Source: a virus (Duplodnaviria > Heunggongvirae > Uroviricota > Caudoviricetes). Taken from it: a DNA stretch of 64,000 bases. Under the pieces are notes generated by a model. The model was not told the origin of the DNA. It worked only from the letters and a program-made list of their open reading frames with translations, and searched no databases. This document shows positions 1 through 64,000 of the stretch, one piece after another; position 1 is the first letter of the stretch, and each line of letters opens with the position of its first letter. The position numbers and the translations under genes were made by a program. The DNA lies in the IMG/VR virus record IMGVR_UViG_3300025659_000002, positions 1 through 64,000 of that record. One strand, 5' to 3'.

Positions 1-277
1 TCAGAGAGTCATACGCATACCCTTTTAAAAAGTCCCTATACACGGGAGTGAAATAATAACATTTCTTTTTTAAAAAAGTTGCTTCTGAATCAGTTAACCG
101 TAGTGATCCCATTGCGTTAATATTGCTTATCAATTTTGTAGCAAACGAGTCACTAAACTCAACTGGAGTTCTCAATATCCACTTGTATTCTACTTCCAGG
201 TTTGGAAATTGCTGACAAACAAACATTTGTTGTGTAAATTTATATATGTCGTTATCTAAAATTGAATTAATTAACAT
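1..277 (-). CDS. nicotinate phosphoribosyltransferase-like (PncB N-terminal part); 3' end truncated by window edge
   Basis: Minus-strand ORF not in the track, starting at ATG (rev-comp of 275-277) and running off coordinate 1 with no stop. N-terminus MLINSILDNDIYKFTQQMFVCQQF resembles the PncB N-terminal LLDTDxYKLxMxQ motif (from memory). Confidence 0.4.
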   Translation of the reverse strand, partial: MLINSILDNDIYKFTQQMFVCQQFPNLEVEYKWILRTPVEFSDSFATKLISNINAMGSLRLTDSEATFLKKKCYYFTPVYRDFLKGYAYDSL

Positions 278-570
278 TATTTGGTATCCTTTCCAGAGTG
301 TATTGTACGTAATACGGTTAGGCTGGAAGAACCGTCAACCACCTCTATTATACAACGCTCGATAGCATAGTCTTTCAATAAAAAGTGTCTTTCTGCTATC
401 TTTCTCCAACCGTAGTTATCGTATCCTTGAACGTCTATTTTAGTGGGACTAACTTTAGTTATTGCCCACCTACGTTGTGTCCAGTATGACGGAATGTGGT
501 CTTCGCCAGTACTAGCTCGTACCGTTATAACGTCATCTACTTTTAATTTAAACATCTGTTTCCTCTCCAT
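277..570 (-). CDS. hypothetical protein (97 aa)
   Basis: ORF track; TAA stop; co-directional with tightly packed neighbours (TAATG overlap with downstream gene). Confidence 0.45.
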   Translation of the reverse strand: MERKQMFKLKVDDVITVRASTGEDHIPSYWTQRRWAITKVSPTKIDVQGYDNYGWRKIAERHFLLKDYAIERCIIEVVDGSSSLTVLRTIHSGKDTK

Positions 571-736
571 TAAGTTTATCGAGTTTTCTACAAATTTGTA
601 ATAGAAGTATATCTGTAAGGGTTAGTCTGCCATTTCCAAATTTGGTTTCCAAAATAAGTTGTAAATCCTCATCTATGGTAGCTTCTAAAGGTAGTATAAC
701 CTCACTCATTAATAAACCTTCTCGAGTATTTCCCAA
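548..736 (-). CDS. hypothetical protein (62 aa)
   Basis: ORF track; fills gap in minus-strand operon; TAA stop. Confidence 0.35.
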   Translation of the reverse strand: MGNTREGLLMSEVILPLEATIDEDLQLILETKFGNGRLTLTDILLLQICRKLDKLNGEETDV

Positions 737-1044
737 CGTGCCTCGGGAATATTAATTACTTGAACTATTTCGCCATTGACAAAAAAAGTTAGTTTGTTGT
801 CACCTATTGACACACGATCCGCTAAGTATTCTTTGTCATATTTAATATTATAAGCTTTGTCATAAACTGTAAGAGTATAGGTAGTTCTAGAATCATTTCC
901 ATAACCTAATTCTGTTTTCGTACCATTCGCATCTATAACACCAGAATTAAAAAGCTTTGGTATTGCCACTGAGCCTATAATCCCTGCAATTACTAGAACA
1001 ATAATTAGTTCTATTATTGTAAATCCTTTTTTACTTCCATTCAT
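709..1044 (-). CDS. prepilin-type N-terminal domain protein (type IV pilin/pseudopilin-like)
   Basis: N-terminus MNGSKKGFTIIELIIVLVIAGIIG is the class-III signal / N-methylation motif (K-G-F-T-[LI]-I-E plus hydrophobic helix) of type IV pilins and ComGC-like pseudopilins. Confidence 0.55.
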   Translation of the reverse strand: MNGSKKGFTIIELIIVLVIAGIIGSVAIPKLFNSGVIDANGTKTELGYGNDSRTTYTLTVYDKAYNIKYDKEYLADRVSIGDNKLTFFVNGEIVQVINIPEARWEILEKVY

Positions 1045-1492
1045 TTTCTTTTAGTTCCTTTCTTACTTTCATTAATGCTTTTCCTAAAAGGTTTGTACCT
1101 TTACCATTTTTTCCGATGCCCCATATTGCGTCGTTCCATTCAGCCGCGTCTTCTATTAATTCTGCATCTTGTGTACATAGTAAAATCTTTTTGTAAAGAT
1201 CTATTTTGAATTTTTCTCTTAAGCACATAACCATAATGTCATATTTTACTTCTTCCCAATCTGGGCGAAGATTTACTTTATTACCCGCACGTTTAGATTT
1301 GCCAGGGGTTTTTAACTGTGCTATTTCTTTACGTATTGTGTTATTAAATGTTTTATGTGCTTGAAACGCATGCTCTACTGTTGGATATTCAATACCTTCT
1401 ATAGTAATAGGGGAATGTGCAAAATTAGAAAAATATTGATCATAGCCTGATGGCTTCTTTGCGGAGAAAATTATTTGGTTTGTGTTTTTCAT
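1031..1492 (-). CDS. NADAR / YbiA-like (DUF1768) domain protein
   Basis: YDQYFSNFAHSPITIEGIEYPTVEHAFQAHK matches the conserved NADAR core (SNF...G..Y.S.EH.fQa.K). Confidence 0.6.
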   Translation of the reverse strand: MKNTNQIIFSAKKPSGYDQYFSNFAHSPITIEGIEYPTVEHAFQAHKTFNNTIRKEIAQLKTPGKSKRAGNKVNLRPDWEEVKYDIMVMCLREKFKIDLYKKILLCTQDAELIEDAAEWNDAIWGIGKNGKGTNLLGKALMKVRKELKENEWK

Positions 1493-1523
1493 TTGTTAGT
1501 TTGATTTTTATTATTTAAAAGTG

Positions 1524-1606
1524 TGGGCAGAGAAGGATTCGAACCTCCGAACCCCGTAGGGACCAGATCTACAATCTGGCGCTTTTGACCGCTCGGCCAG
1601 CTGCCC
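1524..1606 (-). tRNA. tRNA-Tyr (anticodon GTA), type II with long variable arm
   Basis: Rev-comp reads GGGCAGCTGGCCGAGCGG...CCAGA-TTGTAGA-TCTGG...GGTTCGAATCC...CTGCCCA. Anticodon loop TTGTAGA; D-arm CCGAGCGG like tRNA-Tyr. Confidence 0.7.
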
Positions 1607-1613
1607 AACTTAA

Positions 1614-2321
1614 TTATCGTTCTCTTCCATGGTAGTCGTTCGGATATAAATCTTCTGATAAGTCTGATTGCCAGTACTCATGCGTATTTACATCCATGAT
1701 AGTAAGTTTTCCTTCCCAACCTGATCCGGTGTCTAACATCCATAGATTGGAAATATTTAAAGGTTTATCCGTTCCAAACATTCCTGTAGTTGTATGCCCA
1801 ACGAATACCTCTTTATAATCTTTAAATTCACGCTTTTGAGTTACGTAAATTTTTGCCACTTCAATGATGTGACGATTCCAATACAAATTATACGGATCCT
1901 GATCCCGGATAGGGACCTTTTGATCGAATCCTCCGTGTACGTAGATTTTGTTCTCATCATCGATGTGGTAAAATACTGTTTTGTTACGTAGATAATGTAG
2001 GTGCTTAGTTCTCCATTCTAGTGGGGCTGACACGTAGCTGGCAATTGTAGCCATACCACCTTGTCTAGTCCACAATGAGGGAGTTTGTCCATATTCTAAC
2101 CACCCAAGTAGCCATACGTCGTGATTACCTATAACCTATATTAAATTCTTAATCTTTAAAAGTTCTTCGAAACACTTTGCCGTATCTGGCCACCCGTCAT
2201 TTATATCGCCAAGAAAGACTAATGTATCCTCCTCATAATTGAAGTTAGAACGTTCGAAACATTGGAGCATGCCCTGGTAATTACCATGTACGTCTCCCAG
2301 TACAAATATTTTATTTTTCAT
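1614..2321 (-). CDS. calcineurin-like metallophosphatase (lambda Ser/Thr phosphatase-like), interrupted by one in-frame TAG at 2136-2138
   Basis: ORFs 2136..2321 (GDVHGN, GDINDGW motifs) and 1614..2075 (HGGF, GHT) are in the same frame. The 20 codons between them translate VIGNHDVW (the GNHD motif), so a single TAG splits an otherwise intact gene. Confidence 0.55.
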
Positions 2322-2557
2322 CCTTCATCCTTTGTAATGTGGTTTATACAGGCAGCTATTCTACTATCCTGGTAAAATGGATCCATTGCTGTAGCTCTAA
2401 TCTCTTCTGCTACTTCCGGATAAAGTATATAAAGTGCATTAAAAATACATTGCCCACGTCTCCAGAGGGGGTTGTTTAGTCCCATTTTATTTGTTGTTTG
2501 AAAGAGGGTTTTCATTTCCTCTTGAGTTAATTTATTCATTACCAACGTCTCCCGCAC
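2318..2557 (-). CDS. hypothetical protein (79 aa)
   Basis: ORF track; ends in TGA that overlaps the downstream ATG (ATGA), so TGA acts as a stop here. Confidence 0.45.
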   Translation of the reverse strand: MRETLVMNKLTQEEMKTLFQTTNKMGLNNPLWRRGQCIFNALYILYPEVAEEIRATAMDPFYQDSRIAACINHITKDEG

Positions 2558-2724
2558 TCACACTCCCAGCGTCCTTTATAAACTTTGGTTGCTAATAGTC
2601 CGCAACTATGGCATGTCATTTTTGGGGCTATACGGGTATTTATTCCGAATAGTACTCCTTTTAAAAAGGTGTCAATTACTTGGAAAAGCCCGGTAGTAAT
2701 TTTATCTTTAGTTTCTTGTTTCAT
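2539..2724 (-). CDS. small zinc-ribbon protein (start trimmed to MKQETKD)
   Basis: ORF track 2539..2787; the upstream part overlaps a tRNA-like element, so the internal ATG at about 2724 was chosen. CHSCG...CECG motif. Confidence 0.35.
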   Translation of the reverse strand: MKQETKDKITTGLFQVIDTFLKGVLFGINTRIAPKMTCHSCGLLATKVYKGRWECECGRRW

Positions 2725-2746
2725 AATTATTTCTCTTTTTTTTCTG

Positions 2747-2819
2747 TAGCACGAGTGGGCGTCGAACCCACCTTCCCAGGTTTCCAAAACCCAAGAGCCT
2801 CGCCCCCGGTCACCGCACT
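2747..2819 (-). tRNA. tRNA-like element with atypical D/anticodon arms (possible pseudo-tRNA)
   Basis: Rev-comp has acceptor AGTGCGG/TCGTGCT (7 bp with G-U pairs) and T-arm GTGGG-TTCGACG-CCCAC. The only hairpin in the middle is GGTTT-TGG-AAACC, a 3-nt loop; no 7-nt anticodon loop could be drawn. Confidence 0.35.
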
Positions 2820-2831
2820 AAACCTATTTAG

Positions 2832-3068
2832 CTACCTAACTTTCCTAGCTACCGCTATTATTTCATGTACAAATACATCTCCCAATTCATAGCTGCCATA
2901 AGTATAGGGAGACTTAACTCCGCAAAACCATCTAGCGCCTTCTTTGTTATCATCTATTTGCCATTTTTTTAAAACTTTCCATTCCCAAGACTGATCTAAA
3001 GTTCTCCATATTTCATATGGGTTGTCAAGAGGTCTGGTCTTTCCACATAAATTCTTCTGTCTTGTCAT
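2832..3068 (-). CDS. hypothetical protein (start trimmed to MTRQKNL)
   Basis: ORF track 2832..3152; the N-terminal 28 codons are the reverse complement of tRNA-Glu, so the internal ATG was used. Confidence 0.4.
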   Translation of the reverse strand: MTRQKNLCGKTRPLDNPYEIWRTLDQSWEWKVLKKWQIDDNKEGARWFCGVKSPYTYGSYELGDVFVHEIIAVARKVR

Positions 3069-3094
3069 TTTATTTTTCTGGTTTGTTACCTTCG

Positions 3095-3166
3095 TAGCGC
3101 ATAGGAGAATCGAACTCCTGTACCCAGACTGAAAACCTGGTGTCCTAGCCATTAGACGAATGCGCC
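3095..3166 (-). tRNA. tRNA-Glu (anticodon TTC) candidate
   Basis: GGCGCAT-TC-GTCTAATGGCTAGGAC-A-CCAGG-TTTTCAG-TCTGG-GTAC-AGGAG-TTCGATT-CTCCT-ATGCGCT-A; cloverleaf closes with G-U pairs. Confidence 0.5.
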
Positions 3167-3178
3167 GTTATTAATGAG

Positions 3179-3252
3179 TGGAGAAGAGGGGATTTGAACC
3201 CCTGACCCTCTGCGTGCAAAGCAGTTGCTCTCCCAGACTGAGCTACAACCCC
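3179..3252 (-). tRNA. tRNA-Ala (anticodon TGC) candidate
   Basis: GGGGTTG-TA-GCTCAGTCTGGGAGAGC-A-ACTGC-TTTGCAC-GCAGA-GGGTC-AGGGG-TTCAAAT-CCCCT-CTTCTCC-A. G3:U70 present; two acceptor-stem mismatches in my hand fold. Confidence 0.5.
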
Positions 3253-3258
3253 ATTAAT

Positions 3259-3495
3259 TTATTCTGTTTGTTCTGTTGCTTGTTTTTCTTCTTCTGCCAT
3301 GACTACTTCTGATTCGGCCCATGAAAGTATTAAAAGATACCACACGATTCCACAAATGGCATAACAAGCTAGTCCATATGTTTTTGCCCATCCGGCTTTC
3401 TTTGTATACTTTGGCATTAGCGACATTACTAGGAACATAGTTCCAAGCCCAAATATAATTCCCACTGGTATGAGAAGTACTATAATTCCCATCAT
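3259..3495 (-). CDS. small membrane protein (78 aa, two TM helices)
   Basis: ORF track; hydrophobic stretches; TAA stop. Confidence 0.45.
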   Translation of the reverse strand: MMGIIVLLIPVGIIFGLGTMFLVMSLMPKYTKKAGWAKTYGLACYAICGIVWYLLILSWAESEVVMAEEEKQATEQTE

Positions 3496-3520
3496 AACGT
3501 TGTCCTTTCTTTTTATTTCG

Positions 3521-3593
3521 CAGAGCGCACGGGGATCGAACCCGCAGTCTCCGGCGTGACAGGCCGGCGTGTTACCATTAACACTTCCACCCT
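3521..3593 (-). tRNA. tRNA-Asp (anticodon GTC)
   Basis: AGGGTGG-AA-GTGTTAATGGTAACAC-G-CCGGC-CTGTCAC-GCCGG-AGACT-GCGGG-TTCGATC-CCCGT-GCGCTCT-G. The CUGUCAC loop is classic tRNA-Asp. Confidence 0.65.
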
Positions 3594-3602
3594 ATAAATT
3601 AG

Positions 3603-3674
3603 AGCCTAGGGAAGGAGTTGAACCTCCATTTCTCTTAGCGGACTAAGAGCGTCTTACCATTAGACGACCACGGC
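3603..3674 (-). tRNA. tRNA-like element with 8-nt (or self-pairing) anticodon loop, anticodon region AGTCCGCT
   Basis: GCCGTGG-TC-GTCTAATGGTAAGAC-G-CTCTT-AGTCCGCT-AAGAG-AAAT-GGAGG-TTCAACT-CCTTC-CCTAGGC-T. The anticodon arm is an 18-nt perfect palindrome (7-bp stem plus 4-nt loop, or 5-bp stem plus 8-nt loop). Two acceptor-stem mismatches. Confidence 0.35.
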
Positions 3675-3676
3675 GT

Positions 3677-3749
3677 TGGTTGGGGGTGTGGGATTTGAAC
3701 CCACATTCGCCTGCCTCTGCAGACGTCCTTTACGTTGGATGAGCCCCCA
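3677..3749 (-). tRNA. tRNA-like element with encoded 3' CCA and shortened anticodon loop
   Basis: TGGGGGC...GTGGG-TTCAAAT-CCCAC-ACCCCCA-A-CCA. The middle hairpin GTCTG-CAGAGG-CAGGC has a 4-6 nt loop, not a 7-nt anticodon loop. Confidence 0.35.
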
Positions 3750-3786
3750 TTAATTTTTTCTCTCTATGTCAAAAAACTAGAATCTT

Positions 3787-4026
3787 CTATAGAAGGTTCT
3801 TTTGTTTTAAAATACGATTTACATGTAGTTTTGTAATTACAGGCTGTTTATTTTGACTAGCCATATGTAACGCAATTTTAACCTCTTTACCTTTGTGCCC
3901 TGGTTTGCTTGTTGCAAATTTTACAATTCGTCTTGCTATGTTCATTTCCCGTGTTTCACGCCCCAGGTATCGTTGGCATTTTATTTTGTCTCTACCCTGT
4001 TTGTTAGAGTTTGATTTTTGTGACAT
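3787..4026 (-). CDS. basic small protein (79 aa)
   Basis: ORF track; K/R-rich; lies between tRNA genes. Confidence 0.4.
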   Translation of the reverse strand: MSQKSNSNKQGRDKIKCQRYLGRETREMNIARRIVKFATSKPGHKGKEVKIALHMASQNKQPVITKLHVNRILKQKNLL

Positions 4027-4035
4027 TAGCTTTCC

Positions 4036-4431
4036 TTATTTTTTAAATCTTTTTTCCAATTGTTTATAAAGCTCAAAATCGTCTTTTTCTTTCTTATTCT
4101 TCCGTCTTGTCGCGTTTCGCTTTCTAGTTATTTCAGATTTTTTTGCTCTATCTTTTAATACATTCGTTCTAATAGTAAATTCCTCATCCGTCTCTTTTCG
4201 ACTCACGCTAACCTCTAATTCGTCGAGCTCTATCCTATCGTCCCACGAGTTGAACTGGCTACAAACTGCGGTAAACCTCACATCTGGGTTGTCTACCCCT
4301 GTCTGTTGTCTAGAAAGAGCTATGATGTGCCTTAGTACCTCTTGTACGTCTTCAAGTTTTCCTTCTAGATCATCATAATCATACGGGTGTGCTATTATTA
4401 TTTTAACTGTTTTCTTTTCATAACTTGCCAT
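4036..4431 (-). CDS. hypothetical protein (131 aa), acidic core with basic C-terminus
   Basis: ORF track; TAA stop. Confidence 0.5.
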   Translation of the reverse strand: MASYEKKTVKIIIAHPYDYDDLEGKLEDVQEVLRHIIALSRQQTGVDNPDVRFTAVCSQFNSWDDRIELDELEVSVSRKETDEEFTIRTNVLKDRAKKSEITRKRNATRRKNKKEKDDFELYKQLEKRFKK

Positions 4432-4453
4432 TGTTTTTTATTGGTTTTATTTG

Positions 4454-4524
4454 AGCAACTAGAGAGAATCGAACTCTCATCGTCTGAGTGGAAGTCAGAA
4501 GTCTTACCGTTGGACCATAGCCGC
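4454..4524 (-). tRNA. tRNA-Gly (anticodon TCC)
   Basis: GCGGCTA-TG-GTCCAACGGTAAGAC-T-TCTGA-CTTCCAC-TCAGA-CGAT-GAGAG-TTCGATT-CTCTC-TAGTTGC-T; all stems pair. Confidence 0.7.
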
Positions 4525-4773
4525 TTTAATTGGTAAAGCTGTGACAATTTCATTAGTTTTCTTATCATATACTACTTTGTATCTAATGCTATTTTGCTCA
4601 ATAATCATAACTAACCTGTGTCCTACTTTTTCTAGAACGCTTACTCCTTGGTCGTTATACTCGTTCCTAATTCTATTCAATAATTCTTTTCTTAGCTTTT
4701 TGGTCAACGTAATATCATAACGCTCTTCAAATCTTTTTACAGCGTGTTGTCGTTGATTGTGTTTATAACTCAT
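4504..4773 (-). CDS. hypothetical protein (start trimmed to MSYKHNQ)
   Basis: ORF track 4504..4851; upstream codons overlap tRNA-Gly(GCC), so the internal ATG was used. The last 6 codons overlap the 5' end of tRNA-Gly(TCC). Confidence 0.4.
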   Translation of the reverse strand: MSYKHNQRQHAVKRFEERYDITLTKKLRKELLNRIRNEYNDQGVSVLEKVGHRLVMIIEQNSIRYKVVYDKKTNEIVTALPIKAAMVQR

Positions 4774-4794
4774 GTTGCCCTTTCTATTTATTTG

Positions 4795-4865
4795 AGCAGC
4801 TAGACGGATTTGAACCGACATTCCAACCATGGCAAGGTTGTGTCCTACCATTAGACGATAGCCGC
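4795..4865 (-). tRNA. tRNA-Gly (anticodon GCC)
   Basis: GCGGCTA-TC-GTCTAATGGTAGGAC-A-CAACC-TTGCCAT-GGTTG-GAAT-GTCGG-TTCAAAT-CCGTC-TAGCTGC-T. Confidence 0.7.
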
Positions 4866-4866
4866 A

Positions 4867-5544
4867 TTACCAAGAAACTTTTCTTATTTTTAATAGAAAA
4901 TCATTTACTAATTTTGAGTTAGCTTCTTTTTTTGTAGACTTATTAAACGCGTCTTCTAGTTTTTCTTCCCAAGAGCTACAAGTTTTTATAACCTCTGGTA
5001 TAGTAGATTCGCCTTCCTTATATTTTCTGCAAAGAATGCCTACTTCTGTATCAGCTATTCTGGCTGTAAAATCGCCAGTTTGTAATAGTTCGTATCCATT
5101 ATATAACATTCTTAACCAGGCCGCTGATGATTTTCTTTTTCTAATGGTATCTAATTCTACATTTCCATTACTAAGGGCTTCATCATTTTCTAAAAGCTTT
5201 TTGCGTTGCGATTGAGCATAACCCCTGTACGAGTGGAAAACTAATTTAGAACTCCAAACGTCTGGAAATAGACTTCTTAACTCTTCACACCAGTTCTCGT
5301 TTTCTGTAGTAAATGTCGCTTTAAAAGTTTCCAGAATTGTAGGATTACTTCTTAATGCGAAATGTAGAAATCTAGCTAATTCCCAGGTATCTGCTGGATC
5401 CTTTGGATCGCTGGGCTGGTGCTCTGGTAAAGCTAAAATATTTGAAGTAGTCTCAATAAATACAGTTTTATAATCGAAATCACTTATAGGAGTATCTAAC
5501 CCATGCAATCTACTTCCTACTAACGCTCTCATTAATAATCTCAT
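4867..5544 (-). CDS. nucleotidyltransferase (Pol-beta superfamily, GS...SD[FI]D motif)
   Basis: N-terminal GSRLHGLDTPISDFDYK matches the minimal nucleotidyltransferase G[SG]x(9-13)Dh[DE] signature. Confidence 0.5.
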   Translation of the reverse strand: MRLLMRALVGSRLHGLDTPISDFDYKTVFIETTSNILALPEHQPSDPKDPADTWELARFLHFALRSNPTILETFKATFTTENENWCEELRSLFPDVWSSKLVFHSYRGYAQSQRKKLLENDEALSNGNVELDTIRKRKSSAAWLRMLYNGYELLQTGDFTARIADTEVGILCRKYKEGESTIPEVIKTCSSWEEKLEDAFNKSTKKEANSKLVNDFLLKIRKVSW

Positions 5545-5578
5545 TTATAATTCCCTATTGTTAATAATTGTTAAAAAA

Positions 5579-5612
5579 AAGACCCAGCGAGTGATCGCCG
5601 GGCCTAATTTCA
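5579..5612 (-). terminator. rho-independent terminator candidate
   Basis: On minus strand: GGCCCGGCGATCACTCGCTGGGTC hairpin followed by TTTTTTTT, immediately downstream of the Hsp20 gene. Confidence 0.45.
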
Positions 5613-5669
5613 AAGATATAAAGCGGTTAAGCTTTATAATGTCTTTTATTGACGATCTACATAGAAGCG

Positions 5670-6056
5670 CTAGCCTTCGCTAACTGTGAACTCCTGTGGA
5701 GTGAATTTCCCTTTTACAGGTATGGCGATGGTTAAAACACCACGAACTAGCGAACTAGTTAATTTTCCATAATTAAAATGTTCACCGTTCTGTAATGGAA
5801 ATTCGTTATAGAAACCTTTACAGAAAGTTCCTTTACCAATCTCTTTATCCGGTCCAGCTGTCACTAACAGGCGGTCATGAGTTGAAGGCGAATTGCCGAA
5901 CGCAGTTCCAGCCTTAGCTATTCTAATTTTAATGTTAGAAGCCTGATAACCTGGTACTAATAGCTCAACCATTACGTTTGGCTCGTTCCAGTACAGTACG
6001 AAGTCTACTGCATCATATTTTTTATCGTCACTTAATTTTGAGTATAAATTGCTCAT
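5670..6056 (-). CDS. small heat-shock protein (Hsp20 / alpha-crystallin family)
   Basis: 128 aa; C-terminal GVLTIAIPVKG is the sHSP I-x-I box; alpha-crystallin-like beta-strand region. Confidence 0.6.
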   Translation of the reverse strand: MSNLYSKLSDDKKYDAVDFVLYWNEPNVMVELLVPGYQASNIKIRIAKAGTAFGNSPSTHDRLLVTAGPDKEIGKGTFCKGFYNEFPLQNGEHFNYGKLTSSLVRGVLTIAIPVKGKFTPQEFTVSEG

Positions 6057-6068
6057 TTGTTGTCTTGA

Positions 6069-7760
6069 TTATTTCATTTTTAGTTGATACATCCGATTCA
6101 TTTCATAGAACCGAACAATATTGCCCTCGTGGGCCAGTGTCATCGACGACTTGATGGCAGAGTCTTTGTAGACCTGCACATCACTTGAAGCCTTAGCGCG
6201 AAACATTTCTAAAGCGCCATCTTCATGTATACTTATAGTTAATCCGTTAGGTAGGCAGATAAAATTCAACATATTATCTGCGTCCTTCAAGATTCTTATA
6301 TCATATTTTTTGAAATTTTCATCGAATACGATAATAAATTTATCATACTTGCTGCCTGATTGTCCTATTATCATACAAACCCTGTCTCGGCATTTTGCAT
6401 CAATTATCTTGTACTTATCTAGTTCAGGAATTGCTACAATTGCACATTTGTTGGGTGCGTATGGTAAATATAAATGAGTTTTACCTAAAATACTAGAACA
6501 TAATACTCCATCTAACATTTCTGTAGAATTATTGAATATTTCCCAAGTATTTAAAATATAAAACGTAGGCTTTGAGCCGGTATCTAATACATCTATTTCA
6601 AAAAATCTATCCTTGTTTACGCCATATAGCCTATTTTCGTATATCATAGTTTTTTCAACCTTAATATTTGTACTATGATAAGGAGATTGGCTATCTTCCA
6701 ATGATCTGTATACTAAAGATTCATCCTTAGTTTTCACAAGAAACGTCTTTTGAGACATACTGTGTGAAAAAACCTTGGAGGTGGTATCTTTAATATAACT
6801 ATTATTGTTATATATGACAACATCTTTTTTGGTATATATTATATACTGTCTACCAAAATAAGTGCAGTCAATTATGTCGCCAGGATAATCGTTTAATTGT
6901 TGTATTGTAAAATATTTGCTTCCGGTGTGTGTTGTTATTATAGGAGTTATTGGAAGTATAATGTACTGCCCTTTCATGTCTGGAGGAGTACTTCTATAAC
7001 CATTTTCAAATACTTCTTTAAACCAATCATAATAACTCTTAGGTATATTTGTAAAGTCCCTTACTGCGCCCGGAACACGCGTTTCAGGGTTAAAGATTGA
7101 TACGTTTGCTCTCATACGTTCTTCTAATGTAGCTCGTTTAAAGTGAGAATTCTTTCCCTTATATGGGTGAATTCCTATAAACAGTTGACAAGCTATTACA
7201 GCGAAGGAAAACCAATCTGAAATTTCTGTGAATTCTGTAGCATGCCAATCTCTAATAGAGGGCATAATTACTGTAGCTGGATAATTAGGAGTTTGCCATG
7301 AGTTTACATCTATACAATAAGCAGTAGTATGCTTTCTAGTTTCTATTAAATAATTTAATTCGTTACCATCGACCATTATTATGTCATGATCGTGCACATG
7401 ACTAATTGTATCCTTAATATTTGTAACTAATTTAGTAACGGTATCGTTATTTAAATTGTTTCTATTAAGATACGCAGATGTAAACATTCTTGGTAATGGA
7501 ATAGACTGAGGTACAGTCTGCATCATAAATCCTATTAACGTGTTTTTTGTAGTGTAAATTAAATTCTCAGGTTTTATAATGGTATTCTTAGTAAGAACTG
7601 ACAGTTCCCTAATTTTTTCTTCAGGTATCATAGTTTTTGGGTCATGAAATATTTTATAAGCTCTTCCACCTTTTACATATACTTTACCCTCTCCACCTTG
7701 AGCTACAAAATTAGAGTCTAATAATGATACTTGCCCCTTTCCTTGTACTAAAACCTTCAT
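6069..7760 (-). CDS. protein kinase-like protein (TerY-P triad kinase candidate)
   Basis: 563 aa. N-terminal AQGGEGKVYVKGGRAYK resembles a glycine-rich ATP loop with following Lys; HDHDIIMVDGNELN is catalytic-loop-like. ATGA overlap with the upstream PP2C gene. Confidence 0.45.
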   Translation of the reverse strand: MKVLVQGKGQVSLLDSNFVAQGGEGKVYVKGGRAYKIFHDPKTMIPEEKIRELSVLTKNTIIKPENLIYTTKNTLIGFMMQTVPQSIPLPRMFTSAYLNRNNLNNDTVTKLVTNIKDTISHVHDHDIIMVDGNELNYLIETRKHTTAYCIDVNSWQTPNYPATVIMPSIRDWHATEFTEISDWFSFAVIACQLFIGIHPYKGKNSHFKRATLEERMRANVSIFNPETRVPGAVRDFTNIPKSYYDWFKEVFENGYRSTPPDMKGQYIILPITPIITTHTGSKYFTIQQLNDYPGDIIDCTYFGRQYIIYTKKDVVIYNNNSYIKDTTSKVFSHSMSQKTFLVKTKDESLVYRSLEDSQSPYHSTNIKVEKTMIYENRLYGVNKDRFFEIDVLDTGSKPTFYILNTWEIFNNSTEMLDGVLCSSILGKTHLYLPYAPNKCAIVAIPELDKYKIIDAKCRDRVCMIIGQSGSKYDKFIIVFDENFKKYDIRILKDADNMLNFICLPNGLTISIHEDGALEMFRAKASSDVQVYKDSAIKSSMTLAHEGNIVRFYEMNRMYQLKMK

Positions 7761-8536
7761 AATATTATTCCAGCAATTCCAATATCGTCTGCGTTAGTAA
7801 TATAATTTCTATTCCAGGTTTTCTTAAGAAACCTTAGTTTTCTTACAGCGAATGCTCCTGCGGCACTTGGGAAATGAGTGATGATATCATCAATCACTAC
7901 TCTCTCTCCAGTATCCCTATCTATTACTTGGTCTATACCATCAGTAGTTAAAATTACCGAAGCTATCGGGTAATCAGGCTGAAATATAAAGGGCATTCCA
8001 GTTTCTAATGCTACATTGGTAGGATCCTCGTCACCATCATTCATGTGAACAACTGTTTGTCCTTTGTCCTTTAAACACTCTTTGTATTCTTCCTGATCTT
8101 TTCGAGTAATGTTATACGCAGGATAGTATGGAGTATTATGAGGTGATTGAATATCTATATGAAGCGGTCCTTCTTTTGAATCTAAGAAACAATGTCCATC
8201 TCCGGCCATAAGAATATAAAAGCTTTGTTTTTCTTTATTATAGATAGCTACCAACACAGTTGACAGCAGCATACGGCGGTCCAGGCCTTGGACATCAGTA
8301 TAACCTTTACATAATTGAAGTTGCCACTCTAATTTTTGACGAGTCAGCTCTCCAAATTCTCTAATGGCTTGTTCTACACTATGGGCTATTAATCTAGCTC
8401 CAAAATCTGTGTGAGGAGCGCTTGAACACCCATCACATACAATAATATAAGCTATCTCATCTGTTTCCCCATGAAGTGTATAATCTTCACAAACCCGATG
8501 AGTGGCCCCTTGAATAAAATGTGAATCTATGTTCAT
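7757..8536 (-). CDS. PP2C-family Ser/Thr phosphatase
   Basis: IVCDGCSS, LMAGDGH, LTTDGI metal-binding Asp/Gly motifs; 259 aa. TGA stop overlaps the kinase ATG. Confidence 0.6.
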   Translation of the reverse strand: MNIDSHFIQGATHRVCEDYTLHGETDEIAYIIVCDGCSSAPHTDFGARLIAHSVEQAIREFGELTRQKLEWQLQLCKGYTDVQGLDRRMLLSTVLVAIYNKEKQSFYILMAGDGHCFLDSKEGPLHIDIQSPHNTPYYPAYNITRKDQEEYKECLKDKGQTVVHMNDGDEDPTNVALETGMPFIFQPDYPIASVILTTDGIDQVIDRDTGERVVIDDIITHFPSAAGAFAVRKLRFLKKTWNRNYITNADDIGIAGIIL

Positions 8537-8565
8537 AGTTTTCCTTTTAATAAGAACGAACGTAA

Positions 8566-8633
8566 CAGCGCGGATTGGATTCGAACCAATGTCTAGGGTA
8601 TCCCCTAACTCTACCCTGCTGAGATACCGCCCC
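8566..8633 (-). tRNA. tRNA-like element (68 nt) with truncated anticodon arm
   Basis: GGGGCGG-TA-TCTCAGCAGGGTAGAG...ATTGG-TTCGAAT-CCAAT-CCGCGCT-G. The anticodon position holds TAGGG-GATA-CCCTA (4-nt loop). Lies between the vWA and PP2C genes. Confidence 0.35.
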
Positions 8634-8664
8634 GTTACGCCGTTTCTTACGTACGTTTTGTAAG

Positions 8665-9429
8665 TTAGAATTTCATACTAGCTTGAGCAGAAGGTCCGCC
8701 AGTGCCAAGTGAATGGCTCTGTGAACTAATGCTTTGGCTAATGAAATTCCCTAATTTTGCAAGAGTTTTAGCATTTGCATTGCCCGCATCAATATATTGC
8801 GTGAGGTCTGCATCATCTTTAAACTCTTTTAATAGTTGTGAAACCCTAGAGCCCCAACCATGGTTGCCGTCTGTGCCTATCCCGATTAATACGGAAATTA
8901 AAGATTCAATTGATTCTTCGGCACGTTTAATGGAGTGTATTCTGTCCTTTACATTAGTGGCTGTCATAGTCGAAGAATTATCATCTCCGTCTGTAATAAC
9001 ATACACGGCAGCATTTACACTGTATTCCTGGTCCGCTAGGGATTTACCATACTGTTCAATTGATCCGATCATATCATAAGTGGCATCAAACAGGTTAGTA
9101 GCTGCGTCAGGTACTAATTTCCCTGAATACTCACTTAAATCTATATCGTTTACAGGCTTAAATCCATGGATTTCCAAAATATCAGTCTGACTATTAAACA
9201 GTGTTACCCTAACAAGTAGATTTTCAGAACGTGCAGACATTTTACATGCCCCCACTATTTCTTCAATCATCTTTTGTAACATAGTTTCATAACCGCCCAC
9301 TGATCCGGTAATGTCAACGACTATACCTACTAAGGTATATTCGGAGGCTTCTAGTTCATCTAAGCCTATTGCTGAAAACTTAAAATTTCCAGCTCCTAAT
9401 AAGTCCACACTTTGCATGGTATCTACCAT
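8665..9429 (-). CDS. von Willebrand factor A domain protein (TerY-like)
   Basis: VVDITGSVGG MIDAS-like DxTGS motif; 254 aa; first gene of the vWA-PP2C-kinase triad. Confidence 0.6.
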   Translation of the reverse strand: MVDTMQSVDLLGAGNFKFSAIGLDELEASEYTLVGIVVDITGSVGGYETMLQKMIEEIVGACKMSARSENLLVRVTLFNSQTDILEIHGFKPVNDIDLSEYSGKLVPDAATNLFDATYDMIGSIEQYGKSLADQEYSVNAAVYVITDGDDNSSTMTATNVKDRIHSIKRAEESIESLISVLIGIGTDGNHGWGSRVSQLLKEFKDDADLTQYIDAGNANAKTLAKLGNFISQSISSQSHSLGTGGPSAQASMKF

Positions 9430-9459
9430 TGATAATCTCCTTTATCTTTGTGTGTTTGT

Positions 9460-10323
9460 TTATTTCAAAAAGTCTTCAGCTTTACAGATCTGCATACCGC
9501 GTGAAACCATTTCCGTTACAAAGTCGGTACCCAATTTCTCAAACCCAGTAACATTTGAAGAAGTGTCTTCAAGCAGTACTAGTTTTTTGATATTCTCTTC
9601 TCCGAAGTTGTCTGCAATATCTTTAACTGTATTAGCTACACAGTGTGATAGAGCCTGACCTGAAAGGGCAATTATGTCTGCGTCTTTTAAAAGTTTTAAA
9701 AGAGTGACGTTTAACTGCGTAGTAGGATCTTCATCGTCAGGTACATCAGCAATAACGCCAGAGTAATGTTCTGTCCAAGGGTTGTGTCCTTTTGTAACAT
9801 AGTTTATTCTGCGTTTTCTGCTTTCTTCCCAGGCTTCAAGTTCTGCGTTTACAACATCTACTACATTGTGGCCCCATGTGCCCACTTTACAATGTGGTGG
9901 CCATATACACAGAAGGTATCTGTCGTTGTCTTGGAGAGCTTGCAGGTAAGCTCTGGCTCTTGGAATTCGATCTGGGCTAGTCGGTGTCCAAACTGATCCG
10001 TTTAAGTCGTCTAGACTTATAAGTGTAAACGGGCCCGGATGTTCTCCAGCACTATTCATCCAAAATAATGGATGCGAAATATCCAACAATTGGTGGGTAT
10101 CTAGCGTCACGTGGATCCCAGTAATTTTACCTCTTAAGCGGTTAAGCACCATAGCTAACCTCTCAGAGTCCTCATAAGCCCCCGGTACCGGTAATTCTGG
10201 TTCTGGAAGTCGTAATCCTATATCCGCCAAATTTATGCCGGCTTTTTGAAGTAAGACTAAATCATTGTTTCGATCCATAAAAGAGTTTTGTGGATCAATT
10301 ATTAAGAAGTGCAATTTTTGCAT
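9460..10323 (-). CDS. isochorismatase-family amidohydrolase, nicotinamidase (PncA)-like
   Basis: LIIDPQNSF (catalytic Asp region), WPPHCKVGTWGH, and SGQALSHCV (nucleophile Cys) are typical of PncA/Pnc1-type nicotinamidases. Confidence 0.6.
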   Translation of the reverse strand: MQKLHFLIIDPQNSFMDRNNDLVLLQKAGINLADIGLRLPEPELPVPGAYEDSERLAMVLNRLRGKITGIHVTLDTHQLLDISHPLFWMNSAGEHPGPFTLISLDDLNGSVWTPTSPDRIPRARAYLQALQDNDRYLLCIWPPHCKVGTWGHNVVDVVNAELEAWEESRKRRINYVTKGHNPWTEHYSGVIADVPDDEDPTTQLNVTLLKLLKDADIIALSGQALSHCVANTVKDIADNFGEENIKKLVLLEDTSSNVTGFEKLGTDFVTEMVSRGMQICKAEDFLK

Positions 10324-10377
10324 TTTGTTTTTTTTCCTTTTCTAACTTGTATGTTATTATTTCGTCAGTTTATTAAT

Positions 10378-11292
10378 TTAGAAGTTTCCGTAGTTTACTT
10401 GGAAACATTGTAGACCTAAGTCTTTACGCCATAGACCAACTACTTGGTCTCTATCATCAAACACGCAAAATACGTTGTATTTATCTTTAACGTGTTCATC
10501 ATAAAGTTTGCGTTTAAGAATTGAATCTCTTATATTATGCTCAAACAATGGTCTCATGAACATCTTCCAATGAGGAAACGGAAGGTTTGCTTTCAAAAAC
10601 TGTCTAGTTTCTGAAAGGTATTTTTCCGATCTTCCAGATAAAAAGATTATTTGGTATCCCTGTTTGTCCATAACGTGAAGAATTTCCCCCAAAATCGCAT
10701 TGTAAGTATCGTTCTCACAAGTAGAGGCGTCATAAGGGTTACGGCCTTTAAGGAATGCCATCGTGCCGTCTAAGTCACAAATGATTGCCTTAGGTAAGCC
10801 GTCTACCAACTCAACCGTGCCTGGAGGCTCAGGATAGTCGTGAGGCTCATCTTTCTTTAGAAACCTACTGTACATATCATAAATAACTTTAGAGCCTACA
10901 TGGGCCGATCCTGTACGTAATGCGTCTCGATCAATGGCATCAAATACATCTGTAGGGAATTCTCTAACCACAACTAATACGTCGTGCTTAACTTCCCGTA
11001 AAATGTTATAGTCCGCCACTATTTTTCTAATATGCTCCTCATTTGAGCTGTGTAAGTTTGTATCATCTACGAATACTGATCTTCCGGCATCTAAGTATCT
11101 AAAGATTAAAGAGTCTCTAATTGCTTTAATTATTTTCTCATTTCCTTTAGAGTATACTCCACCATCAACCATGCTTCGTAGACTATCCCTATTTACACGT
11201 TTGTATGTATCTGGCATTTTATCCATCATATCTACGGCATACGAAGTCTTACCGCTTGCGGGTAACCCCCGTAGTATTATTACTTGTCTCAT
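10378..11292 (-). CDS. pnk: polynucleotide 5'-kinase / 3'-phosphatase (T4 Pnk-like)
   Basis: N-terminal P-loop GLPASGKTS plus C-terminal HAD motif I CDLDGTM; same two-domain architecture as T4 Pnk. Confidence 0.7.
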   Translation of the reverse strand: MRQVIILRGLPASGKTSYAVDMMDKMPDTYKRVNRDSLRSMVDGGVYSKGNEKIIKAIRDSLIFRYLDAGRSVFVDDTNLHSSNEEHIRKIVADYNILREVKHDVLVVVREFPTDVFDAIDRDALRTGSAHVGSKVIYDMYSRFLKKDEPHDYPEPPGTVELVDGLPKAIICDLDGTMAFLKGRNPYDASTCENDTYNAILGEILHVMDKQGYQIIFLSGRSEKYLSETRQFLKANLPFPHWKMFMRPLFEHNIRDSILKRKLYDEHVKDKYNVFCVFDDRDQVVGLWRKDLGLQCFQVNYGNF

Positions 11293-11316
11293 TTTGTATT
11301 TCCTTTTATTTATGGC

Positions 11317-11700
11317 TTAGTCTCTATCCCATAACTTTATAGAACTCTCCGCCGTACTCTGGGCGTGTTTGTACTCAACGTCAGAGTATTGGTATAAAGA
11401 TGCTTTCCACATATCTTTATTTCGTGCAAATTGTTCAAGATGCTCGGGAGCTATCACTTCTGTTATTGACAAACAGTTTCCAGCTGATTCACCTAACTGT
11501 GAACTATGTACGCGAGTATTTACATACAAAGTGTCAGAGTCAAAGTCTAACCAGTCGAAAGAGCGCCCCTCACCCTTTGGAATGAATTTAGTATTTTTGA
11601 GTTGGCATATCTCTAACACTGAAGGCTCATATAACCCAGGAAGCACCATTAATACTATATCGCCATCTTTCAGTGTTTTTAAAAGCTGGTTACTTTTCAT
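11317..11700 (-). CDS. hypothetical protein (127 aa)
   Basis: ORF track. Confidence 0.45.
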   Translation of the reverse strand: MKSNQLLKTLKDGDIVLMVLPGLYEPSVLEICQLKNTKFIPKGEGRSFDWLDFDSDTLYVNTRVHSSQLGESAGNCLSITEVIAPEHLEQFARNKDMWKASLYQYSDVEYKHAQSTAESSIKLWDRD

Positions 11701-12765
11701 TTATTCTCCAAACTTAATTAAGAAGTCAGGGTTAATTACTTTAAAACTAAAGCTACCATCTCTCGCTCTAATCACAATTCCCTCTCTTGGGATATCAGGA
11801 TTTAGAAGGCTTGGGCCTTTAGAAAGCTCTACTAATTCGTCTACTGTATGGTTTAACACCATCTTTGGATTAAGGACAGGTACAGTATTAAATATTCTAT
11901 CTAACCCTCGTACGCGAACTTCCCCCTCAGTTGTGTAGTCCCCAAATATAAGATTTAGAAAGCTCTCAATACTTCCAAAGCCACCATCTTGTATAGTAAA
12001 AGCGTTAAACATTTTTACTTCTGTAGCAGACAATTTGTATTTATTTTTCTGAATCCCTGGCCCCAGTAATTCTCCTTGGAAAATTACATTTATACCAAGT
12101 TTAGACATTTTCTCTTCTGCGTCAATATCTCTAGCGACTTTCCAGAAAGAATTTTTGTCATTCTCTATTAGGTCAAGCTTCCGACTGCATACTCCGAAAG
12201 GTGTTGCTTTTCGGTAGTTAGGTGCATAATAAAAGGTAGATGACGATCCATCTAATTTCTCTGTTATGTAGCACTCTGTTCCTGCCCATTCTTTTATTTC
12301 ATCTACAAGATTCTGTACACGTTCTTCATCCGTCTTAGGAATCCAGGAAGGTCTGTGGCCTTTAATCTGGCCACTTAAGCATGCTGGAATGGGTGCTTCA
12401 TATTTTACTACTTTCAAAAGTTCACTTACGTCTGTTCCCACTTCGGGGCCATCGGCGAGCTCTTCGAAAGTATCTAATGGCATGGCTAGCCCTTGACTAA
12501 TTTGCTTACGCAATTTTATAGTTCGTAAGCGATAACCTCTTGTGCCGTCATCTATTGTTTTGACACCGTTTTTCTTTAAGAATTCAAACGGCTCTATTTC
12601 TGGCAACAAAGAGTCCACTTCAAAGTAGACGCATTTATCACCTATTTGAAATTCCCCCTTCTTAACTACTAGATGCCAGCCTTTTACAGTTGCTTTTTCA
12701 ATTACATCTGCTCCAGAGATAGGCTCTAAATTAGCTATGAGTTGGATTGTTGCTAAATGTCTCAT
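11701..12765 (-). CDS. ATP-dependent RNA ligase (KxDG nucleotidyltransferase family)
   Basis: ITEKLDGSSSTFYY contains the ligase motif I K-x-D-G; 354 aa; adjacent to Pnk. Confidence 0.55.
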   Translation of the reverse strand: MRHLATIQLIANLEPISGADVIEKATVKGWHLVVKKGEFQIGDKCVYFEVDSLLPEIEPFEFLKKNGVKTIDDGTRGYRLRTIKLRKQISQGLAMPLDTFEELADGPEVGTDVSELLKVVKYEAPIPACLSGQIKGHRPSWIPKTDEERVQNLVDEIKEWAGTECYITEKLDGSSSTFYYAPNYRKATPFGVCSRKLDLIENDKNSFWKVARDIDAEEKMSKLGINVIFQGELLGPGIQKNKYKLSATEVKMFNAFTIQDGGFGSIESFLNLIFGDYTTEGEVRVRGLDRIFNTVPVLNPKMVLNHTVDELVELSKGPSLLNPDIPREGIVIRARDGSFSFKVINPDFLIKFGE

Positions 12766-12766
12766 T

Positions 12767-13288
12767 TTATAATTTCCATTCTTGTTTTAAAAAGTTTATT
12801 CTGGCTGTTATACTTTTATAATATTGCCAACCTGCTGGAGACTCCCAGCGATTGCCCGCCCTGTAGGATCTTACAGTTTTGGACCAGCTACCATTATGTC
12901 TCTCATTCTTCCAATAGGTTAGTTCAGTTATTGCTTCTCTACAACTAAGTATGTGACTATCTATGAGCCATTGGGCCACTACATTCCTATTAAAGGGTGT
13001 GTCCTCTATCTCATCTCTATGTCTACTCATATATGTGTTGATATTGATATGGTGAGCTCCTGCGGAAGGGTCTTGCAAATTTACAAGGTATTTACCTCCT
13101 GCAGATTCTTGCCACTCAATAGCAGCTAATGTCCACCCTAAATCAAAGGGCACCCCATATTCATAGGATGCCCGTATTGATTCTTGTTGATGGCTTGTTA
13201 AAGCTTTCCATTCCTCAGGTAAGGCTCCAACGCATAAACATATATTTGTGAGTAGTATTAGTAAATATCTAATCGAGCCAACTTGCAA
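12767..13288 (-). CDS. secreted protein, weak lytic-transglycosylase-like motif
   Basis: N-terminal hydrophobic signal-like segment; AAIEWQESAGG resembles an Slt catalytic ES motif (weak). Confidence 0.3.
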   Translation of the reverse strand: MQVGSIRYLLILLTNICLCVGALPEEWKALTSHQQESIRASYEYGVPFDLGWTLAAIEWQESAGGKYLVNLQDPSAGAHHININTYMSRHRDEIEDTPFNRNVVAQWLIDSHILSCREAITELTYWKNERHNGSWSKTVRSYRAGNRWESPAGWQYYKSITARINFLKQEWKL

Positions 13289-13469
13289 TTGCAGCTATAC
13301 CGCCTACAGCTAAAAATAATAAGACGAAGCCAAGCCACAGCGGGGCAGTTATCCACCACCAACTCCATGTAATGACTCCAACTAACTTTAGGACAAGTAA
13401 TACTATAAATAGTATGAATCCGGGATTTTTCATTTTTTCTCCGTTTGTTTTGGTTTTAAATATTTCCAA
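13269..13469 (-). CDS. small membrane protein (66 aa)
   Basis: ORF track; two hydrophobic helices. Confidence 0.4.
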   Translation of the reverse strand: MEIFKTKTNGEKMKNPGFILFIVLLVLKLVGVITWSWWWITAPLWLGFVLLFLAVGGIAAIASWLD

Positions 13470-14503
13470 ATTAAGGGCTTTATGTTTTTCCCTTGTAACA
13501 TTGTAAATACTAAAGAAATTATTTGTTTATTTCCAATATTTATGACTTTTTCTGCTACTGCTTTGGAAGTTCGTTTTTTCATATCAATTGATTCTGGGAA
13601 ACTAGTTATAAGGTGCATGTATTGTTTACAAGCAGTGTTTGCTAATATCACATAATTCTCTCTAAAGTTATCTATAGAGGTATGAAGCCATTTATAGTAT
13701 TCATCTGGTACAATATCAATTAACTCTTGTATATCTAATTCTGGATCTGATAAGTATTTCCATACCGTTTTATCATTGCAAAGCTGCAATATACGGTGAT
13801 GTCTTACATACCAGTCAAATTTTACTTTAACTCTGAACCCGTTATCATATGCTAACACAAATCCTTCTTTGTTTTCTTGATTTGGTACATTATATAACTC
13901 ACTTACATCGCAATCATGTTCATATAGCTCTGTTCTTGGTATACAAGTAGTAACAGCGTGCAACCCTATCTCTCTGCCAGTAAACGTATCGCGTACTGCC
14001 AATAGCCTTAGGTCGCTCTCTGGGTAGGTGATACAGGTCATCCCCCCTTTCTTAAGAGTAGGTGTTAAGAACTCATAGCAGTATGTGAAGTCCTCCCTTA
14101 TAGTAAGGTCAGGGTATTTTTCTTCTAAGACTACATTGGCCTCTGTAATATATTCATTATCAAAAGAGCCTCTTGTAGATTTAATTAAATGCCCCCTCCA
14201 CATAACCATTATAAATAGACATCCGTCTAGTTTATTAAAAATGCTGTAGTGGTCATCTGGGAGCTCGATACCTAGTCCTTCTAATTCTGTATAGTTGAAA
14301 AATTTTCTAAAAGGGTTGGCTACTACAGTTCCATATTCATCTAGTATAAGACCCCTACATCTAGTAGTGGTATCGTTCCAATTTCGAGCATACTGTGTGG
14401 CATGGGTATAATTATATATCCAAAGTGGAAACTCTGGATGTTTTCTTCGCTTTACCCACCCTTCCTTTATTTGGGTTTCTAAAACTGTTAGGACTGTATT
14501 CAT
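13430..14503 (-). CDS. second KxDG nucleotidyltransferase (RNA ligase 2-like)
   Basis: FNKLDGCLFIM motif I; 357 aa; a second ligase paralog as in the T4 rnlA/rnlB arrangement. Confidence 0.5.
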   Translation of the reverse strand: MNTVLTVLETQIKEGWVKRRKHPEFPLWIYNYTHATQYARNWNDTTTRCRGLILDEYGTVVANPFRKFFNYTELEGLGIELPDDHYSIFNKLDGCLFIMVMWRGHLIKSTRGSFDNEYITEANVVLEEKYPDLTIREDFTYCYEFLTPTLKKGGMTCITYPESDLRLLAVRDTFTGREIGLHAVTTCIPRTELYEHDCDVSELYNVPNQENKEGFVLAYDNGFRVKVKFDWYVRHHRILQLCNDKTVWKYLSDPELDIQELIDIVPDEYYKWLHTSIDNFRENYVILANTACKQYMHLITSFPESIDMKKRTSKAVAEKVINIGNKQIISLVFTMLQGKNIKPLIWKYLKPKQTEKK

Positions 14504-14506
14504 TAT

Positions 14507-15523
14507 TTACCTTTTTGTTTTAAAGCCTATATTATGAGAAGAAATTGCTACTTCAGACGTAGCTACCTCTTGCCTTAGTTTATTAATTCTGTCTATTGAT
14601 ACTTTATAATCTGTATCTAACATTATGACGCTTACTATGAGTTCTTTAATATGTGCGAAAGACCAGTTATTAGTATCTTTTACCCAAGTATTTAATTCTT
14701 TACCCTTTAAACTACTCTTTAATTGTAAATATTTTTTACGAGTAATTTCATCTGGGTAATCCTGGTGCATAACCCTGTCAAACCTCGAAGGTCTATTTTT
14801 TAAAGATGTAGGAAGCCGTTCTGGATAAGCAGTTGTAGCTAAAAATACAACATTATTTATTACTCCTATTCCATCTAGTAAATCCAGAATCTTTGCTTCA
14901 GCTACTGGATCCATTATAATTCTGTCAATGTCTTCAATTATAACAAGTATGGGCCTATTCCCCTCAATATCTCTTATTCTAGTAATACCTTCTGATACTA
15001 CAAAAGAGCTATCAAATACTAAATATCCTTTTTGAATACAATTTGACATTACTATTTTCATTGTACTATTTTTTCCTGAGCCGTCTCCACCATAAATTAG
15101 AATTCCTCTTTTATGGCTTTCTCCCCAAGCTTTATAAGCTGATCCAAGTTTCCAAAATTTTCCTAATTCTAATAATATTTCTTCAGCTATTGAATTACTA
15201 AATAAAATTAGGTCCGAGGCTTCTAGCTCAATATTTAAGAACTCTACGGCGGCTCCTCTAGATTCTAATACTTCATAATACCCTGCTGGTAAAATTTTTA
15301 CAAAAGCTGAAGCTGGTAAAAAAGTTCCTTGTTCATTGGTTAAATATCCAGAGGTTACGTTTTCAAGATTTAGGTTTTTATCTTCGGGGAGTAGGGCGCT
15401 ATTCTGGCTATCTTCGGATAAAAAAGTTTCAGGTTCACTATTATTATATAATTCTGAACTTGTAATCTCTTTTTTCCTAAATTTATCAATTTGTTTTTTA
15501 TCTACTTCTATTTTGCTAGTCAT
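14507..15523 (-). CDS. AAA-type ATPase
   Basis: Walker A ILIYGGDGSGKNST, Walker B PILVIIEDIDR. Confidence 0.55.
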   Translation of the reverse strand: MTSKIEVDKKQIDKFRKKEITSSELYNNSEPETFLSEDSQNSALLPEDKNLNLENVTSGYLTNEQGTFLPASAFVKILPAGYYEVLESRGAAVEFLNIELEASDLILFSNSIAEEILLELGKFWKLGSAYKAWGESHKRGILIYGGDGSGKNSTMKIVMSNCIQKGYLVFDSSFVVSEGITRIRDIEGNRPILVIIEDIDRIIMDPVAEAKILDLLDGIGVINNVVFLATTAYPERLPTSLKNRPSRFDRVMHQDYPDEITRKKYLQLKSSLKGKELNTWVKDTNNWSFAHIKELIVSVIMLDTDYKVSIDRINKLRQEVATSEVAISSHNIGFKTKR

Positions 15524-15537
15524 AAATCTCCATAAAG

Positions 15538-15566
15538 AAAAACGGGGCCGAAACCCCGTTTATATA
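15538..15566 (-). terminator. rho-independent terminator candidate
   Basis: AAACGGGGTTTCGGCCCCGTTT hairpin followed by TTCTTT on the minus strand, between the 15567..16418 stop and the 14507..15523 start. Confidence 0.5.
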
Positions 15567-16418
15567 TTAATATCTAGTTGTACACGCTGGACAACATATC
15601 CAGGTAGACTTTTTTCGTCTAAGTCCACATTTTTGGCAATAACGTTTCTCTAAATCATTTACCGTAATAGGTTTTAATGACATAGGTAATAATTTATAGG
15701 TTACTACATGAGAGGGAGTATGCTCAAATTTTTGATAGCTTCTTCCGAACTTTTGTTCTGAATGACTACCTTGTTTAATTCTACCCGTCTCTTTCATAGG
15801 CGCGCTTGCAAAGCATGCGGTTGTAAGTACTTCGCCACTATCTTCTATCATACCCATAGCCATTTGAGGCTCTGCTGGATTTGAGCATCTTGTGCCCCTA
15901 GCGCTATACATACTTGGCGCTGACATGCCGCTAATTCCCGTGAATTCGCCAGCAAGGTCGGTCCACCAAGTATTATCGTTGGTTAGTATATCACCTTCCC
16001 ATGTAAACGGTCTTGGGTAGACATTAGGATTAGTGTATGGGCTACAGTATTTATGCTCGATAGGAAATGACTCTCGATAAAACTCTATCTCTAGTAATCC
16101 GTTCTCGGCTATAGCTTTGTCTATTTCCTCAGTATCTTCTACGTTATATGTTGAAAATTCAAACTTTCGATCTACTTCGATATGTCGTTCCAGAAAATAA
16201 TGCTGTCCAGGGTCAAGCACAAGCCCGCCATTGGAAATATATTTTCCATTAAGTTTTATCCTCAATTTACAGGAAGAAGTTTCTAAGTTAGTAAGTTCGA
16301 TTTCAAATTCGTCTTTATCATTTAAGTAATAAGTTGCTTCTATGCCATTCCAGACATCTAATTGGCTATATACTTTTAAACGATTCTTTTGAATTGTAAG
16401 GTTGGTTTTTATATTCAT
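15567..16418 (-). CDS. hypothetical protein with C-terminal zinc ribbon
   Basis: 283 aa; C-terminal CQKCG...CCPAC. Confidence 0.45.
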   Translation of the reverse strand: MNIKTNLTIQKNRLKVYSQLDVWNGIEATYYLNDKDEFEIELTNLETSSCKLRIKLNGKYISNGGLVLDPGQHYFLERHIEVDRKFEFSTYNVEDTEEIDKAIAENGLLEIEFYRESFPIEHKYCSPYTNPNVYPRPFTWEGDILTNDNTWWTDLAGEFTGISGMSAPSMYSARGTRCSNPAEPQMAMGMIEDSGEVLTTACFASAPMKETGRIKQGSHSEQKFGRSYQKFEHTPSHVVTYKLLPMSLKPITVNDLEKRYCQKCGLRRKKSTWICCPACTTRY

Positions 16419-16554
16419 TATTGTTACCTTGTGTTTACGTCAAATTTGTGTGGAATTGCCACACTCAAATGCCACATATTTAATATGACACTCTGATACA
16501 ATTATCAGGTCTCTTAAATATAACTATTATTTTTAATATAACCAACTATTATAT

Positions 16555-16836
16555 TTATAGCGTAAGCATGTCTCCATGCCCACTATCTAGTTTGATACTA
16601 GTGCACCCTGCGTTGGGCATACCAAAATCGTCTAGTGGTTCAAATCCGTCGTATTCTCCGCAAATATATCCGGTGTAATATAATATATCATCATCGTCAT
16701 ACATTTCGAATTTTCTGCCGAATTCTGTAATTTCTTCTTCGGAATATACAGCCCCTCCTGGGCCTAATGTTCCTAATTCATCTTTTAAACTTTCAAGATG
16801 GCTTTCGGTTATAATCCAAGCATAAGCTCTACTCAT
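16555..16836 (-). CDS. hypothetical acidic protein (93 aa)
   Basis: ORF track. Confidence 0.45.
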   Translation of the reverse strand: MSRAYAWIITESHLESLKDELGTLGPGGAVYSEEEITEFGRKFEMYDDDDILYYTGYICGEYDGFEPLDDFGMPNAGCTSIKLDSGHGDMLTL

Positions 16837-16849
16837 AGTAGTTTATTGG

Positions 16850-17206
16850 TTAATTAAATAAATATCTCGGTATTATTATTAAGATAGCTGTAATTACCCA
16901 AAGAATCCCAGTACCCATAAATCCGGCTAACATACTTATTAACGCAGTTCCAAAAGTTATTATTATTAGTTCTTTAGAAGTGCAAAAATTTTCAGTAAAT
17001 TTTAACATCTCTGTTGACTTGGTATTTATATCTATAGCAGAAGAATCGTCCGTCGTCGCTAACTTTACTATATGTATAATAACTAATGTTATTAACGCTA
17101 TAGTAGTTAAAGTTATGAAAAAGAATATTAGTCCCTCTATGTGAAGTAAGAACATTATTGCAGGTATTAGTAGTAATAATGTCTTCTTATATTTCATATT
17201 AATCAT
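16850..17206 (-). CDS. membrane protein (118 aa, 3 TM)
   Basis: ORF track; hydrophobic helices. Confidence 0.45.
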   Translation of the reverse strand: MINMKYKKTLLLLIPAIMFLLHIEGLIFFFITLTTIALITLVIIHIVKLATTDDSSAIDINTKSTEMLKFTENFCTSKELIIITFGTALISMLAGFMGTGILWVITAILIIIPRYLFN

Positions 17207-17552
17207 CTTCTGTTTCCTTTTGTTTTTGTTTTTGTACTAGTTTACATACAGCTTCGTATTTTTTAGGCTCTTCTTTAGCCTCACTATAGTTACTATAAAC
17301 TCTTTCCATTTCTTCTTTTATTTCTTGTGCAGTTTGAATGTTGTTGAGAATTTTAATAGGGCCGTCATGCTCAATTCGAATTGAACCGATACAAGGTTCA
17401 CCCCAACCTTCATCCATATGTTCTTGATCTAGTTCAGCTAATTTTTCACTTTCCATTAATTGTGGATAAGCACTTCCATCCCCACCGTTTTGTACACTGT
17501 ACCATATTTTAGTTATCATTATTGTTTTTTTTTGATTTAGTTTAGTTGACAT
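17199..17552 (-). CDS. hypothetical protein (117 aa)
   Basis: ORF track. Confidence 0.45.
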   Translation of the reverse strand: MSTKLNQKKTIMITKIWYSVQNGGDGSAYPQLMESEKLAELDQEHMDEGWGEPCIGSIRIEHDGPIKILNNIQTAQEIKEEMERVYSNYSEAKEEPKKYEAVCKLVQKQKQKETEDD

Positions 17553-17841
17553 GCTCTCTAGTATTTAGAATAGCTTTTACATGTTTAACGAAGGCTTCCC
17601 AATCATCACTTAACTTCTTTAAAGCCTTAGCTTCTTCATCTGTTACATTTTTATAACTCGATGTAACAACTCCATCCTTGTCTTCATACCATAGAACTTC
17701 GCATCTGAATTCGCAACAGTAAAACATACAAGTTTTTCGTAGCTTATTTCGAATCGATTTATAGTAAGATAGTAGGCGTTTAGTATTCAATTTGTGCAGC
17801 TGTTTATCAGTCAGTATATTAATTTCGTCTTGTAATTCCAT
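17542..17841 (-). CDS. hypothetical protein (99 aa), Cys-containing
   Basis: ORF track. Confidence 0.45.
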   Translation of the reverse strand: MELQDEINILTDKQLHKLNTKRLLSYYKSIRNKLRKTCMFYCCEFRCEVLWYEDKDGVVTSSYKNVTDEEAKALKKLSDDWEAFVKHVKAILNTREHVN

Positions 17842-17860
17842 AGGTTTCCTTTTTTGATTG

Positions 17861-17933
17861 CTGTAACGACGAGACTCGAACTCGCAACCACTGCATTAAC
17901 AGTGCAGCGCTCCACCAATTGAGCTACGTTACA
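17861..17933 (-). tRNA. tRNA-Asn (anticodon GTT)
   Basis: TGTAACG-TA-GCTCAATTGGTGGAGC-G-CTGCA-CTGTTAA-TGCAG-TGGTT-GCGAG-TTCGAGT-CTCGT-CGTTACA-G; all stems pair. Confidence 0.7.
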
Positions 17934-17944
17934 GATTTAATTTA

Positions 17945-18196
17945 TTAGGTCATTTTTGGATAATCAATGGAAGAGGCGTGATACTTACCAGCTAAAACAT
18001 CCAGTTTTTCCATTTCAAAGCTTACTTTTAATACTTGATGAACTGGATAATAACTCATAATTCCATTTTCAACGTTACGCCATCCTTCTGTTATTATTCT
18101 ATGTGCATGCTCTCGAGCCACTGCTGAATCACTTACTTCATACTTGAATACTCTTCCGTCTTGCATATACACATTTATTGTAATTGACTTTTTCAT
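17945..18196 (-). CDS. hypothetical protein (83 aa)
   Basis: ORF track. Confidence 0.45.
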   Translation of the reverse strand: MKKSITINVYMQDGRVFKYEVSDSAVAREHAHRIITEGWRNVENGIMSYYPVHQVLKVSFEMEKLDVLAGKYHASSIDYPKMT

Positions 18197-18425
18197 TTTA
18201 TCTTTTATTGGTTGATTTTGCTAAATAAGCCTCTTCATCTTCTTTCCAGTTTCCTGTAAGCTCTGGATAAATTTCAAAAAACATTCCTGAATTTAATAGT
18301 TTATCATAACCTTCTCGAAGATTATCCATTAACTCTTCATATCTTTTGGCAACAGCGTCATCTACTGTATGCTCATGATTATAAACAATTATTTTTTTTC
18401 ATTTGGTTCCTTTTTAATGGGGGCG

Positions 18426-18496
18426 TGAAGGCGGTAGGAATCGAACCTACGTCGGCGGCTTAAAGGGCCGCTGCTAAACCACTCAGCTACGCCTCC
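18426..18496 (-). tRNA. tRNA-Lys (anticodon TTT)
   Basis: GGAGGCG-TA-GCTGAGTGGTTTAGCA-GCGGC-CCTTTAA-GCCGC-CGAC-GTAGG-TTCGATT-CCTAC-CGCCTTC-A. Confidence 0.7.
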
Positions 18497-18582
18497 ACAG
18501 TTTTTATATTATGAGTGTTAATATTAATAGTAGTGCTACAAAATGTAGGAACTGGTCAAAACCTATAGTATTAAACATAAAC

Positions 18583-18897
18583 CTAATTTTGTTTAAAGCA
18601 AATGCTTTTTTTTACTATTCTACTAGTAACAGCGTCTATCCATAAATGTGACATAAATAATAAAGACCAGCATAGCGCTGCATTTCCTAATGAAATAGTT
18701 ATTATTGTGCCAAGAGAGGGCGCTAGCATTATAAACGCCGTCAATACAGTGGCATATACTACACAATGTAAAATTAGAATGCCCCAGTGTTCATGTTTTT
18801 TTGAAGCCATTTCCTGTGTTTGAAACAAGAAATCTGCTACCCAATGAACTAGCAATACAACTAGTATTATGTGAACTGTAAATGTTGTAGTTAACAT
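18583..18897 (-). CDS. membrane protein (104 aa)
   Basis: ORF track; multiple TM helices. Confidence 0.45.
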   Translation of the reverse strand: MLTTTFTVHIILVVLLVHWVADFLFQTQEMASKKHEHWGILILHCVVYATVLTAFIMLAPSLGTIITISLGNAALCWSLLFMSHLWIDAVTSRIVKKSICFKQN

Positions 18898-19076
18898 TAG
18901 CAGCCTTTATAGTGGGAATCGTAACGTTCTATAAACGCGGCTAACCACCCTGCTAATAAAAGGCAGCCCGCTATCGTAATAGGAGTACTAGGTAGTATAA
19001 TTCCTCCAGCTATTACAAATACTCCTGTCAAGAAGTTCAGTAGTAATCTTAATGCTCCGAAAAATTTAAAATTCAT
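18897..19076 (-). CDS. small membrane protein (start trimmed to MNFKFFG)
   Basis: ORF track 18897..19178; the upstream part overlaps tRNA-Cys. Confidence 0.35.
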   Translation of the reverse strand: MNFKFFGALRLLLNFLTGVFVIAGGIILPSTPITIAGCLLLAGWLAAFIERYDSHYKGC

Positions 19077-19124
19077 TTTGTGTTCCTTATTATTTTTATT
19101 AATTAAAATACTTATCGTAAGTAT

Positions 19125-19201
19125 TGAGGGATGAGTCGGATTCGAACCGACACAGTCCAGGGTTGCAGCCTGTCGCATTAACCAATTTTGCTTACCATCC
19201 C
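19125..19201 (-). tRNA. tRNA-Cys (anticodon GCA)
   Basis: GGGATGG...CAGG-CTGCAAC-CCTG...GTCGG-TTCGAAT-CCGAC-TCATCCC-T. Confidence 0.65.
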
Positions 19202-19278
19202 TAATTTTTTATCTAAAAAGAAAGAGGGCGGATATTGCACCGCTCTCTTTCTAATCTTTTAAATGTGGCTTCTAGTAT

Positions 19279-20238
19279 CTATTCAAACAATACTTTTAAG
19301 ACACCATTTCTGCTGGTCATCATTATGTTGGTCGACGGTGTTACCGCTTTCTCCAACGTTTCCAACGATTTCACAAAATTATAAAAGTCTGGATCTGCGC
19401 CATAAGCTTCTGCGTAGATCTTGGTAGCTGTTGCATCAGCTGTACCTTTAATCATCTCAGACTCATTATAAGCCTCAGACATTAGATTTTTTATTTTGTT
19501 ATTTCGTCTTCCAGCTAATTCCTGTCTCTCTTTCTGCCCCTGGGCGCGATATTTCTGAGCAATTCGTGACTGCTCTGAAACCATTCTATCCTGTATCTTT
19601 TTCTTGACTACATTGGTAAAATTTACCCGTTTCAGCTGAACGTCTATAATTTCGATTCCTAATTTACGTTCGGCTAGTTTTGATTGAGCCATTGCCAGGA
19701 TTTTAGCCACAATTTCGTCTCGGATTCCTGGTTGCATGAAGCTGGACTCGGTGCCCTGATCTTCAGTATTTGTATCTGAGGTTTCCTGCGAACGTAACAC
19801 CATCTCCCGATTACTAGACCGTACAATTTGAGACATTACATGCTCAGCAATTATGTCACGTGAGCTACCATCTATTACATCATCAATTCGAGATTGTGCC
19901 TGGTTTTCACGACCACCTACAGCTTTATGATATTCCTGAGGATCACTAATTCTCCATCTGGCAAATACATCAATAAAGACATATTTATTATCTTTTGTAG
20001 GTAATTCTTCGGCATCCCCATCCCATTCCAGAATACGTTTGTCATAAACATGCTTATTCTGAATGTAAGGAATCTTCAGGTGAACCCCTGCGTCAGTAAT
20101 CGCTTCGCCGCGAATTTTACCAAACTGAGTAATCACCACTTGTTCTTTTTCATCGATAACGTATAAACCGCTAAAGAATCCAAAAAGCAGGAACATAAAG
20201 AGGAATATGAAAGCCCCTTTTTTAACTGTCAATTCCAT
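19279..20238 (-). CDS. hflC: HflC-like SPFH/band-7 membrane protein
   Basis: N-terminal TM helix then YVIDEKEQVVITQFGK...; SPFH domain; coiled-coil C-terminus; partner gene directly upstream. Confidence 0.65.
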   Translation of the reverse strand: MELTVKKGAFIFLFMFLLFGFFSGLYVIDEKEQVVITQFGKIRGEAITDAGVHLKIPYIQNKHVYDKRILEWDGDAEELPTKDNKYVFIDVFARWRISDPQEYHKAVGGRENQAQSRIDDVIDGSSRDIIAEHVMSQIVRSSNREMVLRSQETSDTNTEDQGTESSFMQPGIRDEIVAKILAMAQSKLAERKLGIEIIDVQLKRVNFTNVVKKKIQDRMVSEQSRIAQKYRAQGQKERQELAGRRNNKIKNLMSEAYNESEMIKGTADATATKIYAEAYGADPDFYNFVKSLETLEKAVTPSTNIMMTSRNGVLKVLFE

Positions 20239-20240
20239 AA

Positions 20241-21164
20241 CTAGTTGCCTCCCAAATTAAAGTGTGGTAGTGCTGAAATGTTTTCATCAATAAACCAAAC
20301 GTTTTCTGCTGTCGGTAGAATTTTCTGCATTGTTTCAAAATATAAACGGTCCTTAGTTACCTTAGGATTTACTTTATACTCATTATATACTGCAGTAAAC
20401 CAAGCTGTGTTACCTTTAGCTTCGTTAACTCTTTCGATAGCATAACCATTTGCTTCCTCAACCAGTCTTGCCGCTTCACCTTCAGTTTCTGTTACCTGCT
20501 TGGTGTAGTCTTCCCTGGCCTCATTAATAGTAGTCTCCTGCGTTTGCTCAGCAGAATTTACTTCTTTAAAGGCAGCCTGAACTAGCGGAGGTGGATCAAC
20601 AGTTTTCAACTGAACCAACTCTACGATAATGCCGCATTCATATAATGTTAGCATATCCTGCAGGTGAGTCTTGGCCGTATTGGCTATAGCTACACGATCT
20701 TTTTGTAATACTTCATAGAAGGAGCGATCCCCTACCATTAAACGCATTACACTTTCCGAACCGTCTCGCAAGAGCTCTTCAGGGTTTCTAGTGGCAAACA
20801 AATACTGATAAGGATCATTAATCTTATATTGTACAACCCATTGTAGGTACACAATATTTAAATCCCCTGTCAGCATTTCTGATTCTTCGACGAATCCGCT
20901 TTTGTTGTAGTTGGTATTTTTACCAGCAGATACAGTTCTAAATCCAAATTCGGCTTTATATTCATACTCAGTTCTCACTTTGTATGCTTCATCAATCCCG
21001 AACGGAATCTTAAATTGTAGTCCTCCAACAGCGGTAGTACTATTGTACTTCCCCAAACGGAGCACGACTGCTTGTTCATTAGCGTCTAGCGTGTATGCAG
21101 CTGAGAATGTACCCCAGAGCACTACAACGACTATAGCTATTAAAATGCCTAGCGCTTTGTTCAT
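20241..21164 (-). CDS. hflK: HflK-like SPFH/band-7 membrane protein
   Basis: N-terminal TM then YTLDANEQAVVLRLGKY; SPFH domain; E/Q-rich coiled coil. Confidence 0.65.
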   Translation of the reverse strand: MNKALGILIAIVVVVLWGTFSAAYTLDANEQAVVLRLGKYNSTTAVGGLQFKIPFGIDEAYKVRTEYEYKAEFGFRTVSAGKNTNYNKSGFVEESEMLTGDLNIVYLQWVVQYKINDPYQYLFATRNPEELLRDGSESVMRLMVGDRSFYEVLQKDRVAIANTAKTHLQDMLTLYECGIIVELVQLKTVDPPPLVQAAFKEVNSAEQTQETTINEAREDYTKQVTETEGEAARLVEEANGYAIERVNEAKGNTAWFTAVYNEYKVNPKVTKDRLYFETMQKILPTAENVWFIDENISALPHFNLGGN

Positions 21165-21167
21165 GCG

Positions 21168-21359
21168 TTATCCTTTTTCTTTTGTTATGGCGTCTTTGAG
21201 GCTAGCGATTTGTTCTTTCAGGCGGTTGCCTAATTGTAAATCCCCTAGTTCTCTTGTTAATTTATTTACTTTACGAACCTCTTTTGGTACTAAAGCATAA
21301 TATAACATTATGACTATCAGTAGTCCAATAATCCCTCGTAAAAATAGTAATCCGAACAT
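21168..21359 (-). CDS. small single-pass membrane protein (63 aa) upstream of hflK
   Basis: ORF track; one TM helix plus coiled-coil tail. Confidence 0.4.
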   Translation of the reverse strand: MFGLLFLRGIIGLLIVIMLYYALVPKEVRKVNKLTRELGDLQLGNRLKEQIASLKDAITKEKG

Positions 21360-21367
21360 GTATGTTA

Positions 21368-21895
21368 CTACTCCTTATCTAAATATCCCGGAAGGTTATA
21401 AGTCTTTATTAATTTTAGAAACGCTTCCAAATTACCCATAGCGTCATCGATAGAGCTATGTGTATGAGGAGTATCTCTCAGGTGTTTGAAGTTTTCAAAA
21501 GGAGTTTGAACCAACCCTTTAAAAAGACTTCCTAGGTTTGCACTTGAGTGCCCAAAGGGATTTATCCCTAAGTACTTATGACAGTAATAATTTATGAACT
21601 GCCAATCATGCCCATTGTTATCAGATATAAACATCGGCCTTCCTTTTGAAGTTTCTTTTACAAACTCTGCTAAAGTTTTTATAGCTTCTTCAGGATCTCC
21701 GTATCCAAGAGTTTCTTCCCTAGTTACCCCTATCTTTTCTAAAGCTTCAGGTTTCCATAGGTTAGTAATAGGCCTTAGGCGCTCGTGGACGGACTCGTCC
21801 TTCGCTTCCGTGACCCTTATTGCTGCAAACTCTACCATAGAGAATATTCCAGGGCATTCCCCGTCAGACTCTATGTCTATCATGAAATAACTCAT
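21368..21895 (-). CDS. DEDD-family 3'-5' exonuclease (DnaQ/oligoribonuclease-like)
   Basis: Exo I MIDIESDGE, Exo II FISDNNGHDWQF, Exo III HSSIDDAMGN. Confidence 0.6.
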   Translation of the reverse strand: MSYFMIDIESDGECPGIFSMVEFAAIRVTEAKDESVHERLRPITNLWKPEALEKIGVTREETLGYGDPEEAIKTLAEFVKETSKGRPMFISDNNGHDWQFINYYCHKYLGINPFGHSSANLGSLFKGLVQTPFENFKHLRDTPHTHSSIDDAMGNLEAFLKLIKTYNLPGYLDKE

Positions 21896-21901
21896 ACTAC
21901 A

Positions 21902-22198
21902 CTACTCCTTGTATTTTAACGTGTCTACTTCGTCTGGAATCCACCAATCGTAGTAATATTCATTATCAAACTGAACGTGATTGACCCACAAGTTGTACTC
22001 GCGTGCAGCCATCTCCGAACTGTTTTCCATTTTATGATGAACTAGGTCTCTAGATATCCATATACTGGCAAATAAACAGAATACTGCTATTAACTCCCAA
22101 TATATAGCTTCTGTTTTCCATCTTGGTAATCCAATTGCTTGAAAATACCACGGTACTAAAAAACATATAACTAGAAATCCTACTATCCATGATAACAT
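21902..22198 (-). CDS. membrane protein (98 aa)
   Basis: ORF track; 2-3 TM helices. Confidence 0.45.
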   Translation of the reverse strand: MLSWIVGFLVICFLVPWYFQAIGLPRWKTEAIYWELIAVFCLFASIWISRDLVHHKMENSSEMAAREYNLWVNHVQFDNEYYYDWWIPDEVDTLKYKE

Positions 22199-22219
22199 CT
22201 TAACCTCCTTCCATTTTTC

Positions 22220-22456
22220 TTAATTCTTTAAAGCTTCGCCTTTAATTATTTGTTCTATAATCATTCCAGAATATTCTTCATCCTGATTTACAACCCAATA
22301 ATTAGGTGCTGCTTCTCTTCCTGTTTTCTCTCTATATTTTTGTATTTTTATTATTATTGCCTGCAGAACTAAGCGTTCATCAGGCTCTAGACCTTTGTCA
22401 ATATCTTCAGTTTTCAGTATTAGGAATAAGTTGTCTTTTATGTTTACTGTACTCAT
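22220..22456 (-). CDS. hypothetical protein (78 aa)
   Basis: ORF track. Confidence 0.4.
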   Translation of the reverse strand: MSTVNIKDNLFLILKTEDIDKGLEPDERLVLQAIIIKIQKYREKTGREAAPNYWVVNQDEEYSGMIIEQIIKGEALKN

Positions 22457-22477
22457 CGGTCTAGATGGTTAGTTGTT

Positions 22478-22675
22478 TTATGCTTCTGCCTCTATTCCTG
22501 AGCTGGCAGTTGCTCGTTCGATACTAATTGTATCTATTGCTTCTCCGTCGTCTAAAGCTATAGCAGCCCTTACTAACGACTCAAGTTCGTACATGGTTAC
22601 CGGTAAACAGGCTCCCAATCGATCTTCTTGATTTTTATGATGCACTACTTTTAATAAGTTTTGCATTAACTTCAT
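22478..22675 (-). CDS. hypothetical protein (65 aa)
   Basis: ORF track. Confidence 0.35.
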   Translation of the reverse strand: MKLMQNLLKVVHHKNQEDRLGACLPVTMYELESLVRAAIALDDGEAIDTISIERATASSGIEAEA

Positions 22676-22697
22676 GTTATCTCCTTTTTCTTATACC

Positions 22698-22949
22698 TTA
22701 TTTATTGTTATATTTTTGGCGTTCGCTGTTAGCTAATGCCGAGTATCTACTGGCATAATCCATTGAAAGTTTTTCAGATACGAAACTAGCCATATTTAAA
22801 TGTTGAGAAAAGGAAACCATCTCTTCTCCAGGAGTAAACCAGAAAACTCTAACTTCTAAGATACCGTCTGCATTTTTTCTAAGAGAAAGCTCTACTCTAT
22901 CTGCCTTTGTAAGTTTAAGAATTTGTTGAAGAGGCTTTATGTCGTTCAT
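22698..22949 (-). CDS. hypothetical protein (83 aa)
   Basis: ORF track. Confidence 0.4.
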   Translation of the reverse strand: MNDIKPLQQILKLTKADRVELSLRKNADGILEVRVFWFTPGEEMVSFSQHLNMASFVSEKLSMDYASRYSALANSERQKYNNK

Positions 22950-23296
22950 AATTTTACATCTCTCAGGTTTTGTCGTAAGATATCTCCTAAAACTACAACA
23001 TAGTAAATAGTAGTATCCTCAAATAATATTTTAGTGTTTATCCACTTGCGAGTTACATAACTAGAGGCATCTTCTTTATAAGTAGCATAAGATACCCCCA
23101 TGTAGAACATCACCTCATCGAACTCTACCGGGATAGTGCCGGGTTCTAACTTCATAAGGACTTCTCCACATTTAGGGAGAAATTCTACCTTATATTCTAA
23201 GATTTCACCTTTTACTATTTTTCTTAATATTTCAGCATTAGTATAGATCATTAGGGTTTTGTTCATTCGTTTTACAAAAGTCATTGGGGTGCTCAT
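22946..23296 (-). CDS. hypothetical protein (116 aa)
   Basis: ORF track; 4-nt overlap with the upstream gene. Confidence 0.45.
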   Translation of the reverse strand: MSTPMTFVKRMNKTLMIYTNAEILRKIVKGEILEYKVEFLPKCGEVLMKLEPGTIPVEFDEVMFYMGVSYATYKEDASSYVTRKWINTKILFEDTTIYYVVVLGDILRQNLRDVKL

Positions 23297-23541
23297 TCGG
23301 AACGGATCCCTCCCATTTTGAAAAAGTCTACATTACTTAACCCGGTAAATTTGAAAGAATCTCTGTCTTTTTTCGAGTATTTATCGCAGACATAATGTTC
23401 CATTTCATCAACAAACTGGTTAAAATCCATTTTGTTGAAATAGTTTATAGTATCAATAGCTTCTTTTAATTCGTGAAAGTTATGTTTTATTTTTCTTATT
23501 GCACACCCGCCTTTAGTTGTGCGAACTATTTCAGTATTCAT
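23293..23541 (-). CDS. hypothetical protein (82 aa)
   Basis: ORF track. Confidence 0.4.
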   Translation of the reverse strand: MNTEIVRTTKGGCAIRKIKHNFHELKEAIDTINYFNKMDFNQFVDEMEHYVCDKYSKKDRDSFKFTGLSNVDFFKMGGIRSE

Positions 23542-23839
23542 GAGTTCTCCCCTTTTGCTTATTATATGGTTCTTTCAAGTAAAAAAAATCACCTAATTCT
23601 GAACATTTTCCTTTTTCTGATTCGGTATAGCAGCATGTCCTATGATATTTATGTTTTTGATATTTCGTATGACACACACATTCACAGCTTTCCCATTTTT
23701 CTTTTGGTTCTGGTATCTTATCCACCAACCATACCACGAAAGGAGTTTCCCAATAAAAATTACCAGATTCTCCGGCTTCATATTGAGCTCTTACATTTTC
23801 CTCTCTCAAATACTGTTCCATTAGTTTTGTTAATTTCAT
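23531..23839 (-). CDS. Cys/His-rich metal-binding protein (102 aa)
   Basis: CECVCHTKYQKHKYHRTCCY cluster. Confidence 0.45.
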   Translation of the reverse strand: MKLTKLMEQYLREENVRAQYEAGESGNFYWETPFVVWLVDKIPEPKEKWESCECVCHTKYQKHKYHRTCCYTESEKGKCSELGDFFYLKEPYNKQKGRTHEY

Positions 23840-24096
23840 TCTTTCTCCTTCGGCTTAATAGACTCAGCAAGCCTCTTGCCTAGATCTGTAGCGCATCTAA
23901 CTATGTCGTTAGCCATAATATCTAAATACTGTTGAGTATAATTCTCAGGAATATTAAAACAGAATGATTCGTCCTCTTCGTTAACAAAGGATATTGTACC
24001 TTCATATCTATCATGTCGTTTATGTTCTTTCTTTTCCCAACCATATCCTTGTTTAAACCTGATACTTATATTATCAAGTTTCCAATTATTTTCCAT
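23836..24096 (-). CDS. hypothetical protein (86 aa)
   Basis: ORF track. Confidence 0.4.
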   Translation of the reverse strand: MENNWKLDNISIRFKQGYGWEKKEHKRHDRYEGTISFVNEEDESFCFNIPENYTQQYLDIMANDIVRCATDLGKRLAESIKPKEKE

Positions 24097-24109
24097 TATT
24101 TCTCCTTAT

Positions 24110-24295
24110 TTAGGGTTTAATAGCAACATACAAATCTAAGGCTTTATATATTATTTCGCCTTCTTGTAAATTCGCCCTCACCTTTTCTTCAATATTGCCC
24201 CACTCCATAAGATTTTTATAATTGTATCTTTTGTCATGAAAGAAATTAATACTTTTTAGCAAATCTTTTTCAATCTGTGTTAAATCATTTTTCAT
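24110..24295 (-). CDS. hypothetical protein (61 aa)
   Basis: ORF track. Confidence 0.35.
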   Translation of the reverse strand: MKNDLTQIEKDLLKSINFFHDKRYNYKNLMEWGNIEEKVRANLQEGEIIYKALDLYVAIKP

Positions 24296-24478
24296 TTAGT
24301 CTCCTCCAGTTTCTCTGGTATACTGTTCATATAGGCAATCTAATTCACCTGCTGAAAACTCACAATCTAACTGAGTTGTCGGTCCATAATGACTTAGATG
24401 CCCTTCTTCTATTAACCATTCTATGAAGTCTTCCATTGTTGTTAGGTCCCCTTGATAAAATATGTTTCTTTGTGCCAA
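24296..24478 (-). CDS. hypothetical acidic protein (60 aa)
   Basis: ORF track. Confidence 0.35.
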   Translation of the reverse strand: MAQRNIFYQGDLTTMEDFIEWLIEEGHLSHYGPTTQLDCEFSAGELDCLYEQYTRETGGD

Positions 24479-24681
24479 TATGGGCTTTCTTTTACAACAC
24501 TTCGATTTTTTTGTTTCTTAAAACATTTTTCACATACCCTGTGCTTTTTTGTAGCCATTCCAAAAGTCCAATAGATCCAGCTATGCCAGCAAAACCACTT
24601 TTTTCGTTGCTTAGTATGTAAAATTAGGTCGAGCTCTTCTCTAGTTAGTCTGTAACTTGTTGGGGTGAAATCAATTACCAT
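24442..24681 (-). CDS. small zinc-finger protein (79 aa)
   Basis: CWHSW...HRVCEKCFKK. Confidence 0.4.
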   Translation of the reverse strand: MVIDFTPTSYRLTREELDLILHTKQRKKWFCWHSWIYWTFGMATKKHRVCEKCFKKQKNRSVVKESPYWHKETYFIKGT

Positions 24682-24817
24682 ACTATGCTCCTTTATAATA
24701 GTTTTTCATCTGTTTATCCATTTTCTGTAGGGTCGTGTATAATTATTGAGTTTCCTTCACTCTTTGTTTCAACTACCATTCCTACACTTAATTCTAATTT
24801 CATTTCTTTTTCACTCC

Positions 24818-25537
24818 TTAATTATTTTCTATTAAATATACATGTTTTTCAATGTAATCTTTACCCCTAGCTGAGGCAAACACTGGGATATTCATATCTG
24901 GGTGGTTATTGTCTATACAGTACCCTTGTCGTCTTAAACTAGAGAAGTCATCAAAATTAATTCCTATCTTTTTGGATAGAAGATGTTTTATATTCTCAAC
25001 ACTTCTCATGTGAAGTTCTTTCTGAGAGAAATGCTCTCTTCCTACCATCTGGACAGCGTTGCGTATAGCATCTTGTTGTCTCCAGATATAATAGTTTGTC
25101 ACTTCATCTTTTGCCAAATTAAAAGCTCTAGCATCAAACTGCACTTTTTCGCCAGTTATTGAATAAAAGTTAGTGCTTACGATAGCTGCTGTAATTGATA
25201 CTATTTTCTGTATGGAATTATTGAACCACGACTGTGTGTTATGAGTTTTATAATCCGTTAATAAAAAACTGATCTCATCAGATTGACCATAGCAAAACTT
25301 TGTTGACTGCATATCTTCCATAGAAGCCCTAGCAGTTTCCATCATATTTGCAGAGAATCCGGTAGACCATCCTCTTCCATATAATTTTCTTGTAAGAGTG
25401 TGAAACGCTCTACCGTCTACTCTTATTATTACTGGCATTCTTTTGTGAAGCTTGTATTTATAGGTAGCTTCATAATCTTTCATACGATCACCTAGTGGGG
25501 TTCCGTCTCCCATATTATTTAGTCTCCTCTTTTTCAT
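24818..25537 (-). CDS. Thg1-like 3'-5' nucleotidyltransferase (tRNA-His guanylyltransferase family)
   Basis: PVIIRVDGRAFHTLT (RxDGRxF motif) and YGQSDEISFLL (catalytic SDE); 239 aa. Confidence 0.65.
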   Translation of the reverse strand: MKKRRLNNMGDGTPLGDRMKDYEATYKYKLHKRMPVIIRVDGRAFHTLTRKLYGRGWSTGFSANMMETARASMEDMQSTKFCYGQSDEISFLLTDYKTHNTQSWFNNSIQKIVSITAAIVSTNFYSITGEKVQFDARAFNLAKDEVTNYYIWRQQDAIRNAVQMVGREHFSQKELHMRSVENIKHLLSKKIGINFDDFSSLRRQGYCIDNNHPDMNIPVFASARGKDYIEKHVYLIENN

Positions 25538-25724
25538 CTACGAACTTTACTTGAAAGTTTTTTCCTTCTACTTGTTTAGTGTGTTCATCACATACATAAA
25601 GGAAGCCTATTAAGTGGTTATCTTTATTACGATGCCCCACCATGTGGATGTCCTTTCTAGTTGAAGAGCATATACAACAACATAGAATATAATCTTTTCC
25701 GCTGTTGTTTCCTACTTTACTCAT
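25515..25724 (-). CDS. Cys-rich small protein (69 aa)
   Basis: CCCICSS...CDEH cluster. Confidence 0.4.
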   Translation of the reverse strand: MSKVGNNSGKDYILCCCICSSTRKDIHMVGHRNKDNHLIGFLYVCDEHTKQVEGKNFQVKFVDEKEETK

Positions 25725-25800
25725 TGTTTTTCATTGTTGTTTTCCTTTTTAGTTAAAAATAGAAAGAGGCGCACAGAATTATCTGGCGCCCCTAATTATT

Positions 25801-26424
25801 CTATAGTAATCCTTGTCTTTCTGCGATTGCTATAAGTGTTTCATTTGGTACTTTACGATTTCCTATACTCAATCCTGTGTCTTCAAAGACTATTACGTCG
25901 CCGTCAAGGAATATTAATGGAGTTGTTTTAACATCTAACACTCTGGAACAGAAGCCAGCTCTAAACAAATGACCTCCCTCTAATCCCGATTGTAATAACA
26001 CATCCATGGCGTTTATACCGCGGTAATAACGTGGACCCGACACCTCACATACCGTTGTAACAGTTTCTATATATTCGTCCATGTATCCATGCCAACTACG
26101 CCATTCTTTATCCGCATGAATACGTGCGAAATCGCCTTCTCTGAAAGCTACTCCATGAGGAGCTTCTGCTTTTATTCCATTTTGATTAAATAATCCCTGT
26201 AGTCCTGAATCAAGTTGTACTCCATATATAGTAATATTTTGGTCCTGGGGATTAATTGCTGAATCCATAATTATTCCCAAGTCACCATTAGCTCCTACTG
26301 AGTGGTATTCCTGGTATTTATCGAGACCAAGTTTTCTCGCCATTTCTTCATAGCCACTATATTGTTGCCCAACGTGGGTTATAGACACTAAAGTATTTTT
26401 AGGGATTATATTATAGTCAATCAT
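25801..26424 (-). CDS. paralog family A member 1 (C-terminus ...ERQGLL)
   Basis: Shares its C-terminal RQGLL tail with the next two genes. Confidence 0.5.
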   Translation of the reverse strand: MIDYNIIPKNTLVSITHVGQQYSGYEEMARKLGLDKYQEYHSVGANGDLGIIMDSAINPQDQNITIYGVQLDSGLQGLFNQNGIKAEAPHGVAFREGDFARIHADKEWRSWHGYMDEYIETVTTVCEVSGPRYYRGINAMDVLLQSGLEGGHLFRAGFCSRVLDVKTTPLIFLDGDVIVFEDTGLSIGNRKVPNETLIAIAERQGLL

Positions 26425-26832
26425 TTACAGTAAGCCTTGTCGTTCTAGTACAATTTTAATAGTATCATTATCGATACATTGGCATCCTACCTGGATATCA
26501 TCCTCACTAAAGACTACTTCATGTTCACCTATATACAAGGTTTCCTCTTCTATTTCTTCTGGCTCCACTCTCATAAGAACGAAGAAAGGATATGAATTAC
26601 CGTCTGATAACTCTATTCCTGTGTTAGAGTTTTTGCCTAGATTTGTTATTTTAAGGATATGCTCCTCTTCAACAGCCTCGGTCATCTCATGGATCCAGCT
26701 GTCTCCCCAACCCATTTCACCATCTTCAGCTGTTCTAACAACTTTAATAGATTCTCCTACTTCGAAGTCAGTGGCCTCGCTTAAAGTCATGTAGGCCATA
26801 CTTAGTTTTGCGCTTGTTTCGCTATTGTTCAT
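26425..26832 (-). CDS. paralog family A member 2 (VVRTAEDGEMGWGDSW, ...ERQGLL)
   Basis: Shares the RTAE-GEMGWG and RQGLL motifs. Confidence 0.5.
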   Translation of the reverse strand: MNNSETSAKLSMAYMTLSEATDFEVGESIKVVRTAEDGEMGWGDSWIHEMTEAVEEEHILKITNLGKNSNTGIELSDGNSYPFFVLMRVEPEEIEEETLYIGEHEVVFSEDDIQVGCQCIDNDTIKIVLERQGLL

Positions 26833-26861
26833 TGTTTGTTTCCTTTATTTTAAAAGATTTA

Positions 26862-27500
26862 TTAGTTTCTGGCAATGATGCCTTGTTTTTTGGCAACAGT
26901 TAATAATTGATCGTTGGATATAGTTAGGTTTCCAACCCTTACATACTCTTTGTGGAAGTGCATAATAGATCCATCAAAGACTAGGGCTACGTCTTCCACA
27001 AACTCTAAAACAAACCAAGGTACCCAGTACGGGTTATCTCCCTCTAGGTCTTCAATTTCATAACTATTGTGATCTTTATTAGTAATTCTATATAAATCGC
27101 CAACATCACAATCGTCTAATTCTTCAGGCCACTCCTCTGCCCATCCATATTCATCTTCTTCTGCAGTTCTGACTAATTTTACTAAATTGCCTGTTTTCAG
27201 CTCACACTTTGCGTGGTATTCCTCAAAAATTCCATATAATGAGTTAGTGTTTGTATCTGGTTCTAGTACAAACCATGGATACCATCTAGTTCCGGCTGGT
27301 GTATCTAACATAATTCCCTGTCTAGGGTCTACAGCTGTTACTGTATAAATATGGTCCACTGTACTGTTCATGTCCGTTGTCCAAACACAGCCGTACCCCA
27401 TTTCGCCAGTTTTAGCCGTTCTAATGACTCTTACTTTATCCCTGACTCTAATATTGCAGTTTTCAGTAAATCGTCTATATAATTCTCGTTCGTTAGTCAT
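26862..27500 (-). CDS. paralog family A member 3 (two VRTA-x-GEMGYG/EYGWA repeats)
   Basis: Internal duplication of the family domain; C-terminal KKQGII. Confidence 0.5.
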   Translation of the reverse strand: MTNERELYRRFTENCNIRVRDKVRVIRTAKTGEMGYGCVWTTDMNSTVDHIYTVTAVDPRQGIMLDTPAGTRWYPWFVLEPDTNTNSLYGIFEEYHAKCELKTGNLVKLVRTAEEDEYGWAEEWPEELDDCDVGDLYRITNKDHNSYEIEDLEGDNPYWVPWFVLEFVEDVALVFDGSIMHFHKEYVRVGNLTISNDQLLTVAKKQGIIARN

Positions 27501-27660
27501 TTGACTTTTCCTTATTTTTATTGTTTATAATAAATGTTGTTTATGTTTGATGTCATATATACTTATGGCTGTGTTTCGCGCTTCGGCGGTGGAAGATCCA
27601 TAGGTAATACACATTTTTGGTTAGAGACGGTTCCTCGGTTCCTAGACCCAGACTCCGTCA

Positions 27661-27706
27661 GGTTGATAGCTTGATAGCTTGATAGCTTGATAGCTTGATA
27701 GCTTAG
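27661..27706. repeat. tandem repeat (GCTTGATA)x6
   Basis: gcttgatagcttgatagcttgatagcttgatagcttgatagctt read directly from the sequence. Confidence 0.9.
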
Positions 27707-28665
27707 TCAGAAAATAGTTTAGATTCGCCATAGTTGTTATACGTATTATCTATACTGTCATTATGGTCATAGTAGTCATCAGCTGGCATTCCAACTGTTT
27801 TAATAAAAGCTTCAGATAGCTCAGCATGTGTAGGTATTTTAGGGTTTACTTCTAATGACCATAAGGGATATGACCACTTTACTAAACTTTCATCTGCAAA
27901 TATACTACGTTTGTCGGTAATGTCGAGATTAGGTTTTAACCATACACGAGCATTATGTATATCTACGCGATCTACAATAGCAAATCTACCAATTGCTTCA
28001 TCCATATTAGGAATCCAACAAGCTTTAGCTCCCAAATATTCATCTGGCACTTTAGTAACTATCTTTACTGAGTCACCAGCGTGTATATAAGACTCTAATA
28101 ATATTGAGTAAGCTTCTTTTATAGAAAGGTCTTGAAGTACGGCGCCAAATACGCTATCTTCCTCTTTACGTACGTCTTCTGCAATTACTTCAGAAATTAA
28201 CTTAGGAACTAATAAAGAAGTATAATTATTACTACTGCAGACGCTGGTAGTTTCTTCTAATTCTATCTTCTTTAAGCACCATATAGGGAAATAGCATTTA
28301 ACTGCTGCTAATATTGTTTCAGTTGTATGTGTAAATATGCCTCTTTCGGAATACCAAATTGGATCTTCGCATAAAGTTACGCCATTCACGTAGGAACGTC
28401 TGTGCCCGAAAGGAGCGTTTGATAGTGTTTCAGGCGAGTCTATTATATGTATACCTTCAACTATAAATCTATGCCCTATTGTTACATCCATTTCTGGTAT
28501 CCAGTCCGTTGACCAGCCTAGCTTTTTACTAATGTCGCTAGTGTCTGAGGGGCTGTTGATTGTGTATGGATTTAGGACTTCTACTATATCTCCTGGCTTT
28601 AGATACGAACTTTGTAAAGTTTCATAAGCCTTTCTTAATATGATATTTTTGGGGGTGTTATTCAT
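27703..28665 (-). CDS. paralog family B member 1 (YPLWSL motif protein, 320 aa)
   Basis: Shares the KPGD..V, W.PEMD..IGH.F.V and YPLWSL motifs with 28747..29343. Confidence 0.5.
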   Translation of the reverse strand: MNNTPKNIILRKAYETLQSSYLKPGDIVEVLNPYTINSPSDTSDISKKLGWSTDWIPEMDVTIGHRFIVEGIHIIDSPETLSNAPFGHRRSYVNGVTLCEDPIWYSERGIFTHTTETILAAVKCYFPIWCLKKIELEETTSVCSSNNYTSLLVPKLISEVIAEDVRKEEDSVFGAVLQDLSIKEAYSILLESYIHAGDSVKIVTKVPDEYLGAKACWIPNMDEAIGRFAIVDRVDIHNARVWLKPNLDITDKRSIFADESLVKWSYPLWSLEVNPKIPTHAELSEAFIKTVGMPADDYYDHNDSIDNTYNNYGESKLFSD

Positions 28666-28746
28666 ATTTGTGTTTCCTTTAATATGTTAAGTTAGTGTGT
28701 TGAATTAATATTGTTTATTATTCTGAAAGTATAATTTACTATATGT

Positions 28747-29343
28747 TTAAGTAAAGAGAGAAGGGGTTACCTCATATCCTTGTGATGGCTTGTTTAATGG
28801 TCCATCTTCTGGATAAGTGCAAGATACATCAGCTGGCTTTGGAGGAGCCAAGGTGCCATCTTTGTCAACAACAAAATTTAAGTCTATATATTCAATTGAT
28901 TGTCTCATTTGTATGCTTACATTTATAGAATCTATTTGTTCTATCATATTTTTATCTAATGTTGTACTTAGATTTCTACGAATTTCATTACTTACAGCTT
29001 TGAGTACATCTGGGTTTTTTGGATACATTGGATGTGGAGGTACTATCTTTTGTAGACTCCATAGCGGGTATAGATAGTTACTAGCGTAGTCAATTGCTTC
29101 GTACTCCTCAGTATCTACGGTATCTTTTAATATAATACTATATTTTGGATGCATCTTAAGAGATATACCGCTATATTCTAATTTGTTTACGATAAATACA
29201 TGACCTATTGCTGGGTGCATATAGTATTCCCAGGAATATGGGTTCCCTGCAAAGTGGCGTGATGTTCGGTGAGTAACTAGTACTACATCACCGGTTTTTA
29301 AATAGGAGTTATATAATGAAGTATATTCGGACGTGTGTGTCAT
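28747..29343 (-). CDS. paralog family B member 2 (start trimmed to MTHTSEY)
   Basis: ORF track 28747..29574; the N-terminal 77 codons are low-complexity translation of the iteron region, so the ATG at about 29343 was used. Confidence 0.45.
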   Translation of the reverse strand: MTHTSEYTSLYNSYLKTGDVVLVTHRTSRHFAGNPYSWEYYMHPAIGHVFIVNKLEYSGISLKMHPKYSIILKDTVDTEEYEAIDYASNYLYPLWSLQKIVPPHPMYPKNPDVLKAVSNEIRRNLSTTLDKNMIEQIDSINVSIQMRQSIEYIDLNFVVDKDGTLAPPKPADVSCTYPEDGPLNKPSQGYEVTPSLFT

Positions 29344-29399
29344 TTTAGTGAGTTCCTGGTTAATTTTGATTGTAATTTTTGTAATAATTTGTGTGTTTT

Positions 29400-30440
29400 G
29401 GGACAATTTATTGGTAAAAAGAGCGCAAAAGTGGTCAAAAGGTGGTTGAAAGTGGTAAGCAATTGGTCGAAAGTGGTAACGAAAGTGCTCAAAGTGGTAA
29501 AGAAAAGTGTAGTTTTGGTAAGACCTATATGTTGTGTAATGGGTATATAGCTTGTGTACGATATAGTTCTGCACAACATATGGGTAACCTATATAGCTGC
29601 TTGCTCTATCTAAAATAGAAATACACTGGCTTTTTTTGATGGTTTTTTTACCACTTTTGATGTTTTGCTTACCAGTTTGGGGCGTTCGCTTACCACTTTA
29701 GGGGGGTTGGCTTACCAGTTTGGGGGTTTTGCTTACCAGTGCCATTTTGGTCGAAATTGGGTGTAAGTATAGGTAAATAATAAAGATAAGAGAAAAGTAT
29801 AAAAAATCCAAACTACACTTTTGAATCCATTACTACACCATTACTACACATAGTAAAAAAATATATGTATATATAATAACAATAACTTATTTGGTCTAAA
29901 CTACGATTACTACGATTACTACGCTTTCTGGAAGGAGAGACACGTCAGCAAATATTTATAAATTGTCGATCTCTTTTTTTTCTGATTAAGGACCCTCTAG
30001 TTTTGGCCTAAAAGTGTAGTAATGTAGTTTAGTATTGATAAGTGTATGTAAATAAAGAATATATCCAAACTACACTTTTGAAAATAGGTGTAGTAACGTG
30101 TAGTAATGAAATTGGTAATTGCTATAAATGCTTAAAAATACTGATGTTATAGATAAAAAAAAGTGTAGTTTAGAATTTGGAAATATTTCCTTAATTAGGA
30201 TACGCTTGTCTTTTTAGTATATAAATGATGGTGTAAGTGATGGTGTAAATGGTGTTCCGTGCAGGCTACAAGCCTACTTTTTCCTAAAGTTAATTACAAG
30301 CGGTTTGCTAGCAACCAACTTGTGTTCTCCTTAGTACGCATTATTGATATATATGCTAACGGAACATTCAGGAAGTTTAATGGCCTTTCGAGAAGAAAAA
30401 GATAGCACGGCCAATTACGGCCAATTATTCTTCTTCAGGA
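29400..30440. repeat. non-coding iteron-rich region
   Basis: 29431-29512: about 7 phased copies of AAAGTGGTAA-like decamers. 29640-29745: about 5 inverted copies (GCTTACCAGTTTGGGG). Two copies of CCAAACTACACTTTTGAA (29808, 30065) and several GTGTAGTAA/TACTACGATTACTAC units. No plausible ORF. Confidence 0.8.
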
Positions 30441-30450
30441 TGTAGTAGTA

Positions 30451-31272
30451 TTATTTGGTTGTGGTGTCTGCTTTTGATACTAAATCTTCAGCACAAGGTA
30501 CATAGACTGACTCATAAGTTACTGAATCTTGTTTGTTAGCTATGTGAGCTAACCCACGCCAGGCTGCTTCAGGTAAGTTCATACATCCTAGTTTTCTGAT
30601 GGTACCGTTTTCTCTGTATCTTATGTTGTATCCGAAAAGCCTTTGAGGTTTTGGGTCTTGTAGGTGTTTGTAGTTGAACCCTGGATAGAAGAATGTGCTC
30701 TTACCCGGAATTAGGTGAGTCTCGTTCTCATACTCATCGCTGTAGTTTTTTAAGGAGTGTATTCGAAATATTGGCTCTAAATAAGAGTCCAGAGCGCTAT
30801 CGATTATTACACATAGCTCGTCATTTCCAACATTTCCAGGTATTTGAACAATATCACCTTCACAAGGAGTTGTAACTTTTGAGGGGTTGTATAGCTTTCT
30901 TATAAGATCTTTAGAAAACATAATTGATCGAGCATCTGTAGCAGAATATACTATAAATGCACCTTTCAACATTGCAAACACAAAGTCTTTAGAGCTGAAC
31001 AACACTTTAGGTACTAACTCTCTGGGGTAGTATATATTAAAGGCTGAGTGAGATAATTTAGCTCCTGAGCTATATAGTAATAGATGAGGAGTGTCTACAG
31101 ATACGCTGTCTTGTTGCATTACTGTTACAACATTATTATTGATATCAGTACATATTCGTAGATGACCTATTAACTCGTCAATGCTTTGCTGACTAGACAT
31201 AAGATAATAGAGCCTTGACATATAGTCTTCTACTGCTAGATTAGCTATTTGGGGATGGTCTTTGAGATTCAT
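30451..31272 (-). CDS. paralog family C member 1 (PCEGD motif protein, 273 aa)
   Basis: Shares the PCEGD[IV]V and RLFGYN motifs with the next two genes. Confidence 0.5.
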   Translation of the reverse strand: MNLKDHPQIANLAVEDYMSRLYYLMSSQQSIDELIGHLRICTDINNNVVTVMQQDSVSVDTPHLLLYSSGAKLSHSAFNIYYPRELVPKVLFSSKDFVFAMLKGAFIVYSATDARSIMFSKDLIRKLYNPSKVTTPCEGDIVQIPGNVGNDELCVIIDSALDSYLEPIFRIHSLKNYSDEYENETHLIPGKSTFFYPGFNYKHLQDPKPQRLFGYNIRYRENGTIRKLGCMNLPEAAWRGLAHIANKQDSVTYESVYVPCAEDLVSKADTTTK

Positions 31273-31273
31273 G

Positions 31274-31990
31274 TTATCCTTTCATTGCGTTTTTTAGAAG
31301 TAAGTCCCATAATTTGGGGTCAATATCTTGGCAACCTACATTTGATATAGCATTTCTTTCTTTATTGTAAGTTGTACAATTACTACCAAATAGAAATTTG
31401 GGAGTAGGGTCTTGTAAAAACTCACAATCTAATAGGTCTGTGTACTCTATGCCTATTTCATAATCATCTACTATTCTAGTACATCTCATCATTAGTTTAT
31501 TACCCGCTATGCAGGCGTCCAAGATCATAACCATCTCACCAGTTTTAGTTCTTACTACGTCACCTTCACAGGGTTGGTTGGTGTGGTCGCTTCGTCGTAT
31601 TTTTCTAATGAGGTTTTTTGTAAATACCCAGATTTCATCTCCGTGTAGTAATAAGTAGGCTTCTCCTATGTCGGCAACAATATAATCGTTTGTTCCATCC
31701 TTATCATAAATAATGTTAGGTATGAGGTGTTCAGGGTATGTGTAAGTTTTTAGCTTTTTGATGGGCGCGAGGTCCCCTATATGAGTTGAGTGCCAGGTTC
31801 TATAAGGCAGTTGTTGATTCATAGGGAAGCCGGGTTTAGAGAACCACATAAACACAGCACCCTCCTGAGTTCGCTGTATTGAGATGTCTTTAAGTTTAAA
31901 AGTGTTGTATCCGCTCAGAACTTCGTCATATAAATGCAGATAAGCTTGTACTAAGGATAGATGATATTTGTTAATAATATGTTGTAGCAT
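31274..31990 (-). CDS. paralog family C member 2 (238 aa)
   Basis: NQPCEGDVV, FLFGSN. Confidence 0.5.
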   Translation of the reverse strand: MLQHIINKYHLSLVQAYLHLYDEVLSGYNTFKLKDISIQRTQEGAVFMWFSKPGFPMNQQLPYRTWHSTHIGDLAPIKKLKTYTYPEHLIPNIIYDKDGTNDYIVADIGEAYLLLHGDEIWVFTKNLIRKIRRSDHTNQPCEGDVVRTKTGEMVMILDACIAGNKLMMRCTRIVDDYEIGIEYTDLLDCEFLQDPTPKFLFGSNCTTYNKERNAISNVGCQDIDPKLWDLLLKNAMKG

Positions 31991-32011
31991 ATTTATTCCT
32001 TTTTTAATAGT

Positions 32012-32698
32012 TTAAAAATAATCGTTGTTGGCGGATTCAAGTAACACGTCCCACAAGGATTTAGTGATCCTATGACATCCAATTTGAACAATCCGGGACT
32101 GAGAACCCTCATTAGTAAATCTGGCGTGATACCCGAACAATCGAGGTGGTCTTTTGGTTTGTAAAAATTCACAAGAATTTACAAAGCTCATAGATACCTC
32201 ACGATCGTAGCCCCGAGTGGTGGCTATAGAATAATTGAAAAGATTATTATTTTCTTGAAGAGTTACATAATTTATAGTATGTGGGGTATCTTCAAATAAT
32301 ATAACATCACCTTCGCAGGGTACCAGTACTTTAGTAGGAAGGCCTATCTTACGTATCAAGTTTTTGGAAATATATATATAATCGGAAAGTTCATGATGAT
32401 ACACTAAAAAATGATTTCTAAAAGCTGCGTAAATTGCTGTACCACTTTTACTTAACACTGTAGGCTTTAATTCTTCTGGAAACTCATAATGGTGAATCGT
32501 TTTGGTAGGAGGTAAGCCTGTATAGCTACGAGAATAAGCTGTGTATTTTCCTGTAGACAACACATACCCTATCGAAACATCGCCGAATATAGTTCTCTGT
32601 ATAATAACTGGAGTATGTATGTCCCCCATTCTATGTTGCAGGGACATATATTCTTTAGCAAGTTCATATGTTAATTTGTCTGTAATAGTTTTAAGCAT
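32012..32698 (-). CDS. paralog family C member 3 (228 aa)
   Basis: LVPCEGDVI, RLFGYHARF. Confidence 0.5.
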   Translation of the reverse strand: MLKTITDKLTYELAKEYMSLQHRMGDIHTPVIIQRTIFGDVSIGYVLSTGKYTAYSRSYTGLPPTKTIHHYEFPEELKPTVLSKSGTAIYAAFRNHFLVYHHELSDYIYISKNLIRKIGLPTKVLVPCEGDVILFEDTPHTINYVTLQENNNLFNYSIATTRGYDREVSMSFVNSCEFLQTKRPPRLFGYHARFTNEGSQSRIVQIGCHRITKSLWDVLLESANNDYF

Positions 32699-32717
32699 TA
32701 CTGCTCCTTTTTATTTG

Positions 32718-32903
32718 TTAATTAGTTTCGATAAGATATTTAGCAAAATCAGATAAGCTTACGTCTTTAGGTAATTGTTTCATGTATTTAGAGATAATAA
32801 CTTTTAGTTCTAGTTCTTTGTTTGATTTTGTAGAACGTAAGGCTTTATTAATTTTGAACACAACCTCTTTATCGAAGAGATTGTTTAAATCGAATTTAGT
32901 CAA
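32718..32903 (-). CDS. hypothetical protein (61 aa)
   Basis: ORF track. Confidence 0.35.
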   Translation of the reverse strand: MTKFDLNNLFDKEVVFKINKALRSTKSNKELELKVIISKYMKQLPKDVSLSDFAKYLIETN

Positions 32904-32982
32904 TGATGGGTCTCCTGTGTATTCCAGTATTCTTATACCGGTATTTATTAAATAATGTTATAGGGTTAAATATTGTCATAGG

Positions 32983-33014
32983 TCTTATACCTACAAATTT
33001 AAGGTAAAAAAAAG
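32983..33014 (-). promoter_or_regulatory. variant copy of the recurrent promoter-like motif
   Basis: gtcttatacctacaaatttaaggtaaaaaaaag, about 75 nt upstream of the 32903 start codon. Confidence 0.35.
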
Positions 33015-34114
33015 AATACGCTTGTAAGATGGCACAGAGTGCACGGGCGTAAGGCCAATTTTTCAGGTGGCTTTCCTGGTATTCTTTTTATGGAAGATGA
33101 GAGTGGCTGAGGGGTAAACTCTTCTTCCGAGGGATGCAACTCCCTTTGCGAGACTTATTAATCCCCGCACCACCTACGTTAAGTAGGAAGCCCTATCTTA
33201 AATTCTTTTCCAAATTGAAGGCTCTAGCCTTGCAACTCCTTCGGATAGACACCCAACGTTTTTATTACGTCTTTGGCCCAGTTTTATGAAGTTTGTACTT
33301 TTCCTGAGAATACAGTTAGTACGGTATATCTTTAAAGGGATCATTTCAATTCCCCTCGTTTCCACGCAGACTTACGTCGTCGTAATACACCAATCACAGC
33401 TCCAGGTATGGAGCCAGGTCTTTCCACTTACATTAACTCTACAATTTCACGACTATCTTAGCTGCCGCCAAGCTTAACCGCTTCCTTATAAATACTGCTG
33501 CAACCCTTGCGAGGCGCAGAGCTCGACGTTATACAGGCCGATATTAGTGATCTTTTATTATAAGCAGCCAGGAATCTAATTGCTTTCATTATAAATGACG
33601 AGAATCGAACTCGTGATCTACGGATTAATATTCCGTTGCTCTACCAACTGAGCTACATTATGGTTTTTCTGTGATTGGGAGGACGCGTTCCCGGTTGTGG
33701 TTACGTAGTTTTCAGCCACATAATGCCACTCGCCCTCGTAAGTCATTAGCCATGACAGCCTCCGATCCTTCATCATAGTAGTTGTCTCTTCTTGACTTAG
33801 AAGCCAATGAAGGCCTCAATATCTTGATCCCGACAAACTATATAATTGATAACCCGCTTGACAGACAGGATATCTTGCGATTACTATACAGACATTTCTG
33901 CCTACCCCTCAGGGGATACGTATCTCGACCTTCACGCCTCGCAGTTAGCCTGGAGTGTTGGACTATTTTTTACAAGATAAATAGAAGTTCGCAGTGTATA
34001 AATGTTTGCACTCCCGAAGGAGAACAACGCAATGCCAGGTATAATTTCACAGACCCGACTGCTTTTAGTCCCATTGCTGGGGTTATCTTTAACTGGATGT
34101 CATACCACCCAGGT
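33015..34114 (-). ncRNA. GC-enriched ORF-poor island, candidate large structured ncRNA with embedded tRNA-like element
   Basis: About 1.1 kb at roughly 45% GC against about 33% background, with no convincing ORF. Bounded by promoter-like motifs at 34146 (oriented toward it) and 32983. Confidence 0.35.
33590..33662 (-). tRNA. degenerate tRNA-like element (anticodon loop ATATTAA; acceptor stem does not pair)
   Basis: CATAATG-TA-GCTCAGTTGGTAGAGC-A-ACGGA-ATATTAA-TCCGT-AGATC-ACGAG-TTCGATT-CTCGT-CATTTAT. Canonical D-, anticodon- and T-arms but unpaired acceptor arms (both sides contain ATAATG as a direct repeat). Confidence 0.35.
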
Positions 34115-34155
34115 GCTAATTAAGGCTAAGCCTTGATTGCGAAATTCTTATACCA

Positions 34156-34190
34156 GAAAATATTGTTTTTTAAAAGACATTGGGTTATAT
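34156..34190 (+). promoter_or_regulatory. sigma70-like promoter candidate (TTGTTT-17-TATATT)
   Basis: ttgttt(tttaaaagacattgggt)tatatt ends 10 nt before the ATG at 34197. Confidence 0.3.
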
Positions 34191-34196
34191 TCAAGT

Positions 34197-35696
34197 ATGG
34201 AAAGAAATTATGAAGTATTTAGAGCTAGGGTAGTTTCAGTAGAGAGTCCTGATGTAAACGCCCTAGATAAAAAAGACATATATATTCAGGCAATAGATGA
34301 GACAGATCCTGAGAAGACGTATTTGGCGTTACCTCCGATATTTATACCAACTTCTGCATTTGGGTCGGGAGTAGTATCAGTGCCTCCTGAAAATCAGGAG
34401 TGTTTGGTGGCCTTGGACAAATGAAATAATGTTGCACAGATTCTTACTTATATCCCCTCAGGACTATCTTCGGCCTTCGGCGGTTTATCTGCAGAAGCTG
34501 TACCAGAGGGGGGAGTGTTATTAAAAATAGGTGGAAAGAACAAAACTAACTTCCTAATGGCTCCAGATGGATTCTTTAGTTGGTTTTCTAACGCCTTCGC
34601 TGAAATAACTTTGGATGGAGCTTATAAGAAACTAAATATTACAACTAAACGATATGAAAGACGAAGCGCAACTAATTTTGTTAGAGACTCATATCATCCT
34701 AAGAAATCTGCAGGAATAGATAAAGGAGCTACATCACATTTAGAAGTATATTCAAAGTTTGATGATACTACTGGGTATCTTGACCATATCTCAGAAAACA
34801 CTGAGACTCACCGCAGTATTCCTTTCAAGCACCAATTCACAGATCAAACTATTATAAAGTCTGGATACATACCTCATGTTAAGAATTTAAAAGGCACGCC
34901 TTATTCCCATTTGTATCAATTAGAGACTAGACAAGCTACTGGAGGTTCTAAACAGAAGAATACCTATACTAAGTTACATCTAGGGTATCAAGGGGCTACA
35001 GATCTATTTGATATAGGAGAAGAACACCCGGCAGGTTCTTTATTTCATTGGGTATTTAAACGAGCAGTAACAAATAATAATAGCTCAATGATAAATAGAT
35101 TTGGGAAATTAGAGTCCGGGAGTTTAGCGGGAGAGTTATATAGACATCAAATATATGATGGAACTTTTGATGCTACAGCCTGGAAAGCTGGGCAAGGTTA
35201 CGATTATACTTTTATCAACACCGGAATTAAACAGCAATATGTAAGTAGTTTTGGCAAGTTAAACACGGGTAGAATATGAGGAAGACACATCCATCAGCTA
35301 GAAACCACAACTAATGGTAAAATGTATACTAAAGAGTTTGGCGGTACAGATATATTAAAGACAACAGTGCAGTCCGGGGATGTTGCAACTCCAGAGTTGA
35401 AATTGACAAAGACGTTAAATAATGAGGCATACACTGTTAAACTGAATCTAGGAGATACTACTCTTACTATAACTTTGGATAGCAGCGGAATAACTCTTGA
35501 CGTGCCTGAAGGTAAAAATGTGTATCTCGGAGGCTCAGAGGGTCAGACGTTAGTTACTAAAGAGTTTGTTACAGAATTATACGCGGGACATACACATGGT
35601 ACAGGAGTGGGACCTTCGTCACCTCCAATAATTCAGCCAAGTATTTATGATCCTTTGGATGAGAATATTTATACTGTGAAGACTTTATCAGAATAA
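34197..35696 (+). CDS. baseplate central spike / VgrG-gp5-like protein (OB-fold N-terminus, beta-helix with HTH motif), containing in-frame TGA
   Basis: ORFs 34137..34424, 34515..35279 and 35322..35696 share one frame and are separated only by TGA at 34422 and 35277. Reading through gives ALDKWNNVAQ and TGRIWGRHIH. N-terminal FRARVVSV...GSGVVSVPPENQECLVAL resembles the gp5/VgrG OB fold; C-terminal YAGHTHGTGVGP is HxH-like. Ends TAA. Confidence 0.55.
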
Positions 35697-36238
35697 TGTT
35701 AAGTGAAACTAATTTAAAGACTGAGCTAATCGCGGAGTTTTATAAGTATTATTATTTAGAAGGCGATAACCGAATAGCTTATACAGTTGATGAAAAAAGC
35801 ATCAGGTTAGGGGAGATTATTAGTGAATATATGAGCGAGGCTGTAGTAGGAGTTACTGGAATCACTACAAACTTTTCTAATGTAGAAATAACTATACCCG
35901 AATGACCAGAGGTTGATGTATCTTTAACTTTTATATCTAACCCATTGGCGGAGATTTCAGGGTCTAGAGGTATATCTGATGAAGATTTACTAGCGGAAGC
36001 TACTACATTAGTACCTACAGCAGTAGGATTTATAACTTATACTCCTGTAGGACCAATAATACCCTTTATAACACCCACATGAGGTAGCAGCAATGCAGAG
36101 TTAATAGCCCAAACTGTGGAGATCTTTTGTGAAGACTTGGCAACTAGTATCCATAACTATGTAAAACAAATAAAGTTTCAAATGACAGGAACGTCGGCAA
36201 GTGGTGTAGTACTTACAGTAGTATGGACTATAACGTAG
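35696..36238 (+). CDS. hypothetical structural-module protein with two in-frame TGA
   Basis: ORF 35696..35905 continues in frame through TGA at 35903 and TGA at about 36080 to TAG at 36236-36238. Readthrough context ITIPEWPEVD, TPTWGSS. ATAATG overlap with the upstream gene. Confidence 0.45.
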
Positions 36239-36245
36239 ATAATAC

Positions 36246-36274
36246 TTGACTAAAAACCTAAGCTTAGTTATATT
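36246..36274 (+). promoter_or_regulatory. sigma70-like promoter candidate (TTGACT-17-TATATT)
   Basis: ttgact + 17 nt + tatatt, 32 nt upstream of the RBS/ATG at 36307. Confidence 0.4.
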
Positions 36275-36306
36275 GAAATGTTAGAAGAAACAAAGTTAGT
36301 GATTAA

Positions 36307-38496
36307 TTGGAGATAATAATGGACAACTTATTTATAAAGAACTCTTTTACTAAAACAGCGTCATACTCAGTGGATATGGACGCAACGAAGTGGGTTAGAA
36401 ATGTAATTACGTATTTTTACGAACAATATCCGTTCGCTCAAAATCAGCCTGCAGTGGTTCAGTGGAAGAAAAAAGATAGTACAAAGGGATATGCGGTAGG
36501 GGTATTAAAGATATCCGGGGCATCCATACCAGTAGTAATCAAAGATTGGAAATTATCTCCTTTAGACATAGTTATGGCAGGTGGAAGAACTTTACCACTT
36601 AATACTGAGGTGTTAAGAACTATGTTAACTTCGCCAGGAGCATTTGTAGGAGTAGCGTCGTCTCCTCCTAAATCAGGACTGGACATGTTCTCACAATTAC
36701 AGTATTCTCCTGATGGGAGTATAAACAATTCAGCTAGCGAGTCTAGTTCACAAGAACGACCTGCTAAAATAGCTTCATTTATTGACAAAATTGAGCATAT
36801 AGACAAAAAAGCCGTTGTTGAAATACTAAATACTGTTAAAAACAACCCAGAAATCCATAATAACTTCAAAAAGACCGGAAGATTAGACGTTTTAGACAAA
36901 CTAGCGTCAAAAACAGAGAGTCAAGAAGAAATCGTGGATTCTTTCATTAGGGACCTTGATATAGATAGACAGTTAGTTATTAAAGACTCTTTAGGTAATC
37001 ACACAGTTAAACAAGCTAATTCTAACATAGATTTTGTATGAGAACTCCCTATTAAGGCTTCAGAAGCTGAAGAATTTGAGATATTAACTGCTTCAAGTTT
37101 CCAAGAAAAGACTGCTGAGTCTGTAGATGCTAATTGCTACAAGATTTGGGACACTGATAGACACCTTATGGTAACATCGGACAAAGATTATCATGATTTT
37201 AGTAGAAATGATGTGAAAACGGCTGAAGCATTTACTTTAGAAGAAGACCAACCACAAGTTGGTGATCTTGGCGTTTGAAAATTTGGAGAATCAGTCTCTG
37301 AACCTTTTGAAGTACTAGGAATGGACAAAGTATCGTCATATTCTTCAAATCTTTATAAACTAGACGGAGGTCCAGGGTATCTTAGCATCAGTAAGAATAA
37401 AGATTGGGTTATTTTAGAGAAATTAGGACAAAAGTCTTCAGAAAATGTAGAAATAGACGGAGATTTTCCTAAAATAGGAGATTTCGGAGCGTGAGTTATG
37501 CCTGATGGCAGTGCCACTAAGCCTTTTGAGATTAGAGAACTATTACAAGACTTAGAAGCTTCTAGCAATAAACAAGTACAAGTAGCAGGTTGGGATGGAT
37601 TGCAGAAGATTGCGTATTACCTGACTGAAATGCCTGTTAAGAGTCTGATGGACTCAGAGAATGGCGGAAAGTTACTACCTAAAGAAGCAAAGTTTGTTAA
37701 ATTAGGCAAAGAATTAAGAAAAGTTTCTGAAGTTAGCGAGGATAATCAAGATACCCCATTAAAAGTTACAGGATGGGCCGGAAGAGAAAAAGTATCTTAT
37801 TACATCGACAACACAACTACTTCTGAAGCAAAATATGTAGAAAAAGAATCTAGTTGGTATTTATCTAAGGACGTGAGCTTCATTAAGCTAGGATCATACT
37901 TACAAAATGAAATACCACATACTGTTAAAGTAAATAAACACACAGTTGGAAAAGACTCTGTAGGCCTTTATTACTTAAAAGGTGCAGAGTTCTCTAAATA
38001 TGCAGAAAACAGCCATGAATTACGTGATTTAAGCCTCTCAGAGGCAGAATGATCATTAATTCATTGTGGAGCAACCAAGACTGATATAAATAAGGCGGCA
38101 ATGTTGCTGAAAGGCACTGAAATGCTAATTGCTTGTCCAATTGAAGCTCCTATACCTCCAAAAGTGTTTATTGATAAAATAGCAGAAACTTATGAAGATA
38201 GTACTAATGACATAGAGATGTTAAAAGTAGACTTAGTAAAAGAGGCTGCGGTTTTATCTGATAAAAGCACTGTAGATGCTGTATTGTCTCTTGGAGCTAT
38301 CAACAAACAGAATATTATAGAATACATAGCTCTATTACCTCAATATGAGATGATTATGAGTGAATTAGCCAAAATGCTGCTTATGACTAGGTTAGGTATG
38401 AGGCATCTTCCGGAGGAAGCCGTAAAGAACGCCATGGATTCAGTAACTAAAATAGTACTGTTGCTTATGGGCGTTAACAAACTGTACTCTAATTAG
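36307..38496 (+). CDS. large structural-module protein (about 729 aa) with four in-frame TGA
   Basis: ORFs 36307..37041, 37498..38052 and 38101..38496 are in one frame. In-frame TGAs at about 37039, 37276, 37492 and 38050 in the contexts NIDFVWELP, GDLGVWKFGE, GDFGAWVMPDG and SEAEWSLIH. Ends TAG at 38494. Strong RBS aattggagataataATG. Confidence 0.55.
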
Positions 38497-38504
38497 GAGA
38501 TACT

Positions 38505-38921
38505 ATGAGATCTTTAGGGGATATGGCGCGACAGATGACTTCATTGCAGAAATTAGTGGTTAGCCAGAATGATCAAGAAGGCGTAGACGAGGTTGTATAT
38601 GAAAAGGCGTACGAGTCTACTGCAGGGGCAGATTCTATAGGGCGAAGTATTTATAACGAAGAAGATGGATCAGTAATGATATTATCTTTGCCAGAAGGAA
38701 CAGAGTTTCCACCACATACTCACGAAAATCCAATAGTAGAGTATGGAATCATATTAAAGGGGAGTATAAGAATTACACAAGAAGGAGTAGATGACGTAAT
38801 CTATTCTTATCAAGACTGCGTAATTCTTAAAGATGAGGTTATGCATTCTGGAGTAGCTTTAGAAGATACGAAGATAATCGCAATAACAATCCCACAAGAG
38901 TTAGGATACCCTGGAGCTTAG
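38505..38921 (+). CDS. cupin-fold protein
   Basis: EFPPHTHENPIVEYGIILKG...VMHSG His/Glu pattern of cupins; RBS aggagatactATG; ends TAG. Confidence 0.45.
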   Translation: MRSLGDMARQMTSLQKLVVSQNDQEGVDEVVYEKAYESTAGADSIGRSIYNEEDGSVMILSLPEGTEFPPHTHENPIVEYGIILKGSIRITQEGVDDVIYSYQDCVILKDEVMHSGVALEDTKIIAITIPQELGYPGA

Positions 38922-38950
38922 TCTCCACATTATAAAATAGGAATATTAGA

Positions 38951-39418
38951 ATGACTGATAAAAAAGGACCAATGAGCTGAGAAGAGTTTTTCGTTAAAAT
39001 CGGAGACAAAGTGGATGAGCATGAAAAGACGTTAGTGACTTTTACTAACGGTAAGTTTAAATCATTAGAAGATAATGTAGATACTTTAAAAGAGACAGTT
39101 GGGGGCATTAAGAATGATATGTCTGAGATTAAAAGAAGACTTCTAGATCCTGAAACCGGCGTAATTCACAAAATGAATGAAGCTACGGTATATGTAGGCA
39201 AATTACAGAAAGAAGAAACGTTAGACCAGATCAAATTAGTCAAAAAAGCTAATACGAACGTTTCACGGTTATTCTGGCTAGTTATGACATTTGTTATAGG
39301 CTCTTTCTTATCTCAGGTCATACCAGACACTTGGTATCCATATTCAGATAAATATACACCAAAAATAGAAAATGTTCAGCCTGAACCAGTGATAATACCT
39401 GATACTATCGCTAATTAA
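38951..39418 (+). CDS. coiled-coil protein with C-terminal TM helix, in-frame TGA near N-terminus
   Basis: ORF track 39011..39418 (GTG start). The frame stays open upstream to ATG 38951/38972 through TGA at 38978-80 (MSWEEFFVKIGD). Hydrophobic LFWLVMTFVIGSFL segment. Confidence 0.4.
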
Positions 39419-39540
39419 TATTTGTATAATACCTAGAATCTAACTATATTAAAGAAAGGGGGTAATTCCAATGATAATACACTGGGGTCTCTCTATAAAA
39501 GACAATTTGAAGAATAAAGTATTAAATCAGTATAAAAATA

Positions 39541-39873
39541 ATGCACAATTCGCCTCTCTCGATTACAAAAGCAGCTGCAATACAGTTAGAAACTAAGAAA
39601 ATTAGCTTAAATCACCCAAAATCCCACATATTAAACATAAAGTTGGCGCCAAATTACGAAACTGAGATGGCACACTTCGATTTTACATATAAAGACATAA
39701 AAGATATTAAAAATATAGTGTATGATGATGACTATGCACACACCATGGATTCGGAAACTGCTATGTATCTTCTTGGCAGTACATTAGATTATAAGGATAA
39801 TAGACTTATATTCGATCATATGGAGCTAGATGGCTTAAATAACTTTAATAATATTGATAATAATAGCAATTAA
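39541..39873 (+). CDS. hypothetical protein (110 aa)
   Basis: ORF track. Confidence 0.4.
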   Translation: MHNSPLSITKAAAIQLETKKISLNHPKSHILNIKLAPNYETEMAHFDFTYKDIKDIKNIVYDDDYAHTMDSETAMYLLGSTLDYKDNRLIFDHMELDGLNNFNNIDNNSN

Positions 39874-39944
39874 TAGCTTTTTAAGGTAAAAAGAAGAGCT
39901 TTCACTCTCCTTTTGTGCAACTGACGTGTTACACAACGTAATTA

Positions 39945-40151
39945 CTAATCGATAGCAGATTCTTCCAAGGATGGAAGGTCTGTATTGCGATTATCATAGG
40001 CTCGTAATCCAAATGCCCCAGCTGCAACACTTAGGACTACTAATCCAGTGTTTTTCACTGCGGGTTTTGAGGCAACGGCTTTAATACCATTAACTGCTTT
40101 ACGAAAATAACCTACTTCTGGGGTCTCAACGACCTTAAGTTCATCAGACAT
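39945..40151 (-). CDS. small protein with C-terminal TM/Ala-Gly-rich helix (68 aa)
   Basis: ORF track. Confidence 0.4.
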   Translation of the reverse strand: MSDELKVVETPEVGYFRKAVNGIKAVASKPAVKNTGLVVLSVAAGAFGLRAYDNRNTDLPSLEESAID

Positions 40152-40232
40152 GTTATGTCTCCTTTTACGTTATTTAGTTGTTTAATTAACGCCAGACATG
40201 GATTTTTCTCATTGTATCCTCTGGCGCATCAT

Positions 40233-40262
40233 TCTTATACCCTATTTGGGGCCAAAATAGCC
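40233..40262 (-). promoter_or_regulatory. recurrent promoter-like motif copy (TTCTTATACCC...)
   Basis: attcttataccctatttgggg upstream of 39945..40151. Confidence 0.4.
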
Positions 40263-40440
40263 CATTTTTGACTAATATGAGCATCATACACTTAATTATT
40301 AACGTTTTAAACTCGATCTTGCGGATTAAGGTTCCATATCATGCCCCCTATCCAAATGCACAGAATAAAACTAAATTGAAGGGTTTAAAATTTTTCCTAT
40401 ATGAGATTTTTTATTTTAAAATTTTTTAATTTATTTTTTT

Positions 40441-40872
40441 TTATTTTAAAACTTTTTCCCCAGATTTCAACATTTTTTCCCGGTGCTTATGGCAGGCCCA
40501 TACTTCTTTTAAGTCACTTCTCTTAAGAGTCACGGTATTTATAATATCCCAACCATAGCCCTGAATAGCTACTTCAAGCCTAATCCGTAAGATTTTAGGC
40601 CCATAGGTTCCATGTAGGCGCATACGGGTTAAAATTCCTTCGGGAGATAATGTATAGGTATCCGTGCCCCCAGGCCATGCTAAACCTATCTTAATTCTCC
40701 CAAAAGGTGAATATTTCAATTTATCAAGCACTTGTTTTAAAACTGAGTATTTATATATATGACAACCAACCCTTAATCCTTCATGATGCGGTACAATATT
40801 CCTATTAATAACCTCATGATCGAGCGCTCCTATGCGTTCCTTGACTTTCCAAGGCCATTTATCATTCATCAC
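40441..40872 (-). CDS. paralog family D member (VGC...PFG...FKRSDLKEVW family)
   Basis: Conserved LRVGCHIYKYSVL..L.YSPFG..KIG and LKRSDLKEVW blocks shared with four other genes. Confidence 0.5.
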   Translation of the reverse strand: MMNDKWPWKVKERIGALDHEVINRNIVPHHEGLRVGCHIYKYSVLKQVLDKLKYSPFGRIKIGLAWPGGTDTYTLSPEGILTRMRLHGTYGPKILRIRLEVAIQGYGWDIINTVTLKRSDLKEVWACHKHREKMLKSGEKVLK

Positions 40873-41270
40873 AACTTCTCCATAATAGCTACTATACTCC
40901 GGTTATAAGCCCACATGTCCTTTAAAACTTTCCTTTTAAAATAGACGGTGTTTACAGGCCACCAAGAACCTTGCCAGCTGATCCCTTCAACAGCGACCCT
41001 TACAATTTTAGGCCCAAACCGAACATTTAATCGAGCGTTATATAGAACATTTTCGGAAAAATCATAAAGTTTTAAATCAACAACATCTTCTATAGCAAGC
41101 CTAAATTCCCCAAACGGTAAATATCTCATTGAGGAAACTATTTTATCCAAAATACTTATGCCGAAACATAGGCAACCTACCTTTACAACCTCAGTATCTA
41201 CGATAATACCTCTAGTAACCTGCATACTCTTTAACTGTTCATCTGCAGTCCATTTATATTCTTGCATCAT
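40869..41270 (-). CDS. paralog family D member
   Basis: VKVGCLCFGISIL...YLPFG...FKRKVLKDMW. Confidence 0.5.
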   Translation of the reverse strand: MMQEYKWTADEQLKSMQVTRGIIVDTEVVKVGCLCFGISILDKIVSSMRYLPFGEFRLAIEDVVDLKLYDFSENVLYNARLNVRFGPKIVRVAVEGISWQGSWWPVNTVYFKRKVLKDMWAYNRSIVAIMEKL

Positions 41271-41770
41271 AAAATTGTCTCCTTATCTTTTTGTAAATCC
41301 TCTTTGATATTATTAGCGGTTAACGTATCAGCTTTTAGCTGAAGCTTTGCAGCTTCCCGCTCTCTAACCAATAACTCTCTCCATAACTCTCTAAGATCTG
41401 ATTTTTTAAATACAAGATCCTGCAAAACTATGTCGTAGTTTATACCCCAGCCAGTAGTAACAATAATTTTTCTTATTCTTACCTTCCTAAGACCCCAACT
41501 CATTTTTAGAAGTGTGGCACTAACTCCAGGACTCGGGGTTTCACGGGTGCTAAGCCCAAAAATGCCACCACGATCGCGTATATACAAATCACCTCGGCCA
41601 AATGGCCACATAACTTTTCTTAGGGCGAGTTCTAATACAGACTTGTGAAAATTATTACAGCCTATATTTACAAGCATACCGTGTTTTTCAGACTCCCATA
41701 ACCTTATACCTAGCTTATGGGGTAGGCGGCTATTATAGTATTCTGCGTGTCTCATATTAACGCCTTCCAT
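41267..41770 (-). CDS. paralog family D member
   Basis: VNIGCNNFHKSVL...WPFG...FKKSDLRELW. Confidence 0.5.
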   Translation of the reverse strand: MEGVNMRHAEYYNSRLPHKLGIRLWESEKHGMLVNIGCNNFHKSVLELALRKVMWPFGRGDLYIRDRGGIFGLSTRETPSPGVSATLLKMSWGLRKVRIRKIIVTTGWGINYDIVLQDLVFKKSDLRELWRELLVREREAAKLQLKADTLTANNIKEDLQKDKETIL

Positions 41771-42138
41771 GCTTTTTTTAGGTCTGATTTATAGAATACA
41801 AGATCTTCTATCACAGAAGCTTCTGAAAATCCCCAACCTTGATAAATCTTTTGTATTCTTAGTTTTCTAGGACTATAACTAACCTTTAAATATGCACGAT
41901 GTGGAGCTGTGTTAACGCCTTCTACGTAAAAAATATCCGTATGGACTATTTCTATAGAGAACTTACCAAATAGCCCTTTAGAACGATGTATTATCTTTTC
42001 CAATAACTCTACCCCATACCTTTCACATCCTACTTTTAAATAAGATCCGCCACCCGCGTCGGTAAACCGCATAGAGTATACACTATAGTGAGCACACACG
42101 CTTCGACGGGCTTTCTTGTGCGGACGGGTCTCAAACAT
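41752..42138 (-). CDS. paralog family D member
   Basis: LKVGCERYGVELL...GLFG...FYKSDLKKAW. Confidence 0.5.
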   Translation of the reverse strand: MFETRPHKKARRSVCAHYSVYSMRFTDAGGGSYLKVGCERYGVELLEKIIHRSKGLFGKFSIEIVHTDIFYVEGVNTAPHRAYLKVSYSPRKLRIQKIYQGWGFSEASVIEDLVFYKSDLKKAWKALI

Positions 42139-42203
42139 AACTTCTTACTCCTCGGCTGATATGCGACATCTTGTTGCCTCCAATAATTTGAGTTTTCTTT
42201 TAA

Positions 42204-42674
42204 TTAGTAAATATTATTAGTAGATAAAACTTGTTTTATTTCTATACATTTTTGCATTTTTCCTATTAACATAAGAGCCTTACCCATCTCTGTGAGTAGT
42301 TCTTCATATATCATATTAGTATGAAATCTAAATAACTGTCCACCAAGTCCTTCAAATTCTAGACTTTTCCAGGTTGATCCGCTACCTTCGAAAGGAAATG
42401 GGTCCCTTGTTACGGGCCCTAATCCTAATGCAGTCCCAATTGACCTAATAGAATCAATATTTACGGTCATATAAGAGTCCTTGTTACCGTTCGTATTGGC
42501 CGGTATTGCGTCATAATGGGCCCAGTATCGCTGTTGTTGGGCAAAGGTCATGTTACACCCCTCCCAATCTTCTATACCCAAGTTTTTATCGAGGTCCCAC
42601 TGCTCTTGGGAACTTAGTTCAAAATAATTTTTAGGTCTTTTGAAGGACTCTTTGTACATTTGAAATTCAGTCAT
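42204..42674 (-). CDS. hypothetical protein (156 aa)
   Basis: ORF track. Confidence 0.45.
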   Translation of the reverse strand: MTEFQMYKESFKRPKNYFELSSQEQWDLDKNLGIEDWEGCNMTFAQQQRYWAHYDAIPANTNGNKDSYMTVNIDSIRSIGTALGLGPVTRDPFPFEGSGSTWKSLEFEGLGGQLFRFHTNMIYEELLTEMGKALMLIGKMQKCIEIKQVLSTNNIY

Positions 42675-42940
42675 TATAAGTCTCCTATATATGTGTTGCC
42701 ATCAGGCAAATCTTCTAGTAATTTTGGAAATCTTCCCATTTTATATAAATAGGAGTCATCTTCATCTGTAACTTCGTCAACGGTAATATCTTTTACTTTA
42801 AAATTGAAGCCTTCTGCTACTTTCATTAAATATAACCTAGAATCACCATCGCCAAGGGTATGTCCCTCGTCATGAAGCTCTCCATTAATATAGATACCTT
42901 CCCAATTCCCACTACCAGAGGTTAATATTAGTACTTGCAT
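42674..42940 (-). CDS. hypothetical acidic protein (88 aa)
   Basis: ORF track. Confidence 0.4.
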   Translation of the reverse strand: MQVLILTSGSGNWEGIYINGELHDEGHTLGDGDSRLYLMKVAEGFNFKVKDITVDEVTDEDDSYLYKMGRFPKLLEDLPDGNTYIGDL

Positions 42941-43345
42941 TTATTTCCTAAGCCCTTTAAGTTCATCTATAATTCCTACAAACTCGCGCCCTTCTGCAAA
43001 GTTAGCTTCACCGGCAGCCAACCCTCTTAAAACTTCATCTTTAGTTGCAAGTCTGAAAAGGCCGCTACTGTTTAAGTGTTCTGCAAATTTAGCTCTAGGA
43101 TGAACTGCAGCAACCATACCATCAGACATGGATATTAAACAGTAATCGCCTCGGCCACTAATGGCCACGTCGTCGTCATCTTCTTTACGATTTTTTATTG
43201 CAAGGTAGTCTACATGCCAGCCTATTTTGTATAACATACTAGTAATACTTCTGTTATCGTCAAGAGTTACTCTATCTGTATGCACAATATACAGCCCACC
43301 AGTAATATCGGCAGTCTCCCATATTGTTTTTATATATTGTCTCAT
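42941..43345 (-). CDS. hypothetical protein (134 aa)
   Basis: ORF track. Confidence 0.45.
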   Translation of the reverse strand: MRQYIKTIWETADITGGLYIVHTDRVTLDDNRSITSMLYKIGWHVDYLAIKNRKEDDDDVAISGRGDYCLISMSDGMVAAVHPRAKFAEHLNSSGLFRLATKDEVLRGLAAGEANFAEGREFVGIIDELKGLRK

Positions 43346-43380
43346 TATTTTTCTCCCATAATCATTTATATTTTAAAAGC

Positions 43381-43659
43381 CTACGGGACCTGTGTTATAG
43401 TAACAGTGCCGAAAAACTCTACGAAAGTTGTATGATCCCATACGTTTGTTATTAACCCATTTGTATATACTGTGCCGCCAAGTTCTTCCCCATAACTATA
43501 GTGTATACACATACCCAAAAGCTCCTTATTGCTGGTGTTGGCACAGCGAACCACTACCACTATATCACTGTGTATTCCGAGGTAGTACCTACCCTGGATA
43601 AATATCTTCTCTCTAGGGGTCGGCAGAACTGTATCTACCGTAGTAACTATTGTTGACAT
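43381..43659 (-). CDS. hypothetical protein (92 aa)
   Basis: ORF track. Confidence 0.4.
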   Translation of the reverse strand: MSTIVTTVDTVLPTPREKIFIQGRYYLGIHSDIVVVVRCANTSNKELLGMCIHYSYGEELGGTVYTNGLITNVWDHTTFVEFFGTVTITQVP

Positions 43660-43832
43660 TTTTCTTTCTCCTTATCTTTTAACACCCACTTTAGTATACC
43701 TATTTCGGACTCTAAGCCCAGCTGTATAAGTGCTAGTGGTGCATTTGCAAATACGGTAGCCGCTGGATACCCCAACCTTTCATCCCCTTTAAGCTCTTTT
43801 AACTTATCCTGGATCTCTTTTTTTGTTTTCAT
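43647..43832 (-). CDS. hypothetical protein (61 aa)
   Basis: ORF track. Confidence 0.35.
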   Translation of the reverse strand: MKTKKEIQDKLKELKGDERLGYPAATVFANAPLALIQLGLESEIGILKWVLKDKEKEKCQQ

Positions 43833-43835
43833 AGT

Positions 43836-44174
43836 CTACTCCTTGATCAATAATGGTAATTTCAACAATTCCGCCAAACACCAATCAGAGCGTTCATAGT
43901 TATGCCCCTCAGCCTGGATAGCCCAAGCATGTACTTGAGTTCTACCGTGAGTGAACTTATACACACTGTCGTAATCAGGGAACCTGTCAAAGAGCCAATC
44001 ATTAACTGCGTGTCTATCGTTCCCAACTAACGTATGGAACAAGAGGTGTTCACTTATATAATTACAAATTCCCCAAGTATTTCCAAGAGAATGCTTAGGT
44101 TTTAATCTAAACACCTTTTCTGCATCAAGAAGCATGTCCCTAATAACTATCAATAATCTTTGCGATGGTTCCAT
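43836..44174 (-). CDS. hypothetical protein (112 aa)
   Basis: ORF track. Confidence 0.45.
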   Translation of the reverse strand: MEPSQRLLIVIRDMLLDAEKVFRLKPKHSLGNTWGICNYISEHLLFHTLVGNDRHAVNDWLFDRFPDYDSVYKFTHGRTQVHAWAIQAEGHNYERSDWCLAELLKLPLLIKE

Positions 44175-44176
44175 AA

Positions 44177-44371
44177 TTAATCCTCCTCACAACAAGGTTC
44201 ATGAGGAAGTATACAATCTGTAACTCTATTGTACGAGCTTGTTATAGGTATCCCTCCAGCCCTAATACAGGCGTCTATAGCTTGTTGCTTGACGACCCAA
44301 ATCCTATCAGCCTCTTTACAACCAATAAATACAAATATACTCATTAGAAGTAATATCTTTATTTTTTTCAT
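44177..44371 (-). CDS. small lipoprotein (lipobox FIGC), QQAIDACI-GG-P motif
   Basis: Signal peptide plus Cys; paralog of 57023..57238. Confidence 0.5.
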   Translation of the reverse strand: MKKIKILLLMSIFVFIGCKEADRIWVVKQQAIDACIRAGGIPITSSYNRVTDCILPHEPCCEED

Positions 44372-44394
44372 TACTATTCCTTTATTTAAGTCTT

Positions 44395-44697
44395 TTAATA
44401 TCCACCTAGTTTTTTACCCGTTTTGTGCGACTCTACGGCAATCTCATCTTCTATAAGTATGAGGCTATCGTCTAGCGCAGATCTTGCTGCAGCTATTATA
44501 TCATTCAACAGCTCTGCAGAACTCTTTCGATTATATGAATGAACTACCTTCCCATCTGTGTCGTAAAACACTACCCTATATGTATCATCCTTTATTTTCC
44601 AAGATGCAGCTTCAAGTTTGGTATATTGTTCTTTTAATTTTTCTAGTTTTGTCATTGTTTTTCCAATTCTATAACTAATTCGTTTAAAGATCCCCAA
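44395..44697 (-). CDS. hypothetical protein (100 aa)
   Basis: ORF track. Confidence 0.4.
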   Translation of the reverse strand: MGIFKRISYRIGKTMTKLEKLKEQYTKLEAASWKIKDDTYRVVFYDTDGKVVHSYNRKSSAELLNDIIAAARSALDDSLILIEDEIAVESHKTGKKLGGY

Positions 44698-45254
44698 ATA
44701 TTCATTAACATTCGGTTCATTTCTGTGTCTACTTCTATAGTTTTCTCATTAACAACATTACACGTAGAACTCAAACGATCAGAAATTATAGGATATTCTT
44801 TTATATACATATTAAAACGGCGTTTACTATGAGACCCACTAAATACCATGTTAGCAAATCGATCACATAATTTTACATATAAAGACATTTTACTAATTAT
44901 GTCTGTCTGCTCTAAAGCTACATATACTGATTCTTTTCTTTTAGCTCTATTGTATCCTGGAGAATCTGATACGTTTCTTACTATTTGCGCTGCAGTTTCG
45001 CCAAACTCTTTTAATAACTGTTCATAAGTTATCTCAGAGTCCTCAATAACATCATGTAATATACAACCTAGCATTATATACCTTCGGAGATCGCTAGCAG
45101 TTTGCGTATACGCCGGTATAAAATTAGATTCAGCAACTATAACCACCTGTTTTAAATGAAATTTATAAGGGTATATGTCATAGCTTTGCCCACGATGAGC
45201 AGCTTCCGCAACCATCCAGGCGCGCTCATATATAGGAATTTCTTTCGGATACAT
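44652..45254 (-). CDS. HD-domain phosphohydrolase, (p)ppGpp hydrolase (SpoT/Mesh1/SAH)-like
   Basis: AEAAHRGQSYDIYPYKFHLKQV...LGCILHDVIEDSEITYEQLLKEFGETAAQIVRNVSD parallels the RelA/SpoT hydrolase-domain pattern AH.GQ.R..G.PY..HP...A.IL.....D...i.AALLHDvvED...t.eei...FG..Va.lV. Confidence 0.5.
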   Translation of the reverse strand: MYPKEIPIYERAWMVAEAAHRGQSYDIYPYKFHLKQVVIVAESNFIPAYTQTASDLRRYIMLGCILHDVIEDSEITYEQLLKEFGETAAQIVRNVSDSPGYNRAKRKESVYVALEQTDIISKMSLYVKLCDRFANMVFSGSHSKRRFNMYIKEYPIISDRLSSTCNVVNEKTIEVDTEMNRMLMNIWGSLNELVIELEKQ

Positions 45255-45283
45255 TTTATTTTTCTCCTAATTGTTATCGAACA

Positions 45284-45532
45284 TTATAGATCTTCTACTT
45301 CTTCTACTTTTACAGTTACCCTAATCACTAACCTTTTACAGTTCTTATCAACAGGGTTTAACCTGGTATGCCTATAACCACGTTTTATTTGGTCCTTTGC
45401 GGTATTGAAAATACCACCGGCATGCTCTCTTAGTGTTAAATTTCCATAATCATACACCATTTCTTGTAATCCCAACTCTACGGGGGCGGAAAGTGTCCTA
45501 CTTTTTATAGTGTCTTTACTCATGACACCCAC
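45284..45532 (-). CDS. hypothetical protein (82 aa)
   Basis: ORF track. Confidence 0.4.
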   Translation of the reverse strand: MGVMSKDTIKSRTLSAPVELGLQEMVYDYGNLTLREHAGGIFNTAKDQIKRGYRHTRLNPVDKNCKRLVIRVTVKVEEVEDL

Positions 45533-45773
45533 TCTCTACTTCAAAATAACCTATTTCGCCAAAGGGCTGCTCTCCCATTTCAGGGGTCCACGTTCCCAAA
45601 TGCCCTATGCAAGGTTCGTCTAACGGCTCGTTTAAAGACGGGTGTGAATCGTCGTCAAAACATTCACGACAAAACCCGGCAATTATTTGGTCTTCACCAC
45701 GACAAACATGCCCACTAAAACAAGTAGCGTCTTCTTTAAGGCAGGTTATACATTTTGCGGTTGCTAATGACAT
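45516..45773 (-). CDS. Cys-rich small protein (85 aa)
   Basis: CITC...C..HVC...CREC cluster. Confidence 0.4.
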   Translation of the reverse strand: MSLATAKCITCLKEDATCFSGHVCRGEDQIIAGFCRECFDDDSHPSLNEPLDEPCIGHLGTWTPEMGEQPFGEIGYFEVESGCHE

Positions 45774-45995
45774 TTTTCTTCCTTTTTGCTATTCATCATA
45801 ATTATTCGTTAACTTCAACTGGGTGGATACTAACAGGTCCATCATCGATAACTTCTTGCTTAGTCATACCTACCATCCCCCAAGGGATGTCATAAGAATA
45901 GACACTCATTACCCACCAGTCTCAAGCCTTAATAGTCATATTTATTTTTCGGCTATCCTCTAGCGTGTTTACCAATTTCACCACTTCTCCACATT

Positions 45996-46421
45996 TTATA
46001 GAGGCCAAGTACTCTCGTGAGTTTCTATAGCTTTTTTCATTTCTTTAAAAACTTTTCTTTTAAAATGAAAGTTTTCTTGAGTAACCCAACTAGGGTATGT
46101 GTGCCATTGGCACTTAGTTTGTAATAATATGTATACATTTACAAACCCATAACGAACTTTAAGCCTAGTTTCTCTTTCAGGTATAGACACATATCGTTTT
46201 TTATAGAAGTAATGCCCATTGCAGTCTCTCTTTATGAATACATTAAACCACCCAAAAGGGTATCTTCTTAGTTTGCTAATAACCTTCATTAGCACAGATT
46301 TATTAAATCTTCTACAACCTATGGCTACTCCGTCAGCATAAAGATTAATTCGACGTGAGTCTTCCATTAATCCCCGATCTACAGCTTCCCATTTATCTGA
46401 TATCAAGTATACAAAATTCAT
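45996..46421 (-). CDS. paralog family D member (5th copy, detached)
   Basis: VAIGCRRFNKSVL...RYPFG...FKRKVFKEMKKA. Confidence 0.5.
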   Translation of the reverse strand: MNFVYLISDKWEAVDRGLMEDSRRINLYADGVAIGCRRFNKSVLMKVISKLRRYPFGWFNVFIKRDCNGHYFYKKRYVSIPERETRLKVRYGFVNVYILLQTKCQWHTYPSWVTQENFHFKRKVFKEMKKAIETHESTWPL

Positions 46422-46422
46422 A

Positions 46423-46965
46423 TTATTTTCCCTCTATTATTTGCTCACTTACATTACTTTTTACCCGTCTTCGGCGAGCACTAATCTCCGCAGGAGTCAG
46501 TCTCTTACGGTTAGGGTTTTTCCATTCCGGATTCGGCGCGCTATTACAGCTTAAAAACTGTATAATATCTAACCACTCGTTTGGGTGAAAGCCGGCTTTG
46601 TCGTCCAGATATATGTCAAAATAAGGCTTGTTTTCATAATAGCCAAAGTCCTCGTATGAACGTACTTCTGGATTTTCGTTTATATAATCAAACTTAATAT
46701 GGTGCCCTTCCAATATCTTTAGGTATTCTAGTATTTGATCAGGATAAGAAGAAGTATATAATATTAATCTAGTATCGTCACGTAAAGTAAGCATCTGCAA
46801 ACAGGTACATGCGAATTTATTAACAAAATTCAACTCTAACTTATCTAAATCATAATTAGGATGGCAAATCACTCCATGAATATCAATCATCCAGTAACTT
46901 TCATACCAATGATATAGCATTTGCTTCTCATGTTGTCGGGCAAGTACATCAATTATTTTACCCAT
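46423..46965 (-). CDS. HAD-like hydrolase candidate
   Basis: WMIDIHGVI (degenerate DxDG motif I) and DIYLDDKAG (motif IV-like); weak. Confidence 0.3.
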   Translation of the reverse strand: MGKIIDVLARQHEKQMLYHWYESYWMIDIHGVICHPNYDLDKLELNFVNKFACTCLQMLTLRDDTRLILYTSSYPDQILEYLKILEGHHIKFDYINENPEVRSYEDFGYYENKPYFDIYLDDKAGFHPNEWLDIIQFLSCNSAPNPEWKNPNRKRLTPAEISARRRRVKSNVSEQIIEGK

Positions 46966-47104
46966 CAGCTATACTCCTCAAAGCCTGCTTCTCAAGCTCT
47001 CTGGAGATGTTTCCGATCGTTTCTGCATCTTGTGTATTCATCGATCATTCCTTTTTTTTAATTTAAAAAGAACGGCATTATACCGTTCTCTTTGTAGTTA
47101 TTAA

Positions 47105-47539
47105 TCAGTTTTTTTCATCCTGAGCAGCTTCAAAGATAAGCACTATATCGTCACTTACTAAAAGAGATACTATATCATAGTAAGGATTATATCCCCCTAT
47201 GAATACATTATCTTTATAATAAATCCAAGCGCCTCTATCAGCATCCCAGTGAATCGTATCAAACTCGAAGAGATCCACTGTGTCATTTAAACGATCACGT
47301 ACTATTAATATATGCTCTCCCTCAAAATAATGCCCATCTTCCAAGTCTACGAATATTGTAGCATATGAAGATTGGGTTTCAACGACGGTTGGATCGAAGG
47401 AAGTATAACTAACTGTATAGCTATAAAACGGACCAACTGTTACGCTTTGAGGGTGTATTCTATCTTTAGCCTGTACTTGGCAACCTATTCCAATGATTAT
47501 TATTAAATCAAATAGGGCAACCTTTATTAAGTTTTTCAT
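47105..47539 (-). CDS. secreted/lipoprotein-like protein (144 aa)
   Basis: N-terminal signal peptide with IGIGCQ. Confidence 0.45.
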   Translation of the reverse strand: MKNLIKVALFDLIIIIGIGCQVQAKDRIHPQSVTVGPFYSYTVSYTSFDPTVVETQSSYATIFVDLEDGHYFEGEHILIVRDRLNDTVDLFEFDTIHWDADRGAWIYYKDNVFIGGYNPYYDIVSLLVSDDIVLIFEAAQDEKN

Positions 47540-47582
47540 AATAGTTTCCTTTCATAATTTATGATTGACTTGTATCTATACT

Positions 47583-47612
47583 TCTTATACCCTTTTTAAG
47601 GTAAAAAAAAGA
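47583..47612 (-). promoter_or_regulatory. recurrent promoter-like motif copy
   Basis: cttcttataccctttttaaggtaaaaaaaag, 44 nt upstream of the 47539 start. Confidence 0.45.
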
Positions 47613-47892
47613 GTATATATTTAAGTTAAAAAAGCAGCTATATCCGTTAGGATACAATCATATACGCTACTTTTTTTATAAGACCTTCTACAGCTTCGAC
47701 CTTCTGTTTTCAGCTTGTGCGTTTTGTTAGGAGGAACGCTTCCTTTTTCAAAATTTAATTATTTTACGCAAGCTCCTATTTCTTTGAAGAAGGACTTGTA
47801 TGGCGAGATAATAATCCAATAATTTTAGTTTTTCAAGATTGCTAATTGCCATGATATACCTTTCGTTATTTTAGTTATTGTTTGCTCTATTA

Positions 47893-47922
47893 TTCTTATA
47901 CCCTTTTTAAGGTAAAAAAATA
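47893..47922 (-). promoter_or_regulatory. recurrent promoter-like motif copy
   Basis: ttcttataccctttttaaggtaaaaaaa. Confidence 0.45.
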
Positions 47923-47948
47923 CACCTCCCCCGGAGGGGAGGGTACAA
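47921..47948 (-). terminator. terminator-like hairpin
   Basis: CCTCCCCTCCGGGGGAGG palindrome followed by a T-run on the minus strand, just after the 47963 stop. Confidence 0.4.
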
Positions 47949-47962
47949 CTCTTTCTTTTATC

Positions 47963-48145
47963 TCAGGAACAGGAATTAACCTTGCCCCTGGACTGGAAAT
48001 ACAAATGACCTCTACAGCCTTTGTACTTACCGTTTTTGATATCTTGTTTCTGGTTCTTATTCTGTAGCTGGCGTAAAAAGCTTCTACGGCGAGCAACAGC
48101 TTCTGGGGATAAGACGTCAAACGCCTCATTATTTTGAGCAGCCAT
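47963..48145 (-). CDS. small basic protein (60 aa)
   Basis: Strong RBS aaaggaag 6 nt upstream; preferred over the overlapping 47896..48159 ORF. Confidence 0.4.
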   Translation of the reverse strand: MAAQNNEAFDVLSPEAVARRRSFLRQLQNKNQKQDIKNGKYKGCRGHLYFQSRGKVNSCS

Positions 48146-48184
48146 AATCTTCCTTTCATTTTTAGTTTATGTTTAACTCTAGTA

Positions 48185-48214
48185 TTCTTATACCCATTTT
48201 AAGATAAAAAAAGA
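48185..48214 (-). promoter_or_regulatory. recurrent promoter-like motif copy
   Basis: ttcttatacccattttaagataaaaaaag. Confidence 0.45.
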
Positions 48215-48292
48215 ACTAGCGGGTTGTTACACTAGCTCTTTTTTATAGTTTCTCACTTTATGCTACTGCATAAGCGGTTCCGCAGTAGAAAA

Positions 48293-48544
48293 TTAAAGAT
48301 TGTGCACTTCAAATTGATAATGACCTGGAATCGGTTTGACTCCTATAGTCACATCAATAGCGAAATCTCGAGCATCTTGCCATCGATCATTTTCTGTTAT
48401 ACCCTCATAATTCCATACAACTACGTATACTCTCCAGGCTGCCTTATGAGCGCATATATCCTGTCCCACATTAGGGACGTGATTGGTGGAAAAGGTTAGA
48501 TTCGTTTTCGAAGAATCGTCAAAAGCTATTCGCATCCTAACCAT
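48293..48544 (-). CDS. hypothetical protein (83 aa)
   Basis: ORF track. Confidence 0.4.
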   Translation of the reverse strand: MVRMRIAFDDSSKTNLTFSTNHVPNVGQDICAHKAAWRVYVVVWNYEGITENDRWQDARDFAIDVTIGVKPIPGHYQFEVHNL

Positions 48545-48556
48545 AATTTTATCTCC

Positions 48557-48742
48557 TTACCATAGGTTATCTTTGCTTCGAAACCATTTACAACTGCTAA
48601 TACAATTAACAGATTGTAAACAGCGTTTTAAACTGCAGTTATACCAGTAGCATTTTTTACACGGCTTTTCAAAATAGCCAGCGTATAAAACACTACCAGC
48701 AACTACACAACATCCAATGACTAGAGCAATAACTCCTGTCAT
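48557..48742 (-). CDS. Cys-rich small membrane protein (61 aa)
   Basis: ORF track. Confidence 0.35.
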   Translation of the reverse strand: MTGVIALVIGCCVVAGSVLYAGYFEKPCKKCYWYNCSLKRCLQSVNCISSCKWFRSKDNLW

Positions 48743-48927
48743 TTTTTACGACTCCTATTGGAGTTCCAGGCATAAACCCATTTCCATCCGTGATAGCCAA
48801 TGAAGACTATCCACACAATGATTACAATAGTTACTAGCATCCTACTTTCTCCACCAGATACTAAATGCGCGTTCCCAATCTTCGAGAACATCAGCTGTAT
48901 CCTTTCCATGTACAACCCAAACTCCAA
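48739..48927 (-). CDS. small membrane protein (62 aa)
   Basis: ORF track; overlaps the next ORF by 86 nt, so one of the two may be wrong. Confidence 0.3.
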   Translation of the reverse strand: MEFGLYMERIQLMFSKIGNAHLVSGGESRMLVTIVIIVWIVFIGYHGWKWVYAWNSNRSRKK

Positions 48928-49099
48928 TACCAGCTATCACTAGTAATACTACGATAGCTCCTATTAGTCCGAAAATGAGCCATAACACAGAGAAGGCTAT
49001 CTTAAGTACAAAGATTACAAAGTAACCAATGAGCAAGAGTACCAACCCTATGACTATTCTGGCCATAAACGGCGCTTCATATAATGATTTAAAATCCAT
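48842..49099 (-). CDS. membrane protein (85 aa, 2 TM)
   Basis: ORF track. Confidence 0.4.
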   Translation of the reverse strand: MDFKSLYEAPFMARIVIGLVLLLIGYFVIFVLKIAFSVLWLIFGLIGAIVVLLVIAGIGVWVVHGKDTADVLEDWERAFSIWWRK

Positions 49100-49120
49100 T
49101 ATTTTCCTTTTTGTTATTTA

Positions 49121-49603
49121 TTAAAATTTATCTCTATCCTCTACGCGGTCAGCACACTTACAATCCTCAATACAATGCTCATCAGCTTCATAAGGTACTT
49201 CCATATCCAAATCGGGCAGTAGTTTCTTAGTGGCGGCCTCAGGATTAGTTAAATACAGAGTCAAATTTTCTATAAAGTCAGTCAAGTCTGAAAATACTAA
49301 AAGTTGACAACCTACATGTACGATAACTCCATTATTTACTCTTTCTATCCTAATATCGTGAATTTGGTACCCTTCTTTACCAACACCCCAATAGCTATGC
49401 GACCCTCCAATTTCTTCCCTATCTAATATTAAGAAATTATATTTGGGAGGAAACTTAGCGCTATAGAAATAGCCGTTGTCGTCTAACCAAAGTACCACCT
49501 CGTTTGCAACATTATTAATGGTGTCTAGTAGCAGCGGACCCGTAAAGGTATGCATGATATACCCATTTTTTGCGTGACTAATAATTATTTTATTTTTGTC
49601 CAT
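49121..49603 (-). CDS. hypothetical protein (160 aa)
   Basis: ORF track. Confidence 0.45.
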   Translation of the reverse strand: MDKNKIIISHAKNGYIMHTFTGPLLLDTINNVANEVVLWLDDNGYFYSAKFPPKYNFLILDREEIGGSHSYWGVGKEGYQIHDIRIERVNNGVIVHVGCQLLVFSDLTDFIENLTLYLTNPEAATKKLLPDLDMEVPYEADEHCIEDCKCADRVEDRDKF

Positions 49604-49779
49604 TAGCCTTCCTCATTTACAAATGTTGCAAAATTTTGATCGCACGGAGGCAGACCTTCGGCCTCACACCAATTTTCAAAGTCATTATAAAATGCTAAAA
49701 GCTCCTCAAAATCGAAGCACGATAACACATCTTTTATTATCTCTGTATCCATATTCTCTCTATTTCTCCATTTCTTATA

Positions 49780-50283
49780 TTATTTGTTAAACCACACTAC
49801 ATGGCTAAAATCTGTTCTCACATTATCAGGTACATCACTAGGGTAAATGTGTATATCCGAAGCCCGGGTCGAAGTAGCATACACGCCATCTCCATCAGAA
49901 TCAAGAAATCCCCCACATTCACAATTTCCAATAAAATCGTCTAAAGAAAAAAGATCTCCAAACGTAGGCACATAATCTTCGTCTTGAAATACGCTCAAGT
50001 ATTGCTTTTCAGCTTCTGATACCGGGTATTTAATTGCAAGTATTCGACCCTCTAACCATAGGTTCTTTGGAGTCGGAGGTAGCACTGAATGATATACAAG
50101 AGTATCTACTTCGTCGGTGATGTAGACAACTTCAACGGATATCAATTGACTATTTACGGGCTCTTTATAACTGCTAAGCCCTTGGTTGAGCACTCCAGTA
50201 AAAATTGCTACCATAATGGATACGACAAATACTATAGCTATGGCATATCTCTTTTTAGTGAATTGTGATTTTGTGTGTAACAT
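49780..50283 (-). CDS. membrane-anchored protein (167 aa)
   Basis: N-terminal TM helix. Confidence 0.45.
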   Translation of the reverse strand: MLHTKSQFTKKRYAIAIVFVVSIMVAIFTGVLNQGLSSYKEPVNSQLISVEVVYITDEVDTLVYHSVLPPTPKNLWLEGRILAIKYPVSEAEKQYLSVFQDEDYVPTFGDLFSLDDFIGNCECGGFLDSDGDGVYATSTRASDIHIYPSDVPDNVRTDFSHVVWFNK

Positions 50284-50301
50284 TATTTTCCTTTTCTTTT
50301 A

Positions 50302-50688
50302 TTAATTGTAAAATTTTTGTACTAATTCATCAAGCTCACTACGAGCTAAACTAAATGTAAGAATCACATCCTTACAAGGTTTATAGCTATTAGTGCTATT
50401 TTTCTTTAATTTCATAGTTTGTGTTAATTGAATTACAATGCTTCCATCCCTTAGATACTGTGCCTGAAGATTTCCGGAGACTATAGTATCACCAAAACCT
50501 CTAGACATTAGCCAGAATCTCAAATCAGGATTAAAGTGCACAGGAACAATGTGAATATGGTCAGGATTACCTGTTAAAATCTTTAACACTACTTCTTTAA
50601 AAGCTCTAGTGCTTATATCAATGTATGGACGCGTGTCCATCCTTAAGAATTGCCCATTATCTATCCAAGCGACCCAGCGAGCTATCAT
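50302..50688 (-). CDS. hypothetical protein (128 aa)
   Basis: ORF track. Confidence 0.45.
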   Translation of the reverse strand: MIARWVAWIDNGQFLRMDTRPYIDISTRAFKEVVLKILTGNPDHIHIVPVHFNPDLRFWLMSRGFGDTIVSGNLQAQYLRDGSIVIQLTQTMKLKKNSTNSYKPCKDVILTFSLARSELDELVQKFYN

Positions 50689-50723
50689 ATGCTTCCTTTC
50701 ATTTAATTAGTTTGGTATTGAAA

Positions 50724-51068
50724 TTACTTGCTCAGCAAAAATTCCATTAGTTGTTTATACTTCTTTTGTATATTAGTGTCTTTATCAACGGCAAAACGTA
50801 TGTTATGATGAACACAAGTAACAGCCGTATTTGCTAAATTGGCAAGCGCCTGCATAGCATATATAACGTCTATAATTCCCCCAGAATAACTCTTACTTAT
50901 TTGAACAGGTATCACTGTAGAAGCAGTGTATATTTCTTTATTAAGTATTATATCACGTTGAATTAAGGCTTTTTTAATGGCCAGTTTATTAGCTTCAATT
51001 TCTTTAGCTCTTGTCTCTAATTTACGTTCGTACCAGTATTCCAATTCCCACATCGGCTTCCATGACAT
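50724..51068 (-). CDS. hypothetical protein (114 aa)
   Basis: ORF track. Confidence 0.45.
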   Translation of the reverse strand: MSWKPMWELEYWYERKLETRAKEIEANKLAIKKALIQRDIILNKEIYTASTVIPVQISKSYSGGIIDVIYAMQALANLANTAVTCVHHNIRFAVDKDTNIQKKYKQLMEFLLSK

Positions 51069-51116
51069 ACTACTGACTCCTTTCTATTATTTATAAATAT
51101 TGATTGTCTTCTATAC

Positions 51117-51146
51117 TTCTTATACCCTTTTTAAGGTAAAAAAAGG
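51117..51146 (-). promoter_or_regulatory. recurrent promoter-like motif copy
   Basis: cttcttataccctttttaaggtaaaaaaagg, 49 nt upstream of the 51068 start. Confidence 0.45.
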
Positions 51147-51148
51147 AG

Positions 51149-51880
51149 CTACCCTTTTTCCGAACAAAACTTAGTTTCATAAGCTAGTATCGCTCTCATT
51201 ATTAACCATTCATAATATCCACATTTATCTTCACCAGAGGACTGTGTGCCGTCTGGAAGACTTTTTTGTTTAGCTCCTAACGCTAATGGGGACGAATTAT
51301 TAGAATTACCTTTCATAATAATAACTACACTTTTCGGGAATAACTCTTCAAGCTTACTACGTAAGCGGGGGGATATGTCTCCCCTAGAGTATTTATTCTC
51401 ACCAACTATTATATACTTCGGCTGTAGGTTATAGTTATTATACCATCCAGGAACGTGGTGTTCCATAGGGGTATCAACTAAATGTTCCGGCCGAACTATG
51501 TTTTTTCTGGGAGTTTCATACTGCAGTATTCCGTGACGTATTACCTCTTCAGGATCAAATAAAAAGACTATCGGACGTAAAAGGTCTGCCTGTTTCTCAA
51601 ACTTATATGACTTGAGATAATTCCATGCAGCATTAACTACGACACTTGCGAACTTAGTAGTTCGTGATAGCCATATATTGGTCCAACAATCGGTGCCCTT
51701 AAAGCCAACCTTTTCATCTTCTTTAGTAATCATAAGATTTCTAAATTGTCCGAAAAGTGTACAAGCTAAGTGGGCGAATCCCCAGTATGGGAATTCTTCC
51801 ATCTGTTTCTGAACTGTCTTACGAGATACAGGTAGTTTCATCCTGTTAGTGTATCTTTCCTCAAAGATATGACACTTCAT
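51149..51880 (-). CDS. hypothetical protein (243 aa)
   Basis: ORF track; motif copy (aTCTTATACCC) 43 nt upstream at 51923. Confidence 0.5.
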   Translation of the reverse strand: MKCHIFEERYTNRMKLPVSRKTVQKQMEEFPYWGFAHLACTLFGQFRNLMITKEDEKVGFKGTDCWTNIWLSRTTKFASVVVNAAWNYLKSYKFEKQADLLRPIVFLFDPEEVIRHGILQYETPRKNIVRPEHLVDTPMEHHVPGWYNNYNLQPKYIIVGENKYSRGDISPRLRSKLEELFPKSVVIIMKGNSNNSSPLALGAKQKSLPDGTQSSGEDKCGYYEWLIMRAILAYETKFCSEKG

Positions 51881-52041
51881 GATTTTCCTTTCATTTTTTT
51901 AGTGTTATGACATTCTCTATATATCTTATACCCATATATAATACTAATTCCTTCGTAAAAAGAACAATCAATGGGAACTAATATTTGACTCTACCCCAAA
52001 AACATATCTATATTTAAGAAAGAGATATAACCACATTTAAT

Positions 52042-52233
52042 ATGAAAACTAAACAAGAATTAATAGACGAAATAGAGAGACTAGAAAGTCTAACATGTCA
52101 GCGCGCCGGCGACTTATTAGGTCGTCCAAATATTGCTATAAATAGAGAAATTGTATCAGAGAATATTTTTCGAATGACATGTAGAATATCTGCTCTGAAA
52201 TGGGCACTGGAAGAAACCGAGATTGTAATATAA
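52042..52233 (+). CDS. small coiled-coil protein (63 aa) on opposite strand
   Basis: ORF track; part of a plus-strand island inside the minus-strand block. Confidence 0.35.
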   Translation: MKTKQELIDEIERLESLTCQRAGDLLGRPNIAINREIVSENIFRMTCRISALKWALEETEIVI

Positions 52234-52508
52234 TGAGGCCAAGAGAAAGGAAATTAGCGACGATAGTAAAACTATTTGCCAAGGCAATGTTTCATGGCAA
52301 TTGGGTATGGGAAACTCCAAACGAAAGGGTAATAGAGATGCTAATGAGGGATATTGGTATGTATCCTTTTGAAGATGAGAACGATATGATTAGCAAAACA
52401 AGGGTAAGTGAAGGACTCTACTTAAAGGCCAAAGAGGTGATACCTACGAGAAAACCTATTGCTCGGCAGGGCCTGGTGAACCCCCGTACTAGCAAGATAT
52501 CAATTTAA
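52233..52508 (+). CDS. hypothetical protein (about 91 aa; start ATG in ATAATG overlap)
   Basis: ORF track 52200..52508, trimmed to the ATG overlapping the upstream TAA. Confidence 0.35.
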   Translation: MRPRERKLATIVKLFAKAMFHGNWVWETPNERVIEMLMRDIGMYPFEDENDMISKTRVSEGLYLKAKEVIPTRKPIARQGLVNPRTSKISI

Positions 52509-52557
52509 GATAAAAAAAATAAGGTAGAGAAAAGCGTTAGCTTCTCTCGGTTATCCG

Positions 52558-52866
52558 TCATATAGCCTGCACCAAAACATCAACAGGCATGCTCTCGGTG
52601 TGGGTGTCTATAAAAGTATCATTATCATCTTCTAGTCTATAGCTATATATCACATCTATCACTCTAAAAGAATCTCCAGCCCCAACAATAGTGCTTTTGT
52701 ACTTTTTAAGTGAATCAGGTATATGTAACTCAATAACACCGGTAAGGTAGATTCGTTCACCTATTCTAGGGACGATGTTAGTGGTTAGACTTCCTATAGT
52801 AAACTCATGTCCTTCAGGTAAGCCCATTTTAAAGCACACCTCTACGGACGTCTGTGGTGTATACAT
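52558..52866 (-). CDS. hypothetical protein (start trimmed to MYTPQTS)
   Basis: ORF track 52558..52923; the motif copy at 52910-52920 would lie inside the ORF if the longer start were used. Confidence 0.4.
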   Translation of the reverse strand: MYTPQTSVEVCFKMGLPEGHEFTIGSLTTNIVPRIGERIYLTGVIELHIPDSLKKYKSTIVGAGDSFRVIDVIYSYRLEDDNDTFIDTHTESMPVDVLVQAI

Positions 52867-52937
52867 TGTTTCTTCCTTTATTTTAATTAATTTAATCGAT
52901 ACACTATCATTCTTATACCCCATTTTATTAATATTTA

Positions 52938-52978
52938 AGATAAAAAAAAGGGAAATGTGCTTTCACACACTCCCTTTT
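52938..52978 (-). terminator. rho-independent terminator candidate
   Basis: Minus strand: AAAGGGAGTGTGTGAAAGCACATTTCCCTTT hairpin followed by TTTTTTTT. Confidence 0.5.
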
Positions 52979-53106
52979 TCAATCGCATTCCTGGAGATTT
53001 TTTCAAATATGTATGGGTTCTCTATGTGAGATCTAATTCTTCATGATAGCTCCTAGTTAAAATTAAGTAATTTTTAATTGCTACTTGTCATCGTTATTCT
53101 TATACC

Positions 53107-53319
53107 CTAAAAATTGCCAGACCTCGTAATTTTTACAAAGCGTCTAGGTACTGTGATATAGGAGTCTCTCATATTTTTTTCTTCATGAAAGTCTTCCATC
53201 TCTGCAAAAGTGTGGCCAGGGCCGCCAGGACTTCCGCCAGATACCTTTAATTTTCCATTGTGCTTAATTAGTGCATCTACACGTTCTTCAACTGTTAATG
53301 TAATTTTTTTGCGTATCAT
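53107..53319 (-). CDS. hypothetical protein (70 aa)
   Basis: ORF track; motif copy immediately after the stop (53097). Confidence 0.4.
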   Translation of the reverse strand: MIRKKITLTVEERVDALIKHNGKLKVSGGSPGGPGHTFAEMEDFHEEKNMRDSYITVPRRFVKITRSGNF

Positions 53320-53337
53320 AAATACACTCCTTTCTGT

Positions 53338-53637
53338 TTATTCAAATCCTAGCGCTAAAAGGCGTTGATCCTTTTCTGGAGCTACATAATTAGCTTCAGG
53401 TAGAAGCTCCACCAAAACATCTACAAAAGCGTGAATGGTTTGGTCAGCAGCGGCGACGCCGCGTTCGAGCCAGGCATCAAGCACCTCTTGTCGATATTTA
53501 TATTCTGAATTTTGTAAGCATATAGCTGTGATCTCATGCCAGACTTTCCCACCGATGTGCTTTTCTCGTCTATATCCCAGCCGTACTGTGATTACAAAAT
53601 CATATCCTTTATAGTGAAAGTCTTTCACCATATCCAT
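53338..53637 (-). CDS. hypothetical protein (99 aa)
   Basis: ORF track. Confidence 0.45.
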   Translation of the reverse strand: MDMVKDFHYKGYDFVITVRLGYRREKHIGGKVWHEITAICLQNSEYKYRQEVLDAWLERGVAAADQTIHAFVDVLVELLPEANYVAPEKDQRLLALGFE

Positions 53638-53639
53638 AG

Positions 53640-54077
53640 TTAATTGCTCCTCATAAGTTTGTTGTTAAAAATTGCTATTGCCTTACACGATAACCCATCT
53701 GCAAACAGTATCGCCACCGCCCACACCTCGGGCAATCTCCTGGGACGGCCAGGTCACTCTCAGACTGTGTTGTCGGGGGTATAATTACCATAAGCCGGCT
53801 GAGTCCTCGCTGCGTCCCATGTTTAAATTTGTGCGAGAGAGGGTCGTGTGATGACAAAATCACCGCCCGTATCCCGCATTTTTGTTGGCCCCTACCGTAG
53901 AGTAGGTTTGCCGCCAACGGCTCGTGTTTTATATTAGCTTAGCTTTCTCCGTGCAGAGTGCCTACGTTACTAATATTAGAGAAGACATTCTGTCAAGAAT
54001 GCCCAGCAGTCCACATTAACCCCTCTCTATGACGCCATAGGAGCGGCCTCTCCTGCATTAAGGTCTCTCTATTAGAC
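53640..54077 (-). ncRNA. GC-rich intergenic island, candidate structured RNA
   Basis: About 440 nt at roughly 50% GC between two minus-strand genes. The only ORF (53675..53917) has an atypical composition (GC-rich, few Lys) for this genome. Confidence 0.3.
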
Positions 54078-54575
54078 CTATTTTGCTGTAAATTGAAATG
54101 GTTCAAATGGTGATCCAATAACCATGTTTGCTTTATCTAAAGGTAGAGTTTCCGTTAACTCATGAGTAAGGTCGCCTTCATTCTTATAAATAAAGGAGTA
54201 CTCGAGTTCTCCAAATTCTTCATGAGAATATAAAGTGACTAAGAAAACCTTATCACCTGTTGGAGGAAAAGTCATCCAAGTTCCTACGCCTCTGCATACT
54301 CCATCAACGACTGCGGCTAACTTACCACCCTCGGCTATATTAAAATCTTCTTCAGACAGTTCGGCCATCAAAGCGTGATTGTACTCATAGGCATGCTTGT
54401 TGACTATAAATAATGGATTAATTTCTTCTGGGGCAACTATAGGTTGTATTTTTTTTAGAGAAGCTTTTCTCTTTCTATTAGCAGCCTGCTTAGCTTTAGC
54501 CCTAGCTATTCTGTCTTGTAAACTTACGTTTCTTTTTCTAGAAGAAGCCGTTTTTATTGGTTTACTGGGTTTCAT
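54078..54575 (-). CDS. hypothetical protein with basic N-terminus (165 aa)
   Basis: ORF track; KR-rich N-terminal 45 residues. Confidence 0.45.
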   Translation of the reverse strand: MKPSKPIKTASSRKRNVSLQDRIARAKAKQAANRKRKASLKKIQPIVAPEEINPLFIVNKHAYEYNHALMAELSEEDFNIAEGGKLAAVVDGVCRGVGTWMTFPPTGDKVFLVTLYSHEEFGELEYSFIYKNEGDLTHELTETLPLDKANMVIGSPFEPFQFTAK

Positions 54576-54893
54576 ATATTTATGTGATTTATTAATTAAT
54601 TAAAAAAGGAAGCCCCCGTCCTCAAATTGAGACAAATCACGGGGGCCGCATGGCTTAAATTGCGTTCAGCTTTTCGGTGTGGCGCTGAAGGTCCTGACTT
54701 TACATAACAAAGTCTAAGTGGTACCAGTTAGCCGTGGAGCTTTGTTAAACAACCAAAACGAAAGGAATGGCCTTATTTACACTGGTAAGGTAAACAGCCG
54801 GGTGTATCATGGTAGCTAGGTCCTCAAAATTCCCAAGGACTGTCGCTACAAAATTATCGTAATTATTATCGCTTGCGTATACTTCTTATACCC
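54576..54893 (-). promoter_or_regulatory. long structured 5' leader with promoter motif (54883) and terminator-like hairpin (54603-54637) directly before the start codon
   Basis: GCCCCCGTGATTTGTCTCAATTTGAGGACGGGGGC followed by TTCCTTTTTT, 25 nt before the ATG at 54575. About 240 nt GC-rich leader downstream of the TTCTTATACCC motif. Confidence 0.4.
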
Positions 54894-54917
54894 TATTTCA
54901 TTGCAATTTTAATTACG

Positions 54918-55127
54918 TTATTTCTTGTCGGATTCTTCTATGAATCTAGGGAATCTACTTCTTTTTAATATGACAGCATCAAGCCGTTTATTAGTATTAA
55001 TAAATTCACTAGCGTCTTCTATAGAGTCTCCACTGAAGAATGCGAAGTCTGCTTTAGCTTCAATCCTGCGAATTAACGAGAGTTGTTGGCTGGTTGCTTC
55101 CTGCATTCGGTGTATTGCTGGTGTCAT
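54918..55127 (-). CDS. hypothetical protein (69 aa)
   Basis: ORF track; overlaps the next ORF. Confidence 0.3.
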   Translation of the reverse strand: MTPAIHRMQEATSQQLSLIRRIEAKADFAFFSGDSIEDASEFINTNKRLDAVILKRSRFPRFIEESDKK

Positions 55128-55329
55128 TTTCTTTTTTTTGATTAAGTTTTCGGTTATAGTTAGTTTTCCATATTTGGGTAATTAGCTCTGGAGAGTGCCG
55201 TTTAAAGTCAACGTGGCACTCAGCGCATTGCATCTCACCGTCATCTCCGTATAGGGCATGAAAGTCGTGGCCATGATTAATCCAAAGAAGTTCTCTTAAT
55301 TCTTTGTTTTCTAATAGTAGTTGTGACAT
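55060..55329 (-). CDS. zinc-finger-like small protein (89 aa)
   Basis: CAECHVDFKRH motif. Confidence 0.35.
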   Translation of the reverse strand: MSQLLLENKELRELLWINHGHDFHALYGDDGEMQCAECHVDFKRHSPELITQIWKTNYNRKLNQKKENDTSNTPNAGSNQPTTLVNSQD

Positions 55330-55330
55330 T

Positions 55331-55597
55331 TTATTTTCCTGTTTGAAGTACTATGGTTTCAGTACATTTAGTTCCGTCGAAGTAGCATAAGTTCTTTTGA
55401 GCCTCTTCTAAGGTACCAAAACTATCGGTACAGTTAGCGCCGCTAGAACTATTGAGCCAAGCATCACACCACCACCATCTAAATAAGTGATGAGGTTGCT
55501 GGATAACCCAAGATGTGCTAGGGCCGGGACCTGTACGTTTAATGATTCTTGCTTTAGTTTTAAATAATTCTTTTAATTTAATTAATATGGTATTCAT
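55331..55597 (-). CDS. hypothetical protein (88 aa)
   Basis: ORF track. Confidence 0.4.
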   Translation of the reverse strand: MNTILIKLKELFKTKARIIKRTGPGPSTSWVIQQPHHLFRWWWCDAWLNSSSGANCTDSFGTLEEAQKNLCYFDGTKCTETIVLQTGK

Positions 55598-55669
55598 TAT
55601 AATCCATTCATTATATTAACCCCCCAATAATACTACATTCTGAAGAATAATTGGAGGGGAGTTAAGGGT

Positions 55670-55942
55670 TTAGTTTTTGCTGTATACTTTTAAATCTTTA
55701 GTTAACATAGCATCCTCTATAACTGAGTCTCGTTTTTTTCTCTCTATTGTTATATCTTTATTATCAAGTTCGGACATTACTTTACTAATTATATCTTTTT
55801 CTCCATAGTAATGCTTGCTTTCCCCGCATAAGTTTGGAAGGAGCGCGCGAGATCTGGTAGAATATACTATCATATATGGGCGATAAATTGTAGGTGGACG
55901 GTCCACTACTATAGTGAAGCCGTTGTGTTCTTTTCTTGTCAT
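55670..55942 (-). CDS. hypothetical protein (90 aa)
   Basis: ORF track. Confidence 0.4.
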   Translation of the reverse strand: MTRKEHNGFTIVVDRPPTIYRPYMIVYSTRSRALLPNLCGESKHYYGEKDIISKVMSELDNKDITIERKKRDSVIEDAMLTKDLKVYSKN

Positions 55943-55946
55943 TAGT

Positions 55947-56528
55947 TTAAGTGATTATTGGTGGCGATAATGCGCTTCCCGTTGAAGAGTCAGATAGATT
56001 TCCAAGCCAAGCAAGGTCATCTTTTACTCCGCTAGCTATTACAAAATCAGAAGATGCTCCAACGCCCATTCTCCTAAGAGAGTTGTCGTCAGTGAAAGGG
56101 TCTTCCATAGCCATGGTTAATTCACGTTGAATTTTATGTCGTTCGGTGACCATTAGTGAAAAGGCTAAATGTCTGTTTTCATATCGTTGGTGTGAGGGGG
56201 TACACCACCAACAAGCTTCGTGAAATTCGGGATGCCAGCTTTTACAGCAAAGACAATACCATCCCTTTAATTTTGTAGCTTCAATATCTTCTTCGGAGAA
56301 TTGAGACATGGGTTTATAATAAGGTTTTCGAAGCCCCTTGGCGTAGTTAATTCCATAATATTTTCGATTTCTGGAGCTAATTACACCTTCAGGTTTCTGA
56401 TGTCGAAATTCTTTGAAGGGGAGTCTTTTGGTTTTTTTGCGTTCTCTTGCGTGGTAGTTATATAATTCATCTGTCACATCTTGAGGCGAACGATTAGCTC
56501 TCCCAAACGCTTGCAAAACACCCGCCAT
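55947..56528 (-). CDS. zinc-finger protein (193 aa)
   Basis: WYCLCCKSWHPEFHEACWWCTPSH. Confidence 0.45.
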   Translation of the reverse strand: MAGVLQAFGRANRSPQDVTDELYNYHARERKKTKRLPFKEFRHQKPEGVISSRNRKYYGINYAKGLRKPYYKPMSQFSEEDIEATKLKGWYCLCCKSWHPEFHEACWWCTPSHQRYENRHLAFSLMVTERHKIQRELTMAMEDPFTDDNSLRRMGVGASSDFVIASGVKDDLAWLGNLSDSSTGSALSPPIIT

Positions 56529-56772
56529 AGAAATCCCTCCCTAATTGCATTACGTGTGTAAACTCGTAGTCAATATCAGACATACATACATTTTCTAAAT
56601 ATTCTTCCCGTTCTTCTTTATCAAATCCATCATAATTACCGTTAGCAAAAATATAGAAATAAAGAGGGTCTTGACCACCTAGCTGTTGAATGTCATAACA
56701 AATACCCTTAGTTCCAGTATCGTTTCCCAACATAGGAAGTCTTAACTTAACTATTGTTCCTTTCATTACCAC
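56494..56772 (-). CDS. hypothetical protein (92 aa)
   Basis: ORF track. Confidence 0.4.
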   Translation of the reverse strand: MVMKGTIVKLRLPMLGNDTGTKGICYDIQQLGGQDPLYFYIFANGNYDGFDKEEREEYLENVCMSDIDYEFTHVMQLGRDFYGGCFASVWES

Positions 56773-57053
56773 TTCTGGCCCCTTCTAATTGCACTAATAT
56801 CGTTTAAAAATGTAATATGTTCTTGAGCGGATGTAGCATCCCTTTCCATTTTTCCTATAACACACCCTACGGTGGCTATAAGTTGTTCTTTATTCATGTC
56901 CTTAATGGGCTGGCCAAAAATAAAAGTTTCCATGCCCTTCTTTAGATATCTATCCATAAAAGTCCCGGGCAATCGTACTTCTATAGGTTTCGTTGAGGTT
57001 TCTTTACTCATGTTTGTTTTGGTTATCTGTTGTTTTCTGGAGGAAATACACAA
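56766..57053 (-). CDS. hypothetical protein (95 aa)
   Basis: ORF track. Confidence 0.4.
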   Translation of the reverse strand: MCISSRKQQITKTNMSKETSTKPIEVRLPGTFMDRYLKKGMETFIFGQPIKDMNKEQLIATVGCVIGKMERDATSAQEHITFLNDISAIRRGQKW

Positions 57054-57238
57054 TCTTTCATGGTATTATGCCAGCCATCTATTGTTGGAACTCCTCCCTG
57101 AGCTATACAAGCATCAATAGCTTGTTGTGATTTAGTAGGACGTCTTTCGTCATTTTTATAAAAAACCATTCCGATCATTATTATTATAAAGGTTGCTGTC
57201 CATATTATATTTCTCTTAATTCGATAATCTTTAGCCAT
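57023..57238 (-). CDS. small membrane/lipoprotein paralog (QQAIDACIAQGGVP)
   Basis: Shares the QQAIDACI-GG-P...DC motif with 44177..44371. Confidence 0.45.
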   Translation of the reverse strand: MAKDYRIKRNIIWTATFIIIMIGMVFYKNDERRPTKSQQAIDACIAQGGVPTIDGWHNTMKDCVFPPENNR

Positions 57239-57260
57239 ATGTGCTCTCCATTGTTAGGTG

Positions 57261-57332
57261 CAGGGACGGCAGGACTCGAACCCGCATTGCCGGTTTTGGA
57301 GACCGGAGCTCTACCAATTGAACTACGCCCCT
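57261..57332 (-). tRNA. tRNA-Trp (anticodon CCA)
   Basis: AGGGGCG-TA-GTTCAATTGGTAGAGC-T-CCGGT-CTCCAAA-ACCGG-CAAT-GCGGG-TTCGAGT-CCTGC-CGTCCCT-G; all stems pair; U11-G24 in the D stem. Confidence 0.7.
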
Positions 57333-57390
57333 ATTAATTTAGTCTTAAGTTAAAAAAATTCGTTCTGAAAGTATAAGCTACTTCATACTG

Positions 57391-57420
57391 TTCTTATACC
57401 CAAATACTGAAAAATTTCGG
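57391..57420 (-). promoter_or_regulatory. recurrent promoter-like motif copy
   Basis: ttcttatacccaaatactgaaaaa upstream of tRNA-Trp. Confidence 0.4.
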
Positions 57421-57524
57421 AGCCGCGCTGCGCTTATTACAAAAGGAAATATGTCGCTTAGTATATAATTTTGGAGATAAAAAGAAAGGCCAAATGGACC
57501 TCTCTTTTTGACAGCGTGGGTAGG

Positions 57525-57701
57525 TTACTTAGTGGTTTCGGCAAGTTCTGAGAGGGTTTTTCCGCAATAATGACAGCGGGGGTCTTCTTTAATATTTTTA
57601 ACTTCATCAGGATGAAACCCATGTATACAGGGTCCGTCCGGATCTGGATCTTCGTCTGGACCAAAAATCCACTCTTTCAAATTAAATGGCCATAGGCTCA
57701 T
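57525..57701 (-). CDS. small zinc-ribbon protein (58 aa, below the ORF-track threshold)
   Basis: MSLWPFNLKEW...CIHGFHPDEV...CHYCGK. RBS aaaaaggagaaacc upstream; ATGA overlap with the upstream 57698..57892 gene. Preferred over the 57458..57664 ORF in another frame. Confidence 0.45.
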   Translation of the reverse strand: MSLWPFNLKEWIFGPDEDPDPDGPCIHGFHPDEVKNIKEDPRCHYCGKTLSELAETTK

Positions 57702-57892
57702 AAGGTTTCTCCTTTTTTAGCTAATTGCCATATTCCGGTTTCTGCATGAGCAGCACACCATATAGCATACAACCGTTTGTAAGTCATTTTAGCATACTTT
57801 GAAGGCGGATCATTAGGCCAGCGTTTCTGAGCCCAAGCCGCCAATTCGTATTGATGTTTGTAGGGACACTGAACCCCAGTAGACCATACCAT
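57698..57892 (-). CDS. hypothetical protein (64 aa)
   Basis: ORF track; TGA stop overlaps the downstream ATG. Confidence 0.4.
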   Translation of the reverse strand: MVWSTGVQCPYKHQYELAAWAQKRWPNDPPSKYAKMTYKRLYAIWCAAHAETGIWQLAKKGETL

Positions 57893-57919
57893 AATATAGA
57901 TCTCCTTAGTTATTACATA

Positions 57920-57949
57920 GTTCTTATACCTTTATTGCATAAATTATAA
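57920..57949 (-). promoter_or_regulatory. recurrent promoter-like motif copy (variant TTCTTATACCT)
   Basis: 28 nt upstream of the 57892 start. Confidence 0.4.
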
Positions 57950-57956
57950 AAAAAAC

Positions 57957-57985
57957 CTTTACAAATAAATTCGTAACACTTATAT
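57957..57985 (+). promoter_or_regulatory. sigma70-like promoter candidate (TTTACA-17-TATATT)
   Basis: tttaca + aataaattcgtaacact + tatatt, 41 nt upstream of ATG 58027. Confidence 0.4.
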
Positions 57986-58026
57986 TGAGATATCAATTGA
58001 TAATTATTTTTAAGGACATAAAATAC

Positions 58027-58371
58027 ATGGATAAAGCACAACACGTGTTTATGAAATACGCTGAGCGTAATAAACGTAAACCTAATCGTCTATTATTAGA
58101 TTTAGCCCCAGGAGCATTATCTGGGACTGTTACCAGTTTATTGCTTCACCCCTTAGATACCCTACAAGTTCGTCGTCAGACGGCTCCTCCCTCTCAAAAT
58201 GTTGACTTTAATAAACCTCCTAAACTTACGAAACCAATAGGTAAATTAAAGGCTTTTAAATCTTTGTATAAAGGTTTAGGATTAAAATTGTTACGTAACA
58301 TTCCAACGTTAGCTATAGGATTTGGTACCTACGGAGTTACTAAAGACTATCTAGACAAAAAATATAAATAG
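58027..58371 (+). CDS. MDKA-motif protein 1 (114 aa)
   Basis: Starts MDKAQHVFMKYAE (ORF track 57985..58371 trimmed to the ATG with RBS aagga). Confidence 0.5.
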   Translation: MDKAQHVFMKYAERNKRKPNRLLLDLAPGALSGTVTSLLLHPLDTLQVRRQTAPPSQNVDFNKPPKLTKPIGKLKAFKSLYKGLGLKLLRNIPTLAIGFGTYGVTKDYLDKKYK

Positions 58372-58379
58372 GAGTTAAA

Positions 58380-60419
58380 ATGGATATTCAATCACCATTA
58401 GGAACTGTAGTAGGGTTAGGAGCCTCAGCAGTCCCGTCGATTCCACAACCAAAAAGGCGTACTAAATTTAGAAAACTTATGAACGCCTCTTTAGTAGGAG
58501 CATCAAGTGCTATTTCTACGTTGGTGCCTGGCGCGCCCTTACAAAGTGCAGCAGCGGCGTCATTAGCTCCGGAAGGGAGAAAGGTGCAAGCAGCTCAAGC
58601 AGCCCTTACTGGGTCTATGTTAGGGTCTTTACCTGGGGCGGCACTGTTTACTAGACAATTTTTTGCAAGTAATAAAAAAAACATAGAAGATTTAAAAGGA
58701 AAAACATTCAACGACATAAGCGATGTTACAAAGGCCTATTTAAAAAATCAAAAGCAGTTAGCTAAAAATTTTATAAAACAACCAGATTTACCATCAAAAG
58801 CTTTTCAATTATTTACTAATAAAATAAAAGGCACCTTAACAAAATTTAAAACATTCAAAGTACCAGCAGCCGCGTTATTAGCAGGAAGTGCTATAGGTTC
58901 TGGCATAGGATACCATAGGAGTACAAATATGAAGAAACAAGGAGAGTTTTCTAAAGCAGAACTATTATTTAATAAAACTGCAGGACCGACTGCTGCAAGC
59001 GTGGCTGAGACAGGGCAGAAGGTATTAAAAAGAACTAAAGAGTTATTTTCTGGCAATAAGATGAAGTCTAAGATAGATGCAGCTAAAAAGAGCGGGAAAG
59101 AGCTTGACGCTAACGAGGCTGGTAAAGAAATTGTAAAAGTATACGCTACACGAGGTGCGGCGGGTACAGGCGCAGCAGCTGTATTAGCAGACGCAGTTAT
59201 AGATAAAAAAGCGGAATATGTATTTTTAAAAGTTGCAATTAATGCGAAGGCATTAAAATTAAAGGCCATAACAATTGCCCAGGAAGCGAAAGCAACCTCA
59301 GATGCGGTTGTTAAAGGAACTTCAAAAAGAGTAGTGAAAAATAAAAGTCTGGCACCCGTAGATGCCCGATGGACCTCTTCTGGAGGTAAAGGAACCGCTG
59401 CGAATACTTCGAAATCTTCGAAAGCGTCAGCAGCTTCAACTACTTCGAAATCTACAAAATCTACAAAGGCTACAACTTCAACTGCTCCGGCAAAAACTGA
59501 GCAACCTGCGGCAAAGAAAGGAATAAGTTTAAATGCTAAACTTCTAGGGTTTGGCGCAGGAACAACTCTCGCAGGAATAGGGATAGGGCGCGCTAGTAAA
59601 ACTGGATCGGTATCTGCTAGATATTTGGAACTAGTAAAAGGTAGCCGTCTAAAGGGCCTTAAACAAAGTAAAGCAGATTATATAAATAAATTAAAAACTG
59701 TGACCTCTAAACTTCATAAGGATCATCCTAAGTATACGGAACTATTAAAAAATGTAGAAAAAGAGATTAAAATCGAAACAGCTAAAGTAGTAGGAACAGT
59801 AGTAGGAACTCCTACAGCAGCAGCTACCTTAGTAGGCGGAGCTATGTCTTTAAATAAAAAAGCAGAAGCTGTAATGAGTAAATTAGGTAAAAAGTATCCT
59901 TATATAGATTTAGCACATGATCTAGAGTTGTCTAGAATAAGAGAAGAGCTACAAGCGCGAGCGCATGCTAGAGCCTTACAGGAAAGTCCTTCTGGCAAAT
60001 GGAATAAAGAAAACGCTCCAGAGTATTCGGCGAGCTCAAAAAAGGAAAGAAGTAAACAATATAGGACTGCCACAATACCTAAAACAACGGGGGTCGGAGC
60101 AGCATTAGGAGCTTGATCAGGTACAAAATGGTTAGGTAAAAATCCTCCTAGTAATTATTGAGCTGTAAACCCAGAACCGCTTTCAGTATTAAGAAAAATG
60201 AAAGGTTTAGGAAAAAATGTTGCAGTAGGAGCTGTAGCGGGTGCAGCGTTTGGAACAATGATAGCAGCTGCCGTAGGGAGCGATAAAGCTCAGCGAAAAT
60301 ATTTGAAAGTTAAAGGATTAAGAGGCGGTCAAGATCTTACCAGTAAACAGCTAAAAAAATATGTACCAGAGGCTTTAACAACGTCTAGATTAATTAATGA
60401 TATAGACTACGCATCTTAA
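58380..60419 (+). CDS. Ala/Lys/Gly-rich large protein (about 679 aa) with two in-frame TGA; candidate virion internal protein
   Basis: ORFs 58380..60116 and 60198..60419 are in one frame, joined through TGA at 60117 and TGA at 60159 (GAALGAWSGTKWLGKNPPSNYWAVNPEP). RBS taggagttaaaATG. Confidence 0.55.
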
Positions 60420-60436
60420 AGAGTGGGAAATAATTA

Positions 60437-60598
60437 AATGAAAAAACAAGCAGTAAAAGACTTAGTTACCGAAGTAAAACATCTGACTCACATGATTGAG
60501 GGTAAAAAGGGTTTTAATGTAATGAGAGGTCTCTACGGACCCAACGCAATTGCAAATTTTGCTAAATGAAAAAAAAGCAAATCCTGGAAAGAAATATA
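60437..60598 (+). CDS. small ORF (uncertain)
   Basis: ATG with an aattaaATG context; length and possible internal TGA are uncertain from my hand reading. Confidence 0.2.
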
Positions 60599-60652
60599 AA
60601 GATTATGCTCAGTTATACAAAAAAGCAGAATACATTTTCTCAAAAATAGTCA

Positions 60653-61195
60653 ATGCCTAAATTCTTTCCAGTACCAAAATTTAAGATAGATCGAGGATTC
60701 GATCCAACCCTCATTCAACAAAAAGCTGGATGAGACAATATCTTTTTGCAGGGACGAAAGAACAAAGCTAAATATAGAGCCTTAATAGCTAATAAATCTA
60801 TACCATTTATGAGTAGAGAAGTGTTTACTAGGAAACCCCTCCCTAACGTTACTAGGGAAGGTTATAATGGGATCTTAACCTCTTTTAAGAAGGTAGCTCA
60901 GGTATTTGAGAAGTATGCTAAATATACCTCTTGTAAAATCAAGTTTAAGAAACTTCAAAAACATAAAAAACCTCTAACTCCAGAAGAGCGCGCGTTAGTG
61001 ATGAAAAGCAAAGCAGTTTGGAATTTTCATTTTGGTAGAGATGGCAAACGCCAAGCAACTCCGGCTGTATGGAAATCGGTACAACCTGATGGTAGAACTA
61101 TATATGTAACTAATACTCATCGAGCCTTTAATACAGCTCCTACAGTAAAAGGCGCAATTAACAGATATCACACATTTATAAAAGGAACAGCATAA
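60653..61195 (+). CDS. basic protein with in-frame TGA (extends ORF 60746..61195 upstream)
   Basis: ORF track starts at TTG 60746. The same frame is open back to ATG at about 60653 through TGA at about 60731 (QQKAGWDNIFLQGRK). Confidence 0.4.
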
Positions 61196-61917
61196 TGAAT
61201 AAAGCACAATACATATTTGAAAAATGAGCTTCAACTGCGATGATAAGAGCGGTTAAGGCTAGAAAGATCTCTGCAGAAGCAGCGGGAAAAGCTACTCAAA
61301 CTTTAGGACTTAAGTCTAGATATTTAAAAGATTTGGGCCAGGGAGTTGAAGGGTTGGCACAGTTAAGGACTTCCGCAAAACACCAACTTCAAGTTGCTAA
61401 ACTCTATGACCCTAAGGGAGGGCTTTCGAGTAAAGAGGTATTAAAAGAAAAAGTTCGTACTTTTAAAACAATGTCAGGCAAAGGCAATTTTGCCAAGTAT
61501 TATGGAAAAGATCCTAAACGACCCATCACTTTCCACGAGTATAGTCCAGGAACTGCCGGAATTGGGAGCTCTATAAAACAAACTCTTCTAACAAAGGCAC
61601 AAGCTACACTGAGAGGTGTACCTATGGCCGACGTAGTTAGAAACCCAGGAAACATTCAGGGTGGAAAAATAATTGACTTCCTTCCCGCAGGTAGAAGGGG
61701 GCGCAAAGCTCTACAAACAACCACTGTCGGGAAACAGACTGAGGGATTTAAAAAAGCGGTTAAGAGTGAAGTGTGGAAGGCTCTGTCTTTAAAGAAAAAA
61801 CCAGCTGCAGCTATAGAAGGTATTAAGTACCAAGCTATAGATTTTGGAAGTAAGTTATTAGAGAGCGGTATGACCCGAAATTCTAATATACCTAAAGCAA
61901 TATACGGTAAGAAATAA
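61195..61917 (+). CDS. MDKA-motif protein 2 (MNKAQYIFEKW..., basic, 240 aa) with in-frame TGA
   Basis: ATG at 61195 (TAATG overlap). TGA at 61225 is in frame (MNKAQYIFEK-W-ASTAMIRAV); the ORF track begins only at the internal Met at 61240. Confidence 0.5.
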
Positions 61918-61918
61918 A

Positions 61919-63319
61919 ATGGATAAAGCCCTACACGTATTTAATAAGTATGCTGCCGATCAGCCCCACCAAGCTAGAGTATTAAAGAAGCTTGAGAAGA
62001 CTGATCAAATGTTGTTATATCACGGCTTAGGTTCTGGTAAAACCTATACGGCATTACGTGCAGGTGAAAAGTTTAAGAAACCTGTAACAGTTATAGGCCC
62101 TGCAGCTTTAAAACATAATTTTCCTAAAGAGAGGCTTAAGCATAAAATAAAAGGGGAAGGTTCTTATTATTCTTATAATAAACCTCCAACAAAAAATGTT
62201 TCAAAAGACGTAGTTGTATTCGATGAAGCCCACAGAATGGGTAGAACAGAGTCCCAACGTTCACACTATCCAGATAAAATAAAGGGTAAGAAAACCCTGC
62301 TTCTATCAGGAACTCCTATTAGAAATGAACCTGCAGAATTAATACCGCTTTTACGGGGTTTAAATATTAATATAGGTAGAGATAAAAAAAGATTTAACCA
62401 GGCGTTTATTCAAGAGACTAAACAAAAACCTGGATTTTTTGCACGAGTATTTAAGGGTATTAAGCCTGGAACGGTAAAACGTGGGAAAAATTTAGGAGTT
62501 CTTAGAAAAGCTCTACGAGGCAAAGTAGATTATCATGCCCCAACTAAAGATAAAAATTATCCTTCAGTTATAAATGAGCGTATAGAAACTACAATGTCTA
62601 AAAAACAACAAGCAGCTTATAAAATGGTTATGAAAGAAGATCCTGATTTAAAGTATAAAATTAGGCATGGAATAGCTCCTTCTAAAACAGAATCATCTCG
62701 AATGAATGCATTCTTAGGAGCGGCACGCCAAGTATCTAATCGTCCGGGCAAATACAATTTAAGCGCTACAGAGGCCGATGCTCCTAAACTAAATAGAGCG
62801 ATGTCAGAAATTTCTAAGAGGCATAAAGCTAATAAAAAATATCGTGGAGTAACTTACTCTACATACTTAGGTCACGGAGTGGACCCAATGGCCAAAAGAC
62901 TTAAGAGAACTAAGATACCTTTTGGCACCTTTACAGGAAGACAGACTGACCTAGAAAAAGCTGATGTAGTAAAGAAATATAATTCTGGCAAGATTAAACA
63001 CTTACTTATATCTGGAGCGGGAGCAGAAGGGCTTGATTTAAAAGGAACAAGGCTTCTTCAAATATTAGAGCCTCATTGGAATGAACCTACTCTAAAACAA
63101 GTAAAAGGTAGAGTAAATAGATTCAAGTCTCATGAACATTTAAAAAAACAAAATCGAAATATAACGATTCAAACATATATTAATAAGCCACGTAAAACTA
63201 GATTCTTACGTAGACAACATGCGGGAACTGATGAGTATCTAGAATTGCTATCAAAAAATAAACAAAATCTTGTAAATGATTTTACTAAAGTATTAAAGGA
63301 AGTAGGAAGTGATGGATAA
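61919..63319 (+). CDS. SNF2/DEAD-like superfamily-2 helicase with MDKA N-terminal motif
   Basis: MDKALHVFNKYAAD; Walker A GLGSGKT, DEAH box VVFDEAHR, LLSGTPIRN (SNF2 motif III-like); 466 aa. Confidence 0.55.
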   Translation: MDKALHVFNKYAADQPHQARVLKKLEKTDQMLLYHGLGSGKTYTALRAGEKFKKPVTVIGPAALKHNFPKERLKHKIKGEGSYYSYNKPPTKNVSKDVVVFDEAHRMGRTESQRSHYPDKIKGKKTLLLSGTPIRNEPAELIPLLRGLNINIGRDKKRFNQAFIQETKQKPGFFARVFKGIKPGTVKRGKNLGVLRKALRGKVDYHAPTKDKNYPSVINERIETTMSKKQQAAYKMVMKEDPDLKYKIRHGIAPSKTESSRMNAFLGAARQVSNRPGKYNLSATEADAPKLNRAMSEISKRHKANKKYRGVTYSTYLGHGVDPMAKRLKRTKIPFGTFTGRQTDLEKADVVKKYNSGKIKHLLISGAGAEGLDLKGTRLLQILEPHWNEPTLKQVKGRVNRFKSHEHLKKQNRNITIQTYINKPRKTRFLRRQHAGTDEYLELLSKNKQNLVNDFTKVLKEVGSDG

Positions 63320-63764
63320 AGCTGCGCAAGTATATAATAAATATTTTTATAAGTTTGGAATGGCGAGAGTACCCTCGTTACAAAGTTGGGATGACGTTAT
63401 TAGCCAGGTAAAGAGCCATACCCGCCTTAAACCAAAATTGGACCGCGTAACACGAATGAAGTCAGTTACGTCTAATAGGAATGAAGGAAAAGATATAATA
63501 GAGAAAGTATTACCAGAAATAGATATAGTCAAAACTAAAATGAATATTGGAGATAAAGGGGTGGTACAAACTAAAAACCATCAACTTATATTTCACAGAG
63601 CTAATCCGGATTGGGGAGAAAGCGGTGATATGCATATGTCAACATATTATACAAAAGACATGCCCATTCAAAAAAGGTTTGGTGAAAAACTAATTAATTT
63701 TACTGATGCTAGTTTAAAAAAGAAAATAAAAGACAAATATCCAGAATTAGAGATGAATTGGTAA
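63312..63764 (+). CDS. MDKA-motif protein 4 (150 aa)
   Basis: MDKAAQVYNKYFYK; ATG 63312 overlaps the end of the helicase gene. Confidence 0.5.
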   Translation: MDKAAQVYNKYFYKFGMARVPSLQSWDDVISQVKSHTRLKPKLDRVTRMKSVTSNRNEGKDIIEKVLPEIDIVKTKMNIGDKGVVQTKNHQLIFHRANPDWGESGDMHMSTYYTKDMPIQKRFGEKLINFTDASLKKKIKDKYPELEMNW

Positions 63765-63767
63765 ACT

Positions 63768-64000
63768 AGTGCAAAATAAACCCTCTATATCAGACCACTA
63801 TCAATATGGTAAACGTCTTCTTAGGCATAAGGCCTTTATGATTAGGCCCGGCAGGACTATAGGAGCCCCATACGGGACGCTTTTAGCTCATGACCTCTCT
63901 AAGTTCCGCCCAAGCGAGTGGAAGCCTTATGTAGCCTATTGGCAGGGCCCTAAAGGTATTACTGGTACGAAGGATCCAGAAGTAACTAGAAAATTTAGAG
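63768..64000 (+). CDS. partial ORF running off the window end
   Basis: Open frame from GTG 63768 (or ATG 63837) to the window edge; VQNKPSISDHYQYGKRLL...; not in the track. Confidence 0.25.

What the first reader, a model, noticed from the sequence alone, without database searches (positions are those of the whole stretch)
58027..63360. Shared N-terminal peptide M[DN]KA-x-[HQY]-[VI]-[FY]-x-KY on four consecutive proteins, including a SNF2-like helicase
58027 (MDKAQHVFMKYAE), 61195 (MNKAQYIFEKWAS), 61919 (MDKALHVFNKYAAD; SNF2/DEAH helicase) and 63312 (MDKAAQVYNKYFYK) are otherwise unrelated proteins that begin with the same roughly 12-residue peptide. A conserved leader on heterogeneous proteins in a late, recoded module is what capsid-targeting / prohead-protease-cleaved signals look like (compare T4 internal proteins), or a signal for packaging and ejection of cargo into the host. 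A helicase carrying such a signal would be an injected effector.
Basis: seen in the sequence. Interest (0 to 1): 0.75.

Follow-up and report, generated by a model that had tools for sequence, protein, structure and literature searches.

The report
Shared capsid-loading tag on phage proteins
An uncultured, roughly 210-kb phage puts the same 12-residue peptide on the front of at least eight unrelated late proteins, including a Snf2 motor and two kinase-like enzymes; this tag most likely loads them into the capsid for delivery into the host, much as the T4 capsid-targeting sequence does, but the sequence is different and it is widespread in environmental phages.

Summary
M[DN]KAxx[VI][FY]xK[YW] starts four ORFs (58027, 61195, 61919, 63312), against 0 hits in 200 simulated windows. 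Synonymous sites differ between copies, so the constraint is on the protein. A contig identical to the window shows four more tagged ORFs just past its end, plus degenerate internal and C-terminal copies.

Relatives found through the helicase carry lineage-specific versions of the tag on many neighbouring proteins (MDKAxxIFEKIA, MSKFFKxA, MNELMEKIAEDAFIDELEKIS, MNxFPLLEKYA). All share the core Φ-x-K-Φ-A. Within a genome, tags on unrelated proteins are more alike than tags on orthologous helicases from different genomes.

The core motif is about 10- to 18-fold enriched in scaffold-like proteins and the maturation protease, and it also occurs at the capsid-protein N-terminus. This holds for close relatives and for cultured phages Arash and Vibrio D181. 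It is not enriched in the tail, downstream and early (minus-strand) ORFs tested, or in Arash's polymerase and helicase.

AlphaFold leaves helicase residues 1-10 as a detached helix. In Arash virions the helicase homologue is as abundant as the virion RNA polymerase.

Best reading: a capsid-targeting propeptide ending in a prohead-core or protease motif. It is a new variant of a known kind. Cleavage and injection are inferred, not shown.

The parts
58027..58065 (+). Tag copy 1, MDKAQHVFMKYAE
58027..58371 (+). 114-aa tagged protein made of one mitochondrial-carrier (MCF) repeat with two predicted membrane helices
   Evidence: Pfam PF00153 E 1.2e-14, residues 22-112; PDB carriers 9wv2 and 1okc; identical protein P0121 seen on more than 50 contigs
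58380..60419 (+). 679-aa Gly/Ala-rich protein read through TGA at 60114 and 60159. It has no N-terminal tag but four degenerate internal copies (nt 58947 FSKAELLFNKTA, 59202 DKKAEYVFLKVA, 59853 NKKAEAVMSKLG, 60279 SDKAQRKYLKV), each just after a Gly/Ala-rich hydrophobic stretch. It looks like several small tagged units fused in frame.
   Evidence: partial homology to L001 8309 ORF
60616..60660 (+). C-terminal-type copy YKKAEYIFSKIVNA* in a small frame-0 ORF that has no ATG start
60653..61195 (+). 180-aa ORF (TGA at 60731) with an internal copy FKKVAQVFEKYA at nt 60884. In relative L001 the homologous protein ends right after this motif, so here a downstream unit is fused.
61195..61233 (+). Tag copy 2, MNKAQYIFEK-W(TGA 61225)-AS. 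The tag continues across the TGA, which argues that TGA is a sense codon here.
61195..61917 (+). 240-aa tagged minimal protein-kinase-like protein (GxGxEG, VAK, HEY, DxxxxN, IDF)
   Evidence: 74 homologues; invariant G33 G35 E37 K54 D131 N138 D146; profile hits Chk1 and MEK kinases at E about 1e-3; AF2 pLDDT 88.8; all top-50 Foldseek hits are kinase domains
61919..61957 (+). Tag copy 3, MDKALHVFNKYAA
   Evidence: AF2 gives an isolated helix at residues 2-10 with pLDDT below 50
61919..63319 (+). 466-aa tagged Swi2/Snf2 ATPase
   Evidence: Pfam SNF2-rel_dom and Helicase_C; AF2 pLDDT 92.8; Foldseek hits SNF2h, ISW1, CSB and vaccinia virion transcription ATPases; homologue Arash gp217 is abundant in virions
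63312..63350 (+). Tag copy 4, MDKAAQVYNKYFY (the most divergent: F in place of A)
63312..63764 (+). 150-aa tagged orphan protein
   Evidence: only itself found among 5.8 billion proteins; no Pfam or PHROG family passes threshold
63769..64000 (+). Start (GTG) of an ORF that runs off the window. On the identical contig L049 it continues as DUF5662, then an internal MQDKVTLIFKKYAE tag, then a domain with HELGH.
36319..38496 (+). 725-aa late recoded protein (4 TGA) with five copies of the core motif (residues 10, 192, 428, 558, 618). Probably another head-internal protein.
   Evidence: 5 observed against 0.73 in shuffles, 3/2000; coordinates

Best explanation
The roughly 12-residue peptide is a capsid-targeting propeptide. 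It is a short, moderately amphipathic helix (D-K-A-x-x-[IV]-F-x-K-Φ-A) attached by a flexible linker to otherwise unrelated late proteins. Its C-terminal half, Φ-x-K-Φ-A, is the short linear motif that this phage lineage uses throughout its head core: in scaffold-like proteins, in the C-terminal part of the maturation protease and at the N-arm of the major capsid protein. Proposed mechanism (inferred): during prohead assembly the tag docks the cargo onto the same partner that recognises the core motif, either the protease itself or the scaffold/shell interior. The cargo is then enclosed, and the protease probably cuts at or just after the Ala, releasing mature cargo and breaking up scaffold and fused multi-unit proteins. 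The packaged set (Snf2 ATPase, two kinase-like proteins, an HExxH protein, Gly/Ala-rich membrane-type proteins, a one-repeat mitochondrial-carrier-like protein) would then be ejected with the DNA. The Snf2 ATPase would work with a virion RNA polymerase, as in the cultured relative Arash. Shown: the shared tag, its protein-level constraint, its lineage-wide distribution and within-genome co-variation, the head-specific enrichment of its core, and its structural detachment. Inferred: docking, cleavage, packaging and ejection.
For: (1) There are four strict copies against 0 in 200 simulations, and synonymous sites vary. At least 8 N-terminal copies lie within 10 kb of the same genome. (2) The tag sits on unrelated folds. 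Cargo content differs between this genome and L001 although their helicases are 80% identical, and only the tag is shared. This parallels T-even internal proteins, which are diverse and share only a conserved CTS (PMC3012670). (3) Relatives carry lineage-specific tags on 4 to 11 neighbouring ORFs: L001, L002, L012, L013, L014, and further contigs. The same holds for the N-termini of 120 helicase homologues and 74 kinase-like homologues. (4) Identity at non-anchor tag positions is 0.51 within genomes (different proteins) against 0.23 between orthologous helicases, which suggests a common genome-specific partner. (5) Core motif enrichment: L018 head module 17 observed against 0.94 expected (0/2000 shuffles), including MCP residues 21-27; L035 21 against 2.18; Arash gp218-226 21 against 2.24; Vibrio D181 15 against 2.42. 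There is no enrichment in the other proteins tested: 0 in L018 downstream and Arash tail proteins, 1 against 1.43 in Arash RNAP plus helicase, 1 against 3.0 in window early (minus-strand) ORFs. (6) AF2 of the helicase gives pLDDT 92.8, but residues 1-10 score below 50 and form an isolated helix. K10 is at least 90% conserved across 49 homologues. (7) In relatives L002 and L012 the tagged genes lie directly after a fused β-β' RNA polymerase. In L001, L014 and L018 they lie next to terminase, protease, scaffold and MCP genes. (8) Arash virion mass spectrometry: helicase gp217 1148 spectra, against RNAP β' 1210 and MCP 1333 (PMC10585845).
Against: There are no virion proteomics or N-terminal sequences for any tag-bearing phage, so cleavage and its position are unproven. 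The Arash helicase that is found in virions has no tag, so packaging of this enzyme does not strictly need one. That preparation also listed 116 proteins, which suggests contamination. C-terminal copies (window 60616; L001 6326; L012 8700 ORF) make little sense as cleavage sites and point to docking rather than processing. The protease assignment rests on weak PHROG hits plus homology to a protein that depositors call 'capsid maturation protease'; there is no Pfam hit and no solved homologue. N-terminal enrichment of the core motif was not significant across 36 pooled loci, because internal copies in head proteins are so common. Amphipathicity of single tags is only moderate.
Confidence: 0.65

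Rival explanations
1. The tag is an uncleaved cargo-loading (docking) peptide. It binds the inner capsid, scaffold or portal and stays on the mature protein, as encapsulin cargo-loading peptides do. The repeated core motif in scaffold proteins would then be a binding motif rather than a cleavage motif.
For: The tag occurs at C-termini and internally as well as at N-termini. Tags co-vary within genomes. The tag is a detached helix.
Against: The motif is reiterated 5-8 times in acidic scaffold-like proteins and in the protease's own C-terminal region, and conservation stops sharply after the Ala. That is the pattern of prohead-protease substrates in T4 and SPN3US (PMC5694885). This reading is not exclusive of the best explanation: it differs only on cleavage.
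Confidence: 0.2
2. The motif is only a protease recognition site with no targeting role. The proteins enter the prohead by other interactions, and the N-terminal peptide is simply trimmed.
For: The Arash helicase is in virions without a tag. The core motif is short and common in head proteins.
Against: Conservation reaches 6-15 residues upstream of the core (DKAxx..., MNELMEKIAEDAFIDELEKIS) and co-varies within genomes. That is more than a 4-5-residue cleavage site needs. Attaching a removable peptide to many unrelated enzymes has no obvious purpose unless it does something before removal.
Confidence: 0.08
3. The tag has nothing to do with capsids. It could be a membrane-association, chaperone (DnaK/DnaJ) recognition, degradation or localisation tag acting in the infected cell.
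For: Several tagged proteins have Gly/Ala-rich membrane-like segments, and one is a membrane carrier repeat. A tagged J-domain protein exists in L001.
Against: The tag has no hydrophobic core (mean hydrophobicity about 0). It sits on soluble enzymes (Snf2, kinase-like). Its core is enriched specifically in scaffold, protease and MCP proteins. The genes lie in the head and packaging module.
Confidence: 0.05
4. The similarity reflects a nucleotide-level element at the start of late genes (a translation-initiation enhancer, recoding signal or late promoter), or a recent duplication with no function.
For: All copies are at the start of late, + strand, tightly packed genes. The sequence is A/T-rich.
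Against: Synonymous codons differ freely between copies in four genomes. Copies occur inside ORFs and at C-termini. Non-recoded relatives have the tag too. No DNA repeat is needed to explain it. Orthologues keep a tag while changing its sequence in step with genome-mates.
Confidence: 0.02

Closest known systems
T4 capsid targeting sequence (CTS) of internal proteins IPI/II/III and Alt, removed by prohead protease gp21
   Same: Both are short (10-20 residue) N-terminal peptides shared by otherwise unrelated, rapidly diversifying head-internal proteins. In both, the peptide ends in the protease's cleavage motif, which is also reiterated in scaffold/core proteins and in the MCP propeptide, and the cargo is ejected into the host (PMC5694885; PMC3012670).
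   Different: There is no sequence similarity (T4 CTS is MKTYQEFIAE, from memory). T4 gp21 cuts after Glu in L/I-x-E, whereas here the motif ends in K-Φ-A. The protease family is different and uncharacterised. The tag also occurs at C-termini and at junctions of fused units. The cargo is enzymes (Snf2, kinase-like, HExxH) rather than small anti-restriction proteins. The tag is spread over a very large uncultured clade, with lineage-specific variants.
Propeptides of ejection proteins in giant phages φKZ, 201φ2-1 and SPN3US (A/S/G-x-E motif; gp53/gp54 share an identical 15-residue N-terminus)
   Same: These are jumbo phages that package a multisubunit virion RNA polymerase and many ejection proteins. 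N-terminal propeptides are thought to act like a CTS, and the protease cleaves itself at its C-terminus.
   Different: Those propeptides are mostly longer than 100 residues and share only the 3-residue cleavage motif after Glu. Here there is a recognisable 12-22-residue consensus on many proteins and a different motif.
Encapsulin cargo-loading peptides
   Same: They are short terminal peptides on unrelated enzymes that dock to the interior of an HK97-fold shell. They can sit at either terminus, joined by a flexible linker.
   Different: They are not cleaved, there is no protease or scaffold, the consensus is different, and the shell is not a virus. This comparison is from general knowledge and was not tested here.
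Prp-cleaved N-terminal leader shared by ribosomal protein L27 and the capsid and scaffold proteins of Staphylococcus phage 80α (…LQFFA|S)
   Same: The same short N-terminal leader sits on unrelated proteins and is removed after an Ala preceded by aromatic or hydrophobic residues.
   Different: That cleavage is done by a host cysteine protease (Prp), on 2-3 structural proteins only, in Firmicutes. No Prp homologue was looked for here. From memory.
Poxvirus virion transcription machinery (RNA polymerase packaged with the Snf2-family ATPases VETF-s and NPH-I)
   Same: A multisubunit RNA polymerase and a Snf2-type ATPase are carried together in the virion for immediate early transcription. The vaccinia ATPases are among the structural matches of the helicase (7amv_W, 6rfl_Y). 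The Arash homologue is co-abundant with the virion polymerase.
   Different: It is a eukaryotic virus with no N-terminal loading tag. The similarity is functional only.

Membership tests
T4-type capsid targeting sequence (functional class) | Short N-terminal peptide shared by otherwise unrelated head-internal proteins of one phage | tested here: met
   At least 8 N-terminal copies on unrelated proteins
T4-type capsid targeting sequence (functional class) | Peptide ends in the prohead-protease cleavage motif that is reiterated in scaffold/core proteins, the protease itself and the MCP N-terminus | tested here: inconclusive
   The core Φ-x-K-Φ-A is strongly enriched in exactly those proteins in relatives, but cleavage at it has not been demonstrated
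T4-type capsid targeting sequence (functional class) | Sufficient to carry a foreign protein into the capsid; removed on maturation | not testable with these tools
   Needs genetics and virion mass spectrometry
T4 CTS / gp21 system (homology) | Sequence related to the T4 CTS and a cleavage motif L/I-x-E after Glu | tested here: not met
   Tags end in K-Φ-A and most have no L/I-x-E at the boundary. The protease is homologous to Arash gp222, phage G gp19 and Gordonia Stormageddon gp13, and there is no Pfam hit
φKZ/SPN3US propeptides | Cleavage after Glu in A/S/G-x-E; long propeptides | tested here: not met
   The tag is 12-22 residues and has a different motif
Sec/Tat signal peptide | Hydrophobic core of about 10 or more residues (Sec) or a twin-arginine motif, followed by an AxA site | tested here: not met
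   Mean hydrophobicity is about 0, the helix is charged and amphipathic, and there is no RR
Swi2/Snf2 ATPases (61919 ORF) | SNF2-related N-lobe plus Helicase_C lobe with the DEAH box | tested here: met
   Pfam E 4e-17 and 3e-10; confident model and Snf2 structural matches
Mitochondrial carrier family (58027 ORF) | Three tandem repeats of about 100 residues, each with P-x-[DE]-x-x-[KR]-x-[KR] | tested here: not met
   There is only ONE repeat (residues 22-112 match 5-95 of the 96-position Pfam model). The signature is P-L-D-T-L-Q-V-R (K replaced by Q). It is a homologue of the repeat, not a canonical carrier
Protein-kinase-like superfamily (61195 ORF) | Gly-rich loop, VAIK Lys, catalytic D…N loop, DFG Asp | tested here: met
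   All are invariant in 50 homologues and align to Chk1, and the fold matches are all kinases but weak (E about 2e-3). Pfam Pkinase passes in only 1 of 50 members, so membership is at superfamily level only

The most novel reading that the evidence does not exclude
The tag is a sequence-readable 'address label' used across a very large, mostly uncultured clade of large phages that encode a virion RNA polymerase. It would allow the injected proteome to be read straight from genomes. It shows these phages pre-load a fast-changing arsenal of enzymes (Snf2 motor, protein kinases, metalloprotease, J-domain protein, DNA-ligase neighbours) and membrane proteins. One of these is a free-standing single repeat of the mitochondrial carrier fold, which may trimerise in the host membrane. 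The core K-Φ-A|[S/A] would define the specificity of an uncharacterised prohead-protease family, close to the Ala|Ser specificity of herpesvirus assemblin.
Probability: 0.35. Interest if true: 0.8.

Novelty: new variant of a known kind. Interest (0 to 1): 0.62.

Why it matters
Outside T4-like phages there is almost no recognisable sequence rule for which proteins are loaded into a phage head and injected; ejection proteins are normally found only by virion mass spectrometry. If this tag is such a rule, three things follow:
- The packaged or injected proteome of hundreds of uncultured large phages, including stop-codon-recoded ones, could be predicted from sequence.
- A new set of pre-made host-takeover enzymes would be exposed (kinase-like proteins, a Snf2 ATPase that probably partners a virion RNA polymerase, a metalloprotease, a J-domain protein).
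- It would give a candidate specificity for an uncharacterised capsid-maturation protease family shared with cultured phages (Arash, Vibrio D181, Bacillus phage G), and a portable peptide for loading foreign proteins into capsids.

The single-repeat mitochondrial-carrier homologue is a separate curiosity. It bears on how that three-repeat family arose.

Tried and rejected
- blastn of the module against 50,697 phage records found nothing.
- PHROGs and Pfam gave nothing for most module proteins.
- A word-indexed homologue search found only self for the 114-aa and 150-aa proteins.
- A sequence search of the PDB with the protease found no match.
- A literature search for the peptide strings (ELEKIA and others) returned only irrelevant words. 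Searches on prohead protease and CTS returned only the T4, φKZ and SPN3US literature, and none of the papers they returned describes this motif.
- The 725-aa late protein (36319) showed no homology to Arash gp218 or other fetched head proteins.
- I tested whether the core motif is enriched at N-termini across 36 pooled loci. It is not: 74 hits in residues 1-20 against 76 in residues 26-45, because head proteins have many internal copies. The N-terminal claim therefore rests on the full-length tag, not on the core alone.
- Amphipathic moment of single tags is only moderately above shuffles.
- I considered and rejected a DNA or RNA-level element (synonymous variation), simple paralogy (unrelated folds), and a Sec/Tat signal (no hydrophobic core).
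- The phmmer alignment of the tag to the 'DKYKQIFL' segment of the bovine ADP/ATP carrier is treated as coincidence, because the same tag sits on non-carrier proteins.
- Arash coverage values (MCP 86.6%, helicase 100%) are too crude to reveal processing.

Full report
**1. What is in the window**

The window is 37% GC and carries 12 tRNA genes. Most genes lie on the minus strand, and most of the minus-strand ORFs of 100 aa or more have no in-frame TGA. Two + strand blocks (34002-39873 and 58027 to the end) read through TGA. In those late ORFs there are 14 in-frame TGA against 24 TGG. In a close relative's terminase, the TGA positions that can be aligned fall on W, W, W, F, F of a non-recoded homologue. 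TGA read as Trp in late genes is therefore well supported.

Each follows an AGGA-type ribosome-binding site.

The strict pattern M[DN]KAxx[VI][FY]xK[YW] occurs four times in the six-frame translation and nowhere else. It gave 0 hits in 200 order-2 Markov simulations, and a looser pattern gives 9 hits against 0.39 expected. Codons differ at synonymous positions between copies, so selection acts on the peptide and not on the DNA or RNA. The copy at 61195 runs across a TGA at the aromatic position (EK-TGA-AS), which is itself evidence that TGA is a sense codon here.

**2. More copies than four, and not only at N-termini**

Protein P0121, identical to the 114-aa ORF, is seen on more than 50 public contigs; the longest is 211,738 bp. 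Contig L049 is 100% identical to window 58027-64000 and extends about 4.3 kb further. It shows:
- tagged ORFs at window-equivalent 65052 (MDKAQYIFEKLGK), 65786 (MKDKATYIFEKIAK, a paralogue of the 61195 ORF), 66507 (…MKDKATIVFEKLAG) and 67127 (MDKATIVFEKLAIS);
- an in-frame internal copy (MQDKVTLIFKKYAE) in the ORF that begins at 63769.

Inside the window there are also degenerate copies:
- within the 679-aa Gly/Ala-rich ORF (nt 58947, 59202, 59853, 60279), each right after a Gly/Ala-rich hydrophobic stretch;
- inside the 180-aa ORF (nt 60884);
- at the C-terminus of a small ORF (nt 60616).

Where the 180-aa ORF has its internal copy, the homologous protein of relative L001 simply ends. The internal copies therefore look like junctions of fused units.

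**3. What the tagged proteins are**

- *58027:* one repeat of the mitochondrial carrier fold (Pfam E 1.2e-14; PDB carriers).
- *61195:* a minimal kinase-like protein. It has 74 homologues, and the Gly-loop, VAK Lys, D…N and DF Asp residues are invariant. A profile hits Chk1 and MEK kinases at E about 1e-3. The AF2 model has pLDDT 88.8, and all of its top-50 structural matches are kinase domains, though weak.
- *61919:* a Swi2/Snf2 ATPase.
- *63312:* an orphan.
- *The ORF from 63769:* DUF5662, plus a tag-preceded domain with HELGH.

In relative L001 the tagged set is different although the helicase is 80% identical. It includes a J-domain protein (Pfam DnaJ E 1.6e-8), and a DNA ligase sits untagged among the tagged genes. 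Only the tag is common.

**4. The tag is a clade-wide feature with lineage-specific forms**

Loci found through the helicase show these forms:
- L001: MDKAxx[IV]FEK[IL]A, at least 10 copies.
- L002: M[SG]KFFKxA on four consecutive ORFs, right after a 2019-aa fused RNA polymerase β-β' with NADFDGD.
- L012: MNELMEKIAEDAFIDELEKIS on five ORFs, plus two C-terminal copies, after a 2637-aa RNA polymerase fusion.
- L013: MFFxxFxxExxKLA.
- L014: M..FPLLEK[VYI]A on at least 11 ORFs around the terminase.

Further contigs carry window-type tags. Most of the 120 helicase homologues, and many of the 74 kinase-like homologues, start with such a peptide. K10 is at least 90% conserved in a 49-sequence helicase alignment.

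All variants share Φ-x-K-Φ-A, and conservation stops right after the Ala. At the non-anchor positions, tags of different proteins in one genome are 51% identical. Tags of orthologous helicases from different genomes are 23% identical, and all between-genome pairs 17%. That pattern of concerted change is what a shared, genome-specific binding partner predicts.

**5. Link to the head core**

In L018, which is the head module of the L001 contig, the core motif occurs as follows:
- 7 times in a 320-aa scaffold-like protein;
- 6 times in the 458-aa protease homologue;
- repeatedly in three small acidic proteins (EKVAE, EKTAE);
- once at residues 21-27 of the MCP.

With the stricter pattern used for the shuffle test, that module gives 17 observed against 0.94 in within-protein shuffles, 0/2000. 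The downstream non-head proteins have 0. Window early (minus-strand) ORFs have 1 against 3.0 expected.

The same holds elsewhere:
- L035, from the L002 genome: 21 against 2.18;
- the cultured Salmonella phage Arash, gp218-226: 21 against 2.24;
- Vibrio phage D181: 15 against 2.42.

Arash's RNA polymerase plus helicase (1 against 1.43) and its tail proteins (0) are not enriched.

The protease homologue is related to Arash gp222, Bacillus phage G gp19 and a Gordonia phage protein annotated as capsid maturation protease. The MCP matches phage G gp27, PDB 6WKK. Phage G head-module proteins also begin with L-x-K-[TV]-A-type peptides.

This arrangement parallels T4, where the CTS of internal proteins ends in the gp21 cleavage motif that is reiterated in scaffold, protease and MCP propeptides (PMC5694885). 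[quoted passage not shown]

From memory, herpesvirus assemblin sites are (V/L/I)-x-A|S, which resembles Φ-x-K-Φ-A|[S/A]. That is a lead, not a test.

**6. Structure and experiment**

AF2 models the helicase at pLDDT 92.8. Residues 1-10 score below 50 and form an isolated helix (2-10) followed by a linker, so the tag is an appendage and not part of the fold.

Structural neighbours are Snf2 remodellers. They include the vaccinia virion transcription ATPases.

In Arash virion mass spectrometry the helicase homologue gp217 gave 38 peptides and 1148 spectra. That is comparable with RNA polymerase β' (1210), gp218 (1149) and the MCP (1333); the polymerase β subunit was the most abundant protein (PMC10585845). 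This supports co-packaging of a Snf2 ATPase with a virion RNA polymerase in this clade. Two caveats apply: Arash gp217 has no tag, and the preparation listed 116 proteins.

**7. Conclusion**

The most likely explanation (about 0.65) is a capsid-targeting propeptide whose C-terminal half is the lineage's head-core or protease motif.

The main uncertainty is whether it is cleaved. C-terminal copies argue for docking. Reiteration in scaffold and protease, and the sharp boundary after Ala, argue for cleavage. Both may be true.

Rivals unrelated to capsids (membrane or chaperone tag, nucleotide-level element, paralogy) are poorly supported.

It is a new variant of a known kind. The principle is that of the T4 CTS, but the sequence, the protease family, the positional flexibility, the enzyme cargo and the breadth across uncultured phages are new to my knowledge, and none of the papers returned by my literature searches describes it.

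Noticed in passing
window 58027-58371 (and L001 5443-5742): A free-standing single repeat of the mitochondrial carrier fold (114 aa; Pfam Mito_carr E 1e-14; signature P-L-D-T-L-Q-V-R) is the first gene of the tagged module in both this phage and its relative. Canonical carriers have three such repeats, so a one-repeat, possibly trimerising, phage version is unusual.
   Followed up: partly
window 61195-61917 and window-equivalent 65786 (L049 17760-18488): Two paralogous tagged proteins are minimal protein-kinase-like proteins with all catalytic motifs conserved across 50 homologues. Pfam Pkinase matches only 1 of the 50 members, at E 0.00082.
   Followed up: yes
window 3602-3674 (minus strand): ARAGORN reports a tRNA with an undetermined two-base anticodon. 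By eye the anticodon arm can be drawn as a 5-bp stem with an 8-nt loop (AGUCCGCU) or as a 6-nt loop. No tRNA with a UCA anticodon, which could read the recoded TGA, lies in the window; a normal tRNA-Trp(CCA) sits at 57260-57332 just upstream of the late module.
   Followed up: partly
window 60438-60660: The 43-codon ORF from 60438 reaches AAA-TGA followed by a run of A (8 A in all). The +1 frame then continues, without an ATG, to the C-terminal tag copy YKKAEYIFSKIVNA*. A frameshift or misassigned start may join the two.
   Followed up: no
window 63769-64000, continued on L049 15812-17026: This ORF combines DUF5662, an in-frame internal tag (MQDKVTLIFKKYAE) and a domain with an HELGH zinc-protease-type motif. 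L002 8783-9991 has a tagged protein with HEFGH.
   Followed up: partly
L002 2724-8783; L012 766-8679: Relatives encode RNA polymerase β and β' fused into one 2019- or 2637-aa polypeptide (NADFDGD present), directly upstream of the tagged genes. The L012 copy carries intein and LAGLIDADG domains. No such gene lies in the window.
   Followed up: partly
L001 15935-18610: The large terminase of the closest relative is 891 aa with 14 in-frame TGA and a long insertion between its ATPase motifs. This looks intein-like or like a homing endonuclease.
   Followed up: no
L001 6394-7713 and 8928-9995: An ATP-dependent DNA ligase (phrog_114, no tag) and a tagged J-domain protein (Pfam DnaJ) sit in the tagged module of the relative but have no counterpart in the window. 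The cargo set turns over quickly.
   Followed up: partly
window 58380-60419: The 679-aa protein is built of repeated units of the form [Gly/Ala-rich hydrophobic stretch]-[degenerate tag]. Many small tagged proteins in L014 end in similar Gly-zipper-like segments, which suggests membrane-active ejection proteins.
   Followed up: partly
L014 736-1887: A reverse transcriptase (RVT_1) gene lies a few kb upstream of the tagged head module in this relative.
   Followed up: no
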